Positions 1 to 64,000 of a stretch of DNA of 64,000 nucleotides are shown here, piece by piece. Position 1 is the stretch's first letter. Every line of letters begins with the position of its first letter. Under the pieces are notes generated by a model, which saw only the letters and a list, made by a program, of their open reading frames with translations, ran no database searches and was not told the DNA's origin. A program made the translations under genes and the position numbers. The stretch is from Auanema rhodensis (Eukaryota; Animalia; Nematoda): positions 9,734,001 through 9,798,000 of the forward strand of contig OZ059895.1 of assembly GCA_964057225.1 (NCBI GenBank), read 5' to 3'.

Positions 1-350
1 TATCTTTTCCGTAACAAATGTTTTCAATTTTCAAGCACTTTTACTTAGATAGCTCAACCAAAGGAAAGCAAATTATCTTCAATTTTATTTCTATATTACA
101 GTTATAAACCAGTAGGTAATGAAACCTTCATCTTGAATTTACTGTTTCTATCTATTTCCTATCAAAACAAACATTGTTCAAACACTATGCAACTATGAAA
201 CCTTTTTTAATTTATTGTATTTGGAGCTCATAAAATTTGATATCATCGAGGGATCCAGATGGAACGTGGAAAATTACATAACTAAAATGAAATTGGAAAA
301 AAAAGTATAACAAGGATAAGTATGTTAACGACTGAATATCAGATATTTTC

Positions 351-383
351 GCTTACGACCATACCACGTTGAAAGTACGCCAT
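351..383 (+). pseudogene. Truncated 5S rRNA 5' fragment (nt ~1-33); representative copy, one per satellite monomer
   Basis: Closely matches the nematode 5S 5' end as I recall it (GCTTACGACCATATCACGTTGAATGCACGCCAT); similarity stops before the expected CCCGTCCGATC, and box A/IE/box C are absent. Confidence 0.85.
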
Positions 384-3139
384 ACAGCTGATTTTCAATT
401 TTATCTTTTCCGTAACAAATGTTTTCAATTTTCAAGCAGTTTTACTTAAATAGCTCAACCAAAGGAGAGCAAATTATCTTCAATCTTATTTCTATATTAC
501 AGTTATAAACCAGTAGTTGTTGAACCTTCATTTTAACTTTACTGTTTCTATCTATTTCCTATTAAAACAAACATTGTTTAAACACTATGCAAGTATAAAA
601 CCTTTTTTAATTTATTGTATTTGGAGCTCATAAAATTTGATATCATCGAGGGATCCAGATGGAACGTGGAAAATTACATTACTAACATGAAATTGGAAAA
701 AAAAGTATAACAAGGATAAGTATGTTAACGATTGAATATCAGATATTTTCGCTTACGACCATACCACGTTGAAAGTACGCCATACAGCTGATTTTCAATT
801 TTATCTTTTCCGTAACAAATGTTTTCAATTTTCAAGCACTTTTACTTAGATAGCTCAACCAAAGGAAAGCAAATAATCTTCAATTTTATTTCTATATTAC
901 AGTTATAAACCAGTAGGTAATGAAACCTTCATCTTGAATTTACTGTATCTATCAATTTCCTATCAAAACAAACATTGTTCAAACACTATGCAACTATGAA
1001 ACCTTTTTTAATTTATTGTATTTGGAGCTCATAAAATTTGATATCATCGAGGGATCCAGATGGAACGTGGAAAATTACATAACTAAAATGAAATTGGAAA
1101 AAAAAGTATAACAAGGATAAGTATGTTAACGACTGAATATCAGATATTTTCGCTTACGACCATACCACGTTGAAAGTACGCCATACAGCTGATTTTCAAT
1201 TTTATCTTTTCCGTAACAAATGTTTTCAATTTTCAAGCACTTTTACTTAGATAGCTCAACCAAAGGAAAGCAAATTATCTTCAATTTTATTTCTATATTA
1301 CAGTTATAAACCAGTAGGTAATGAAACCTTCATTTTGAATTTACTGTTTCTATCTATTTCCTATCAAAACAAACATTGTTCAAACACTATGCAACTATGA
1401 AACCTTTTTTAATTCATTGTATTTGGAGCTCATAAAATTTGATATCATCGAGGGATCCAGATGGAACGTAGAAAATTACATAACTAAAATGAAATTGGAA
1501 AAAAAAGTATAACAAGGATAAGTATGTTAACGATTGAATATCAGATATTTTCGCTTACGACCATACCACGTTGAAAGTACGCCATACAGCTGATTTTCAA
1601 TTTTATCTTTTCCGTAACAAATGTTTTCAATTTTCAAGCACTTTTATTTAGATAGCTCAACCAAAGGAAAGCAAATTATCTTCAATTTTATTTCTATATT
1701 ACAGTTATAAACCAGTAGGTAATGAAACCTTCATATTGAATTTACTGTTTCTATCTATTTCCTATTAAAACAAACATTGTTCAAACACTATGCAACTATG
1801 AAACCTTTTTTAATTTATTGTATTTGGAGCTCATAAAATTTGATATCATCGAGGGATCCAGATGGAATGTGGAAAATTACATTACTAACATGAAATTGGA
1901 AAAAAAAGTATAACAAGGATAAGTATGTTAACGATTGAATATCAGATATTTTCGCTTACGACCATACCACGTTGAAAGTACGCCATACAGCTGATTTTCA
2001 ATTTTATCTTTTCCGTAACAAATGTTTTCAATTTTCAAGCACTTTTACTTAGATAGCTCAACCAAAGGAAAGCAAATTATCTTCAATTTTATTTCTATCT
2101 TACAGTTATAAACCAGTAGTGAATGAACCATCATCTTACCTTCACTGTTTCTATCTATTTCCTATCAAAAGAAACATTGTTTAAACACTATACAACTGTG
2201 AAACCTTTTTTAATTTCTTGTATTTGGAGATCATAAGATTTGATATCATTGAGGGATCCAGATGGAACGTGGAAAATTACATAACTAAAATGAAATTGGA
2301 AAAAAAAGTATAACAAGGATAAGTATGTTAACGATTGAATATCAGATATTTTCGCTTACGACCATACCACGTTGAAAGTACGCCATACAGCTGATTTTCA
2401 ATTTTATCTTTTCCGTAACAAATGTTTTCAATTTTCAAGCACTTTTACTTAGATAGCTCAACCAAAGGAAAGCAAATTATCTTCAATTTTATTTCTATAT
2501 TACAGTTATAAACCAGTAGGTAATGAAACCTTCATATTGAATTTACTGTTTCTATCTATTTCCTATTAAAACAAACATTGTTCAAACACTATGCAACTAT
2601 GAAACCTTTTTTAATTTATTGTATTTGGAGCTCATAAAATTTGATATCATCGAGGGATCCAGATGGAATGTGGAAAATTACATTACTAACATGAAATTGG
2701 AAAAAAAAGTATAACAAGGATAAGTATGTTAACGATTGAATATCAGATATTTTCGCTTACGACCATACCACGTTGAAAGTACGCCATACAGCTGATTTTC
2801 AATTTTATCTTTTCCGTAACAAATGTTTTCAATTTTCAAGCACTTTTACTTAGATAGCTCAACCAAAGGAAAGCAAATTATCTTCAATTTTATTTCTATA
2901 TTACAGTTATAAACCAGTAGGTAATGAAACCTTCATATTGAATTTACTGTTTCTATCTATTTCCTATTAAAACAAACATTGTTCAAACACTATGCAACTA
3001 TGAAACCTTTTTTAATTTATTGTATTTGGAGCTCATAAAATTTGATATCATCGAGGGATCCAGATGGAATGTGGAAAATTACATTACTAACATGAAATTG
3101 GAAAAAAAAGTATAACAAGGATAAGTATGTTAACGATTG

Positions 3140-3145
3140 AATATC
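3140..3145 (+). repeat. Target-site duplication, left copy (AATATC)
   Basis: Empty monomers read TTG-AATATC-AGATATTTTC; here AATATC flanks both ends of the element. Confidence 0.95.
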
Positions 3146-3183
3146 AGTAGAGAGCCGTGCAAAATTTACTAACCACGCCCCCA

Positions 3184-3299
3184 AACAGCTGTCAAAAACA
3201 TACTTTTGGGGGCGTCAGCTGCTAAAAACATACTTTTGAGGCGCGTCAGCTGTCAAAAACATATTTTTGAGCGTCAGCTGTTAAAATCATATTTTGGGA
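3184..3299 (+). repeat. Subterminal ~30-bp repeats x4 with CAGCTG core (mirrored at ~18805-18920)
   Basis: CAGCTG at 3186, 3216, 3247, 3275 in unit GCGTCAGCTGTCAAAAACATAYTTTTG. Confidence 0.9.
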
Positions 3300-3753
3300 T
3301 CATGGTTCATGGATTCTCCTTTTTTAAATTTAAAAATCATGATTTAAAGCATGATTTTTTTTTTTTTAAATCAAATTTAAATATGCTTTTTCAAATGTAT
3401 GTATATATTTTTAATTATTTTTAAATATATTAAGTAAAAATAAAAATCTTAATTTTAAATATTTAAATTATATTTAAATTTTATATATATATAAATTATA
3501 TTTAAACTTTAAATATTTAAATTATATTTAAATTTTATATATATAAATTTTATATATAAATTATATTTAAATATTTAAATATTTAAATATGTAAATTTGT
3601 TTTTTAAATTTTATTTATTTATTAAATTTATTAATAATGTTTGTTTACTTGATTTGTTTATTTTTTATTGTATTGTGTTTGTATTGTTTTTATTTTAAAG
3701 AACAGTAAAATTTTTGCATGTATATCGTTTTGTTCACCGTACTTGTTATGGGT

Positions 3754-3965
3754 AATTCAATGGAACACATATCGAAGGTTAATTCGATAAGAACGATATG
3801 AAATACAAAATTCAATGGAACACATATCGAAGGTTAATTCGATAAGAACGATATGAAATACAAAATTTAATGGAACACATATCGAAGGTTAATTCGATAA
3901 GAACGATATAAAATACCAAAATTTAATGGAACACATATCGAAAGTTAATTCGATAAGAACGACAT
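3754..3965 (+). repeat. 55-56 bp tandem repeat x4 within the left TIR
   Basis: TGGAACACATATCGAAGGTTAATTCGATAAGAACGAT at 3761, 3816, 3871, 3927. Confidence 0.93.
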
Positions 3966-4358
3966 TAAATTATTAATTTTTGAAATTACAAATTGTTATT
4001 AATTATATTTATTCTAACAAGTAAAAGTTTCAAATTATAATAAAAGATTAGTTTTAAACTTTATTTTACTAATATAACAATACAATAACTAAATAGAGCA
4101 CACATTGAAGGTAAATACAATAAGATTAAGAAACAGTTGCGCTGACCTCAATGAAACGCATAAAGTTAATTTAATAAGAACTAATAACAAAAATTAATCC
4201 GATGGGGACAATAAAAACAGATGTATTCAATAAGCTTATTTATTTTAAAGTTTATCGCAACTGCTAGTTTTGACAGCTGTACCCAAATCCATGTTACATA
4301 ACAAATTACAATGCCAACAGCAATGTGTAGACTGATATATTCATTATATCAAGGTACA

Positions 4359-7300
4359 ATGGCTGCTAATAGGTTGTGTCTTTTTGTTTATTTGTTTGTA
4401 AACTTTTTCTTTTTTCAGTTATAAACGTTTATGTGAAGAGCTAGGATTTGATTATGAAGAGATTAATCAGCTCAGGTAATTTAACAATATTTTGAATCTT
4501 TATATATATTTTGTTTTTTAGTAAACGTATAAAGTTTACCGAGGCTGGTGGGATCGAGCTCTGTGAGCCCACATCACCCACTTTTAACAGTGGGTCCTCA
4601 TCATCAAGGGTTATTGAAGTAATAACCTTGGATGACAGTGATGAGTAAGCGATATTAAAAATTATAACAATTAGTTTTTTCTTTTTAAGAGAATGGGATC
4701 CCGCTACCCCATCAACCAGTGGAGGGCAAGTCGGATATGGAGCGGCTCTCAACGATGTCTGTAAAATAGAGGTGCGATCTTTTATTTACATATCATTTCA
4801 TAATATATCTTTTGAAACATGAAATTTTCTCTTGCTCCAGTTGCATATTTTGAAAACATTTTGAAATTTATTTCTCTTTTTCAATTGCATTCATAAAATT
4901 CTCTCTTTCTCATCTTTACATTTCATCTCAATCTATATCTTTTATCAAACAAATTGCAAGTATTTTGAAATTTACATATTCATTCTTTTGAACAGCATTC
5001 ATTTTAAAATCTTTACATTTCATCTCACTATCTATCTTTCTTTCAACCAATTTTGAATTCTTACAAACTATAAATATTTCAAACATTTTGAACTAGTAAA
5101 ATAATAAAACACCATCTTGACCTTCTCATTAATTTTTAAACATTAACAAATGTTTATAAAAGTTTTTTCAAAGTTGATAAAAAAAAAATCTTTATATTTA
5201 AAAATCAAATACCTTTTAATTTTAATAAAAGAATATAAAAATAATTTAAAGAAGAGTAAATTTATTAAAAGTTATAAACAAAAATTATTTATATTTAAAT
5301 TAAAAGCGTATAACCATTATAAAAAATATGTATTATAGTGGTCACACCGACGCATAAAACGAACTGGTCGGTTCACCAACGTGGTCGTTAGATCGCTCAC
5401 GTTCCCACATTTGGAAGCCATTAATGAGCCAATGCATGTTGTCATGCCGCGGCTATTTAATGAGTTTCTTGATCGGTGCCTTGCTGAAAGTGGTGTGCCA
5501 GATAAACAAAAAGCGCTATTTTGTTTATCAATAGAGCACCCATCCTTTGAAAAGGGATCCATATTTATGGATTTCCGTAGAAGGGAGCATTTGGATGGCG
5601 TTGCCATCATGAATGCCATCAGCAAGGTGCAGCAATCAAAGCGAGAGGCTGTAATTAGCCAGGCAATGAATATTGAAATGTATGTGTTTGATGAGAGACC
5701 AGTGCAACCAAGCCTGATGCCTGGTGAAGGTAGAGTTGGTTTCTATTTTGATGCCGAACTCAAAATACCTGGCACAATTGAGAACACTGATACACATTGC
5801 CTGGCTAGAGCAGCAGTTGTGGGAATGTGGAGAGCCGATGAAGAGGCAGCAGAAGATGTTGTTGAGAAGCGGAGGATTCAAAATCTTCGTCGCAACTACA
5901 TCTTGTTGCCAAATCAACCACATCATATCAATTTATTGAATAGGTGTGGTATTTCTGTACATTTACCAAATTATAATTTGAACCATTTAAATATTATTGC
6001 AAGTTGTAATACAGACTATAAGTTTGTAGTATACGCTAGGCCACCTGGACAGCGTATGTACGCTATTCAGCGTATCTTTAATGAAACGGCTAGCAAAGTG
6101 GTAACACTAGGCTACCGAAATAATCATTATGACTGTATTACAACTTGTAGTAGATCACAGATTTTTGATGGTATTATATGCCAACACTGTAAATTATCTT
6201 ACAAAACAGTGTTGCATAGATGTAAAGCCAAGTGTAAGAAATGCCACACCTTAAAATGTAATTCGATGGAAAATGTGGTTGAAAGTAGCATAAGATGTGA
6301 TAGTTGTAGAGTTTTGTTTAAAACTCGTCAATGCTTTGACAGGCATATTAGAAAAACATGTCGAATGTTTAAGGTAATTTAAAAAATATATATAAAATTT
6401 TACAAGACTAAATTCAGACATGTGAAAACTGTGATCATTATCACAGGGTGCGTGCAGATAGACCGCACAATTGCAATGAGAAATTTTGCAAAAAGTGTGG
6501 ACAAACAAAGCCTGAAGATCATTCTTGTTGTTGGGTACCACCTAACGACAAGAAGAAGGATCAGTTAAAAAAGAGGCAAGAAAAATACAAGGTTTGTATT
6601 TTACATCTTTACAAGTGTAATGCTTACTTGTTTAAGATTATATTCTATGACTTTGAAACGGTTGTGTTAAAAAGCGGTACAAATGTTCATGAATATGCAG
6701 ATGAACAATGGCCCAATATGGTTGTGTATAATAAATTTTGTGAAAGTTGTATAGATGCCAACTCATGTGAAAAATGCACAACCAAGGAGGGCCATTTTGG
6801 GTATCAACAAGGTGATAGTGAATGGTCTGTAACAGATCGTTTCCTTGATTGGTTACTCAACTCTGTTGAGAATGATAATGCAATTTTGATTGCGCATAAT
6901 GGTTCACGCTTTGACATACATTTCTTGGTGTCTAGGCTGATAAACCGTGGTATATATCCTGATCCAATTTTAAATGGGACCAAGATTATAAGCATGGTTG
7001 TCAAGCCTTTAAGAGGTCAAAAATTTAATCATTTATATTTTAAAGATAGTTATTTATTAGTGCCTTTACCCCTATCAGCGTTACCCAAGGCATTTGGTGT
7101 ACCTGATATGAGTAAAGGACAGTTTCCTTACCTCTTTAACCATCCAATAAATTATGGCAAAGTGTTACCATCTTTACCACCAAAACAGTACTATTGTACT
7201 GCTAGAATGAAAGCAGAAGACCTAGCTTCATTCAATATTTGGTATGAAGAGCGTAATCAAAGAGCGTTTGATTTTGATGAAGAGCTTTTGGAATATTGTA

Positions 7301-9565
7301 GGACAGATGTCCGTATTTTAACCAACTGTATGAAAGTTTACATGAAGTTGGCAACCGCCACCACTGGCTGGAACCCTGTCATACAGTGTATGACATTTGC
7401 CAGTTTCTCTTTATTCCAGGCAAGTTTTTTCAAATACAAGCATTTTCAAAACTAGTATATTACAGCTGAAAATGAATCATATTAAAGAGAACCAAGTGGG
7501 TATTCTGCCCGAGACTGGTTATTATGCCGGTCAAAAGCAGAGTATAATAGCCATAAAGTATATAAAATGGCTAGAACAAGGACTGGGCCGCCCATTAATG
7601 CATAAGCTTAATGGTGGTGAATTTGCAGTGAGAGTAGATGGTCATCGCTATCTACTCGATGCTTATGACCCCGTTGCCAATCATGGCTATGAGGTGAGTA
7701 ATTTGTGATAAATGTAAAAAATTCAAATTTTTGTAGATTAATGGTTGCATTTACCATGGTTGCCCCCAGTGCACCAACAAGAGCGCTATAGCACCAGGTA
7801 GAAATGGTGAAACAATGGAAGAGGTAATTGTGACTTTTTTAATCATTTTAACTTTTAAAATTTAGGTTTATGATAAAACCATGAAAAGGCTTGAAGCAAT
7901 TCAAAGCCAAGGCATTAGTGTTACCACAGTGTGGGAGCACGAAATTAATGCTCAAATTTCGGCCAATGAAGAAATGGCGAAATTTATGCGTGAAACAAAT
8001 GTTGTTACACGCTTGGCACCTAGAGATGCCTTTACCGGTGGCCGCACCCAGACATATAAGCTTTTGGCACAAGCTTCGGATAGATACTCGCTCGAGTATG
8101 TGGACTTTTGTTCACTATATCCATATGTCACAGCCTTTGATGCCTATTACCCTGTAGGTAATCCCAAAGTTATTACTGAGGGTTTCAAAAGCTTTGAGAC
8201 ATGTTGCCCATACAAGGGGCTAGTAAAATGTGACGTGCTTGCACCCACAAATTTGCTGTACCCTGTATTAGGCACACGTATTGGCGGTAAACTTATTTTT
8301 ACAAACTGCCGCACTTGTGCAGTCAAAAGTAAAAATGTAACATGTGAGCACCAGAATGATGTAAATGCTAGAAAGCTGCATCTAACCGTGACACATGTTG
8401 AGCTCGAGTGTGCCATACAACGTGGCTATAAAGTGCTTCATGTGCATGAGGTGTGGCACTGGGAAGAATGGCAACAAGGCGGCCTGTTTAAAGAATTTGT
8501 ACAAAAGTACATCAAAATTAAACAAGAGGCGTCGGGCTGGCCAAAGCCAAACATGACAGAGGAAGAAAAGGTATGTTTTAACAAAAGTATCACATTAAAT
8601 AGAATTTTACAGGTGATTTATCTCCAAGAGCACGAGGAGAACACTGGTGTTGCTCTGGAGAGCAATAAAATTGAGAAGAATGCTGCCATGCGTAGCATTG
8701 CCAAACTGCAGCTAAATAGGTTTGTAAACTTTTTAAAACAGTACATTACAAATTTGCTTATAGTGTCTGGGGTAAAATGGGTCAAAGACCTGATAAAGCC
8801 CAAACCAAGATTATTGGTGTTGAGGACCCAGAAATTGGTAGGATCATTACTGATCCTGCAAGGGAACTCACTGGGTTCAAAATTGTGGATAATGTTGCGT
8901 ACTGCACAACAGTACCAGAGGATTCACATTTGGCACCACCGCCTTTTACAAATGTAGCTATTGCGGCCTATACAACCGCTCATGCAAGGCTACTATTGTA
9001 TAAGGCAATGGAGAAAATTGGAAAGAATTTGGTGTATACAGGTAATGTTATACTTTGTATTCAATTTAAACTTACATTATTTAGACACGGATTCACTAAT
9101 TTATCAAAGGTGCCTGGATGAGCCAGATCCAATTGAGGATATGAAGGGTGAATGGTTAGGTAAACTAACCTCTGAAATACCCGATGGTTGGTCAATGACC
9201 AAGTTTGTGTCACCAGCGGCAAAAGTTTATAGTTATAAACTTGTAAATGCAGCTGGTGATGTAAAATATGTAACAAAGGCAAAGGGAGTGGTAAGTACGA
9301 GCTTTGACTTTTCAAATAATTTTATAATTTACAGACGTTGGACCACACGGCAGCGTCAGTGGTAAACTTTGAAAGTATGGAGCGACTGGTTCGCGGTCTC
9401 GTTATGGATGGAGAGAAATTGGTTTTAAAAACCAATACGACATTGTTAAAGAGGCAACTCGGTGCCATATCCACAATGGATATGACAAAAAGTACTAGAG
9501 TCGTAATGGATAAACTTTGTTATCTACAAGATTATAGTACTTTACCCTACGGTTATTGTGAATAA
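4359..9565 (+). CDS. Protein-primed family B DNA polymerase (pPolB), spliced, predicted 1369 aa. Exons: 4359-4372, 4419-4475, 4522-4644, 4690-4771, 5339-6373, 6418-6591, 6637-7419, 7466-7693, 7737-7823, 7866-8570, 8613-8719, 8764-9041, 9085-9290, 9335-9565
   Basis: Exo I IIFYDFET, Exo II AHNGSRFD, FKDSY, KGQFPY, Exo III YCRTDV, TGGRT, motif A YVDFCSLYP. Motifs B (KLQLNS|VWGK), C (YT|DTDS) and KAKGV|TL are restored only by removing 42-46 nt introns. All phases join in frame (4110 nt). The first four exons are less certain than the rest. Confidence 0.92.
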
Positions 9566-9659
9566 TATATTTGAATTTATAAATTTTTATCTTGTATATA
9601 TTTGAATTTATAAATTTTTATCTTGTATATATTTGTATTTATAAAATTTTATCATTGTA
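9566..9659. repeat. 31-bp tandem repeat x3 in the convergent pPolB/MCP 3' intergenic region
   Basis: TATATTTGAATTTATAAATTTTTATCTTGTA at 9566, 9597 and, degenerate, 9628. Confidence 0.85.
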
Positions 9660-9733
9660 CATGTGTTTATTTTTAAAAATAGTTGTATTAATAAATTTTA
9701 TTCTTAAATCTTTTAAAGAATTTATTACATACA

Positions 9734-11068
9734 TTACAAACTGGTATCAATATATGGAGCACGATTGTTGTCAATTGAAAGAATAGAGTCATACTCTGCA
9801 TAAACAATTGCATATAAGCCCTCTTGCGGCGTTTGTTGACCAAATTCCAATTTCAAGGCTACATTACCTTGTCGTATAACATCAAATAACTCTGACGAAT
9901 GCACAGTAGGAGAAATATCAAATACAAAAAATGTGAAACCAGCTTTATACATTGCTGGTGTAATACCATTGGATGAATCTGTACGACCAAGTCCCAAACC
10001 TTCCAGCATGTCAATATATGCTGTGGCATAGGAAGATCGCCATTCTAAATTATAAGGACGGGTAGGTATTACCCTATTGTTGAGCGTCAAGTATATATTT
10101 TTCAAATCAAACGGTTTAAAGTTGAATGGCGAATGTTTAAAAGTACCATTATAAGCGTGTGCGCCGACAAGACCTACTACAACACGTTTTGGTGTATGAG
10201 ACGTGAATAATATATTATTAGGTGAATCCAAGCGGCCTCCTTCTATGAAATAAGAGCGCATTTTCACTGATGTCATGGGGTAGTGTATTCGATCCTTTGC
10301 GAGTTTATCTTCTATAGCCATAACTAATCCAGCGTTTAGATCAAACTCTTGAATGAGCAAATGTACATCGCTGATATCTACTTTCAAATTTGGAAACTCC
10401 TCCTTTAATGTAGTATCCTTGTTTTCATTATTCCAGCCTAGAGTGTCAATTAAAAAGTTATCACGGTTTGGATATGCAGTTAGCTCCATTTTTGAATAGT
10501 TTACAAACAGTCGCTCTTGATTAAATAGGTCGATACTGACGGGAGCAGCCATCTCACACAATATGCCATTTTTTACAAGCGCTTGACGCGTTCTAAATCC
10601 AGCACTGGATGCATTATCTATATATCTATCAGCATAATAGCCTGATATGGCAAGTTTGCTCTCTTTAACATCGTTGCTATACATTAAAATATTCTCGATA
10701 TATGTTTTATAGGCATGATTCACGGTAGAGTCATACACGCTAACATCACCAATTTTCAAATGATACGAATGTATTAAACTGGCAGCAAATTGTTGACATG
10801 GTGCAAAAACAAGGTTGTCTGGTACTGGATCACCGTTTGTGGTTACAATTTTAAATTTTACATTCAACCAACATCTTCTCAGATTGAGGAATGATTTGGA
10901 ATTTTGAGCTATAACAAATTCCCATGGTCCTTGAGGAAGAAAAGTATTTTTCAAAGGGACTTGTACAGTACGAGTGGATTCAACACCTAATGCCGACGCA
11001 GGTATATCACCATAGTTGATATTAGGTAAAAGGGCTTGTGCTGATTTTGAATCTATCAATTTAGCCAT
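9734..11068 (-). CDS. Major capsid protein (double jelly-roll; Polinton PY), 444 aa
   Basis: Polinton MCP-like segments: YKTYIENILMYS, PKRVVVGLV..AYNG..SPFNFKPF, Y..GFTFFVFDISP, GNVALKLEF, IVYAEY; size and context. Confidence 0.92.
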   Translation of the reverse strand: MAKLIDSKSAQALLPNINYGDIPASALGVESTRTVQVPLKNTFLPQGPWEFVIAQNSKSFLNLRRCWLNVKFKIVTTNGDPVPDNLVFAPCQQFAASLIHSYHLKIGDVSVYDSTVNHAYKTYIENILMYSNDVKESKLAISGYYADRYIDNASSAGFRTRQALVKNGILCEMAAPVSIDLFNQERLFVNYSKMELTAYPNRDNFLIDTLGWNNENKDTTLKEEFPNLKVDISDVHLLIQEFDLNAGLVMAIEDKLAKDRIHYPMTSVKMRSYFIEGGRLDSPNNILFTSHTPKRVVVGLVGAHAYNGTFKHSPFNFKPFDLKNIYLTLNNRVIPTRPYNLEWRSSYATAYIDMLEGLGLGRTDSSNGITPAMYKAGFTFFVFDISPTVHSSELFDVIRQGNVALKLEFGQQTPQEGLYAIVYAEYDSILSIDNNRAPYIDTSL

Positions 11069-11521
11069 TTAACTGTGAAACGACCGCTCACGAGTGATGC
11101 ACAACCGCTTATGAGGTTTTGTGGTTTTGCGTCGTCGCCGTTTGCCCAAGCCGGTAAGATCTCGTATAGCTTGTCGGCCGGCTGTTTTAAGAGTTTCCTT
11201 GATATTATCGCCTTTCAGCACCCCATCGACAATTTCATTACCAGTTTTCAGCAACTGTCCGCCAAGAGGTGAATTTACAACTGGACTATTGCTTACAGCA
11301 CTGGATAAGGCGTTTCTTCCGGCATTGATGAGATTTTGGGCTATAGGTGATTGAATGATGCGTGGTAGAAATGATGCCAAAGTTGCCAAAATACCACCCA
11401 AACCATGACCTCTCTGCATTCCACGTTGAAACATCATTCCGCTAAATGGGGCGCCACCCATTTGTTGATTTAAAAGTGTTGTCCATTGAATAGAGTTGAC
11501 ATCCAAAAGGAGGTGCGGCAT
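11069..11521 (-). CDS. Small basic core/membrane-active virion protein precursor (~150 aa from ATG 11521)
   Basis: QMGG and QRGHGLGG protease-site-like motifs followed by an amphipathic segment; C-terminal GLGKRRRRKTTKPHKR; stop abuts the MCP start codon. Confidence 0.75.
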   Translation of the reverse strand: MPHLLLDVNSIQWTTLLNQQMGGAPFSGMMFQRGMQRGHGLGGILATLASFLPRIIQSPIAQNLINAGRNALSSAVSNSPVVNSPLGGQLLKTGNEIVDGVLKGDNIKETLKTAGRQAIRDLTGLGKRRRRKTTKPHKRLCITRERSFHS

Positions 11522-11572
11522 ATCGAACCGCACGCGCGCAATACAAAAGTTACACTAGATCATTCTACTAAA
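11522..11572. promoter_or_regulatory. Putative compact bidirectional promoter between the core/MCP and protease units
   Basis: Divergent ATGs 51 nt apart; local CG cluster CCGCACGCGCGC; positional inference only. Confidence 0.35.
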
Positions 11573-12028
11573 ATGTATTCGTCTGAAATAGTATCACTAT
11601 TGCAATCTGTCCCCAGCACTCGGAAACTATTCCTCGGTGTATATAGCGCTGATACTCTACCCAAAACGCGTCGTAAAAACTTTGCACTTGTCGTAAATAC
11701 TGACACACATGATAAACCAGGCACACATTGGCAGGTCATCTTTGTCCGTAACAAGCAAGCCTATTTTTTCTGTAGCTTGGGATATAAAATGAACAAGTAC
11801 ATTCAAAATTATCTGGCCAAATATAAAAAGGTAAAAATTAATACTTGCAAACCACAACGTTTAATTGAATACACTTGTGGTGGCTATGTGGTCTTTGTAA
11901 TACTAATGTTGTCGGCTGGTAATTCATTTGAAAGCATTTGTTCATTTTTTAAACTATTGAAAAATGATGATGTCTTTATTAAAGCGTTTATGCATAAAGT
12001 ATTCGACTATAAATTGGCTACTATATAA
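11573..12028 (+). CDS. Adenain-like (C5/Ulp1-fold) cysteine maturation protease, ~151 aa
   Basis: FLGVYSADTLP, VVNTD...PGTHW (His), YFFCSLG, Q.....TCGGY (Gln/Cys); ATG 11573 preferred over the upstream TTG. Confidence 0.9.
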   Translation: MYSSEIVSLLQSVPSTRKLFLGVYSADTLPKTRRKNFALVVNTDTHDKPGTHWQVIFVRNKQAYFFCSLGYKMNKYIQNYLAKYKKVKINTCKPQRLIEYTCGGYVVFVILMLSAGNSFESICSFFKLLKNDDVFIKAFMHKVFDYKLATI

Positions 12029-12069
12029 GAAATTTGTCATTAATAACCTGCTACATTACGTGGTCAGTT

Positions 12070-12240
12070 ATGAATATTCCTTGTCACTGTGAATTATGTG
12101 TCAAATACACGTTGGAGCAATCTAAACCAGCGCCTTTATACAGGAGAATGTTGAAATGTATTTCAGTGCCATTTATTAAAGGTATAGCATTGGGATTGGG
12201 CTTTTGTACAACACTAGTCATATTATTGCTCATTATATAA
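12070..12240 (+). CDS. Small putative membrane protein (56 aa), N-terminal CHCELC, C-terminal hydrophobic helix
   Basis: Fills the gap between the protease and ZnF genes; ends FIKGIALGLGFCTTLVILLLII. Confidence 0.5.
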   Translation: MNIPCHCELCVKYTLEQSKPAPLYRRMLKCISVPFIKGIALGLGFCTTLVILLLII

Positions 12241-12281
12241 AAGTGGGTTGATTGCGTGTGGTCGTTTTTCATTTTCCTCTA

Positions 12282-12746
12282 ATGGAACTTTTATGTAACA
12301 AATATTGTGGTACATGCAAGGAAATATTTTCTTCAACCAAGCATTTTAGTGATCACGTTTTGAAAAGGCATGCAGGGATTCAACCCATATGTAACAATTA
12401 TATCAGCAATGCTGACTTTATTCAAAAATATGGACATTTGGATGGTGTTCGTAGACGTTTGTGCCCTCATTGTAGTGAAACTTTTGGAACAAGATTCAAT
12501 TGTGAGCGTCATATTCGGCGTATTCATAATAATAATGGAACGAATGGTGAAGATGGTGATGGAAATGATACCAGCAAACCCTTTGAAAAAGCTGAGGAGT
12601 TTGTACATTCAACCCAATCAAAAAGATGCCGCAGCAATAGTGACGGAGAACATTCACAACACGAGCCGAGCGACAAACAAAACTGCCCTAAACTATCTTT
12701 TAAACCTTCGAAAATAAAAATGTGGTATTGTATAACTGTTGAATAA
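12282..12746 (+). CDS. C2H2 zinc-finger protein (2 fingers), ~154 aa
   Basis: CGTCKEIFSSTKHFSDHVLKRH and CPHCSETFGTRFNCERHIRRIH. Confidence 0.85.
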   Translation: MELLCNKYCGTCKEIFSSTKHFSDHVLKRHAGIQPICNNYISNADFIQKYGHLDGVRRRLCPHCSETFGTRFNCERHIRRIHNNNGTNGEDGDGNDTSKPFEKAEEFVHSTQSKRCRSNSDGEHSQHEPSDKQNCPKLSFKPSKIKMWYCITVE

Positions 12747-12751
12747 AACGT

Positions 12752-13609
12752 TTATTTCATATTTTTAACATGTAATGTAACAACTGTAGAACCATAATTA
12801 AATTGCATAGGACGACCAAATTCATCTAAAATTTCAATACGTATGGTATCGAGTGTTTGTCTAGTGATTGGTACATAACGAATAGGATTAAATGTTTTGG
12901 CAATCATTTTACCAAATTCAGTAGGAGGTGGTACAGGTAAACATGCAAGTAAATTAGCTTTCACATTCCCAAGAATGGAATATTCTACAATATCACAATA
13001 TATATACATTGTATTAATGTTATTTGAAAAATCAATGGGACGCCTGGCTATTATTGTATCGTTGATGTTTTTATTTTCAAAACCAAGAAAATATGCAAAA
13101 TCATCACCAAGCGTTGCATTCATTAATAATCGCTTGCTTGTTACAAACTCTATGCGCTGCAATGTTTTGTTAAACTGAAATGTGGCATCTGCGAGCATTT
13201 CCTCCACTAGCTTAGCCTCAGCCTGGCGATTATTATACCATTTTTTTACATCTTCATCTTTATCTATTAAACTTTTTATACGTGCTTCTTCCTCAGCTCC
13301 AAGAGGCTTTGTATTGTTGGCGATAAATGATTCTCTTCCAGCATTGATTCCGCGTATTATTTCATCACCATTTGCATAGTTGCCTTTAGGCAAGTGCAGA
13401 ATAAATTTTCTATTGGAAAAACGTAGTGTATAAGATAAATCTTTTTGAACATTTAATATAGAACAAGGAAAAATGATGTCTGTCAGCCCAATACAATACC
13501 TATTATTGCGTAGCCTTAGTGTTTCAGGTAATCTGGTAAGAAACACTGATGATGTATTACTTTTTTCAGAGTCAACTGATGATGGAAGAGTAATGTAAAA
13601 ATCATCCAT
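12752..13609 (-). CDS. Minor capsid (penton, single jelly-roll; Polinton PX), 285 aa
   Basis: N-terminal FYITLPS..NTSSVF.T.LP..L.L...Y.IGL..I.FP; C-terminal MYIYCDIVE.S.LG...LL, P.RYVP, I.IEI.DEFG....F..G..VVTLH. Confidence 0.9.
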   Translation of the reverse strand: MDDFYITLPSSVDSEKSNTSSVFLTRLPETLRLRNNRYCIGLTDIIFPCSILNVQKDLSYTLRFSNRKFILHLPKGNYANGDEIIRGINAGRESFIANNTKPLGAEEEARIKSLIDKDEDVKKWYNNRQAEAKLVEEMLADATFQFNKTLQRIEFVTSKRLLMNATLGDDFAYFLGFENKNINDTIIARRPIDFSNNINTMYIYCDIVEYSILGNVKANLLACLPVPPPTEFGKMIAKTFNPIRYVPITRQTLDTIRIEILDEFGRPMQFNYGSTVVTLHVKNMK

Positions 13610-13688
13610 GACAAACCACCACTTGATACGTGTACACTATTGCAAATGAAATCATTTGCATTTTAGGTACATTTACGAGTGGTTGATT
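13610..13688. promoter_or_regulatory. Putative bidirectional promoter between the penton and ATPase units
   Basis: Divergent ATGs 79 nt apart; contains the inverted repeat TGCAAATGA-AA-TCATTTGCA and a TTTTAG acceptor-like site upstream of the ATPase ATG. Confidence 0.35.
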
Positions 13689-14336
13689 ATGGTTTTCAGC
13701 TTCAAACTACCCAGTCAGACAACTGTAATAGGTGCTACCCAATGCGGTAAAACAACCCTCATAAAGCACATATGTGAAAATACTGAAAAGTTTTTCAACG
13801 TCCCCATTGATAGAATATTCTGGTTCAGTCAATGTGGGTCATCGTCAGGTGTACCAATAAATGATGAGCGTTTAATAATTATTCAAGGGCCTCCTGATCC
13901 TGATTTGATAAAAGAACAAAAGGGAGTAAATACTATACTAGTGCTGGATGATTTGATGAACTTTTTTTCATCGAATAAAGCAGCAAAGGAATTACTCAAC
14001 AACATTTTTACAGTATGGGCTCATCACTGGAATTTGGCAGTGTTTAATCTTGTGCAAGCGGCATTTCAACTGGACAGGACCAGTCGAATCAATAGTACAT
14101 ATATAATACTGATGAAAAGTCATTCAGATATATTACAAATACGTAATTGTCTGCAGCAATTATTTGGGCCACGTTTCAAAAATGCTCTAGAGGCGTATGA
14201 TGATGCAATGTCTACTCCCTATAGTCATTTACTGATTGACAATCATCCTTTAACAAGTGAGAAGCAGCGTATACTATCTGATATAACAGCGGAGAACCCT
14301 ATTGTTTATGTTGCCAGAAATGTGTTTAGTGTTTAA
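13689..14336 (+). CDS. A32-like (FtsK/HerA superfamily) genome-packaging ATPase, ~215 aa
   Basis: Walker A GATQCGKTT, Walker B ILVLDD, AHH.N...LVQ, RINSTY, PYSHLLID. Confidence 0.92.
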   Translation: MVFSFKLPSQTTVIGATQCGKTTLIKHICENTEKFFNVPIDRIFWFSQCGSSSGVPINDERLIIIQGPPDPDLIKEQKGVNTILVLDDLMNFFSSNKAAKELLNNIFTVWAHHWNLAVFNLVQAAFQLDRTSRINSTYIILMKSHSDILQIRNCLQQLFGPRFKNALEAYDDAMSTPYSHLLIDNHPLTSEKQRILSDITAENPIVYVARNVFSV

Positions 14337-14348
14337 AGTGCTTGTTCA

Positions 14349-14657
14349 ATGAGTGGTCGTATTTTGTCAAATTTCAACTTTTTGTCTTCTTGCGCCAAAA
14401 CTCCTTGTTCTGTTTCCTCATTTTCTTTTGCACAAATTGAAATTATTGTTGAAATTGTATTTAATATTGTGAAAAATAATAATTTTCTTTTAACTAACAA
14501 GGAATATAAAACCCTCTTGCCCATATCTTCATTATTACGTCAAATAGCTTTGATACGCACACCGGAAAAGGCTAAATCATTATTGGCAACGCTTTCACAC
14601 AAACAATTGAAAACAATAGTTACATGTGGTATTGCCTATTTTGGTTTTAAATCATGA
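14349..14657 (+). CDS. Conserved small Maverick protein (PW-like), 102 aa
   Basis: EIVFNIVKNN..LT resembles the E...N.L.GN..L motif of small Polinton ORFs; ATGA overlap with next gene. Confidence 0.6.
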   Translation: MSGRILSNFNFLSSCAKTPCSVSSFSFAQIEIIVEIVFNIVKNNNFLLTNKEYKTLLPISSLLRQIALIRTPEKAKSLLATLSHKQLKTIVTCGIAYFGFKS

Positions 14658-15364
14658 AGCTCAACCATAAATATCGACTAATTCCTGTCGACGAGGAAAC
14701 AATTAATATAGACAAGTTTGATGCAGAGCTCAAGCTTTTACGAGAAAATAGAGCTATACCCGACTATAAAAAGGCTGAACTATACGAAGACTTGATTGCT
14801 CGTCTCAAAAACTATAGAGAAAGTATAGATGCGCCCATATCAGTACAAGTGGAAAATGCTGATCCACCTCTATTGCCAGAATACAAGTTGCCAAGAAAGT
14901 ATAACAATTTGTGGGAGAAATTTCCGCGCACAAACAAGAATAACCAACTTGTGATTAATAATGAGGCTGTACCAAACACGAATATTACAAAAATTTTAGA
15001 TTTTGTATTGGATAAAACAAAAACGGAACCCAATGGATTTTCAGTCTTGTCAAAGTTTTTAGCCAGTAAAGGTGTACCTAGTTCTAACAAGAAACAAACT
15101 AGAAGAGAGTCGGCTGACAATGATTCAGTTGACGTTGTAACTAGAGCTGAACCGGCTGTTACAGACTTGGACTCTACTATATTACCTAGAACGCCTCGTC
15201 ATCGTAAAGCTGTTATTAGATATTCACCATCACCGGTTCGTACACTCAAAAGTAAAAGGTCAAAGACTTTTGATACTGCCGCCGAATCATATTACACACC
15301 ACAAGAAGGAGACTCACAGAATGGCCAAGGTCGTAAAAGGTTCTACATTAGATTATGGAAATGA
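14654..15364 (+). CDS. Conserved Maverick protein of unknown function (PZ-like), 236 aa
   Basis: KYRLIP, D.EL..L.....PD..K..LY..L, INNEAVPNTNI..ILD, P.GF; basic SP/TP-rich tail ending QNGQGRKRFYIRLWK. Confidence 0.7.
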   Translation: MKLNHKYRLIPVDEETINIDKFDAELKLLRENRAIPDYKKAELYEDLIARLKNYRESIDAPISVQVENADPPLLPEYKLPRKYNNLWEKFPRTNKNNQLVINNEAVPNTNITKILDFVLDKTKTEPNGFSVLSKFLASKGVPSSNKKQTRRESADNDSVDVVTRAEPAVTDLDSTILPRTPRHRKAVIRYSPSPVRTLKSKRSKTFDTAAESYYTPQEGDSQNGQGRKRFYIRLWK

Positions 15365-16388
15365 TATTTTGGCGAGCATTTATTACGATATAAAACATCC
15401 AGCTTCATATACATCAGCCAAGAATTTATTATCGCAAGCACGAAAACATGGCATTTCAAAGGTACAAGTTGATGATTTTTTGCAAGATTCTGAAACTTTT
15501 ACACGACATAAACCAACCAGAATGCGTATGCAGACTAGAAAGACTAGAGGATGTGGTCGATTTCTAACAGTGCAAGCAGATTTGGTTGATATGCAAAAAT
15601 ATAAAAAATTAAACGACGGCTATGCTTACATGTTGACCATGATTGATGTTTATACACGCATGTTATATGTTAGGCCTTTGAAAACTAAAGGTGGTATAGA
15701 GGTTGCTAGTGCATTTGAAAATTTATTCAAGAATTTTATACCAATTCAGTTGATTACTGATAATGGCACAGAGTTTTATAATAGTCATTGTGAAAAACTA
15801 TTCAAAAAGTTTGCCATACTGCACGGATCTACAAGTTCACCTCAAAAGGCTGCAATGGTGGAGCGAGCAAATAGAACTTTAAAAACACGCATGATGAAAT
15901 ATCTCTATTACAAGAATAATCATCGTTGGATTGATATCCTAGATGATTTGGTTGAAGGAATAAACAAATCTTATAACCGCTCCATAAAAATGCGGCCCAT
16001 TGATGTTAAAGCAAATATATTCATTGAAGAATATGCATCAGCTGTTAAAAGCCGCTTTAAAATTGGTGATACTGTTCGCATAAGCAAAAATAGGCGTACT
16101 TTTGAAAAAAGCTACGAGTCTGGATATACAATGGAGCTATTCACAATTGATGAGGTTGTAACCGGAAACCCAACCGTGTATAAACTTGTAGATTATAATG
16201 GTGAACGTATAAAGGGAATATTCTACGAACCTGAACTTGTCTTGGCTACTAATAAAAGCAACCAGTACTATATAGAAAAAGTTTTAAAAGAGCGTACTCG
16301 AAGCGGTAAACGTCAAGTATTTGTAAAATGGAGTGGATACCCCGACAACTTTAATGAATGGATAGATGCAGAAAATTTAAATGTATAA
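15321..16388 (+). CDS. Retroviral-like (RVE) DDE integrase with C-terminal chromodomain, ~355 aa
   Basis: IYYD..HPASY, QADLVDM (D), ITDNGTEF (D), MVERANRTLK (E), FKIGDTVRI, FY..EL, chromodomain YYIEKVL...VKWSGYPDNFNEWI. Confidence 0.95.
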   Translation: MAKVVKGSTLDYGNDILASIYYDIKHPASYTSAKNLLSQARKHGISKVQVDDFLQDSETFTRHKPTRMRMQTRKTRGCGRFLTVQADLVDMQKYKKLNDGYAYMLTMIDVYTRMLYVRPLKTKGGIEVASAFENLFKNFIPIQLITDNGTEFYNSHCEKLFKKFAILHGSTSSPQKAAMVERANRTLKTRMMKYLYYKNNHRWIDILDDLVEGINKSYNRSIKMRPIDVKANIFIEEYASAVKSRFKIGDTVRISKNRRTFEKSYESGYTMELFTIDEVVTGNPTVYKLVDYNGERIKGIFYEPELVLATNKSNQYYIEKVLKERTRSGKRQVFVKWSGYPDNFNEWIDAENLNV

Positions 16389-16683
16389 TTTTTCAATGTT
16401 ATAAACAATTGTAATTATAATAAATGATTTATTTGATATATCGCATAATGTAACAATAAAAAACCAGCAAAATACAAACAACAATTCAACCTGGAAAAAA
16501 AAAATGTAGACTATTCAAATTTTCAAATTCTTACCAGTTGGTTGATCATTCGTCCTCAATTGATGAGCCATTGATGGATATTCGCAAGAGCTGGAAAAAA
16601 AAAATGTTACGGCTGAGAATATAAAAATGCCACATAACAAAACAAGAATAAAACGCCAATTGTACTATTTGTGCTTGTTGTAG

Positions 16684-17268
16684 TCAAAATGAAGGATCAA
16701 AGCGGATAAACATGTTCAGGTTGAGTGCTTCTGGACTTAGTTTAAAGTAGAATACATTCTGCTTATAACCAAAAGTCTTTATAGTAGCCTCATCTGCATA
16801 TATAACAATATAGCCCATATTGTTCAACAATTGCTTGCACGTCATGGTGTTATAAGAGCGCATCTAAAAAATGATAAAATTGAAAATAAATAAATATGCA
16901 AGCTTACATTAATAGAGAACTTTTCGGGCTTATAGTGACAAAACTCCTTCAAAAGACCCAACGCATCATTCCTTCCTCTACACTTTATACAGAGGCTGAA
17001 ACAGTGATACTCGTCTATAACCTGCAATGATTCCCTACAAGTTTTGCAGAGACAAATTGGTCTCATTAATACACTCCTTGGTGGAGTGCTCTCTCTCAGA
17101 ATCTCCATCTGCTTTATTGGTGAATCTAAATTAAAGATTTAATAAATACAAGTTAAGGTTCATACCAAAACTTGTAAAATTTGGAGCTGGTGTGGGTGGT
17201 CGTGGTACTTCAGGTTCAGGCGATTTGCGCACAACATTTGTCACATCAGCAAGTACAGCACGCTTCAT
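16684..17268 (-). CDS. Spliced accessory protein, predicted 166 aa (exons 17268-17166, 17125-16908, 16863-16684): D-box, Pro-rich/CDK sites, Cys4 finger
   Basis: GTATG..TTTAG (40 nt) and GTAAG..TTTTAG (44 nt) introns join in frame: MKRAVLADVTNVVRKSPEPEVPRPPTPAPNFTSFDSPIKQMEILRESTPPRSVLMRPICLCKTC...CFSLCIKC...; the 3' end is less certain. Confidence 0.7.
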
Positions 17269-17890
17269 TTCCGCTAAAGATCCAACTTTCTAAAATATAA
17301 GGCAAACTTGCAGAGAGGAGCAGTCTATGGCGATTGGCAAAGAGTGGCAGGAGATGGTGAAACGTCGGATCCTCGGATAGTTGGCAGAGCTGAAATGTAA
17401 ATGTAGCAAAATTGCCAACCTTTTATACAAAGATTTTTGTAAAGTACAACCCATTGTGTTACAATCAAGTTTGCTGATGAAATTCTTTTATTAATTAGAT
17501 TTTACAGCATATTTATGCAGATATACTCATCTCGTCGACAGTTGCCAGCAGTTGGCGCACTCTGAACCTGTAAACAATCTGCATATTAATTAGTTTTTAC
17601 ATCTCTTTAAACATTATTGTTTACCGTTTGTGCCATAAACAACAGCCATCTCTGTAAAACATTTAGGCTTTTTAAACTTTGCTTAATAGCTCATATATTA
17701 TTCATAGTATACTTTTACACCCATATTGTAGCACAAAACATATGACTGCCAACGTTTTATATGTAAAAATATTTCATTCTTGAATATTTAATAATGGTTA
17801 TATTACGAAACTAAAACTTTTGAAATGTTAAAATGATTATACTATATTTAAACCCCCACAGTGCAGTTATTACTGTTTATTAACCATCGA

Positions 17891-18958
17891 TATGCGTGGC
17901 GTTGAGGTCAGCGCAACTGTTTCTTAATCTTATTGTATTTACCTTCAATGTGTGCTCTATTTAGTTATTGTATTGTTATATTAGTAAAATAAAGTTTAAA
18001 ACTAATCTTTTATTATAATTTGAAACCTTTACTTGTTAGAATAAATATAATTAATAACAATTTGTAATTTCAAAAATTAATAATTTAATGTCATTCTTAT
18101 CGAATTAACCTTCGATATGTGTTCCATTGAATTTTGGTATTTCATATCGTTCTTATCGAATTAACTTTCGATATGTGTTCCATTAAATTTTGGTATTTCA
18201 TATCGTTCTTATCGAATTAACTTTCGATATGTGTTCCATTAAATTTTGGTATTTCATATCGTTCTTATCGAATTAACTTTCGATATGTGTTCCATTGAAT
18301 TACCCATAACAAGTACGGTGAACAAAATTATCTACATGCAAAAATTTTATTGATCTTTAAAATAAAAACAATACAAACACAATACAATAAAAAATAATCA
18401 AAATAAGTAAACAAACATTATTAATAAATATAATAAAGAAATAAATAAAATTTAAAAACAAATTTATATATTTAAAATTTAAATATAATTTATATATAAA
18501 ATTTAAAGTTTAAATATAATTTATATATATAAAATTTAAATATAATTTAAATAATTAAAGTTTAAATAAAATTTATATATATATAAAATTTAAATATAAT
18601 TTAAATATTTAAAATTAAGATTTTTATTTTTACTTAATATATTTAAAAATAATTGAAAATATATACATACATTTGAAAAAGCATATTTAAGTTTGATTTT
18701 AAAAAAAAAAAAAAAATTTAAAAAAAAAATCAAAAAAAAAAAAAAATCATGCTTTAAATCATGACTTTTATATTTAAAAAAGGAAAATCCATGAACCATG
18801 ATCCTAAAATATGTTTTTGACAGCTGACGCGCCCCAAAAATATGTTTTTGACAGCTGACGCGCCCCAAAAGTATGTTTTTAGCAGCTGACGCCCCCAAAA
18901 GTATGTTTTTGACAGCTGTTTGGGGGCGTGGTTAGTAAATTTTGCACGGCTCTCTACT
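17891..18958 (-). repeat. Right terminal inverted repeat (~1.07 kb)
   Basis: Reverse complement of left TIR, with indels in A/T homopolymer and AT-only tracts. Confidence 0.95.
18085..18301 (-). repeat. 56 bp tandem repeat x4 within the right TIR
   Basis: GTTCCA at 18121, 18177, 18233, 18289; reverse complement of the left-TIR repeat. Confidence 0.93.
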
Positions 18959-18964
18959 AATATC
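18959..18964 (+). repeat. Target-site duplication, right copy (AATATC)
   Basis: Directly follows terminal ...CTCTCTACT; satellite resumes in register. Confidence 0.95.
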
Positions 18965-18974
18965 AGATATTTTC

Positions 18975-19007
18975 GCTTACGACCATACCACGTTGAAAGT
19001 ACGCCAT
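18975..19007 (+). pseudogene. Truncated 5S rRNA 5' fragment immediately downstream of the Maverick insertion
   Basis: Same 33-nt sequence, starting 10 nt after the right TSD. Confidence 0.85.
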
Positions 19008-22000
19008 ACAGCTGATTTTCAATTTTATCTTTTCCGTAACAAATGTTTTCAATTTTCAAGCACTTTTACTTAGATAGCTCAACCAAAGGAAAGCAAATTA
19101 TCTTCAATTTTATTTCTATATTACAGTTATAAACCAGTAGGTAATGAAACCTTCATATTGAATTTACTGTTTCTATCTATTTCCTATTAAAACAAACATT
19201 GTTCAAACACTATGCAACTATGAAACCTTTTTTAATTTATTGTATTTGGAGCTCATAAAATTTGATATCATCGAGGGATCCAGATGGAACGTGGAAAATT
19301 ACATTACTAACATGAAATTGGAAAAAAAAGTATAACAAGGATAAGTATGTTAACGATTGAATATCAGATATTTTCGCTTACGACCATACCACGTTGAAAG
19401 TACGCCATACAGCTGATTTTCAATTTTATCTTTTCCGTAACAAATGTTTTCAATTTTCAAGCACTTTTACTTAGATAGCTCAACCAAAGGAAAGCAAATT
19501 ATCTTCAATTTTATTTCTATATTACAGTTATAAACCAGTAGGTAATGAAACCTTCATATTGAATTTACTGTTTCTATCTATTTCCTATTAAAACAAACAT
19601 TGTTCAAACACTATGCAACTATGAAACCTTTTTTAATTTATTGTATTTGGAGCTCATAAAATTTGATATCATCGAGGGATCCAGATGGAACGTGGAAAAT
19701 TACATTACTAACATGAAATTGGAAAAAAAAGTATAACAAGGATAAGTATGTTAACGATTGAATATCAGATATTTTCGCTTACGACCATACCACGTTGAAA
19801 GTACGCCATACAGCTGATTTTCAATTTTATCTTTTCCGTAACAAATGTTTTCAATTTTCAAGCACTTTTACTTAGATAGCTCAACCAAAGGAAAGCAAAT
19901 TATCTTCAATTTTATTTCTATATTACAGTTATAAACCAGTAGGTAATGAAACCTTCATATTGAATTTACTGTTTCTATCTATTTCCTATTAAAACAAACA
20001 TTGTTCAAACACTATGCAACTATGAAACCTTTTTTAATTTATTGTATTTGGAGCTCATAAAATTTGATATCATCGAGGGATCCAGATGGAACGTGGAAAA
20101 TTACATTACTAACATGAAATTGGAAAAAAAAGTATAACAAGGATAAGTATGTTAACGATTGAATATCAGATATTTTCGCTTACGACCATACCACGTTGAA
20201 AGTACGCCATACAGCTGATTTTCAATTTTATCTTTTCCGTAACAAATGTTTTCAATTTTCAAGCACTTTTACTTAGATAGCTCAACCAAAGGAAAGCAAA
20301 TTATCTTCAATTTTATTTCTATATTACAGTTATAAACCAGTAGGTAATGAAACCTTCATATTGAATTTACTGTTTCTATCTATTTCCTATTAAAACAAAC
20401 ATTGTTCAAACACTATGCAACTATGAAACCTTTTTTAATTTATTGTATTTGGAGCTCATAAAATTTGATATCATCGAGGGATCCAGATGGAACGTGGAAA
20501 ATTACATTACTAACATGAAATTGGAAAAAAAAGTATAACAAGGATAAGTATGTTAACGATTGAATATCAGATATTTTCGCTTACGACCATACCACGTTGA
20601 AAGTACGCCATACAGCTGATTTTCAATTTTATCTTTTCCGTAACAAATGTTTTCAATTTTCAAGCACTTTTACTTAGATAGCTCAACCAAAGGAAAGCAA
20701 ATTATCTTCAATTTTATTTCTATATTACAGTTATAAACCAGTAGGTAATGAAACCTTCATATTGAATTTACTGTTTCTATCTATTTCCTATTAAAACAAA
20801 CATTGTTCAAACACTATGCAACTATGAAACCTTTTTTAATTTATTGTATTTGGAGCTCATAAAATTTGATATCATCGAGGGATCCAGATGGAACGTGGAA
20901 AATTACATTACTAACATGAAATTGGAAAAAAAAGTATAACAAGGATAAGTATGTTAACGATTGAATATCAGATATTTTCGCTTACGACCATACCACGTTG
21001 AAAGTACGCCATACAGCTGATTTTCAAATTTATCTTTTCCGTAACAAATGTTTTCAATTTTCAAGCACTTTTACTTAGATAGCTCAACCAAAGGAAAGCA
21101 AATTATCTTCATTTTTATTTCTATATTACAGTTATAAACCAGTAGGTAATGAAACCTTCATATTGAATTTACTGTTTCTATCTATTTCCTATTAAAACAA
21201 ACATTGTTCAAACACTATGTAACTATGAAACCTTTTTTAATTTATTGTATTTGGAGCTCATAAAATTTGATATCATCGAGGGGTCCAGATGGAACGTGGA
21301 AAATTACATTACTAACATGAAATTGGAAAAAAAAGTATAACAAGGATAAGTATGTTAACGATTGAATATCAGATATTTTCGCTTACGACCATACCACGTT
21401 GAAAGTACGCCATACAGCTAATTTTCAATTTTATCTTTTCAGTAACAAATGTTTTCAATTTTCAAGCACTTTTACTTAGATAGCTCAACCAAAGGAAAGC
21501 AAATTATCTTCATTTTTATTTCTATATTACAGTTATAAACCAGTAGGTAATGAAACCTTCATATTGAATTTACTGTTTCTATCTATTTCCTATTAAAACA
21601 AACATTGTTCAAACACTATGCAACTATGAAACCTTTTTTAATTTATTGTATTTGGAGCTCATAAAATTTGATATCATCGAGGGATCCAGATGGAAGGTGG
21701 AAAATTACATAACTAACATGAAATTGGAAAAAAAACTATAACGGGGATAAGTATGTTAACGATTGAATATCAGATATTTTCGCTTACGACCATACCACGT
21801 TGAAAGTACGCCATACAGCTGATTTTCAATTTTATCTTTTCAGTAACAAATGTTTTCAATTTTCAAGCACTTTTACTTAGATAGCTCAACCAAAGGAAAG
21901 CAAATTATCTTCAATTTTATTTCTATATTACAGTTATAAACCAGTAGGTAATGAAACCTTCATATTGAATTTACTGTTTCTATCTATTTCCTATTAAAAC

Positions 22001-25000
22001 AAACATTGTTCAAACACTATGCAACTATGAAACCTTTTTTAATTTATTGTATTTGGAGCTCATAAAATTTGATATCATCGAGGGATCCAGATGGAACGTG
22101 GAAAATTACATTACTAACATGAAATTGGAAAAAAAAGTATAACAAGGATAAGTATGTTAACGATTGAATATCAGATATTTTCGCTTACGACCATACCACG
22201 TTGAAAGTACGCCATACAGCTGATTTTCAATTTTATCTTTTCCGTAACAAATGTTTTCAATTTTCAAGCACTTTTACTTAGATAGCTCAACCAAAGGAAA
22301 GCAAATTATCTTCAATTTTATTTCTATATTACAGTTATAAACCAGTAGGTAATGAAACCTTTATCTTGAATTTACTGTTTCTTTCTATTTCCTATCAAAA
22401 CAAACATTGTTCAAACACTATGCAACTATGAAACCTTTTTTAATTTATTGTATTTGGAGCTCATAAAATTTGATATCATCGAGGGATCCAGATGGAACGT
22501 GGAAAATTACATTACTAACATGGAATTGGAAAAAAAAGTATAACAAGGATAAGTATGTTAACGATTGAATATCAGATATTTTCGCTTACGACCATACCAC
22601 GTTGAAAGTACGCCATACAGCTGATTTTCAATTTTATCTTTTCCGTAACAAATGTTTTCAATTTTCAAGCACTTTTACTTAGATAGCTCAACCAGAGGAA
22701 AGCAAATTATCTTCAATTTTATTTCTATATTACAGTTATAAACCAGTAGGTAATGAAACCTTCATATTGAATTTACTGTTTCTATCTATTTCCTATTAAA
22801 ACAAACATTGTTCAAACACTATGCAACTATGAAACCTTTTTTAATTTATTGTATTTGGAGCTCATAAAATTTGATATCATCGAGGGATCCAGATGGAACG
22901 TGGAAAATTACATTACTAACATGAAATTGGAAAAAAAAGTATAACAAGGATAAGTATGTTAACGATTGAATATCAGATATTTTCGCTTACGACCATACCA
23001 CGTTGAAAGTACGCCATACAGCTGATTTTCAATTTTATCTTTTCCGTAACAAATGTTTTCAATTTTCAAGCACTTTTACTTAGATAGCTCAACCAAAGGA
23101 AAGCAAATTATCTTCAATTTTATTTCTATATTACAGTTATAAACCAGTAGGTAATGAAACCTTCATATTGTATTTACTGTTTCTATCTATTTCCTATTAA
23201 AACAAACATTGTTCAAACACTATGCAACTATGAAACCTTTTTTAATTTATTGTATTTGGAGCTCATAAAATTTGATATCATCGAGGGATCCAGATGGAAC
23301 GTGGAAAATTACATAACTAAAATGAAATTGGAAAAAAAAGTATAACAAGGATAAGTATGTTAACGACTGAATATCAGATATTTTCGCTTACGACCATACC
23401 ACGTTGAAAGTACGCCATACAGCTGATTTTCAATTTTATCTTTTCCGTAACAAATGTTTTCAATTTTCAAGCACTTTTACTTAGATAGCTCAACCAAAGG
23501 AAAGCAAATTATCTTCAATTTTATTTCTATATTACAGTTATAAACCAGTAGGTAATGAAACCTTCATATTGAATTTACTGTTTCTATCTATTTCCTATCA
23601 AAACAAACATTGTTCAAACACTATGCAACTATGAAACCTTTTTTAATTCATTGTATTTGGAGCTCATAAAATTTGATATCATCGAGGGATCCAGATGGAA
23701 CGTGGAAAATTACATAACTAAAATGAAATTGGAAAAAAAAGTATAACAAGGATAAGTATGTTAACGATTGAATATCAGATATTTTCGCTTACGACCATAC
23801 CACGTTGAAAGTACGCCATACAGCTGATTTTCAATTTTATCTTTTCCGTAACAAATGTTTTCAATTTTCAAGCACTTTTACTTAGATAGCTCAACCAAAG
23901 GAAAGCAAATTATCTTCAATTTTATTTCTATATTACAGTTATAAACCAGTAGGTAATGAAACCTTCATATTGAATTTACTGTTTCTATCTATTTCCTATT
24001 AAAACAAACATTGTTCAAACACTATGCAACTATGAAACCTTTTTTAATTTATTGTATTTGGAGCTCATAAAATTTGATATCATCGAGGGATCCAGATGGA
24101 ACGTGGAAAATTACATTACTAACATGAAATTGGAAAAAAAAGTATAACAAGGATAAGTATGTTAACGACTGAATATCAGATATTTTCGCTTACGACCATA
24201 CCACGTTGAAAGTACGCCATACAGCTGATTTTCAATTTTATCTTTTCCGTAACAAATGTTTTCAATTTTCAAGCACTTTTACTTAGATAGCTCAACCAAA
24301 GGAAAGCAAATTATCTTCAATTTTATTTCTATATTACAGTTATAAACCAGTAGGTAATGAAACCTTCATCTTGAATTTACTGTTTCTATCTATTTCCTAT
24401 CAAAACAAACATTGTTCAAACACTATGCAACTATGAAAACTTTTTTAATTTATTGTATTTGGAGCTCATAAAATTTGATATCATCGAGGGATCCAGATGG
24501 AACGTGGAAAATTACATAACTAAAATGAAATTGAAAAAAAAAGTATAACAAGGATAAGTATGTTAACGATTGAATATCAGATATTTTCGCTTACGACCAT
24601 ACCACGTTGAAAGTACGCCATACAGCTGATTTTCAATTTTATCTTTTCCGTAACAAATGTTTTCAATTTTCAAGCACTTTTACTTAGATAGCTCAACCAA
24701 AGGAAAGCAAATTATCTTCAATTTTATTTCTATATTACAGTTATAAACCAGTAGGTAATGAAACCTTCATATTGAATTTACTGTTTCTATCTATTTCCTA
24801 TTAAAACAAACATTGTTCAAACACTATGCAACTATGAAACCTTTTTTAATTTATTGTATTTGGAGCTCATAAAATTTGATATCATCGAGGGATCCAGATG
24901 GAACGTGGAAAATTACATTACTAACATGAAATTGGAAAAAAAGTATAACAAGGATAAGTATGTTAACGATTGAATATCAGATATTTTCGCTTACGACCAT

Positions 25001-28000
25001 ACCACGTTGAAAGTACGCCATACAGCTGATTTTCAATTTTATCTTTTCCGTAACAAATGTTTTCAATTTTCAAGCACTTTTACTTAGATAGCTCAACCAA
25101 AGGAAAGCAAATTATCTTCAATTTTATTTCTATATTACAGTTATAAACCAGTAGGTAATGAAACCTTCATATTGAATTTACTGTTTCTATCTATTTCCTA
25201 TTAAAACAAACATTGTTCAAACACTATGCAACTATGAAACCTTTTTTAATTTATTGTATTTGGAGCTCATAAAATTTGATATCATCGAGGGATCCAGATG
25301 GAACGTGGAAAATTACATTACTAACATGAAATTGGAAAAAAAGTATAACAAGGATAAGTATGTTAACGATTGAATATCAGATATTTTCGCTTACGACCAT
25401 ACCACGTTGAAAGTACGCCATACAGCTGATTTTCAATTTTATCTTTTCCGTAACAAATGTTTTCAATTTTCAAGCACTTTTACTTAGATAGCTCAACCAA
25501 AGGAAAGCAAATTATCTTCAATTTTATTTCTATATTACAGTTATAAACCAGTAGGTAATGAAACCTTCATCTTGAATTTACTGTTTCTATCTATTTCCTA
25601 TCAAAACAAACATTGTTCAAACACTATGCAACTATGAAAACTTTTTTAATTTATTGTATTTGGAGCTCATAAAATTTGATATCATCGAGGGATCCAGATG
25701 GAACGTGGAAAATTACATAACTAAAATGAAATTGAAAAAAAAAGTATAACAAGGATAAGTATGTTAACGATTGAATATCAGATATTTTCGCTTACGACCA
25801 TACCACGTTGAAAGTACGCCATACAGCTGATTTTCAATTTTATCTTTTCCGTAACAAATGTTTTCAATTTTCAAGCACTTTTACTTAGATAGCTCAACCA
25901 AAGGAAAGCAAATTATCTTCAATTTTATTTCTATATTACAGTTATAAACCAGTAGGTAATGAAACCTTCATATTGAATTTGCTGTTTCTATCTATTTCCT
26001 ATTAAAACAAACATTGTTCAAACACTATGCAACTATGAAACCTTTTTTAATTTATTGTATTTGGAGCTCATAAAATTTGATATCATCGAGGGATCCAGAT
26101 GGAACGTGGAAAGTTACATTACTAACATGAAATTGGAAAAAAAAGTATAACAAGGATAAGTATGTTAACGATTGAATATCAGATATTTTCGCTTACGACC
26201 ATACCACGTTGAAAGTACGCCATACAGCTGATTTTCAATTTTATCTTTTCCGTAACAAATGTTTTCAATTTTCAAGCACTTTTACTTAGATAGCTCAACC
26301 AAAGGAAAGCAAATTATCTTCAATTTTATTTCTATATTACAGTTATAAACCAGTAGGTAATGAAACCTTCATCTTGAATTTACTGTTTCTATCTATTTCC
26401 TATCAAAACAAACATTGTTCAAACACTATGCAACTATGAAACCTTTTCTAATTTATTGTATTTGGAGCTCATAAAATTTGATATCATCGAGGGATCCAGA
26501 TGGAACGTGGAAAATTACATAACTAAAATGAAATTGGAAAAAAAAGTATAACAAGGATAAGTATGTTAACGATTGAATATCAGATATTTTCGCTTATGAC
26601 CATACCACGTTGAAAGTACGCCATACAGCTGATTTTCAATTTTATCTTTTCAGTAACAAATGTTTTCAATTTTCAAGCACTTTTACTTAGATAGCTCAAC
26701 CAAAGGAAAGCAAATTATCTTCAATTTTATTTCTATATTACAGTTATAAACCAGTAGGTAATGAAACCTTCATATTGAATTTGCTGTTTCTATCTATTTC
26801 CTATTAAAACAAACATTGTTCAAACACTATGCAACTATGAAACCTTTTTTAATTTATTGTATTTGGAGCTCATAAAATTTGATATCATCGAGGGATCCAG
26901 ATGGAACGTGGAAAGTTACATTACTAACATGAAATTGGAAAAAAAAGTATAACAAGGATAAGTATGTTAACGATTGAATATCAGATATTTTCGCTTACGA
27001 CCATACCACGTTGAAAGTACGCCATACAGCTGATTTTCAATTTTATCTTTTCCGTAACAAATGTTTTCAATTTTCAAGCACTTTTACTTAGATAGCTCAA
27101 CCAAAGGAAAGCAAATTATCTTCAATTTTATTTCTATATTACAGTTATCAACCAGTAGGTAATGAAACCTTCATATTGAATTTACTGTTTCTATCTATCT
27201 CCTATTAAAACAAACATTGTTCAAACACTATGCAACTATGAAACCTTTTTTAATTTATTGTATTTGGAGTTCATAAAATTTGATATCATCGAGGGATCCA
27301 GATGGAACGTGGAAAATTACATAACTAAAATGAAATTGGAAAAAAAAGTATAACAAGGATAAGTATGTTAACGATTGAATATCAGATATTTTCGCTTACG
27401 ACCATACCACGTTGAAAGCACGCCATACAGCTGATTTTCAATTTTATCTTTTCCGTAACAAATGTTTTCAATTTTCAAGCACTTTTACTTAGATAGCTCA
27501 ACCAAAGGAAAGCAAATTATCTTCAATTTTATTTCTATATTACAGTTATAAACCAGTAGGTAATGAAACCTTCATATTGAATTTACTGTTTCTATCTATT
27601 TCCTATCAAAACAAACATTGTTCAAACACTATGCAACTATGAAACCTTTTTTAATTCATTGTATTTGGAGCTCATAAAATTTGATATCATCGAGGGATCC
27701 AGATGGAACGTGGAAAATTACATAACTAAAATGAAATTGGAAAAAAAAGTATAACAAGGATAAGTATGTTAACGATTGAATATCAGATATTTTCGCTTAC
27801 GACCATACCACGTTGAAAGTACGCCATACAGCTGATTTTCAATTTTATCTTTTCCGTAACAAATGTTTTCAATTTTCAAGCACTTTTACTTAGATAGCTC
27901 AACCAAAGGAAAGCAAATTATCTTCAATTTTATTTCTATATTACAGTTATAAACCAGTAGGTAATGAAACCTTCATATTGAATTTACTGTTTCTATCTAT

Positions 28001-31000
28001 TTCCTATTAAAACAAACATTGTTCAAACACTATGCAACTATGAAACCTTTTTTAATTTATTGTATTTGGAGCTCATAAAATTTGATATCATCGAGGGATC
28101 CAGATGGAACGTGGAAAATTACATTACTAACATGAAATTGGAAAAAAAAGTATAACAAGGATAAGTATGTTAACGACTGAATATCAGATATTTTCGCTTA
28201 CGACCATACCACGTTGAAAGTACGCCATACAGCTGATTTTCAATTTTATCTTTTCCGTAACAAATGTTTTCAATTTTCAAGCACTTTTACTTAGATAGCT
28301 CAACCAAAGGAAAGCAAATTATCTTCAATTTTATTTCTATATTACAGTTATAAACCAGTAGGTAATGAAACCTTCATCTTGAATTTGCTGTTTCTATCTA
28401 TTTCCTATCAAAACAAACATTGTTCAAACACTATGCAACTATGAAAACTTTTTTAATTTATTGTATTTGGAGCTCATAAAATTTGATATCATCGAGGGAT
28501 CCAGATGGAACGTGGAAAATTACATAACTAAAATGAAATTGAAAAAAAAAGTATAACAAGGATAAGTATGTTAACGATTGAATATCAGATATTTTCGCTT
28601 ACGACCATACCACGTTGAAAGTACGCCATACAGCTGATTTTCAATTTTATCTTTTCCGTAACAAATGTTTTCAATTTTCAAGCACTTTTACTTAGATAGC
28701 TCAACCAAAGGAAAGCAAATTATCTTCAATTTTATTTCTATATTACAGTTATAAACCAGTAGGTAATGAAACCTTCATATTGAATTTACTGTTTCTATCT
28801 ATTTCCTATTAAAACAAACATTGTTCAAACACTATGCAACTATGAAACCTTTTTTAATTTATTGTATTTGGAGCTCATAAAATTTGATATCATCGAGGGA
28901 TCCAGATGGAACGTGGAAAATTACATTACTAACATGAAATTGGAAAAAAAGTATAACAAGGATAAGTATGTTAACGATTGAATATCAGATATTTTCGCTT
29001 ACGACCATACCACGTTGAAAGTACGCCATACAGCTGATTTTCAATTTTATCTTTTCCGTAACAAATGTTTTCAATTTTCAAGCACTTTTACTTAGATAGC
29101 TCAACCAAAGGAAAGCAAATTATCTTCAATTTTATTTCTATATTACAGTTATAAACCAGTAGGTAATGAAACCTTCATATTGAATTTACTGTTTCTATCT
29201 ATTTCCTATTAAAACAAACATTGTTCAAACACTATGCAACTATGAAACCTTTTTTAATTTATTGTATTTGGAGCTCATAAAATTTGATATCATCGAGGGA
29301 TCCAGATGGAACGTGGAAAATTACATTACTAACATGAAATTGGAAAAAAAGTATAACAAGGATAAGTATGTTAACGATTGAATATCAGATATTTTCGCTT
29401 ACGACCATACCACGTTGAAAGTACGCCATACAGCTGATTTTCAATTTTATCTTTTCCGTAACAAATGTTTTCAATTTTCAAGCACTTTTACTTAGATAGC
29501 TCAACCAAAGGAAAGCAAATTATCTTCAATTTTATTTCTATATTACAGTTATAAACCAGTAGGTAATGAAACCTTCATCTTGAATTTACTGTTTCTATCT
29601 ATTTCCTATCAAAACAAACATTGTTCAAACACTATGCAACTATGAAAACTTTTTTAATTTATTGTATTTGGAGCTCATAAAATTTGATATCATCGAGGGA
29701 TCCAGATGGAACGTGGAAAATTACATAACTAAAATGAAATTGAAAAAAAAAGTATAACAAGGATAAGTATGTTAACGATTGAATATCAGATATTTTCGCT
29801 TACGACCATACCACGTTGAAAGTACGCCATACAGCTGATTTTCAATTTTATCTTTTCCGTAACAAATGTTTTCAATTTTCAAGCACTTTTACTTAGATAG
29901 CTCAACCAAAGGAAAGCAAATTATCTTCAATTTTATTTCTATATTACAGTTATAAACCAGTAGGTAATGAAACCTTCATATTGAATTTGCTGTTTCTATC
30001 TATTTCCTATTAAAACAAACATTGTTCAAACACTATGCAACTATGAAACCTTTTTTAATTTATTGTATTTGGAGCTCATAAAATTTGATATCATCGAGGG
30101 ATCCAGATGGAACGTGGAAAGTTACATTACTAACATGAAATTGGAAAAAAAAGTATAACAAGGATAAGTATGTTAACGATTGAATATCAGATATTTTCGC
30201 TTACGACCATACCACGTTGAAAGTACGCCATACAGCTGATTTTCAATTTTATCTTTTCCGTAACAAATGTTTTCAATTTTCAAGCACTTTTACTTAGATA
30301 GCTCAACCAAAGGAAAGCAAATTATCTTCAATTTTATTTCTATATTACAGTTATAAACCAGTAGGTAATGAAACCTTCATCTTGAATTTACTGTTTCTAT
30401 CTATTTCCTATCAAAACAAACATTGTTCAAACACTATGCAACTATGAAACCTTTTCTAATTTATTGTATTTGGAGCTCATAAAATTTGATATCATCGAGG
30501 GATCCAGATGGAACGTGGAAAATTACATAACTAAAATGAAATTGGAAAAAAAAGTATAACAAGGATAAGTATGTTAACGATTGAATATCAGATATTTTCG
30601 CTTATGACCATACCACGTTGAAAGTACGCCATACAGCTGATTTTCAATTTTATCTTTTCAGTAACAAATGTTTTCAATTTTCAAGCACTTTTACTTAGAT
30701 AGCTCAACCAAAGGAAAGCAAATTATCTTCAATTTTATTTCTATATTACAGTTATAAACCAGTAGGTAATGAAACCTTCATATTGAATTTGCTGTTTCTA
30801 TCTATTTCCTATTAAAACAAACATTGTTCAAACACTATGCAACTATGAAACCTTTTTTAATTTATTGTATTTGGAGCTCATAAAATTTGATATCATCGAG
30901 GGATCCAGATGGAACGTGGAAAGTTACATTACTAACATGAAATTGGAAAAAAAAGTATAACAAGGATAAGTATGTTAACGATTGAATATCAGATATTTTC

Positions 31001-34000
31001 GCTTACGACCATACCACGTTGAAAGTACGCCATACAGCTGATTTTCAATTTTATCTTTTCCGTAACAAATGTTTTCAATTTTCAAGCACTTTTACTTAGA
31101 TAGCTCAACCAAAGGAAAGCAAATTATCTTCAATTTTATTTCTATATTACAGTTATCAACCAGTAGGTAATGAAACCTTCATATTGAATTTACTGTTTCT
31201 ATCTATCTCCTATTAAAACAAACATTGTTCAAACACTATGCAACTATGAAACCTTTTTTAATTTATTGTATTTGTAGCTCATAAAATTTTATATCATCGA
31301 GGGATCCAGATGGAACGTGGAAAATTACATAACTAAAATGAAATTGGAAAAAAAAGTATAACAAGGATAAGTATGTTAACGATTGAATATCAGATATTTT
31401 CGCTTACGACCATACCACGTTGAAAGCACGCCATACAGCTGATTTTCAATTTTATCTTTTCCGTAACAAATGTTTTCAATTTTCAAGCACTTTTACTTGG
31501 ATAGCTCAACCAAAGGAAAGCAAATTATCTTCAATTTTATTTCTATATTACAGTTATAAACCAGTAGGTAATGAAACCTTCATATTGAATTTACTGTTTC
31601 TATCTATCTCCTATTAAAACAAACATTGTTCAAACACTATGCAACTATGAAACCTTTTTTAATTTATTGTATTTGGAGTTCATAAAATTTGATATCATCG
31701 AGGGATCCAGATGGAACGTGGAAAATTACATTACTAACATGAAATTGGAAAAAAAAGTATAACAAGGATAAGTATGTTAACGATTGAATATCAGATATTT
31801 TCGCTTACGACCATACCACGTTGAAAGTATGCCATACAGCTGATTTTCAATTTTATCTTTTCCGTAACAAATGTTTTCAATTTTCAAGCACTTTTACTTA
31901 GATAGCTCAACCAAAGGAAAGCAAATTATCTTCAATTTTATTTCTATATTACAGTTATAAACCAGTAGGTAATGAAACCTTCATCTTGAATTTACTGTTT
32001 CTATCTATTTCCTATCAAAACAAACATTGTTCAAACACTATGCAACTATGAAACCTTTTTTAATTTATTGTATTTGGAGCTCATAAAATTTGATATCATC
32101 GAGGGATCCAGATGGAACGTGGAAAATTACATAACTAAAATGAAATTGGAAAAAAAAGTATAACAAGGATAAGTATGTTAACGACTGAATATCAGATATT
32201 TTCGCTTACGACCATACCACGTTGAAAGTACGCCATACAGCTGATTTTCAATTTTATCTTTTCCGTAACAAATGTTTTCAATTTTCAAGCACTTTTACTT
32301 AGATAGCTCAACCAAAGGAAAGCAAATTATCTTCAATTTTATTTCTATATTACAGTTATAAACCAGTAGGTAATGAAACCTTCATCTTGAATTTACTGTT
32401 TCTTTCTATTTCCTATCAAAACAAACATTGTTCAAACACTATGCAACTATGAAACCTTTTTTTAATTTATTGTATTTGGAGCTCATAAAATTTGATATCA
32501 TCGAGGGATCCAGATGTAACGTGGAAAATTACATAACTAACATGAAATTGGAAAAAAAAGTATAACAAGGATAAGTATGTTAACGATTGAATATCAGATA
32601 TTTTCGCTTACGACCATACCACGTTGAAAGTACGCCATACAGCTGATTTTCAATTTTATCTTTTCCGTAACAAATGTTTTCACTTTTCAAGCACTTTTAC
32701 TTAGATAGCTCAACCAAAGGAAAGCAAATTATCTTCAATTTTATTTCTATATTACAGTTATAAACCAGTAGGTAATGAAACCTTCATATTGAATTTACTG
32801 TTTCTATCTATTTCCTATTAAAACAAACATTGTTCAAACACTATGCAACTATGAAACCTTTTTTAATTTATTGTATTTGGAGCTCATAAAATTTGATATC
32901 ATCGAGGGATCCAGATGGAACGTGGAAAATTACATAACTAAAATGAAATTGGAAAAAAAAGTATAACAAGGATAAGTATGTTAACGATTGAATATCAGAT
33001 ATTTTCGCTTACGACCATACCACGTTGAAAGTACGCCATACAGCTGATTTTCAATTTTATCTTTTCCGTAACAAATGTTTTCAATTTTCAAGCACTTTTA
33101 CTTAGATAGCTCAACCAAAGGAAAGCAAATTATCTTCAATTTTATTTCTATATTACAGTTATAAACCAGTAGATAATGAACCTTCATCTCGACTTTACTG
33201 TTTCTATCTATTTCCTATCGAAACAAACATTGTTTAAACACTATACAACTGTGAAACCTTTTTTAATTTATTGTATTTGTAGCTCATAAAATTTTATATC
33301 ATCGAGGGATCCAGATGGAAGGTGGAAAATTACATAACTAACATGAAATTGGAAAAAAAACTATAACGGGGATAAGTATGTTAACGATTGAATATCAGAT
33401 ATTTTCGCTTACGACCATACCACGTTGAAAGTACGCCATACAGCTGATTTTCAATTTTATCTCTTCCGTAACATATGTTTTCAATTTTCAAGCAGTTTTA
33501 TTTGAATAGCTCAACCAAAGGAGAGCAAATTATCTTCAATCTTATTTCTATATTACAGTTATAAACCAGTAGGTAATGAAACCTTCATATTGAATTTACT
33601 GTTTCTATCTATTTCCTATTAAAACAAACATTGTTCAAACACTATGCAACTATGAAACCTTTTTTAATTTATTGTATTTGGAGTTCATAAAATTTGATAT
33701 CATCGAGGGTTCCAGATGGAACGTGGAAAATTACATTACTAACATGAAATTGGAAAAAAAAGTATAACAAGGATAAGTATGTTAACGATTGAATATCAGA
33801 TATTTTCGCTTACGACCATACCACGTTGAAAGTACGCCATACAGCTGATTTTCAATTTTATCTTTTCCGTAACAAATGTTTTCAATTTTCAAGCACTTTT
33901 ACTTAGATAGCTCAACCAAAGGAAAGCAAATTATCTTCAATTTTATTTCTATATTACAGTTATAAACCAGTAGGTAATGAAACCTTCATCTTGAATTTAC

Positions 34001-37000
34001 TGTTTCTATCTATTTCCTATCAAAACAAACATTGTTCAAACACTATGCAACTATGAAACCTTTTTTAATTTATTGTATTTGGAGCTCATAAAATTTGATA
34101 TCATCGAGGGATCCAGATGGAACGTGGAAAATTACATAACTAAAATGAAATTGGAAAAAAAAGTATAACAAGGATAAGTATGTTAACGACTGAATATCAG
34201 ATATTTTCGCTTACGACCATACCACGTTGAAAGTACGCCATACAGCTGATTTTCAATTTTATCTTTTCCGTAACAAATGTTTTCAATTTTCAAGCACTTT
34301 TACTTAGATAGCTCAACCAAAGGAAAGCAAATTATCTTCAATTTTATTTCTATATTACAGTTATAAACCAGTAGGTAATGAAACCTTCATCTTGAATTTA
34401 CTGTTTCTATCTATTTCCTATCGAAACAAACATTGTTCAAACACTATGCAACTATGAAACCTTTTTTAATTTATTGTATTTGGAGCTCATAAAATTTGAT
34501 ATCATCGAGGGATCCAGATGGAACGTGGAAAATTACATAACTAACATGAAATTAAAAAAAAAAGTATAACAAGGATAAGTATGTTAACGATTGAATATCA
34601 GATATTTTCGCTTACGACCATACCACGTTGAAAGTACGCCATACAGCTGATTTTCAATTTTATCTTTTCCGTAACAAATGTTTTCAATTTTCAAGCACTT
34701 TTACTTAGATAGCTCAACCAAAGGAAAGCAAATTATCTTCAATTTTATTTCTATATTACAGTTATAAACCAGTAGGTAATGAAACCTTCATCTTGAATTT
34801 ACTGTTTCTATCTATTTCCTATCAAAACAAACATTGTTCAAACACTATGCAACTATGAAACCTTTTTTAATTTATTGTATTTGGAGCTCATAAAATTTGA
34901 TATCATCGAGGGATCCAGATGGAACGTGGAAAATTACATAACTAAAATGAAATTGGAAAAAAAAGTATAACAAGGATAAGTATGTTAACGACTGAATATC
35001 AGATATTTTCGCTTACGACCATACCACGTTGAAAGTACGCCATACAGCTGATTTTCAATTTTATCTTTTCCGTAACAAATGTTTTCAATTTTCAAGCACT
35101 TTTACTTAGATAGCTCAACCAAAGGAAAGCAAATTATCTTCAATTTTATTTCTATATTACAGTTATAAACCAGTAGGTAATGAAACCTTCATCTTGAATT
35201 TACTGTTTCTATCTATTTCCTATCAAAACAAACATTGTTCAAACACTATGCAACTATGAAACCTTTTTTTAATTTATTGTATTTGGAGCTCATAAAATTT
35301 GATATCATCGAGGGATCCAGATGTAACGTGGAAAATTACATAACTAACATGAAATTGGAAAAAAAAGTATAACAAGGATAAGTATGTTAACGATTGAATA
35401 TCAGATATTTTCGCTTACGACCATACCACGTTGAAAGTACGCCATACAGCTGATTTTCAATTTTATCTTTTCCGTAACAAATGTTTTCACTTTTCAAGCA
35501 CTTTTACTTAGATAGCTCAACCAAAGGAAAGCAAATTATCTTCAATTTTATTTCTATATTACAGTTATAAACCAGTAGGTAATGAAACCTTCATATTGAA
35601 TTTACTGTTTCTATCTATTTCCTATTAAAACAAACATTGTTCAAACACTATGCAACTATGAAACCTTTTTTAATTTATTGTATTTGGAGCTCATAAAATT
35701 TGATATCATCGAGGGATCCAGATGGAACGTGGAAAATTACATAACTAAAATGAAATTGGAAAAAAAAGTATAACAAGGATAAGTATGTTAACGATTGAAT
35801 ATCAGATATTTTCGCTTACGACCATACCACGTTGAAAGTACGCCATACAGCTGATTTTCAATTTTATCTTTTCCGTAACAAATGTTTTCAATTTTCAAGC
35901 ACTTTTACTTAGATAGCTCAACCAAAGGAAAGCAAATTATCTTCAATTTTATTTCTATATTACAGTTATAAACCAGTAGATAATGAACCTTCATCTCGAC
36001 TTTACTGTTTCTATCTATTTCCTATCGAAACAAACATTGTTTAAACACTATACAACTGTGAAACCTTTTTTAATTTATTGTATTTGTAGCTCATAAAATT
36101 TTATATCATCGAGGGATCCAGATGGAAGGTGGAAAATTACATAACTAACATGAAATTGGAAAAAAAACTATAACGGGGATAAGTATGTTAACGATTGAAT
36201 ATCAGATATTTTCGCTTACGACCATACCACGTTGAAAGTACGCCATACAGCTGATTTTCAATTTTATTTTTTCAGTAACAAATGTTTTCAATTTTCAAGC
36301 ACTTTTACTTAGATAGCTCAACCAAAGGAAAGCAAATTATCTTCAATTTTATTTCTATATTACAGTTATAAACCAGTAGGTAATGAAACCTTCATCTTGA
36401 ATTTACTGTTTCTATCTATTTCCTATCAAAACAAACATTGTTCAAACACTATGCAACTATGAAACCTTTTTTAATTTATTGTATTTGGAGCTCATAAAAT
36501 TTGATATCATCGAGGGATCCAGATGGAACGTGGAAAATTACATAACTAAAATGAAATTGGAAAAAAAAGTATAACAAGGATAAGTATGTTAACGACTGAA
36601 TATCAGATATTTTCGCTTACGACCATACCACGTTGAAAGTACGCCATACAGCTGATTTTCAATTTTATCTTTTCCGTAACAAATGTTTTCAATTTTCAAG
36701 CACTTTTACTTAGATAGCTCAACCAAAGGAAAGCAAATTATCTTCAATTTTATTTCTATATTACAGTTATAAACCAGTAGGTAATGAAACCTTCATCTTG
36801 AATTTACTGTTTCTATCTATTTCCTATCAAAACAAACATTGTTCAAACACAATGCAACTATGAAACCTTTTTTTAATTTATTGTATTTGGAGCTCATAAA
36901 ATTTGATATCATCGAGGGATCCAGATGGAACGTGGAAAATTACATAACTAACATGAAATTGGAAAAAAAAGTATAACAAGGATAAGTATGTTAACGATTG

Positions 37001-40000
37001 AATATCAGATATTTTCGCTTACGACCATACCACGTTGAAAGTACGCCATACAGCTGATTTTCAATTTTATCTTTTCCGTAACAAATGTTTTCACTTTTCA
37101 AGCACTTTTACTTAGATAGCTCAACCAAAGGAAAGCAAATTATCTTCAATTTTATTTCTATATTACAGTTATAAACCAGTAGGTAATGAAACCTTCATAT
37201 TGAATTTACTGTTTCTATCTATTTCCTATTAAAACAAACATTGTTCAAACACTATGCAACTATGAAACCTTTTTTAATTTATTGTATTTGGAGCTCATAA
37301 AATTTGATATCATCGAGGGATCCAGATGGAACGTGGAAAATTACATAACTAAAATGAAATTGGAAAAAAAAGTATAACAAGGATAAGTATGTTAACGATT
37401 GAATATCAGATATTTTCGCTTACGACCATACCACGTTGAAAGTACGCCATACAGCTGATTTTCAATTTTATCTTTTCCGTAACAAATGTTTTCAATTTTC
37501 AAGCACTTTTACTTAGATAGCTCAACCAAAGGAAAGCAAATTATCTTCAATTTTATTTCTATATTACAGTTATAAACCAGTAGATAATGAACCTTCATCT
37601 CGACTTTACTGTTTCTATCTATTTCCTATCGAAACAAACATTGTTTAAACACTATACAACTGTGAAACCTTTTTTAATTTATTGTATTTGTAGCTCATAA
37701 AATTTTATATCATCGAGGGATCCAGATGGAAGGTGGAAAATTACATAACTAACATGAAATTGGAAAAAAAACTATAACGGGGATAAGTATGTTAACGATT
37801 GAATATCAGATATTTTCGCTTACGACCATACCACGTTGAAAGTACGCCATACAGCTGATTTTCAATTTTATCTCTTCCGTAACATATGTTTTCAATTTTC
37901 AAGCAGTTTTATTTGAATAGCTCAACCAAAGGAGAGCAAATTATCTTCAATCTTATTTCTATATTACAGTTATAAACCAGTAGTTGTTGAACCTTCATCT
38001 TAACTTTACTGTTTCTATCTATTTCCTATCAAAACATCATTGTTTAAACACTATACAACTATGAAACTTTTTTTAATTTATTGTATTTGGAGCTCATAAT
38101 AATTGATATCATCGAGGGATCCAGATGGAAGGTGGAAAATTACATAACTAACATGAAATTGGAAAAAAAAGTATAACAAGGAGAAGTATGTTAACGATTG
38201 AATATCAGATATTTTCGCTTACGACCATACCACGTTAAAAGTACGCCATACAGCTGATTTTCAAGTTTATCTCTTCCGTAACAAATCTTTTCAATTTTCA
38301 AGCACTTTTACTTAGATAGCTCAACCAAAGGAAAGCAAATTATCTTCAATTTTTTTTCTATATTACAGTTATAAACCAGTAGATAATGAACCTTCATCTT
38401 GACTTTACTGTTTCTATCCATTTCCTATCGAAACAAACATTGTTTAAACACTGTACAACTGTGAAACCTTTTTTAATTTATTGTATTTGGAGCTCATAAA
38501 ATTTGATATAATTGAGGGATCCAGATGAAACGTGGAAAATTACATAACTAACATGAAATTTGAAAGAAAACTATAACGGGGATAAGTATGTTAACGATTG
38601 AATATCAGATATTTTCGCTTACGACCGTACCACGTTGAAAGTACGCCATACAGCTGATTTTCAATTTTATCTCTTCCGTAACATATGTTTTCAATTTTCA
38701 AGCAGTTTTACTTAAATAGCTCAACCAAAGGAAAGCAAATTATCTTCAATCTCATTTCTATATTACAGTTATAAACCAGTAGTTGTTGAACCTTCATCTT
38801 AACTTTACTGTTTCTATCTATTTCCTATCGAAACAAACATTGTTCAAACACTATGCAACTATGAAACCTTATTTAATTCATTGTATTTGGAGCTCATAAA
38901 ATTTGATATCATCGAGGGATAAAGATGGAACGTGGAAAATTACATAACTAAAATGAAATTGGAAAAAAAAGTATAACAAGTATAAGTATGTTAACGATTG
39001 AATATCAGATATTTTCGCTTACGACCATACCACGTTGAAAGTACGCCATACAGCTGATTTTCAATTTTATCTTTTCCGTAACAAATGTTTTCATTTTTCA
39101 AGCACTTTTACTTAGATAGCTCAACCAAAGGAAAGCAAATTATCTTCAATTTTATTTCTATATTACAGTTATAAACCAGTAGGTAATGAAACCTTCATAT
39201 TGAATTTACTGTTTCTATCTATTTCCTATTAAAACAAACATTGTTCAAACACTATGCAACTATGAAACCTTTTTTAATTTATTGTATTTGGAGCTCATAA
39301 AATTTGATATCATCGAGGGATCCAGATGGAACGTGGAAAATTATATAACTAAAATGAAATTGGAAAAAAAAGTAAAACAAGGATAAGTATGTTAACGATT
39401 GAATATCAGATATTTTCGCTTACGACCATACCACGTTGAAAGTACGCCATACAGCTGATTTTCAATTTTATCTTTTCCGTAACAAATGTTTTCAATTTTC
39501 AAGCACTTTTACTTAGATAGCTCAACCAAAGGAAAGCAAATTATCTTCGATTTTATTCCCATATTACAGTTATAAACCAGTAGTTGTTGAACCTTCATCT
39601 TAACTTTACTGTTTCTATCTATTTCCTATCAAAACAAACATTGTTTAAACACTATGCAACTATGAAACCTTTTTTAATTTATTGTATTTGGAGCTCATAA
39701 AATTTGATATCATCGAGGGATCCAGATGGAACGTGGAAAATTACATTACTAACATGAAATTGGAAAAAAAAGTATAACAAGGATAAGTATGTTAACGATT
39801 GAATATCAGATATTTTCGCTTACGACCATACCACGTTGAAAGTACGCCATACAGCTGATTTTCAATTTTATCTTTTCCGTAACAAATGTTTTCAATTTTC
39901 AAGCACTTTTACTTAGATAGCTCAACCAAAGGAAAGCAAATTATCTTCAATTTTATTTCTATATTACAGTTATAAACCAGTAGGTAATGAAACCTTCATA

Positions 40001-43000
40001 TTGAATTTACTGTTTCTATCTATTTCCTATTAAAACAAACATTGTTCAAACACTATGCAACTATGAAACCTTTTTTAATTTATTGTATTTGGAGCTCATA
40101 AAATTTGATATCATCGAGGGATCCAGATGGAACGTGGAGAATTACATAACTAAAATGAAATTGGAAAAAAAAGTATAACAAGGATAAGTATGTTAACGAT
40201 TGAATATCAGATATTTTCGCTTACGACCATACCACGTTGAAAGTACGCCATACAGCTGATTTTCAATTTTATCTTTTCCGTAACAAATGTTTTCACTTTT
40301 CAAGCACTTTTACTTAGATAGCTCAACCAAAGGAAAGCAAATTATCTTCAATTTTATTTCTATATTACAGTTAGAAACCAGTAGGTAATGAAACCTTCAT
40401 ATTGAATTTACTGTTTCTATCTATTTCCTATTAAAACAAACATTGTTCAAACACTATGCAACTATGAAACCTTTTTTAATTTATTGTATTTGGAGCTCAT
40501 AAAATTTGATATCATCGAGGGATCCAGATGGAACGTGGAAAATTACATAACTAAAATGAAATTGGAAAAAAAAGTATAACAAGGATAAGTATGTTAACGA
40601 TTGAATATCAGATATTTTCGCTTACGACCATACCACGTTGAAAGTACGCCATACAGCTGATTTTCAATTTTATCTTTTCCGTAACAAATGTTTTCAATTT
40701 TCAAGCACTTTTACTTAGATAGCTCAACCAAAGGAAAGCAAATTATCTTCAATTTTATTTCTATATTACAGTTATAAACCAGTAGATAATGAACCTTCAT
40801 CTCGACTTTACTGTTTCTATCTATTTCCTATCGAAACAAACATTGTTTAAACACTATACAACTGTGAAACCTTTTTTAATTTATTGTATTTGTAGCTCAT
40901 AAAATTTTATATCATCGAGGGATCCAGATGGAAGGTGGAAAATTACATAACTAACATGAAATTGGAAAAAAAACTATAACGGGGATAAGTATGTTAACGA
41001 TTGAATATCAGATATTTTCGCTTACGACCATACCACGTTGAAAGTACGCCATACAGCTGATTTTCAATTTTATCTCTTCCGTAACATATGTTTTCAATTT
41101 TCAAGCAGTTTTACTTAAATAGCTCAACCAAAGGAGAGCAAATTATCTTCAATCTTATTTCTATATTACAGTTATAAACCAGTAGTTGTTGAACCTTCAT
41201 CTTAACTTTACTGTTTCTATCTATTTCCTATCAAAACATCATTGTTTAAACACTATACAACTGTGAAACCTTTTTTAATTTATTGTATTTGGAGCTCATA
41301 ATATTTGATATCATCGAGGGATCCAGATGGAACGTGGAAAATTACATAACTAAAATGAAATTGGAAAAAAAACTATAACAAGGAGAAGTATGTTAACGAT
41401 TGAATATCAGATATTTTCGCTTACGACCATACCACGTTAAAAGTACGCCATACAGCTGATTTTCAATTTTATCTCTTCCGTAACAAATCTTTTCAATTTT
41501 CAAGCACTTTTACTTAGATAGCTCAACCAAAGAAAAGCAAATTATCTTCAATCTTATTTCCATATTACAGTTATAAACCAGTAGTTGTTGAACCTTCATC
41601 TTAGTTTTACTGTTTCTATCTATTTCCTATCAAAACAAACATTGTTTTAACACTATGCAACTATGAAACCTTTTTCAATTTATTGTATTTGGAGCTCATA
41701 AGAATTGATTTCATCGAGGGATCCAGATGAAACGTGGAAAGTTACATAACTAACATGAAATTTGAAAAAAAACTATAACGAGGATAAGTAGGTAAACCAT
41801 TGAATATCAGATATTTTCGCTTACGACCATACCACGTTGAAAGTACGCCATACAGCTGATTTTCAATTTTATCTCTTCCGTAACATTTGTTTTCAATTTT
41901 CAAGCAGTTTTACTTAAATAGCTCAACCAAAGGAGAGCAAATTATCTTCAATCTTATTTCTATATTACAGTTATAAACCAGTAGTTGTTGAACCTTCATC
42001 TTAACTTTACTGTTTCTATCTATTTCCTATCAAAACAAACATTATTTAAACACTATGCAACTATGAAACCTTTTTTAATTTATTGTATTTGGAGCTCATA
42101 AAATTTGATATCATTCAGGGATCCAGATGAAACGTGGAAAATTACATAACTAACATGAAATTGGAAAAAAAAGTATAACGAGGATAAGTATGTTAACGAT
42201 TGAATATCAGATATTTTCGCTTACGACCATACCACGTTGAAAGTACGCCATACAGCTGATTTTCAATTTTATCTCTTCCGTAAGATTTGTTTTCAATTTT
42301 CAAGCAGTTTTACTTAAATAGTTCAACCAAAGGAGAGCAAATTATCTTCAATCTTATTCCCATATTACAGTTATAAACCAGTAGTTGTTGAACCTTCATC
42401 TTAACTTTACTGTTTCTATCTATTTCCTATCAAAACAAACATTGTTTAAACACTATGCAACTATGAAACCTTTTTTAATTTATTGTATTTGGAGCTCATA
42501 AGAATTGATATCATTGAGGGATCCAGATGAAACGTGGAAAGTTACATAACTAACATGAAATTGGAAAAAAAAACTATAACGGGGATAAGTATGTTAACGA
42601 TTGAATATCAGATATTTTCGCTTACGACCATATCACGTTGAAAGTACGCCATACAGCTGATTTTCAATTTTATCTCTTCCGTAACATATGTTTTCAATTT
42701 TCAAGCAGTTTTACTTAAATAGCTCAACCAAAGGAGAGCAAATTATCTTCAATCTTATTTCTATATTACAGTTATAAACCAGTAGTTGTTGAACCTTCAT
42801 CTTAACTTTACTGTTTCTATCTATTTCCTATCAAAACAAACATTTTTTAAACACTATGCAACTATGAAACCTTTTTTAATTTATTCTATTTGGAGCTCAT
42901 AAAATTTGATATCATTGAGGGATCCAGATGAAACGTGGAAAATTACATAACTAACATGAAATTGGAAAAAAAAGTATAACGAGGATAAGTAGGTAAACCA

Positions 43001-46000
43001 TTGAATATCAGATATTTTCGCTTACGACCATACCACGTTGAAAGTACGGCATACAGCTGATTTTCAATTTTATCTCTTCCGTAAGATTTGTTTTCAATTT
43101 TCAAGCAGTTTTACTTAAATAGCTCAACCAAAGGAAAGCAAATTATTTTCAATCTCATTTCTATATTACAGTTATAAACCAGTAGTTGTTGAACCTTCAT
43201 CTTAACTTTACTGTTTCTATCTATTTCCTATCGAAACAAACATTGTTCAAACACTATGCAACTATGAAACCTTTTTTAATTTATTGTATTTGGAGCTCAT
43301 AAAATTTGATATCATTGAGGGATCCAGATGAAACGTGGAAAATTACATAACTAACATGAAATTGGAAAAAAAAGTATAACGAGGATAAGTAGGTAAACCA
43401 TTGAATATCAGATATTTTCGCTTACGACCATACCACGTTGAAAGTACGCCATACAGCTGATTTTCAATTTTATCTCTTCCGTAAGATTTGTTTTCAAATT
43501 TCAAGCAGTTTCACTTAGATAGCTCAACCAAAGGAAAGCAAATTATCTTCAATTTTATTTCTATATTACAGTTATAAACCAGTAGGTAATAAAACCTTCA
43601 TCTCGACTTTACTGTTTCTATCTATTTCCTATCGAAACAAACATTGTTTAAACACTATACAACTGTGAAACCTTTTTTAATTTATTGTATTTGTAGCTCA
43701 TAAAATTTTATATCATCGAGGGATCCAGATGGAAGGTGGAAAATTACATAACTAACATGAAATTGGAAAAAAAACTATAACGGGGATAAGTATGTTAACG
43801 ATTGAATATCAGATATTTTCGCTTACGACCATACCACGTTGAAAGTACGCCATACAGCTGATTTTCAATTTTATCTCTTCCGTAACATATGTTTTCAATT
43901 TTCAAGCAGTTTTACTTAAATAGCTCAACCAAAGGAGAGCAAATTATCTTCAATCTTATTTCTATATTACAGTTATAAACCAGTAGTTGTTGAACCTTCA
44001 TCTTAACTTTACTGTTTCTATCTATTTCCTATCAAAACATCATTGTTTAAACACTATACAACTGTGAAACCTTTTTTAATTTATTGTATTTGGAGCTCAT
44101 AATATTTGATATCATCGAGGGATCCAGATGGAACGTGGAAAATTACATAACTAAAATGAAATTGGAAAAAAAACTATAACAAGGAGAAGTATGTTAACGA
44201 TTGAATATCAGATATTTTCGCTTACGACCATACCACGTTAAAAGTACGCCATACAGCTGATTTTCAATTTTATCTCTTCCGTAACAAATCTTTTCAATTT
44301 TCAAGCACTTTTACTTAGATAGCTCAACCAAAGAAAAGCAAATTATCTTCAATCTTATTTCCATATTACAGTTATAAACCAGTAGTTGTTGAACCTTCAT
44401 CTTAGTTTTACTGTTTCTATCTATTTCCTATCAAAACAAACATTGTTTTAACACTATGCAACTATGAAACCTTTTTCAATTTATTGTATTTGGAGCTCAT
44501 AAGAATTGATTTCATCGAGGGATCCAGATGAAACGTGGAAAGTTACATAACTAACATGAAATTTGAAAAAAAACTATAACGAGGATAAGTAGGTAAACCA
44601 TTGAATATCAGATATTTTCGCTTACGACCATACCACGTTGAAAGTACGCCATACAGCTGATTTTCAATTTTATCTCTTCCGTAACATTTGTTTTCAATTT
44701 TCAAGCAGTTTTACTTAAATAGCTCAACCAAAGGAGAGCAAATTATCTTCAATCTTATTTCTATATTACAGTTATAAACCAGTAGTTGTTGAACCTTCAT
44801 CTTAACTTTACTGTTTCTATCTATTTCCTATCAAAACAAACATTATTTAAACACTATGCAACTATGAAACCTTTTTTAATTTATTGTATTTGGAGCTCAT
44901 AAAATTTGATATCATTCAGGGATCCAGATGAAACGTGGAAAATTACATAACTAACATGAAATTGGAAAAAAAAGTATAACGAGGATAAGTATGTTAACGA
45001 TTGAATATCAGATATTTTCGCTTACGACCATACCACGTTGAAAGTACGCCATACAGCTGATTTTCAATTTTATCTCTTCCGTAAGATTTGTTTTCAATTT
45101 TCAAGCAGTTTTACTTAAATAGTTCAACCAAAGGAGAGCAAATTATCTTCAATCTTATTCCCATATTACAGTTATAAACCAGTAGTTGTTGAACCTTCAT
45201 CTTAACTTTACTGTTTCTATCTATTTCCTATCAAAACAAACATTGTTTAAACACTATGCAACTATGAAACCTTTTTTAATTTATTGTATTTGGAGCTCAT
45301 AAGAATTGATATCATTGAGGGATCCAGATGAAACGTGGAAAGTTACATAACTAACATGAAATTGGAAAAAAAAGTATAACAAGGATAAGTATGTTAACGA
45401 TTGAATATCAGATATTTTCGCTTACGACCATACCACGTTGAAAGTACGCCATACAGCTGATTTTCAATTTTATCTCTTCCGTAAGATTTGTTTTCAAATT
45501 TCAAGCAGTTTTACTTAGATAGCTCAACCAAAGGAAAGCAAATTATCTTCAATTTTATTTCTATATTACAGTTATAAACCAGTAGGTAATAAAACCTTCA
45601 TCTCGACTTTACTGTTTCTATCTATTTCCTATCGAAACAAACATTGTTTAAACACTATACAACTGTGAAACCTTTTTTAATTTATTGTATTTGGAGCTCA
45701 TAAAATTTGATATTATCGAGGGATCCAGCTGGAACGTGGAAAGTTACATAACTAACATGAAATTGGAAAAAAAAGTATAACAAGGATAAGTATGTTAACG
45801 ATTGAATATCAGATATTTTCGCTTACGACCATATCACGTTGAAAGTACGCCATACAGCTGATTTTCAATTTTATCTCTTCCGTAACATATGTTTTCAATT
45901 TTCAAGCAGTTTTACTTAAATAGCTCAACCAAAGGAGAGCAAATTATCTTCAATCTTATTTCTATATTACAGTTATAAACCAGTAGTTGTTGAACCTTCA

Positions 46001-49000
46001 TCTTAACTTTACTGTTTCTATCTATTTCCTATCAAAACAAACATTGTTTAAACACTATGCAACTATGAAACCTTTTTTAATTTATTGTATTTGGAGCTCA
46101 TAAAATTTGATATCATCGAGGGATCCAGATGGAACGTGGAAAATTACATAACTAAAATGAAATTGGAAAAAAAAGTATAACAAGGATAAGTATGTTAACG
46201 ATTGAATATCAGATATTTTCGCTTACGACCATACCACGTTGAAAGTACGCCATACAGCTGATTTTCAATTTTATCTTTTCCGTAACAAATGTTTTCAATT
46301 TTCAAGCACTTTTACTTAGATAGCTCAACCAAAGGAAAGCAAATTATCTTCAATTTTATTTCTATATTACAGTTATAAACCAGTAGGTAATGAAACCTTC
46401 ATCTTGAATTTACTGTTTCTATCTATTTCCTATCAAAACAAACATTGTTCAAACACTATGCAACTATGAAACCTTTTATAATTTATTGTATTTGGAGCTC
46501 ATAAAATTTGATATCATCGAGGGATCCAGATGGAACGTGGAAAATTACATAACTAACATGAAATTGGAAAAAAAAGTATAACAAGGATAAGTATGTTAAC
46601 GATTGAATATCAGATATTTTCGCTTACGACCATACCACGTTGAAAGTACGCCATACAGCTGATTTTCAATTTTATCTTTTCCGTAACAAATGTTTTCAAT
46701 TTTCAAGCACTTTTACTTAGATAGCTCAACCAAAGGAAAGCAAATTATCTTCAATTTTATTTCTATATTACAGTTATAAACCAGTAGGTAATGAAACCTT
46801 CATCTTGAATTTACTGTTTCTATCTATTTCCTATCAAAACAAACATTGTTCAAACACTATGTAACTATGAAAACTTTTTTAATTTATTGTATTTGGAGCT
46901 CATAAAATTTGATATCATCGAGGGATCCAGATGGAACGTGGAAAATTACATAACTAACATGAAATTGGAAAAAAAAGTATAACGAGGATAAGTATGTTAA
47001 CGATTGAATATCAGATATTTTCGCTTACGACCATACCACGTTGAAAGTATGCCATACAGCTGATTTTCAATTTTATCTTTTCCGTAACAAATGTTTTCAA
47101 TTTTCAAGCACTTTTACTTAGATAGCTCAACCAAAGGAAAGCAAATTATCTTCAATTTTATTTCTATATTGCAGTTATAAACCAGTAGATAATGAACCTT
47201 CATCTCGACTTTACTGTTTCTATCTATTTCCTATCGAAACAAACATTGTTTAAACACTATACAACTGTGAAACCTTTTTTAATTTATTGTATTTGTAGCT
47301 CATAAAATTTTATATCATCGAGGGATCCAGATGGAAGGTGGAAAATTACATAACTAACATGAAATTGGAAAAAAAACTATAACGGGGATAAGTATGTTAA
47401 CGATTGAATATCAGATATTTTCGCTTACGACCATACCACGTTGAAAGTACGCCATACAGCTGATTTTCAATTTTATCTCTTCCGTAACATATGTTTTCAA
47501 TTTTCAAGCAGTTTTACTTAAATAGCTCAACCAAAGGAGAGCAAATTATCTTCAATCTTATTTCTATATTACAGTTATAAACCAGTAGTTGTTGAACCTT
47601 CATCTTAACTTTACTGTTTCTATCTATTTCCTATCAAAACATCATTGTTTAAACACTATACAACTGTGAAACCTTTTTTAATTTATTGTATTTGGAGCTC
47701 ATAAAATTTTATATCATCGAGGGATCCAGATGGAAGGTGGAAAATTACATAACTAACATGAAATTGGAAAAAAAACTATAACGGGGATAAGTATGTTAAC
47801 GATTGAATATCAGATATTTTCGCTTACGACCATACCACGTTGAAAGTACGCCATACAGCTGATTTTCAATTTTATCTCTTCCGTAACATATGTTTTCAAT
47901 TTTCAAGCAGTTTTACTTAAATAGCTCAACCAAAGGAGAGCAAATTATCTTCAATTTTATTTCTATATTACAGTTATAAACCAGTAGGTAATGAAACCTT
48001 CATATTGAATTTACTGTTTCTATCTATTTCCTATTAAAACAAACATTGTTCAAACACTATGCAACTATGAAACCTTTTTTAGTTTATTGTATTTGGAGCT
48101 CATAAAATTTGATATCATCGAGGGATCCAGATGGAACGTGGAAAATTACATAACTAAAATGAAATTGGAAAAAAAAGTATAACAAGGATAAGTATGTTAA
48201 CGATTGAATATCAGATATTTTCGCTTACGACCATACCACGTTGAAAGTACGCCATACAGCTGATTTTCAATTTTATCTTTTCCGTAACAAATGTTTTCAA
48301 TTTTCAAGCACTTTTACTTAGATAGCTCAACCAAAGGAAAGCAAATTATTTTCAATCTCATTTCTATATTACAGTTATAAACCAGTAGGTAATGAAACCT
48401 TCATATTGAATTTACTGTTTCTATCCATTTCCTATTAAAACAAACATTGTTCAAACACTATGCAACTATGAAACCTTTTTTAGTTTATTGTATTTGGAGC
48501 TCATAAAATTTGATATCATCGAGGGATCCAGATGGAACGTGGAAAATTACATAACTAACATGAAATTGGAAAAAAAACTATAACGGGGATAAGTATGTTA
48601 ACGATTGAATATCAGATATTTTCGCTTACGACCATACCACGTTGAAAGTACGCCATACAGCTGATTTTCAATTTTATCTCTTCCGTAACATATGTTTTCA
48701 ATTTTCAAGCAGTTTTACTTAAATAGCTCAACCAAAGGAAAGCAAATTATTTTCAATCTCATTTCTATATTACAGTTATAAACCAGTAGTTGTTGAACCT
48801 TCATCTTAACTTTACTGTTTCTATCTATTTCCTATCGAAACAAACATTGTTCAAACACTATGCAACTATGAAACCTTTTTTAATTTATTGTATTTGGAGC
48901 TCATAAAATTTGATATCATTGAGGGATCCAGATGAAACGTGGAAAATTACATAACTAACATGAAATTGGAAAAAAAAGTATAACGAGGATAAGTAGGTAA

Positions 49001-52000
49001 ACCATTGAATATCAGATATTTTCGCTTACGACCATACCACGTTGAAAGTACGCCATACAGCTGATTTTCAATTTTATCTCTTCCGTAAGATTTGTTTTCA
49101 AATTTCAAGCAGTTTTACTTAAATAGTTCAACCAAAGGAGAGCAAATTATCTTCAATCTTATTCCCATATTACAGTTATAAACCAGTAGTTGTTGAACCT
49201 TCATCTTAACTTTACTGTTTCTATCTATTTCCTATCAAAACAAACATTGTTTAAACACTATGCAACTATGAAACCTTTTTTAATTTATTGTATTTGGAGC
49301 TCATAAGAATTGATATCATTGAGGGATCCAGATGAAACGTGGAAAGTTACATAACTAACATGAAATTGGAAAAAAAAACTATAACGGGGATAAGTATGTT
49401 AACGATTGAATATCAGATATTTTCGCTTACGACCATATCACGTTGAAAGTACGCCATACAGCTGATTTTCAATTTTATCTCTTCCGTAACATATGTTTTC
49501 AATTTTCAAGCAGTTTTACTTAGATAGCTCAACCAAAGGAAAGCAAATTATCTTTAATTTTATTTCTATATTACAGTTATAAACCAGTAGGTAATGAAAC
49601 CTTCATCTTGAATTTACTGTTTCTATCTATTTCCTATCAAAACAAACATTGTTTAAACACTATGCAACTATGAAACCTTTTTTAATTTATTGTATTTGGA
49701 GCTCATAAGAATTGATATCATTGAGGGATCCAGATGAAACGTGGAAAGTTACATAACTAACATGAAATTGGAAAAAAAAACTATAACGGGGATAAGTATG
49801 TTAACGATTGAATATCAGATATTTTCGCTTACGACCATATCACGTTGAAAGTACGCCATACAGCTGATTTTCAATTTTATCTCTTCCGTAACATATGTTT
49901 TCAATTTTCAAGCAGTTTTACTTAAATAGCTCAACCAAAGGAGAGCAAATTATCTTCAATTTTATTTTTATATTACAGTTATAAACCAGTAGGTAATGAA
50001 TCCTTCATCTTGAATTTACTGTTTCTATCTATTTCCTATCAAAACAAACATTGTTTAAACACTATGCAACTATGAAACCTTTTTTAATTTATTGTATTTG
50101 GAGCTCATAAAATTTGATATTATCGAGGGATCCAGATGGAACGTGGAAAATTACATTACTAACATGAAATTGGAAAAAAAAGTATAACAAGGATAAGTAT
50201 GTTAACGATTGAATATCAGATATTTTCGCTTACGACCATACCACGTTGAAAGTACGCCATACAGCTGATTTTCAATTTTATCTTTTCCGTAACAAATGTT
50301 TTCAATTTTCAAGCACTTTTACTTAGATAGCTCAACCAAAGGAAAGCAAATTATCTTCAATTTTATTTTTATATTACAGTTATAAACCAGTAGGTAATGA
50401 ATCCTTCATCTTGAATTTACTGTTTCTATCTATTTCCTATCAAAACAAACATTGTTCAAACACTATGCAACTATGAAACCTTTTTTAATTTATTGTATTT
50501 GGAGCTCATAAAATTTGATATCATCGAGGGATCCAGATGGAACGTGGAAAATTACATAACTAAAATGAAATTGGAAAAAAAAGTATAACAAGGATAAGTA
50601 TGTTAACGATTGAATATCAGATATTTTCGCTTACGACCATACCACGTTGAAAGTACGCCATACAGCTGATTTTCAATTTTATCTTTTCCGTAACAAATGT
50701 TTTCAATTTTCAAGCACTTTTACTTAGATAGCTCAACCAAAGGAAAGCAAATTATCTTCAATTTTATTTCTATATTACAGTTATAAACCAGTAGGTAATG
50801 AAACCTTCATCTTGAATTTACTGTTTCTATCTATTTCCTATCAAAACAAACATTGTTCAAACACTATGCAACTATGAAACCTTTTTTAATTTATTGTATT
50901 TGGAGCTCATAAAATTTGATATTATCGAGGGATCCAGCTGGAACGTGGAAAATTACATTACTAAAATGAAATTGGAAAAAAAAGTATAACAAGGATAAGT
51001 ATGTTAACGATTGAATATCAGATATTTTCGCTTACGACCATACCACGTTGAAAGTACGCCATACAGCTGATTTTCAATTTTATCTCTTCCGTAAGATTTG
51101 TTTTCAAATTTCAAGCAGTTTTACTTAAATAGTTCAACCAAAGGAGAGCAAATTATCTTCAATCTTATTCCCATATTACAGTTATAAACCAGTAGTTGTT
51201 GAACCTTCATCTTAACTTTACTGTTTCTATCTATTTCCTATCAAAACAAACATTGTTTAAACACTATGCAACTATGAAACCTTTTTTAATTTATTGTATT
51301 TGGAGCTCATAAGAATTGATATCATTGAGGGATCCAGATGAAACGTGGAAAGTTACATAACTAACATGAAATTGGAAAAAAAAACTATAACGGGGATAAG
51401 TATGTTAACGATTGAATATCAGATATTTTCGCTTACGACCATATCACGTTGAAAGTACGCCATACAGCTGATTTTCAATTTTATCTCTTCCGTAACATAT
51501 GTTTTCAATTTTCAAGCAGTTTTACTTAAATAGCTCAACCAAAGGAGAGCAAATTATCTTCAATCTTATTTCTATATTACAGTTATAAACCAGTAGTTGT
51601 TGAACCTTCATCTTAACTTTACTGTTTCTATCTATTTCCTATCAAAACAAACATTGTTTAAACACTATGCAACTATGAAACCTTTTTTAATTTATTCTAT
51701 TTGGAGCTCATAAAATTTGATATCATTGAGGGATCCAGATGAAACGTGGAAAATTACATAACTAACATGAAATTGGAAAAAAAAGTATAACGAGGATAAG
51801 TAGGTAAACCATTGAATATCAGATATTTTCGCTTACGACCATACCACGTTGAAAGTACGCCATACAGCTGATTTTCAATTTTATCTTTTCCGTAACAAAT
51901 GTTTTCAATTTTCAAGCACTTTTACTTAGATAGCTCAACCAAAGGAAAGCAAATTATCTTCAATTTTATTTCTATATTACAGTTATAAACCAGTAGGTAA

Positions 52001-55000
52001 TGAATCCTTCATCTTGAATTTACTGTTTCTATCTATTTCCTATCAAAACAAACATTGTTCAAACACTATGCAACTATGAAACCTTTTTTAATTTATTGTA
52101 TTTGGAGCTCATAAAATTTGATATCATCGAGGGATCCAGATGGAACGTGGAAAATTACATAACTAAAATGAAATTGGAAAAAAAAGTATAACAAGGATAA
52201 GTATGTTAACGATTGAATATCAGATATTTTCGCTTACGACCATACCACGTTGAAAGTACGCCATACAGCTGATTTTCAATTTTATCTTTTCCGTAACAAA
52301 TGTTTTCAATTTTCAAGCACTTTTACTTAGATAGCTCAACCAAAGGAAAGCAAATTATTTTCAATTTTATTTCTATATTACAGTTATAAACCAGTAGGTA
52401 ATGAAACCTTCATCTTGAATTTACTGTTTCTATCTATTTCCTATCAAAACAAACATTGTTCAAACACTATGCAACTATGAAACCTTTTTTAATTTATTGT
52501 ATTTGGAGCTCATAAAATTTGATATTATCGAGGGATCCAGCTGGAACGTGGAAAATTACATTACTAACATGAAATTGGAAAAAAAAGTATAACAAGGATA
52601 AGTATGTTAACGATTGAATATCAGATATTTTCGCTTACGACCATACCACGTTGAAAGTACGCCATACAGCTGATTTTCAATTTTATCTTTTCCGTAACAA
52701 ATGTTTTCAATTTTCAAGCACTTTTACTTAGATAGCTCAACCAAAGGAAAGCAAATTATCTTCAATTTTATTTTTATATTACAGTTATAAACCAGTAGGT
52801 AATGAATCCTTCATCTTGAATTTACTGTTTCTATCTATTTCCTATCAAAACAAACATTGTTCAAACACTATGCAACTATGAAACCTTTTTTAATTTATTG
52901 TATTTGGAGCTCATAAAATTTGATATCATCGAGGGATCCAGATGGAACGTGGAAAATTACATAACTAAAATGAAATTGGAAAAAAAAGTATAACAAGGAT
53001 AAGTATGTTAACGATTGAATATCAGATATTTTCGCTTACGACCATACCACGTTGAAAGTACGCCATACAGCTGATTTTCAATTTTATCTTTTCCGTAACA
53101 AATGTTTTCAATTTTCAAGCACTTTTACTTAGATAGCTCAACCAAAGGAAAGCAAATTATCTTCAATTTTATTTCTATATTACAGTTATAAACCAGTAGG
53201 TAATGAAACCTTCATCTTGAATTTACTGTTTCTATCTATTTCCTATCAAAACAAACATTGTTCAAACACTATGCAACTATGAAACCTTTTATAATTTATT
53301 GTATTTGGAGCTCATAAAATTTGATATCATCGAGGGATCCAGATGGAACGTGGAAAATTACATAACTAACATGAAATTGGAAAAAAAAGTATAACAAGGA
53401 TAAGTATGTTAACGATTGAATATCAGATATTTTCGCTTACGACCATACCACGTTGAAAGTACGCCATACAGCTGATTTTCAATTTTATCTTTTCCGTAAC
53501 AAATGTTTTCAATTTTCAAGCACTTTTACTTAGATAGCTCAACCAAAGGAAAGCAAATTATCTTCAATTTTATTTCTATATTACAGTTATAAACCAGTAG
53601 GTAATGAAACCTTCATCTTGAATTTACTGTTTCTATCTATTTCCTATCAAAACAAACATTGTTCAAACACTATGTAACTATGAAAACTTTTTTAATTTAT
53701 TGTATTTGGAGCTCATAAAATTTGATATCATCGAGGGATCCAGATGGAACGTGGAAAATTACATAACTAACATGAAATTGGAAAAAAAAGTATAACGAGG
53801 ATAAGTATGTTAACGATTGAATATCAGATATTTTCGCTTACGACCATACCACGTTGAAAGTATGCCATACAGCTGATTTTCAATTTTATCTTTTCCGTAA
53901 CAAATGTTTTCAATTTTCAAGCACTTTTACTTAGATAGCTCAACCAAAGGAAAGCAAATTATCTTCAATTTTATTTCTATATTACAGTTATAAACCAGTA
54001 GATAATGAACCTTCATCTCGACTTTACTGTTTCTATCTATTTCCTATCGAAACAAACATTGTTTAAACACTATACAACTGTGAAACCTTTTTTAATTTAT
54101 TGTATTTGTAGCTCATAAAATTTTATATCATCGAGGGATCCAGATGGAAGGTGGAAAATTACATAACTAACATGAAATTGGAAAAAAAACTATAACGGGG
54201 ATAAGTATGTTAACGATTGAATATCAGATATTTTCGCTTACGACCATACCACGTTGAAAGTACGCCATACAGCTGATTTTCAATTTTATCTCTTCCGTAA
54301 CATATGTTTTCAATTTTCAAGCAGTTTTACTTAAATAGCTCAACCAAAGGAGAGCAAATTATCTTCAATCTTATTTCTATATTACAGTTATAAACCAGTA
54401 GTTGTTGAACCTTCATCTTAACTTTACTGTTTCTATCTATTTCCTATCAAAACATCATTGTTTAAACACTATACAACTGTGAAACCTTTTTTAATTTATT
54501 GTATTTGGAGCTCATAAAATTTTATATCATCGAGGGATCCAGATGGAAGGTGGAAAATTACATAACTAACATGAAATTGGAAAAAAAACTATAACGGGGA
54601 TAAGTATGTTAACGATTGAATATCAGATATTTTCGCTTACGACCATACCACGTTGAAAGTACGCCATACAGCTGATTTTCAATTTTATCTCTTCCGTAAC
54701 ATATGTTTTCAATTTTCAAGCAGTTTTACTTAAATAGCTCAACCAAAGGAGAGCAAATTATCTTCAATTTTATTTCTATATTACAGTTATAAACCAGTAG
54801 GTAATGAAACCTTCATATTGAATTTACTGTTTCTATCTATTTCCTATTAAAACAAACATTGTTTAAACACTATACAACTGTGAAACCTTTTTTAATTTAT
54901 TGTATTTGTAGCTCATAAAATTTTATATCATCGAGGGATCCAGATGGAAGGTGGAAAATTACATAACTAACATGAAATTGGAAAAAAAACTATAACGGGG

Positions 55001-58000
55001 ATAAGTATGTTAACGATTGAATATCAGATATTTTGGCTTACGACCATACCACGTTGAAAGTACGCCATACAGCTGATTTTCAATTTTATCTCTTCCGTAA
55101 CATATGTTTTCAATTTTCAAGCAGTTTTACTTAAATAGCTCAACCAAAGGAGAGTAAATTATCTTCAATCTTATTTCTATATTACAGTTATAAACCAGTA
55201 GTTGTTGAACCTTCATCTTAACTTTACTGTTTCTATCTATTTCCTATCAAAACATCATTGTTTAAACACTATACAACTGTGAAACCTTTTTTAATTTATT
55301 GTATTTGGAGCTCATAAAATTTTATATCATCGAGGGATCCAGATGGAAGGTGGAAAATTACATAACTAACATGAAATTGGAAAAAAAACTATAACGGGGA
55401 TAAGTATGTTAACGATTGAATATCAGATATTTTCGCTTACGACCATACCACGTTGAAAGTACGCCATACAGCTGATTTTCAATTTTATCTCTTCCGTAAC
55501 ATATGTTTTCAATTTTCAAGCAGTTTTACTTAAATAGCTCAACCAAAGGAGAGCAAATTATCTTCAATTTTATTTCTATATTACAGTTATAAACCAGTAG
55601 GTAATGAAACCTTCATATTGAATTTACTGTTTCTATCTATTTCCTATTAAAACAAACATTGTTCAAACACTATGCAACTATGAAACCTTTTTTAGTTTAT
55701 TGTATTTGGAGCTCATAAAATTTGATATCATCGAGGGATCCAGATGGAACGTGGAAAATTACATTACTAACATGAAATTGGAAAAAAAAGTATAACAAGG
55801 ATAAGTATGTTAACGATTGAATATCAGATATTTTCGCTTACGACCATACCACGTTGAAAGTACGCCATACAGCTGATTTTCAATTTTATCTTTTCCGTAA
55901 CAAATGTTTTCAATTTTCGAGCACTTTTACTTAGATAGCTCAACCAAAGGAAAGCAAATTATCTTCAATTTTATTTTTATATTACAGTTATAAACCAGTA
56001 GGTAATGAATCCTTCATCTTGAATTTACTGTTTCTATCTATTTCCTATCAAAACAAACATTGTTCAAACACTATGCAACTATGAAACCTTTTTTAATTTA
56101 TTGTATTTGGAGCTCATAAAATTTGATATCATCGAGGGATCCAGATGGAACGTGGAAAATTACATAACTAAAATGAAATTGGAAAAAAAAGTATAACAAG
56201 GATAAGTATGTTAACGATTGAATATCAGATATTTTCGCTTACGACCATACCACGTTGAAAGTACGCCATACAGCTGATTTTCAATTTTACATTTTCCGTA
56301 ACAAATGTTTTCACTTTTCAAGCACATTTACTTAGATAGCTCAACCAAAGGAAAGCAAATTATCTTCAATTTTATTTCTATATTACAGTTATAAACCAGT
56401 AGGTAATGAAACCTCCATCTTGAATTTACTGTTTCTATCTATTTCCTATCAAAACAAACATTGTTCAAACACTATGCAACTATGAAACCTTTTTTAATTT
56501 ATTGTATTTGGAGCTCATAAAATTTGATATTATCGAGGGATCCAGCTGGAACGTGGAAAATTACATTACTAACATGAAATTGGAAAAAAAAGTATAACAA
56601 GGATAAGTATGTTAACGATTGAATATCAGATATTTTCGCTTACGACCATACCACGTTGAAAGTACGCCATACAGCTGATTTTCAATTTTATCTTTTCCGT
56701 AACAAATGTTTTCAATTTTCAAGCACTTTTACTTAGATAGCTCAACCAAAGGAAAGCAAATTATCTTCAATTTTATTTTTATATTACAGTTATAAACCAG
56801 TAGGTAATGAATCCTTCATCTTGAATTTACTGTTTCTATCTATTTCCTATCAAAACAAACATTGTTCAAACACTATGCAACTATGAAACCTTTTTTAATT
56901 TATTGTATTTGGAGCTCATAAAATTTGATATCATCGAGGGATCCAGATGGAACGTGGAAAATTACATAACTAAAATGAAATTGGAAAAAAAAGTATAACA
57001 AGGATAAGTATGTTAACGATTGAATATCAGATATTTTCGCTTACGACCATACCACGTTGAAAGTACGCCATACAGCTGATTTTCAATTTTATCTTTTCCG
57101 TAACAAATGTTTTCAATTTTCAAGCACTTTTACTTAGATAGCTCAACCAAAGGAAAGCAAATTATCTTCAATTTTATTTCTATATTACAGTTATAAACCA
57201 GTAGGTAATAAAACCTTCATCTTGAATTTACTGTTTCTATCTATTTCCTATCAAAACAAACATTGTTCAAACACTATGCAACTATGAAACCTTTTTTAAT
57301 TTATTGTATTTGGAGCTCATAAAATTTGATATCATCGAGGGATCCAGATGGAACGTGGAAAATTACATAACTAAAATGAAATTGGAAAAAAAAGTATAAC
57401 AAGGATAAGTATGTTAACGATTGAATATCAGATATTTTCGCTTACGACCATACCACGTTGAAAGTACGCCATACAGCTGATTTTCAATTTTACATTTTCC
57501 GTAACAAATGTTTTCACTTTTCAAGCACTTTTACTTAGATAGCTCAACCAAAGGAAAGCAAATTATCTTCAATTTTATTTCTATATTACAGTTATAAACC
57601 AGTAGGTAATGAAACCTCCATCTTGAATTTACTGTTTCTATCTATTTCCTATCAAAACAAACATTGTTCAAACACTATGCAACTATGAAACCTTTTTTAA
57701 TTTATTGTATTTGGAGCTCATAAAATTTGATATTATCGAGGGATCCAGCTGGAACGTGGAAAATTACATTACTAACATGAAATTGGAAAAAAAAGTATAA
57801 CAAGGATAAGTATGTTAACGATTGAATATCAGATATTTTCGCTTACGACCATACCACGTTGAAAGTACGCCATACAGCTGATTTTCAATTTTATCTTTTC
57901 CGTAACAAATGTTTTCAATTTTCAAGCACTTTTACTTAGATAGCTCAACCAAAGGAAAGCAAATTATCTTCAATTTTATTTTTATATTACAGTTATAAAC

Positions 58001-61000
58001 CAGTAGGTAATGAATCCTTCATCTTGAATTTACTGTTTCTATCTATTTCCTATCAAAACAAACATTGTTCAAACACTATGCAACTATGAAACCTTTTTTA
58101 ATTTATTGTATTTGGAGCTCATAAAATTTGATATCATCGAGGGATCCAGATGGAACGTGGAAAATTACATAACTAAAATGAAATTGGAAAAAAAAGTATA
58201 ACAAGGATAAGTATGTTAACGATTGAATATCAGATATTTTCGCTTACGACCATACCACGTTGAAAGTACGCCATACAGCTGATTTTCAATTTTATCTTTT
58301 CCGTAACAAATGTTTTCAATTTTCAAGCACTTTTACTTAGATAGCTCAACCAAAGGAAAGCAAATTATCTTCAATTTTATTTCTATATTACAGTTATAAA
58401 CCAGTAGGTAATAAAACCTTCATCTTGAATTTACTGTTTCTATCTATTTCCTATCAAAACAAACATTGTTCAAACACTATGCAACTATGAAACCTTTTTT
58501 AATTTATTGTATTTGGAGCTCATAAAATTTGATATCATCGAGGGATCCAGATGGAACGTGGAAAATTACATAACTAACATGAAATTGGAAAAAAAAGTAT
58601 AACAAGGATAAGTATGTTAACGATTGAATATCAGATATTTTCGCTTACGACCATACCACGTTGAAAGTACGCCATACAGCTGATTTTCAATTTTATCTTT
58701 TCCGTAACAAATGTTTTCAATTTTCAAGCACTTTTACTTAGATAGCTCAACCGAAGGAAAGCAAATTATCTTCAATTTTATTTCTATATTACAGTTATAA
58801 ACCAGTAGGTAATGAATCCTTCATCTTGAATTTACTGTTTCTATCTATTTCCTATCAGAACAAACATTGTTCAAACACTATGCAACTATGAAACCTTTTT
58901 TAATTTATTGTATTTGGAGCTCATAAAATTTGATATCATCGAGGGATCCAGATGGAACGTGGAAAATTACATAACTAAAATGAAATTGGAAAAAAAAGTA
59001 TAACAAGGATAAGTATGTTAACGATTGAATATCAGATATTTTCGCTTACGACCATACCACGTTGAAAGTACGCCATACAGCTGATTTTCAATTTTATCTT
59101 TTCCGTAACAAATGTTTTCAATTTTCAAGCACTTTTACTTAGATAGCTCAACCAAAGGAAAGCAAATTATCTTCAATTTTATTTCTATATTACAGTTATA
59201 AACCAGTAGGTAATGAAACCTTCATCTTGAATTTACTGTTTCTATCTATTTCCTATCAAAACAAACATTGTTCAAACACTATGCAACTATGAAACCTTTT
59301 TTAATTTATTGTATTTGGAGCTCATAAAATTTGATATCATCGAGGGATCCAGATGGAACGTGGAAAATTACATAACTAAAATGAAATTGGAAAAAAAAGT
59401 ATAACAAGGATAAGTATGTTAACGATTGAATATCAGATATTTTCGCTTACGACCATACCACGTTGAAAGTACGCCATACAGCTGATTTTCAATTTTACAT
59501 TTTCCGTAACAAATGTTTTCACTTTTCAAGCACTTTTACTTAGATAGCTCAACCAAAGGAAAGCAAATTATCTTCAATTTTATTTCTATATTACAGTTAT
59601 AAACCAGTAGGTAATGAAACCTTCATATTGAGTTTACTGTTTCTATCTATTTCCTATTAAAACAAACATTGTTCAAACACTATGCAACTATGAAACCTTT
59701 TTTAGTTTATTGTATTTGGAGCTCATAAAATTTGATATCATCGAGGGATCCAGATGGAACATGGAAAATTACATAACTAAAATGAAATTGGAAAAAAAAG
59801 TATAACAAGGATAAGTATGTTAACGATTGAATATCAGATATTTTCGCTTACGACCATACCACGTTGAAAGTACGCCATACAGCTGATTTTCAATTTTATC
59901 TTTTCCGTAACAAATGTTTTCAATTTTCAAGCACTTTTACTTAGATAGCTCAACCAAAGGAAAGCAAATTATCTTCAATTTTATTTCTATATTACAGTTA
60001 TAAACCAGTAGGTAATGAAACCTTCATCTTGAATTTACTGTTTCTATCTATTTCCTATCAAAACAAACATTGTTCAAACACTATGCAACTATGAAACCTT
60101 TTTTAATTTATTGTATTTGGAGCTCATAAAATTTGATATTATCGAGGGATCCAGATGGAACGTGGAAAATTACATTACTAACATGAAATTGGAAAAAAAG
60201 TATAACAAGGATAAGTATGTTAACGATTGAATATCAGATATTTTCGCTTACGACCATACCACGTTGAAAGAACGCCATACAGCTGATTTTCAATTTTATC
60301 TTTTCCGTAACAAATGTTTTCAATTTTCAAGCACTTTTACTTAGATAGCTCAACCAAAGGAAAGCAAATTATCTTCAATTTTATTTCTATATTACAGTTA
60401 TAAACCAGTAGGTAATGAAACCTTCATCTTGAATTTACTGTTTCTATCTATTTCCTATCAAAACAAACATTGTTCAAACACTATGCAACTATGAAAACTT
60501 TTTTAATTTATTGTATTTGGAGCTCATAAAATTTGATATCATTGAGGGATCCAGATGAAACGTGGAAAATTACATTACTAACATGAAATTGGAAAAAAAA
60601 GTATAACAAGGATAAGTATGTTAACGATTGAATATCAGATATTTTCGCTTACGACCATACCACGTTGAAAGTACGCCATACAGCTGATTTTCAATTTTAT
60701 CTTTTCCGTAACAAATGTTTTCAATTTTCAAGCACTTTTACTTAGATAGCTCAACCAAAGGAAAGCAAATTATCTTCAATTTTATTTCTATATTACAGTT
60801 ATAAACCAGTAGATAATGAACCTTCATCTCGACTTTACTGTTTCTATCTATTTCCTATCGAAACAAACATTGTTTAAACACTATACAACTGTGAAACCTT
60901 TTTTAATTTATTGTATTTGTAGCTCATAAAATTTTATATCATCGAGGGATCCAGATGGAAGGTGGAAAATTACATAACTAACATGAAATTGGAAAAAAAA

Positions 61001-64000
61001 CTATAACGGGGATAAGTATGTTAACGATTGAATATCAGATATTTTCGCTTACGACCATACCACGTTGAAAGTACGCCATACAGCTGATTTTCAATTTTAT
61101 CTCTTCCGTAACATATGTTTTCAATTTTCAAGCAGTTTTACTTAAATAGCTCAACCAAAGGAGAGCAAATTATCTTCAATCTTATTTCTATATTACAGTT
61201 ATAAACCAGTAGTTGTTGAACCTTCATCTTAACTTTACTGTTTCTATCTATTTCCTATCGAAACAAACATTGTTCAAACACTATGCAACTATGAAACCTT
61301 TTTTAATTTATTGTATTTGGAGCTCATAAAATTTGATATCATTGAGGGATCCAGATGAAACGTGGAAAATTACATAACTAACATGAAATTGGAAAAAAAA
61401 GTATAACGAGGATAAGTAGGTAAACCATTGAATATCAGATATTTTCGCTTACGACCATACCACGTTGAAAGTACGCCATACAGCTGATATTCAATTTTAT
61501 CTCTTCCGTAACAAATGTTTTCAATTTTCAAGCAGTTTTACTTAAATAGCTCAACCAAAGGAGAGCAAATTATCTTCAATCTTATTTCTATATTACAGTT
61601 ATAAACCAGTAGTTGTTGAACCTTCATCTTAACTTTACTGTTTCTATCTATTTCCTATCGAAACAAACATTGTTCAAACACCATGCAACTATAAAACCTT
61701 TTTTAATTTATTGTATTTGGAGCTCATAAAATTTGATATCATTGAGGGATCCAGATGAAACGTGGAAAATTACATAACTAACATGAAATTTGAAAAAAAA
61801 CTATAACGGGGATAAGTATGTTAACGATTGAATATCAGATATTTTCGCTTACGACCATACCACGTTGAAAGTACGCCATACAGCTGATTTTCAATTTTAT
61901 CTCTTCCGTAACATATGTTTCCAATTTTCAAGCAGTTTTACTTAAATAGCTCAACCAAAGGAAAGCAAATTATCTTCAATCTCATTTCTATATTACAGTT
62001 ATAAACCAGTAGTTGTTGAACCTTCATCTTAACTTTACTGTTTCTATCTATTTCCTATCGAAACAAACATTGTTCAAACACTATGCAACTATGAAACCTT
62101 TTTTAATTTATTGTATTTGGAGCTCATAAAATTTGATATCATTGAGGGATCCAGATGAAACGTGGAAAATTACATAACTAACATGAAATTGGAAAAAAAA
62201 GTATAACGAGGATAAGTAGGTAAACCATTGAATATCAGATATTTTCGCTTACGACCATACCACGTTGAAAGTACGCCATACAGCTGATATTCAATTTTAT
62301 CTCTTCCGTAACAAATGTTTTCAATTTTCAAGCAGTTTTACTTAAATAGCTCAACCAAAGGAGAGCAAATTATCTTCAATCTTATTTCTATATTACAGTT
62401 ATAAACCAGTAGTTGTTGAACCTTCATCTTAACTTTACTGTTTCTATCTATTTCCTATCGAAACAAACATTGTTCAAACACCATGCAACTATAAAACCTT
62501 TTTTAATTTATTGTATTTGGAGCTCATAAAATTTGATATCATTGAGGGATCCAGATGAAACGTGGAAAATTACATAACTAACATGAAATTTGAAAAAAAA
62601 CTATAACGGGGATAAGTATGTTAACGATTGAATATCAGATATTTTCGCTTACGACCATACCACGTTGAAAGTACGCCATACAGCTGATTTTCAATTTTAT
62701 CTCTTCCGTAACATATGTTTCCAATTTTCAAGCAGTTTTACTTAAATAGCTCAACCAAAGGAAAGCAAATTATCTTCAATCTCATTTCTATATTACAGTT
62801 ATAAACCAGTAGTTGTTGAACCTTCATCTTAACTTTACTGTTTCTATCTATTTCCTATCGAAACAAACATTGTTCAAACACTATGCAACTATGGAACCTT
62901 TTTTAATTTATTGTATTTGGAGCTCATAAAATTTGATATCATTGAGGGATCCAGATGAAACGTGGAAAATTACATAACTAACATGAAATTGGAAAAAAAA
63001 GTATAACGAGGATAAGTAGGTAAACCATTGAATATCAGATATTTTCGCTTACGACCATACCACGTTGAAAGTACGCCATACAGCTGATTTTCAATTTTAT
63101 CTCTTCCGTAACATATGTTTTCAATTTTCAAGCAGTTTTACTTAAATAGCTAAACCAAAGGAGAGCAAATTATCTTCAATCTTATTTCTATATTACAGTT
63201 ATAAACCAGTAGTTGTTGAACCTTCATCTTAACTTTACTGTTTCTATCTATTTCCTATCAAAACAAACATTGTTTAAACACTATGCAACTATGAAACCCT
63301 TTTTAATTTATTGTATTTGGAGCTCATAAGAATTGATATCATTGAGGGATCCAGATGAAACGTGGAAAGTTACGTAACTAACATGAAATTGGAAAAAAAA
63401 ACTATAACGGGGATAAGTATGTTAACGATTGAATATCAGATATTTTCGCTTACGACCATATCACGTTGAAAGTACGCCATACAGCTGATTTTCAATTTTA
63501 TCTCTTCCGTAACATATGTTTTCAATTTTCAAGCAGTTTTACTTAAATAGCTAAACCAAAGGAGAGCAAATTATCTTCAATCTTATTTCTATATTACAGT
63601 TATAAACCAGTAGTTGTTGAACCTTCATCTTAACTTTACTGTTTCTATCTATTTCCTATCAAAACAAACATTGTTTAAACACTATGCAACTATGAAACCT
63701 TTTTTAATTTATTCTATTTGGAGCTCATAAAATTTGATATCATTGAGGGATCCAGATAAAACGTGGAAAATTACATAACTAACATGAAATTGGAAAAAAA
63801 AGTATAACGAGGATAAGTAGGTAAACCATTGAATATCAGATATTTTCGCTTACGACCATACCACGTTGAAAGTACGCCATACAGCTGATTTTCAATTTTA
63901 TCTTTTCCGTAACAAATGTTTTCAATTTTCAAGCACTTTTACTTAGATAGCTCAACCAAAGGAAAGCAAATTATCTTCAATTTTATTTCTATATTACAGT

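Follow-up and report, generated by a model that had tools for sequence, protein, structure and literature searches.

A transcribed and spliced cargo gene with a D-box-like motif and a frame-shifting coding intron in a Maverick/Polinton element of Auanema rhodensis

The locus described here raises a twofold question: does the slot between the integrase and the right terminal repeat of a nematode Maverick/Polinton element hold a genuine gene, and would the product of such a gene be read by the cell-cycle machinery of the host? A first-pass annotation of 64,000 nt of Auanema rhodensis DNA (contig OZ059895.1, positions 9,734,001–9,798,000; hereafter the window) had proposed a hidden spliced accessory gene whose product combines a destruction box (D-box), CDK sites and a Cys4 finger. 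Cargo genes of nematode Mavericks have been described as intron-bearing, lodged between terminal repeat and integrase in a region of 2–5 kb with high GC (bioRxiv 2022.07.12.499685), and those named in the available text of that work are wasp proteases and krma kinases (bioRxiv 10.1101/2022.07.12.499685). Uncharacterised ORFs in nematode Polintons are mentioned in the available portion of PMC10748475, which does not describe such a gene there. Among the papers listed in our survey of open-access text, none reported a D-box in a Polinton; supplementary gene tables of the nematode Polinton papers could already list this ORF.

The carrier element and its cargo slot

The stretch from 3146 to 18958 (15,813 bp; termini AGTAGAGAGCCG) is a Maverick/Polinton element, with PolB, an integrase, long terminal inverted repeats and a 6-bp target-site duplication (AATATC). 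Its insertion site is a 401-bp satellite, about 120 copies of which lie in the window, at 1–3139 and 18965–64000. The terminal repeat adjoining the cargo gene (17891–18958) is partnered by 3146–4162, each being about 1 kb long; both contain a palindromic stretch of A and T alone as well as tandem copies of a 56-bp unit (18074–18301 and 3754–3970, respectively), the two ends having different numbers of this unit. Pfam profiles recovered pieces of a protein-primed PolB (PF03175), an integrase (PF00665) with a chromodomain (PF00385) and an ATPase, while an adenoviral-type protease match at E 0.001 fell just under the cut-off. The integrase with its chromodomain occupies 15321–16388 on the plus strand, convergent with the cargo gene; among the matches listed (the best 120 of 445), its closest named relatives come from Auanema sp. 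(69% over 59% of the query) and Caenorhabditis. These relatives and the intron lengths of 40–44 nt point to a probable rhabditid host.

Several other features of the element deserve mention in their own right. ORFs 9734 and 12752 gave no match in profile libraries, Pfam included, and have relatives beside integrases in other loci (L003 and L014); they are presumed capsid genes, so labelled from size and position only. PolB (5339–9565, plus strand) falls into five or more separate open frames, as would be expected if it had several short introns, and none of its splice joints was seen in the RNA-derived contigs of the five sequencing runs introduced below (X1–X5), which leave most core genes uncovered. 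Upstream of it, at 4420–4770 on the plus strand, short exon-like stretches lie between 40–45-nt AT-rich GT–AG gaps; they could belong to PolB as 5' exons or form an additional accessory gene, and the region had no contig cover in the five runs. One of these stretches encodes a hydrophobic-then-acidic run that, as we take it, resembles a SUMO-interacting motif. The core also contains a C2H2 zinc-finger ORF (12282–12746, plus strand), represented by contigs in X1, X2 and X4, of which one has indels. A fusogen of roughly 870 aa has been reported as typical of Caenorhabditis Mavericks; on ORF inspection, no long ORF fit for such a protein was found within 3146–18958, the only candidate being a frame of 64 codons at 12084–12278 on the minus strand, one end of which is hydrophobic.

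The slot between the integrase and the right repeat measures 1,502 nt and has a GC of 0.33, against 0.37 in the element core. The gene that it holds resembles the known nematode Maverick cargo in its slot, its short introns and its nematode-type carrier, but differs in being confined to 1.5 kb at that low GC, in encoding neither a protease nor a kinase, in having no host homologue that our searches could find, and in combining degron-like motifs with a frame-shifting coding intron.

Transcripts, gene model and relatives of the cargo gene

Transcript data consisted of contigs from five public runs that hold part of the stretch, at depths of 2–7. X1–X4 belong to one study, for which the label 'RNA' is a guess, and X5 is a metagenome run of a second study; X1–X4 contain spliced molecules, as the GT–AG joints in their contigs attest. 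Four GT–AG joints of the cargo gene are present in these RNA-derived contigs, including both splices that the first-pass annotation had predicted, and its hidden accessory gene is thereby borne out: the cargo gene in the Maverick is real, it is spliced, and near-identical copies of it are transcribed. At a few places the contig sequences depart from that of the window; their source may therefore be a sister copy or another strain, and the exact copy in the window may be silent.

On the minus strand, an ATG at 17268 opens a three-exon frame of 166 aa when a 43-nt intron is retained. Coding exon 1 (17166–17268) supplies the start codon, the D-box and the sites SP16 and TP26. It is followed by intron 1 (17126–17165; 40 nt, GT–AG, GC 0.20), whose predicted junction 17166/17125 is spliced in X1 and X4 and is implied in X2 by 15 nt of exon 2 left as a loose end. 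Exon 2a (17039–17125) contributes SPIK, TPPRS and the first finger cysteines and leads into the exitron-like intron (16996–17038; 43 nt, GT–AG, GC 0.42), spliced in X1 and X2. Exon 2b (16908–16995) provides the second CxxC if that intron is retained and a stop at its very start if it is spliced. Intron 3 (16864–16907; 44 nt, GT–AG, GC 0.18) was again placed correctly in the first pass, the junction 16908/16863 being found in X1, X2 and X3, and the last coding exon (16684–16863) comprises 59 codons. The original three-exon model is thus right about both of its introns and overlooked the 43-nt intron inside the finger.

The features of the untranslated flanks likewise lie on the minus strand. 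Downstream, a 44-nt intron in the 3' untranslated region (16491–16534) occurs in X1 only, and an AATAAA at 16428–16433 is a putative polyadenylation signal, the X1 contig ending at 16445. Upstream, a TATA-like TATAAAAG at 17420–17427 is a candidate promoter element; no ATG lies between 17400 and the cargo start codon, and contigs reach 17381 in X4 and 17468 in X3. A 54-codon upstream frame (17290–17453) is in phase with the cargo gene, and its TAG belongs to a TTTTAG that resembles an acceptor, lies 21 nt upstream of the start codon and could serve in trans-splicing or as an alternative acceptor; the contigs cross it unspliced. At the other end, the last-exon frame stays open for 45 codons beyond the stop (16546–16683), a region with a variable T run and an acceptor-like CAG at 16591 that is still alignable in a diverged copy. 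Read-through of the stop codon was considered for this region and rejected, because the length of the T run differs by one base in X5 and by two in X1.

The runs also contain relatives of the gene. A second version of the transcript, about 82% identical, is present in the same organism, in X1 and X4 (16585–16833, 17039–17073 and 17187–17217), and a third relative occurs in the metagenome run X5, so that the cargo gene is, on sequence similarity, a small family. Beyond the runs, the cargo exons had no match in Pfam, PHROGs, NCBIfam or PDB sequences. An exact search for the cargo sequence returned 0 of 4, and pattern searches returned 12 and 25 stretches, none of which was confirmed. Of the single-exon homologue searches, one gave no candidate and another gave three, none at E <= 1; two matches in the single-exon searching were set aside as tandem-repeat artefacts. 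In the ESM Atlas, exon 2 drew unnamed bacterial clusters at 0.92–0.94, which we discarded with the recognition value below the useful level, and the last exon drew no match. These searches, run with single-exon queries of lowered sensitivity and on collections other than eukaryote genomes, thus found no homologue of the cargo protein, host or other. Viral and metagenome contigs yielded no close relatives of the Maverick itself: integrase relatives there came in sets of 2 and 12, all at 35–42% integrase identity, and the cargo gene and its extended D-box are absent from the 14 integrase-bearing loci examined.

The 43-nt intron, the finger and the last exon

The segment at 16996–17038, bounded by GT and TTTCAG, is skipped in X1 and X2, two of the four runs that reach it. 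As 43 is not a multiple of three, its removal truncates the product: the middle of the finger is lost, the frame shifts and the protein ends at 66 aa, retaining the D-box and four S/T-P sites and, of the finger, only C59 and C61. The Cys4 finger announced in the first pass therefore survives conditionally; CxxC-x15-CxxC (C61, C64, C80, C83) is present in the 166-aa frame, which needs retention of the 43 nt, and absent from the molecules spliced in X1 and X2. The reading frame of the last exon, too, is joined to the start codon only if the 43 nt are retained.

In composition the segment is like the exons, with a GC of 0.42 (exons 0.36–0.47) as against 0.18–0.23 in the other three introns, and it has no stop in the retained frame. 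The diverged relative in X5 crosses it unspliced with 83 of 96 positions alike, only 8 nt of them on the upstream side; among the three differences listed, two are silent and one exchanges Ile and Val, one silent change falling inside the intron. A contig of X4 has intron 1 spliced and then runs 29 nt into the 43-nt intron, where the bridging rule is 31 nt, and may represent a partly spliced precursor. For the near-identical copy, no contig in X1–X5 bridges the whole retained intron, X3 stopping short of it. In the diverged transcribed copy, the alignment ends exactly at the donor (17039), which is compatible with a shared splice. We read the segment as an exitron-like intron that is also coding, for which the evidence of retention is partial. 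Exitrons, as characterized in the accessible text of PMC10985678, are coding when retained, have exon-like GC and functional GT–AG ends, and usually have a length that is a multiple of three; the segment here is likewise stop-free, exon-like in GC and spliced at GT–AG ends in some transcripts, but departs from them in its length and in sitting in a transposon gene.

Structure prediction was applied to the retained segment and to the last exon separately. From single sequence, AlphaFold modelled the retained segment as a hairpin–helix–helix–strand unit (mean pLDDT 72; two of five models in agreement), with a predicted pLDDT of about 82 around the cysteines at model residues 21–50, and the last exon alone as a small alpha/beta unit (pLDDT 81 in the best of five models). 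Fold searches with each gave no significant structural match, a result that establishes neither a novel fold nor an absence. The best, non-significant match of the retained segment was a viral zinc finger (Z 3.9, rmsd 2.1, 44 aligned), and the Emi1-type zinc-binding region was not among its matches. The finger body would bind zinc, and one might guess from the finger at a nucleic-acid or protein-binding role for the body of the protein.

The last exon offers a further line of evidence. The diverged transcribed copy (X1 record 7, X4 record 22) has 44 differences in 249 nt. Within the last exon, 11 of the 18 differences listed for 16702–16801 are silent, where 4.6 are expected (P 0.0002), and the same 18 give only 4 and 1 silent changes in the other two frames. 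This bias indicates purifying selection on the last exon in the very frame that retention joins to the start.

These observations bear on a competing account of the segment, in which it is a constitutive intron, the gene yields two products, a 66-aa peptide and an independent C-terminal protein (from the last-exon ATG or from an unseen 5' exon), and the finger is never made. Its clean removal in X1 and X2, its consensus TTTCAG acceptor, the predicted ability of the last exon to fold on its own and the presence in fully spliced RNA of a second frame, open for 117 codons into a last exon that begins with ATG, all speak for this account. That second frame, however, runs into a stop at the intron-1 joint and offers no ATG upstream of the last exon; the segment is exon-like both in its GC and in how well the X5 relative conserves it; in X4, a molecule already spliced at intron 1 continues into the 43 nt; and the retained frame produces a regular CxxC-x15-CxxC with a confidently predicted fold. 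We rank constitutive splicing as the least likely of the explanations considered, and as very improbable.

Adenovirus E1A is also produced in splice forms with and without its finger. The splice here, by contrast, truncates by frameshift. The comparison with E1A drawn in the first-pass annotation extends to the paired CxxC and stops at the LxCxE motif, which a motif scan did not find in the cargo protein. The accessible text of PMC8502044 describes the Oncoid proteins of adintoviruses as accessory proteins with a motif and CxxC, typically encoded upstream of PolB. Like Oncoid and E1A, the cargo product is a small accessory protein, here of a Polinton, with short linear motifs beside paired CxxC; unlike them, it has a motif of the APC/C degron type and lies at the opposite end of the element from PolB. 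Its assignment as an Oncoid was ruled out on the missing LxCxE and the wrong end of the element.

The degron-like tail and how it may be read

The exon 1 start foreseen in the first pass, MK-RAVLADVTN, is present, with the D-box-like motif RAVLADVTN at 17236–17262 on the minus strand (residues 3–11), flanked by lysines 2 and 15. The announced SP/TP sites are likewise in place at 16, 26, 36, 48 and 150, the full CDK sites being SPIK and TPPR. By composition, the first 55 residues (10 Pro, 9 Ser/Thr, a low hydrophobic share) form a proline-rich tail, exon 1 lying outside the fold predictions, and the density of S/T-P in the tail is marginal (P 0.049). Against a consensus drawn from 68 D-box substrates, given in the available text of PMC3690534 as R1, L4, D/E6, V/I/L7 and N9 with small residues at 3 and 5, RAVLADVTN fits P1, P4, P6, P7 and P9 and has a small residue at 5, its Val at P3 being off the A/P/S preference (PMC3690534). 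It equals the Hsl1 D-box at six of nine positions (PMC12401543); the same source, as far as its available text goes, reports Val at P7 as the weakest aliphatic in peptide binding tests. A second candidate degron, T48-P-P-R-S52, fits the Fbw7-type rule of pT-P with a serine at +4, with a shuffle P of 0.004–0.07 depending on pattern and span, and its Arg at +3 is a residue disfavoured for Cdc4-type binding (PMC1802738, available text).

How surprising the D-box is depends on how it is phrased. The loose RxxLxxxxN has a P of 0.67 in the shuffled element proteome and is unsurprising. The extended RxxLx[DE][IVL]xN, a pattern chosen after the motif had been seen, has a P of 0.00125 in the protein, 0.00025 in its first 40 residues and 0.025 in the 3,595-aa element proteome; it occurred in 0 of 122 fetched proteins and not at all in 239,132 six-frame residues of the 14 integrase-bearing loci. 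Conservation says little here, as the diverged copy aligns over only 66 nt of exons 1–2a (residues 18–28 and 52–64), which does not include the D-box; this weighs little as an objection to the motif, since that copy is also unaligned over exon 2b, which is nonetheless kept in the X5 relative. We regard the D-box as a good match in a plausible setting, namely an N-terminal position, a proline-rich tail and nearby lysines.

It could still be that the cargo gene with its zinc finger is real while the D-box is a coincidence and the 43-nt splice a case of host mis-splicing at sites that the coding sequence contains by accident, with no cell-cycle role. This is one motif among many possible types, picked post hoc, for which a P of 0.025 per element is not small across many windows, and the diverged-copy alignment supplies no evidence of D-box conservation. 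Cryptic introns can, moreover, arise: in the 6,303 nt of element ORFs that lack introns, TTTCAG is present three times, and in one of these cases donor-like sites lie at the spacing of an intron. Against coincidence stand the placing of the motif, N-terminal in a proline-rich tail near two CDK sites and an Fbw7-type site and rare by shuffling within the first 40 residues, and the end of the diverged copy's alignment at the 17039 donor, compatible as it is with a shared splice. On balance we consider coincidence unlikely, although it is the main rival explanation.

If the motif is functional, it may mark a substrate or disarm its reader. In the latter case, the tail, above all as the 66-aa product, would be a decoy: by tying up APC/C coactivators and Fbw7/SEL-10, it would keep host cells in an S/G2-like state from which the element profits. 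The best-seen RNA form (X1, X2) keeps all the linear motifs and drops the folded part, as a decoy would have it. Viral targeting of APC/C has also reportedly been described in a 2026 adenovirus preprint. The early stop in the spliced RNA, on the other hand, may route that RNA to decay, which we count against a decoy, and the flanking lysines favour a substrate. In the accessible portions of the respective papers, viruses target APC/C (PMC3390409) and SV40 large T has a decoy Fbw7 degron (PMC1802738), but known pseudosubstrates are multivalent (Acm1 has an A motif, a KEN and a D-box; PMC3690534), and single D-box peptides bind Cdc20 at micromolar levels (PMC12401543). The cargo protein has a single D-box and, on motif scan, no KEN; its one ABBA-like match, at residue 126, falls in a predicted strand and outside the 66-aa form. 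With one coactivator motif and no fold match, the Emi1-like decoy put forward in the first pass finds no backing, and we hold a decoy of any kind to be improbable.

With the substrates and pseudosubstrates Hsl1, Acm1 and Emi1, the cargo protein shares CDK sites and the residues R1, L4, D6, V7 and N9, all in a tail predicted to be disordered; it differs from them in its single motif, in lacking KEN and any sequence or fold link, and in being encoded by a mobile element. Viral regulators of APC/C named in the available text of PMC3390409 include HPV E2, PACR, apoptin and pUL21a, and bovine papillomavirus E1 is reportedly an APC/C substrate. The cargo gene would resemble these as a virus-type element with an APC/C handle, but their ways of acting on subunits or coactivators are different, none named there comes from a Polinton, and we found no homology.

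We favour the substrate reading, in which the full-length product is a short-lived, cell-cycle-timed target of APC/C and splicing of the 43 nt is its off-switch; we give it a little less than an even chance. A predicted floppy tail of 55 residues, with the D-box and CDK-type sites, would precede two further parts, a predicted zinc-binding domain and a second, small one without known family. Host APC/C, with Cdc20/FZY-1 or Cdh1/FZR-1, would read the tail, and Fbw7/SEL-10 might also do so once TPPRS is phosphorylated; a protein read in this way would accumulate in S/G2 and disappear in late mitosis and G1. The 166-aa form would be made only on retention of the coding intron, and the 66-aa tail-only product would most likely represent an off-state by which the amount of full-length protein is kept down. 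Degron function, zinc binding, the translation of either form and a target of the folded part are what we infer here, and a tie to Maverick replication, suggested in the first pass, is hypothetical.

Taken at its strongest, one cargo gene would give rise either to a novel zinc-finger effector with a lifetime set by APC/C and Fbw7 or to a degron-only decoy peptide, would plug a nematode Maverick family into the host mitotic clock, and would be the first gene of a Polinton to combine an APC/C degron with an effector/decoy splice switch. We think it improbable that all of this holds. The new cargo gene is real, its gene model is corrected and its degron is plausible. In the main nematode study, transcription of Maverick genes was not detected in its element; here, RNA reveals transcription and splicing of the cargo gene in three or more diverged versions, and its last exon shows the signature of selection. 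The frame-shifting coding intron would be a simple control point of such a gene. Should the D-box be there by chance, a new orphan cargo family would remain, with two predicted small folds that have no matches. Should it work, the motif-plus-finger accessory proteins of small DNA viruses would extend from Rb binding to APC/C, and a Polinton would have a direct handle on the cell cycle of its host.
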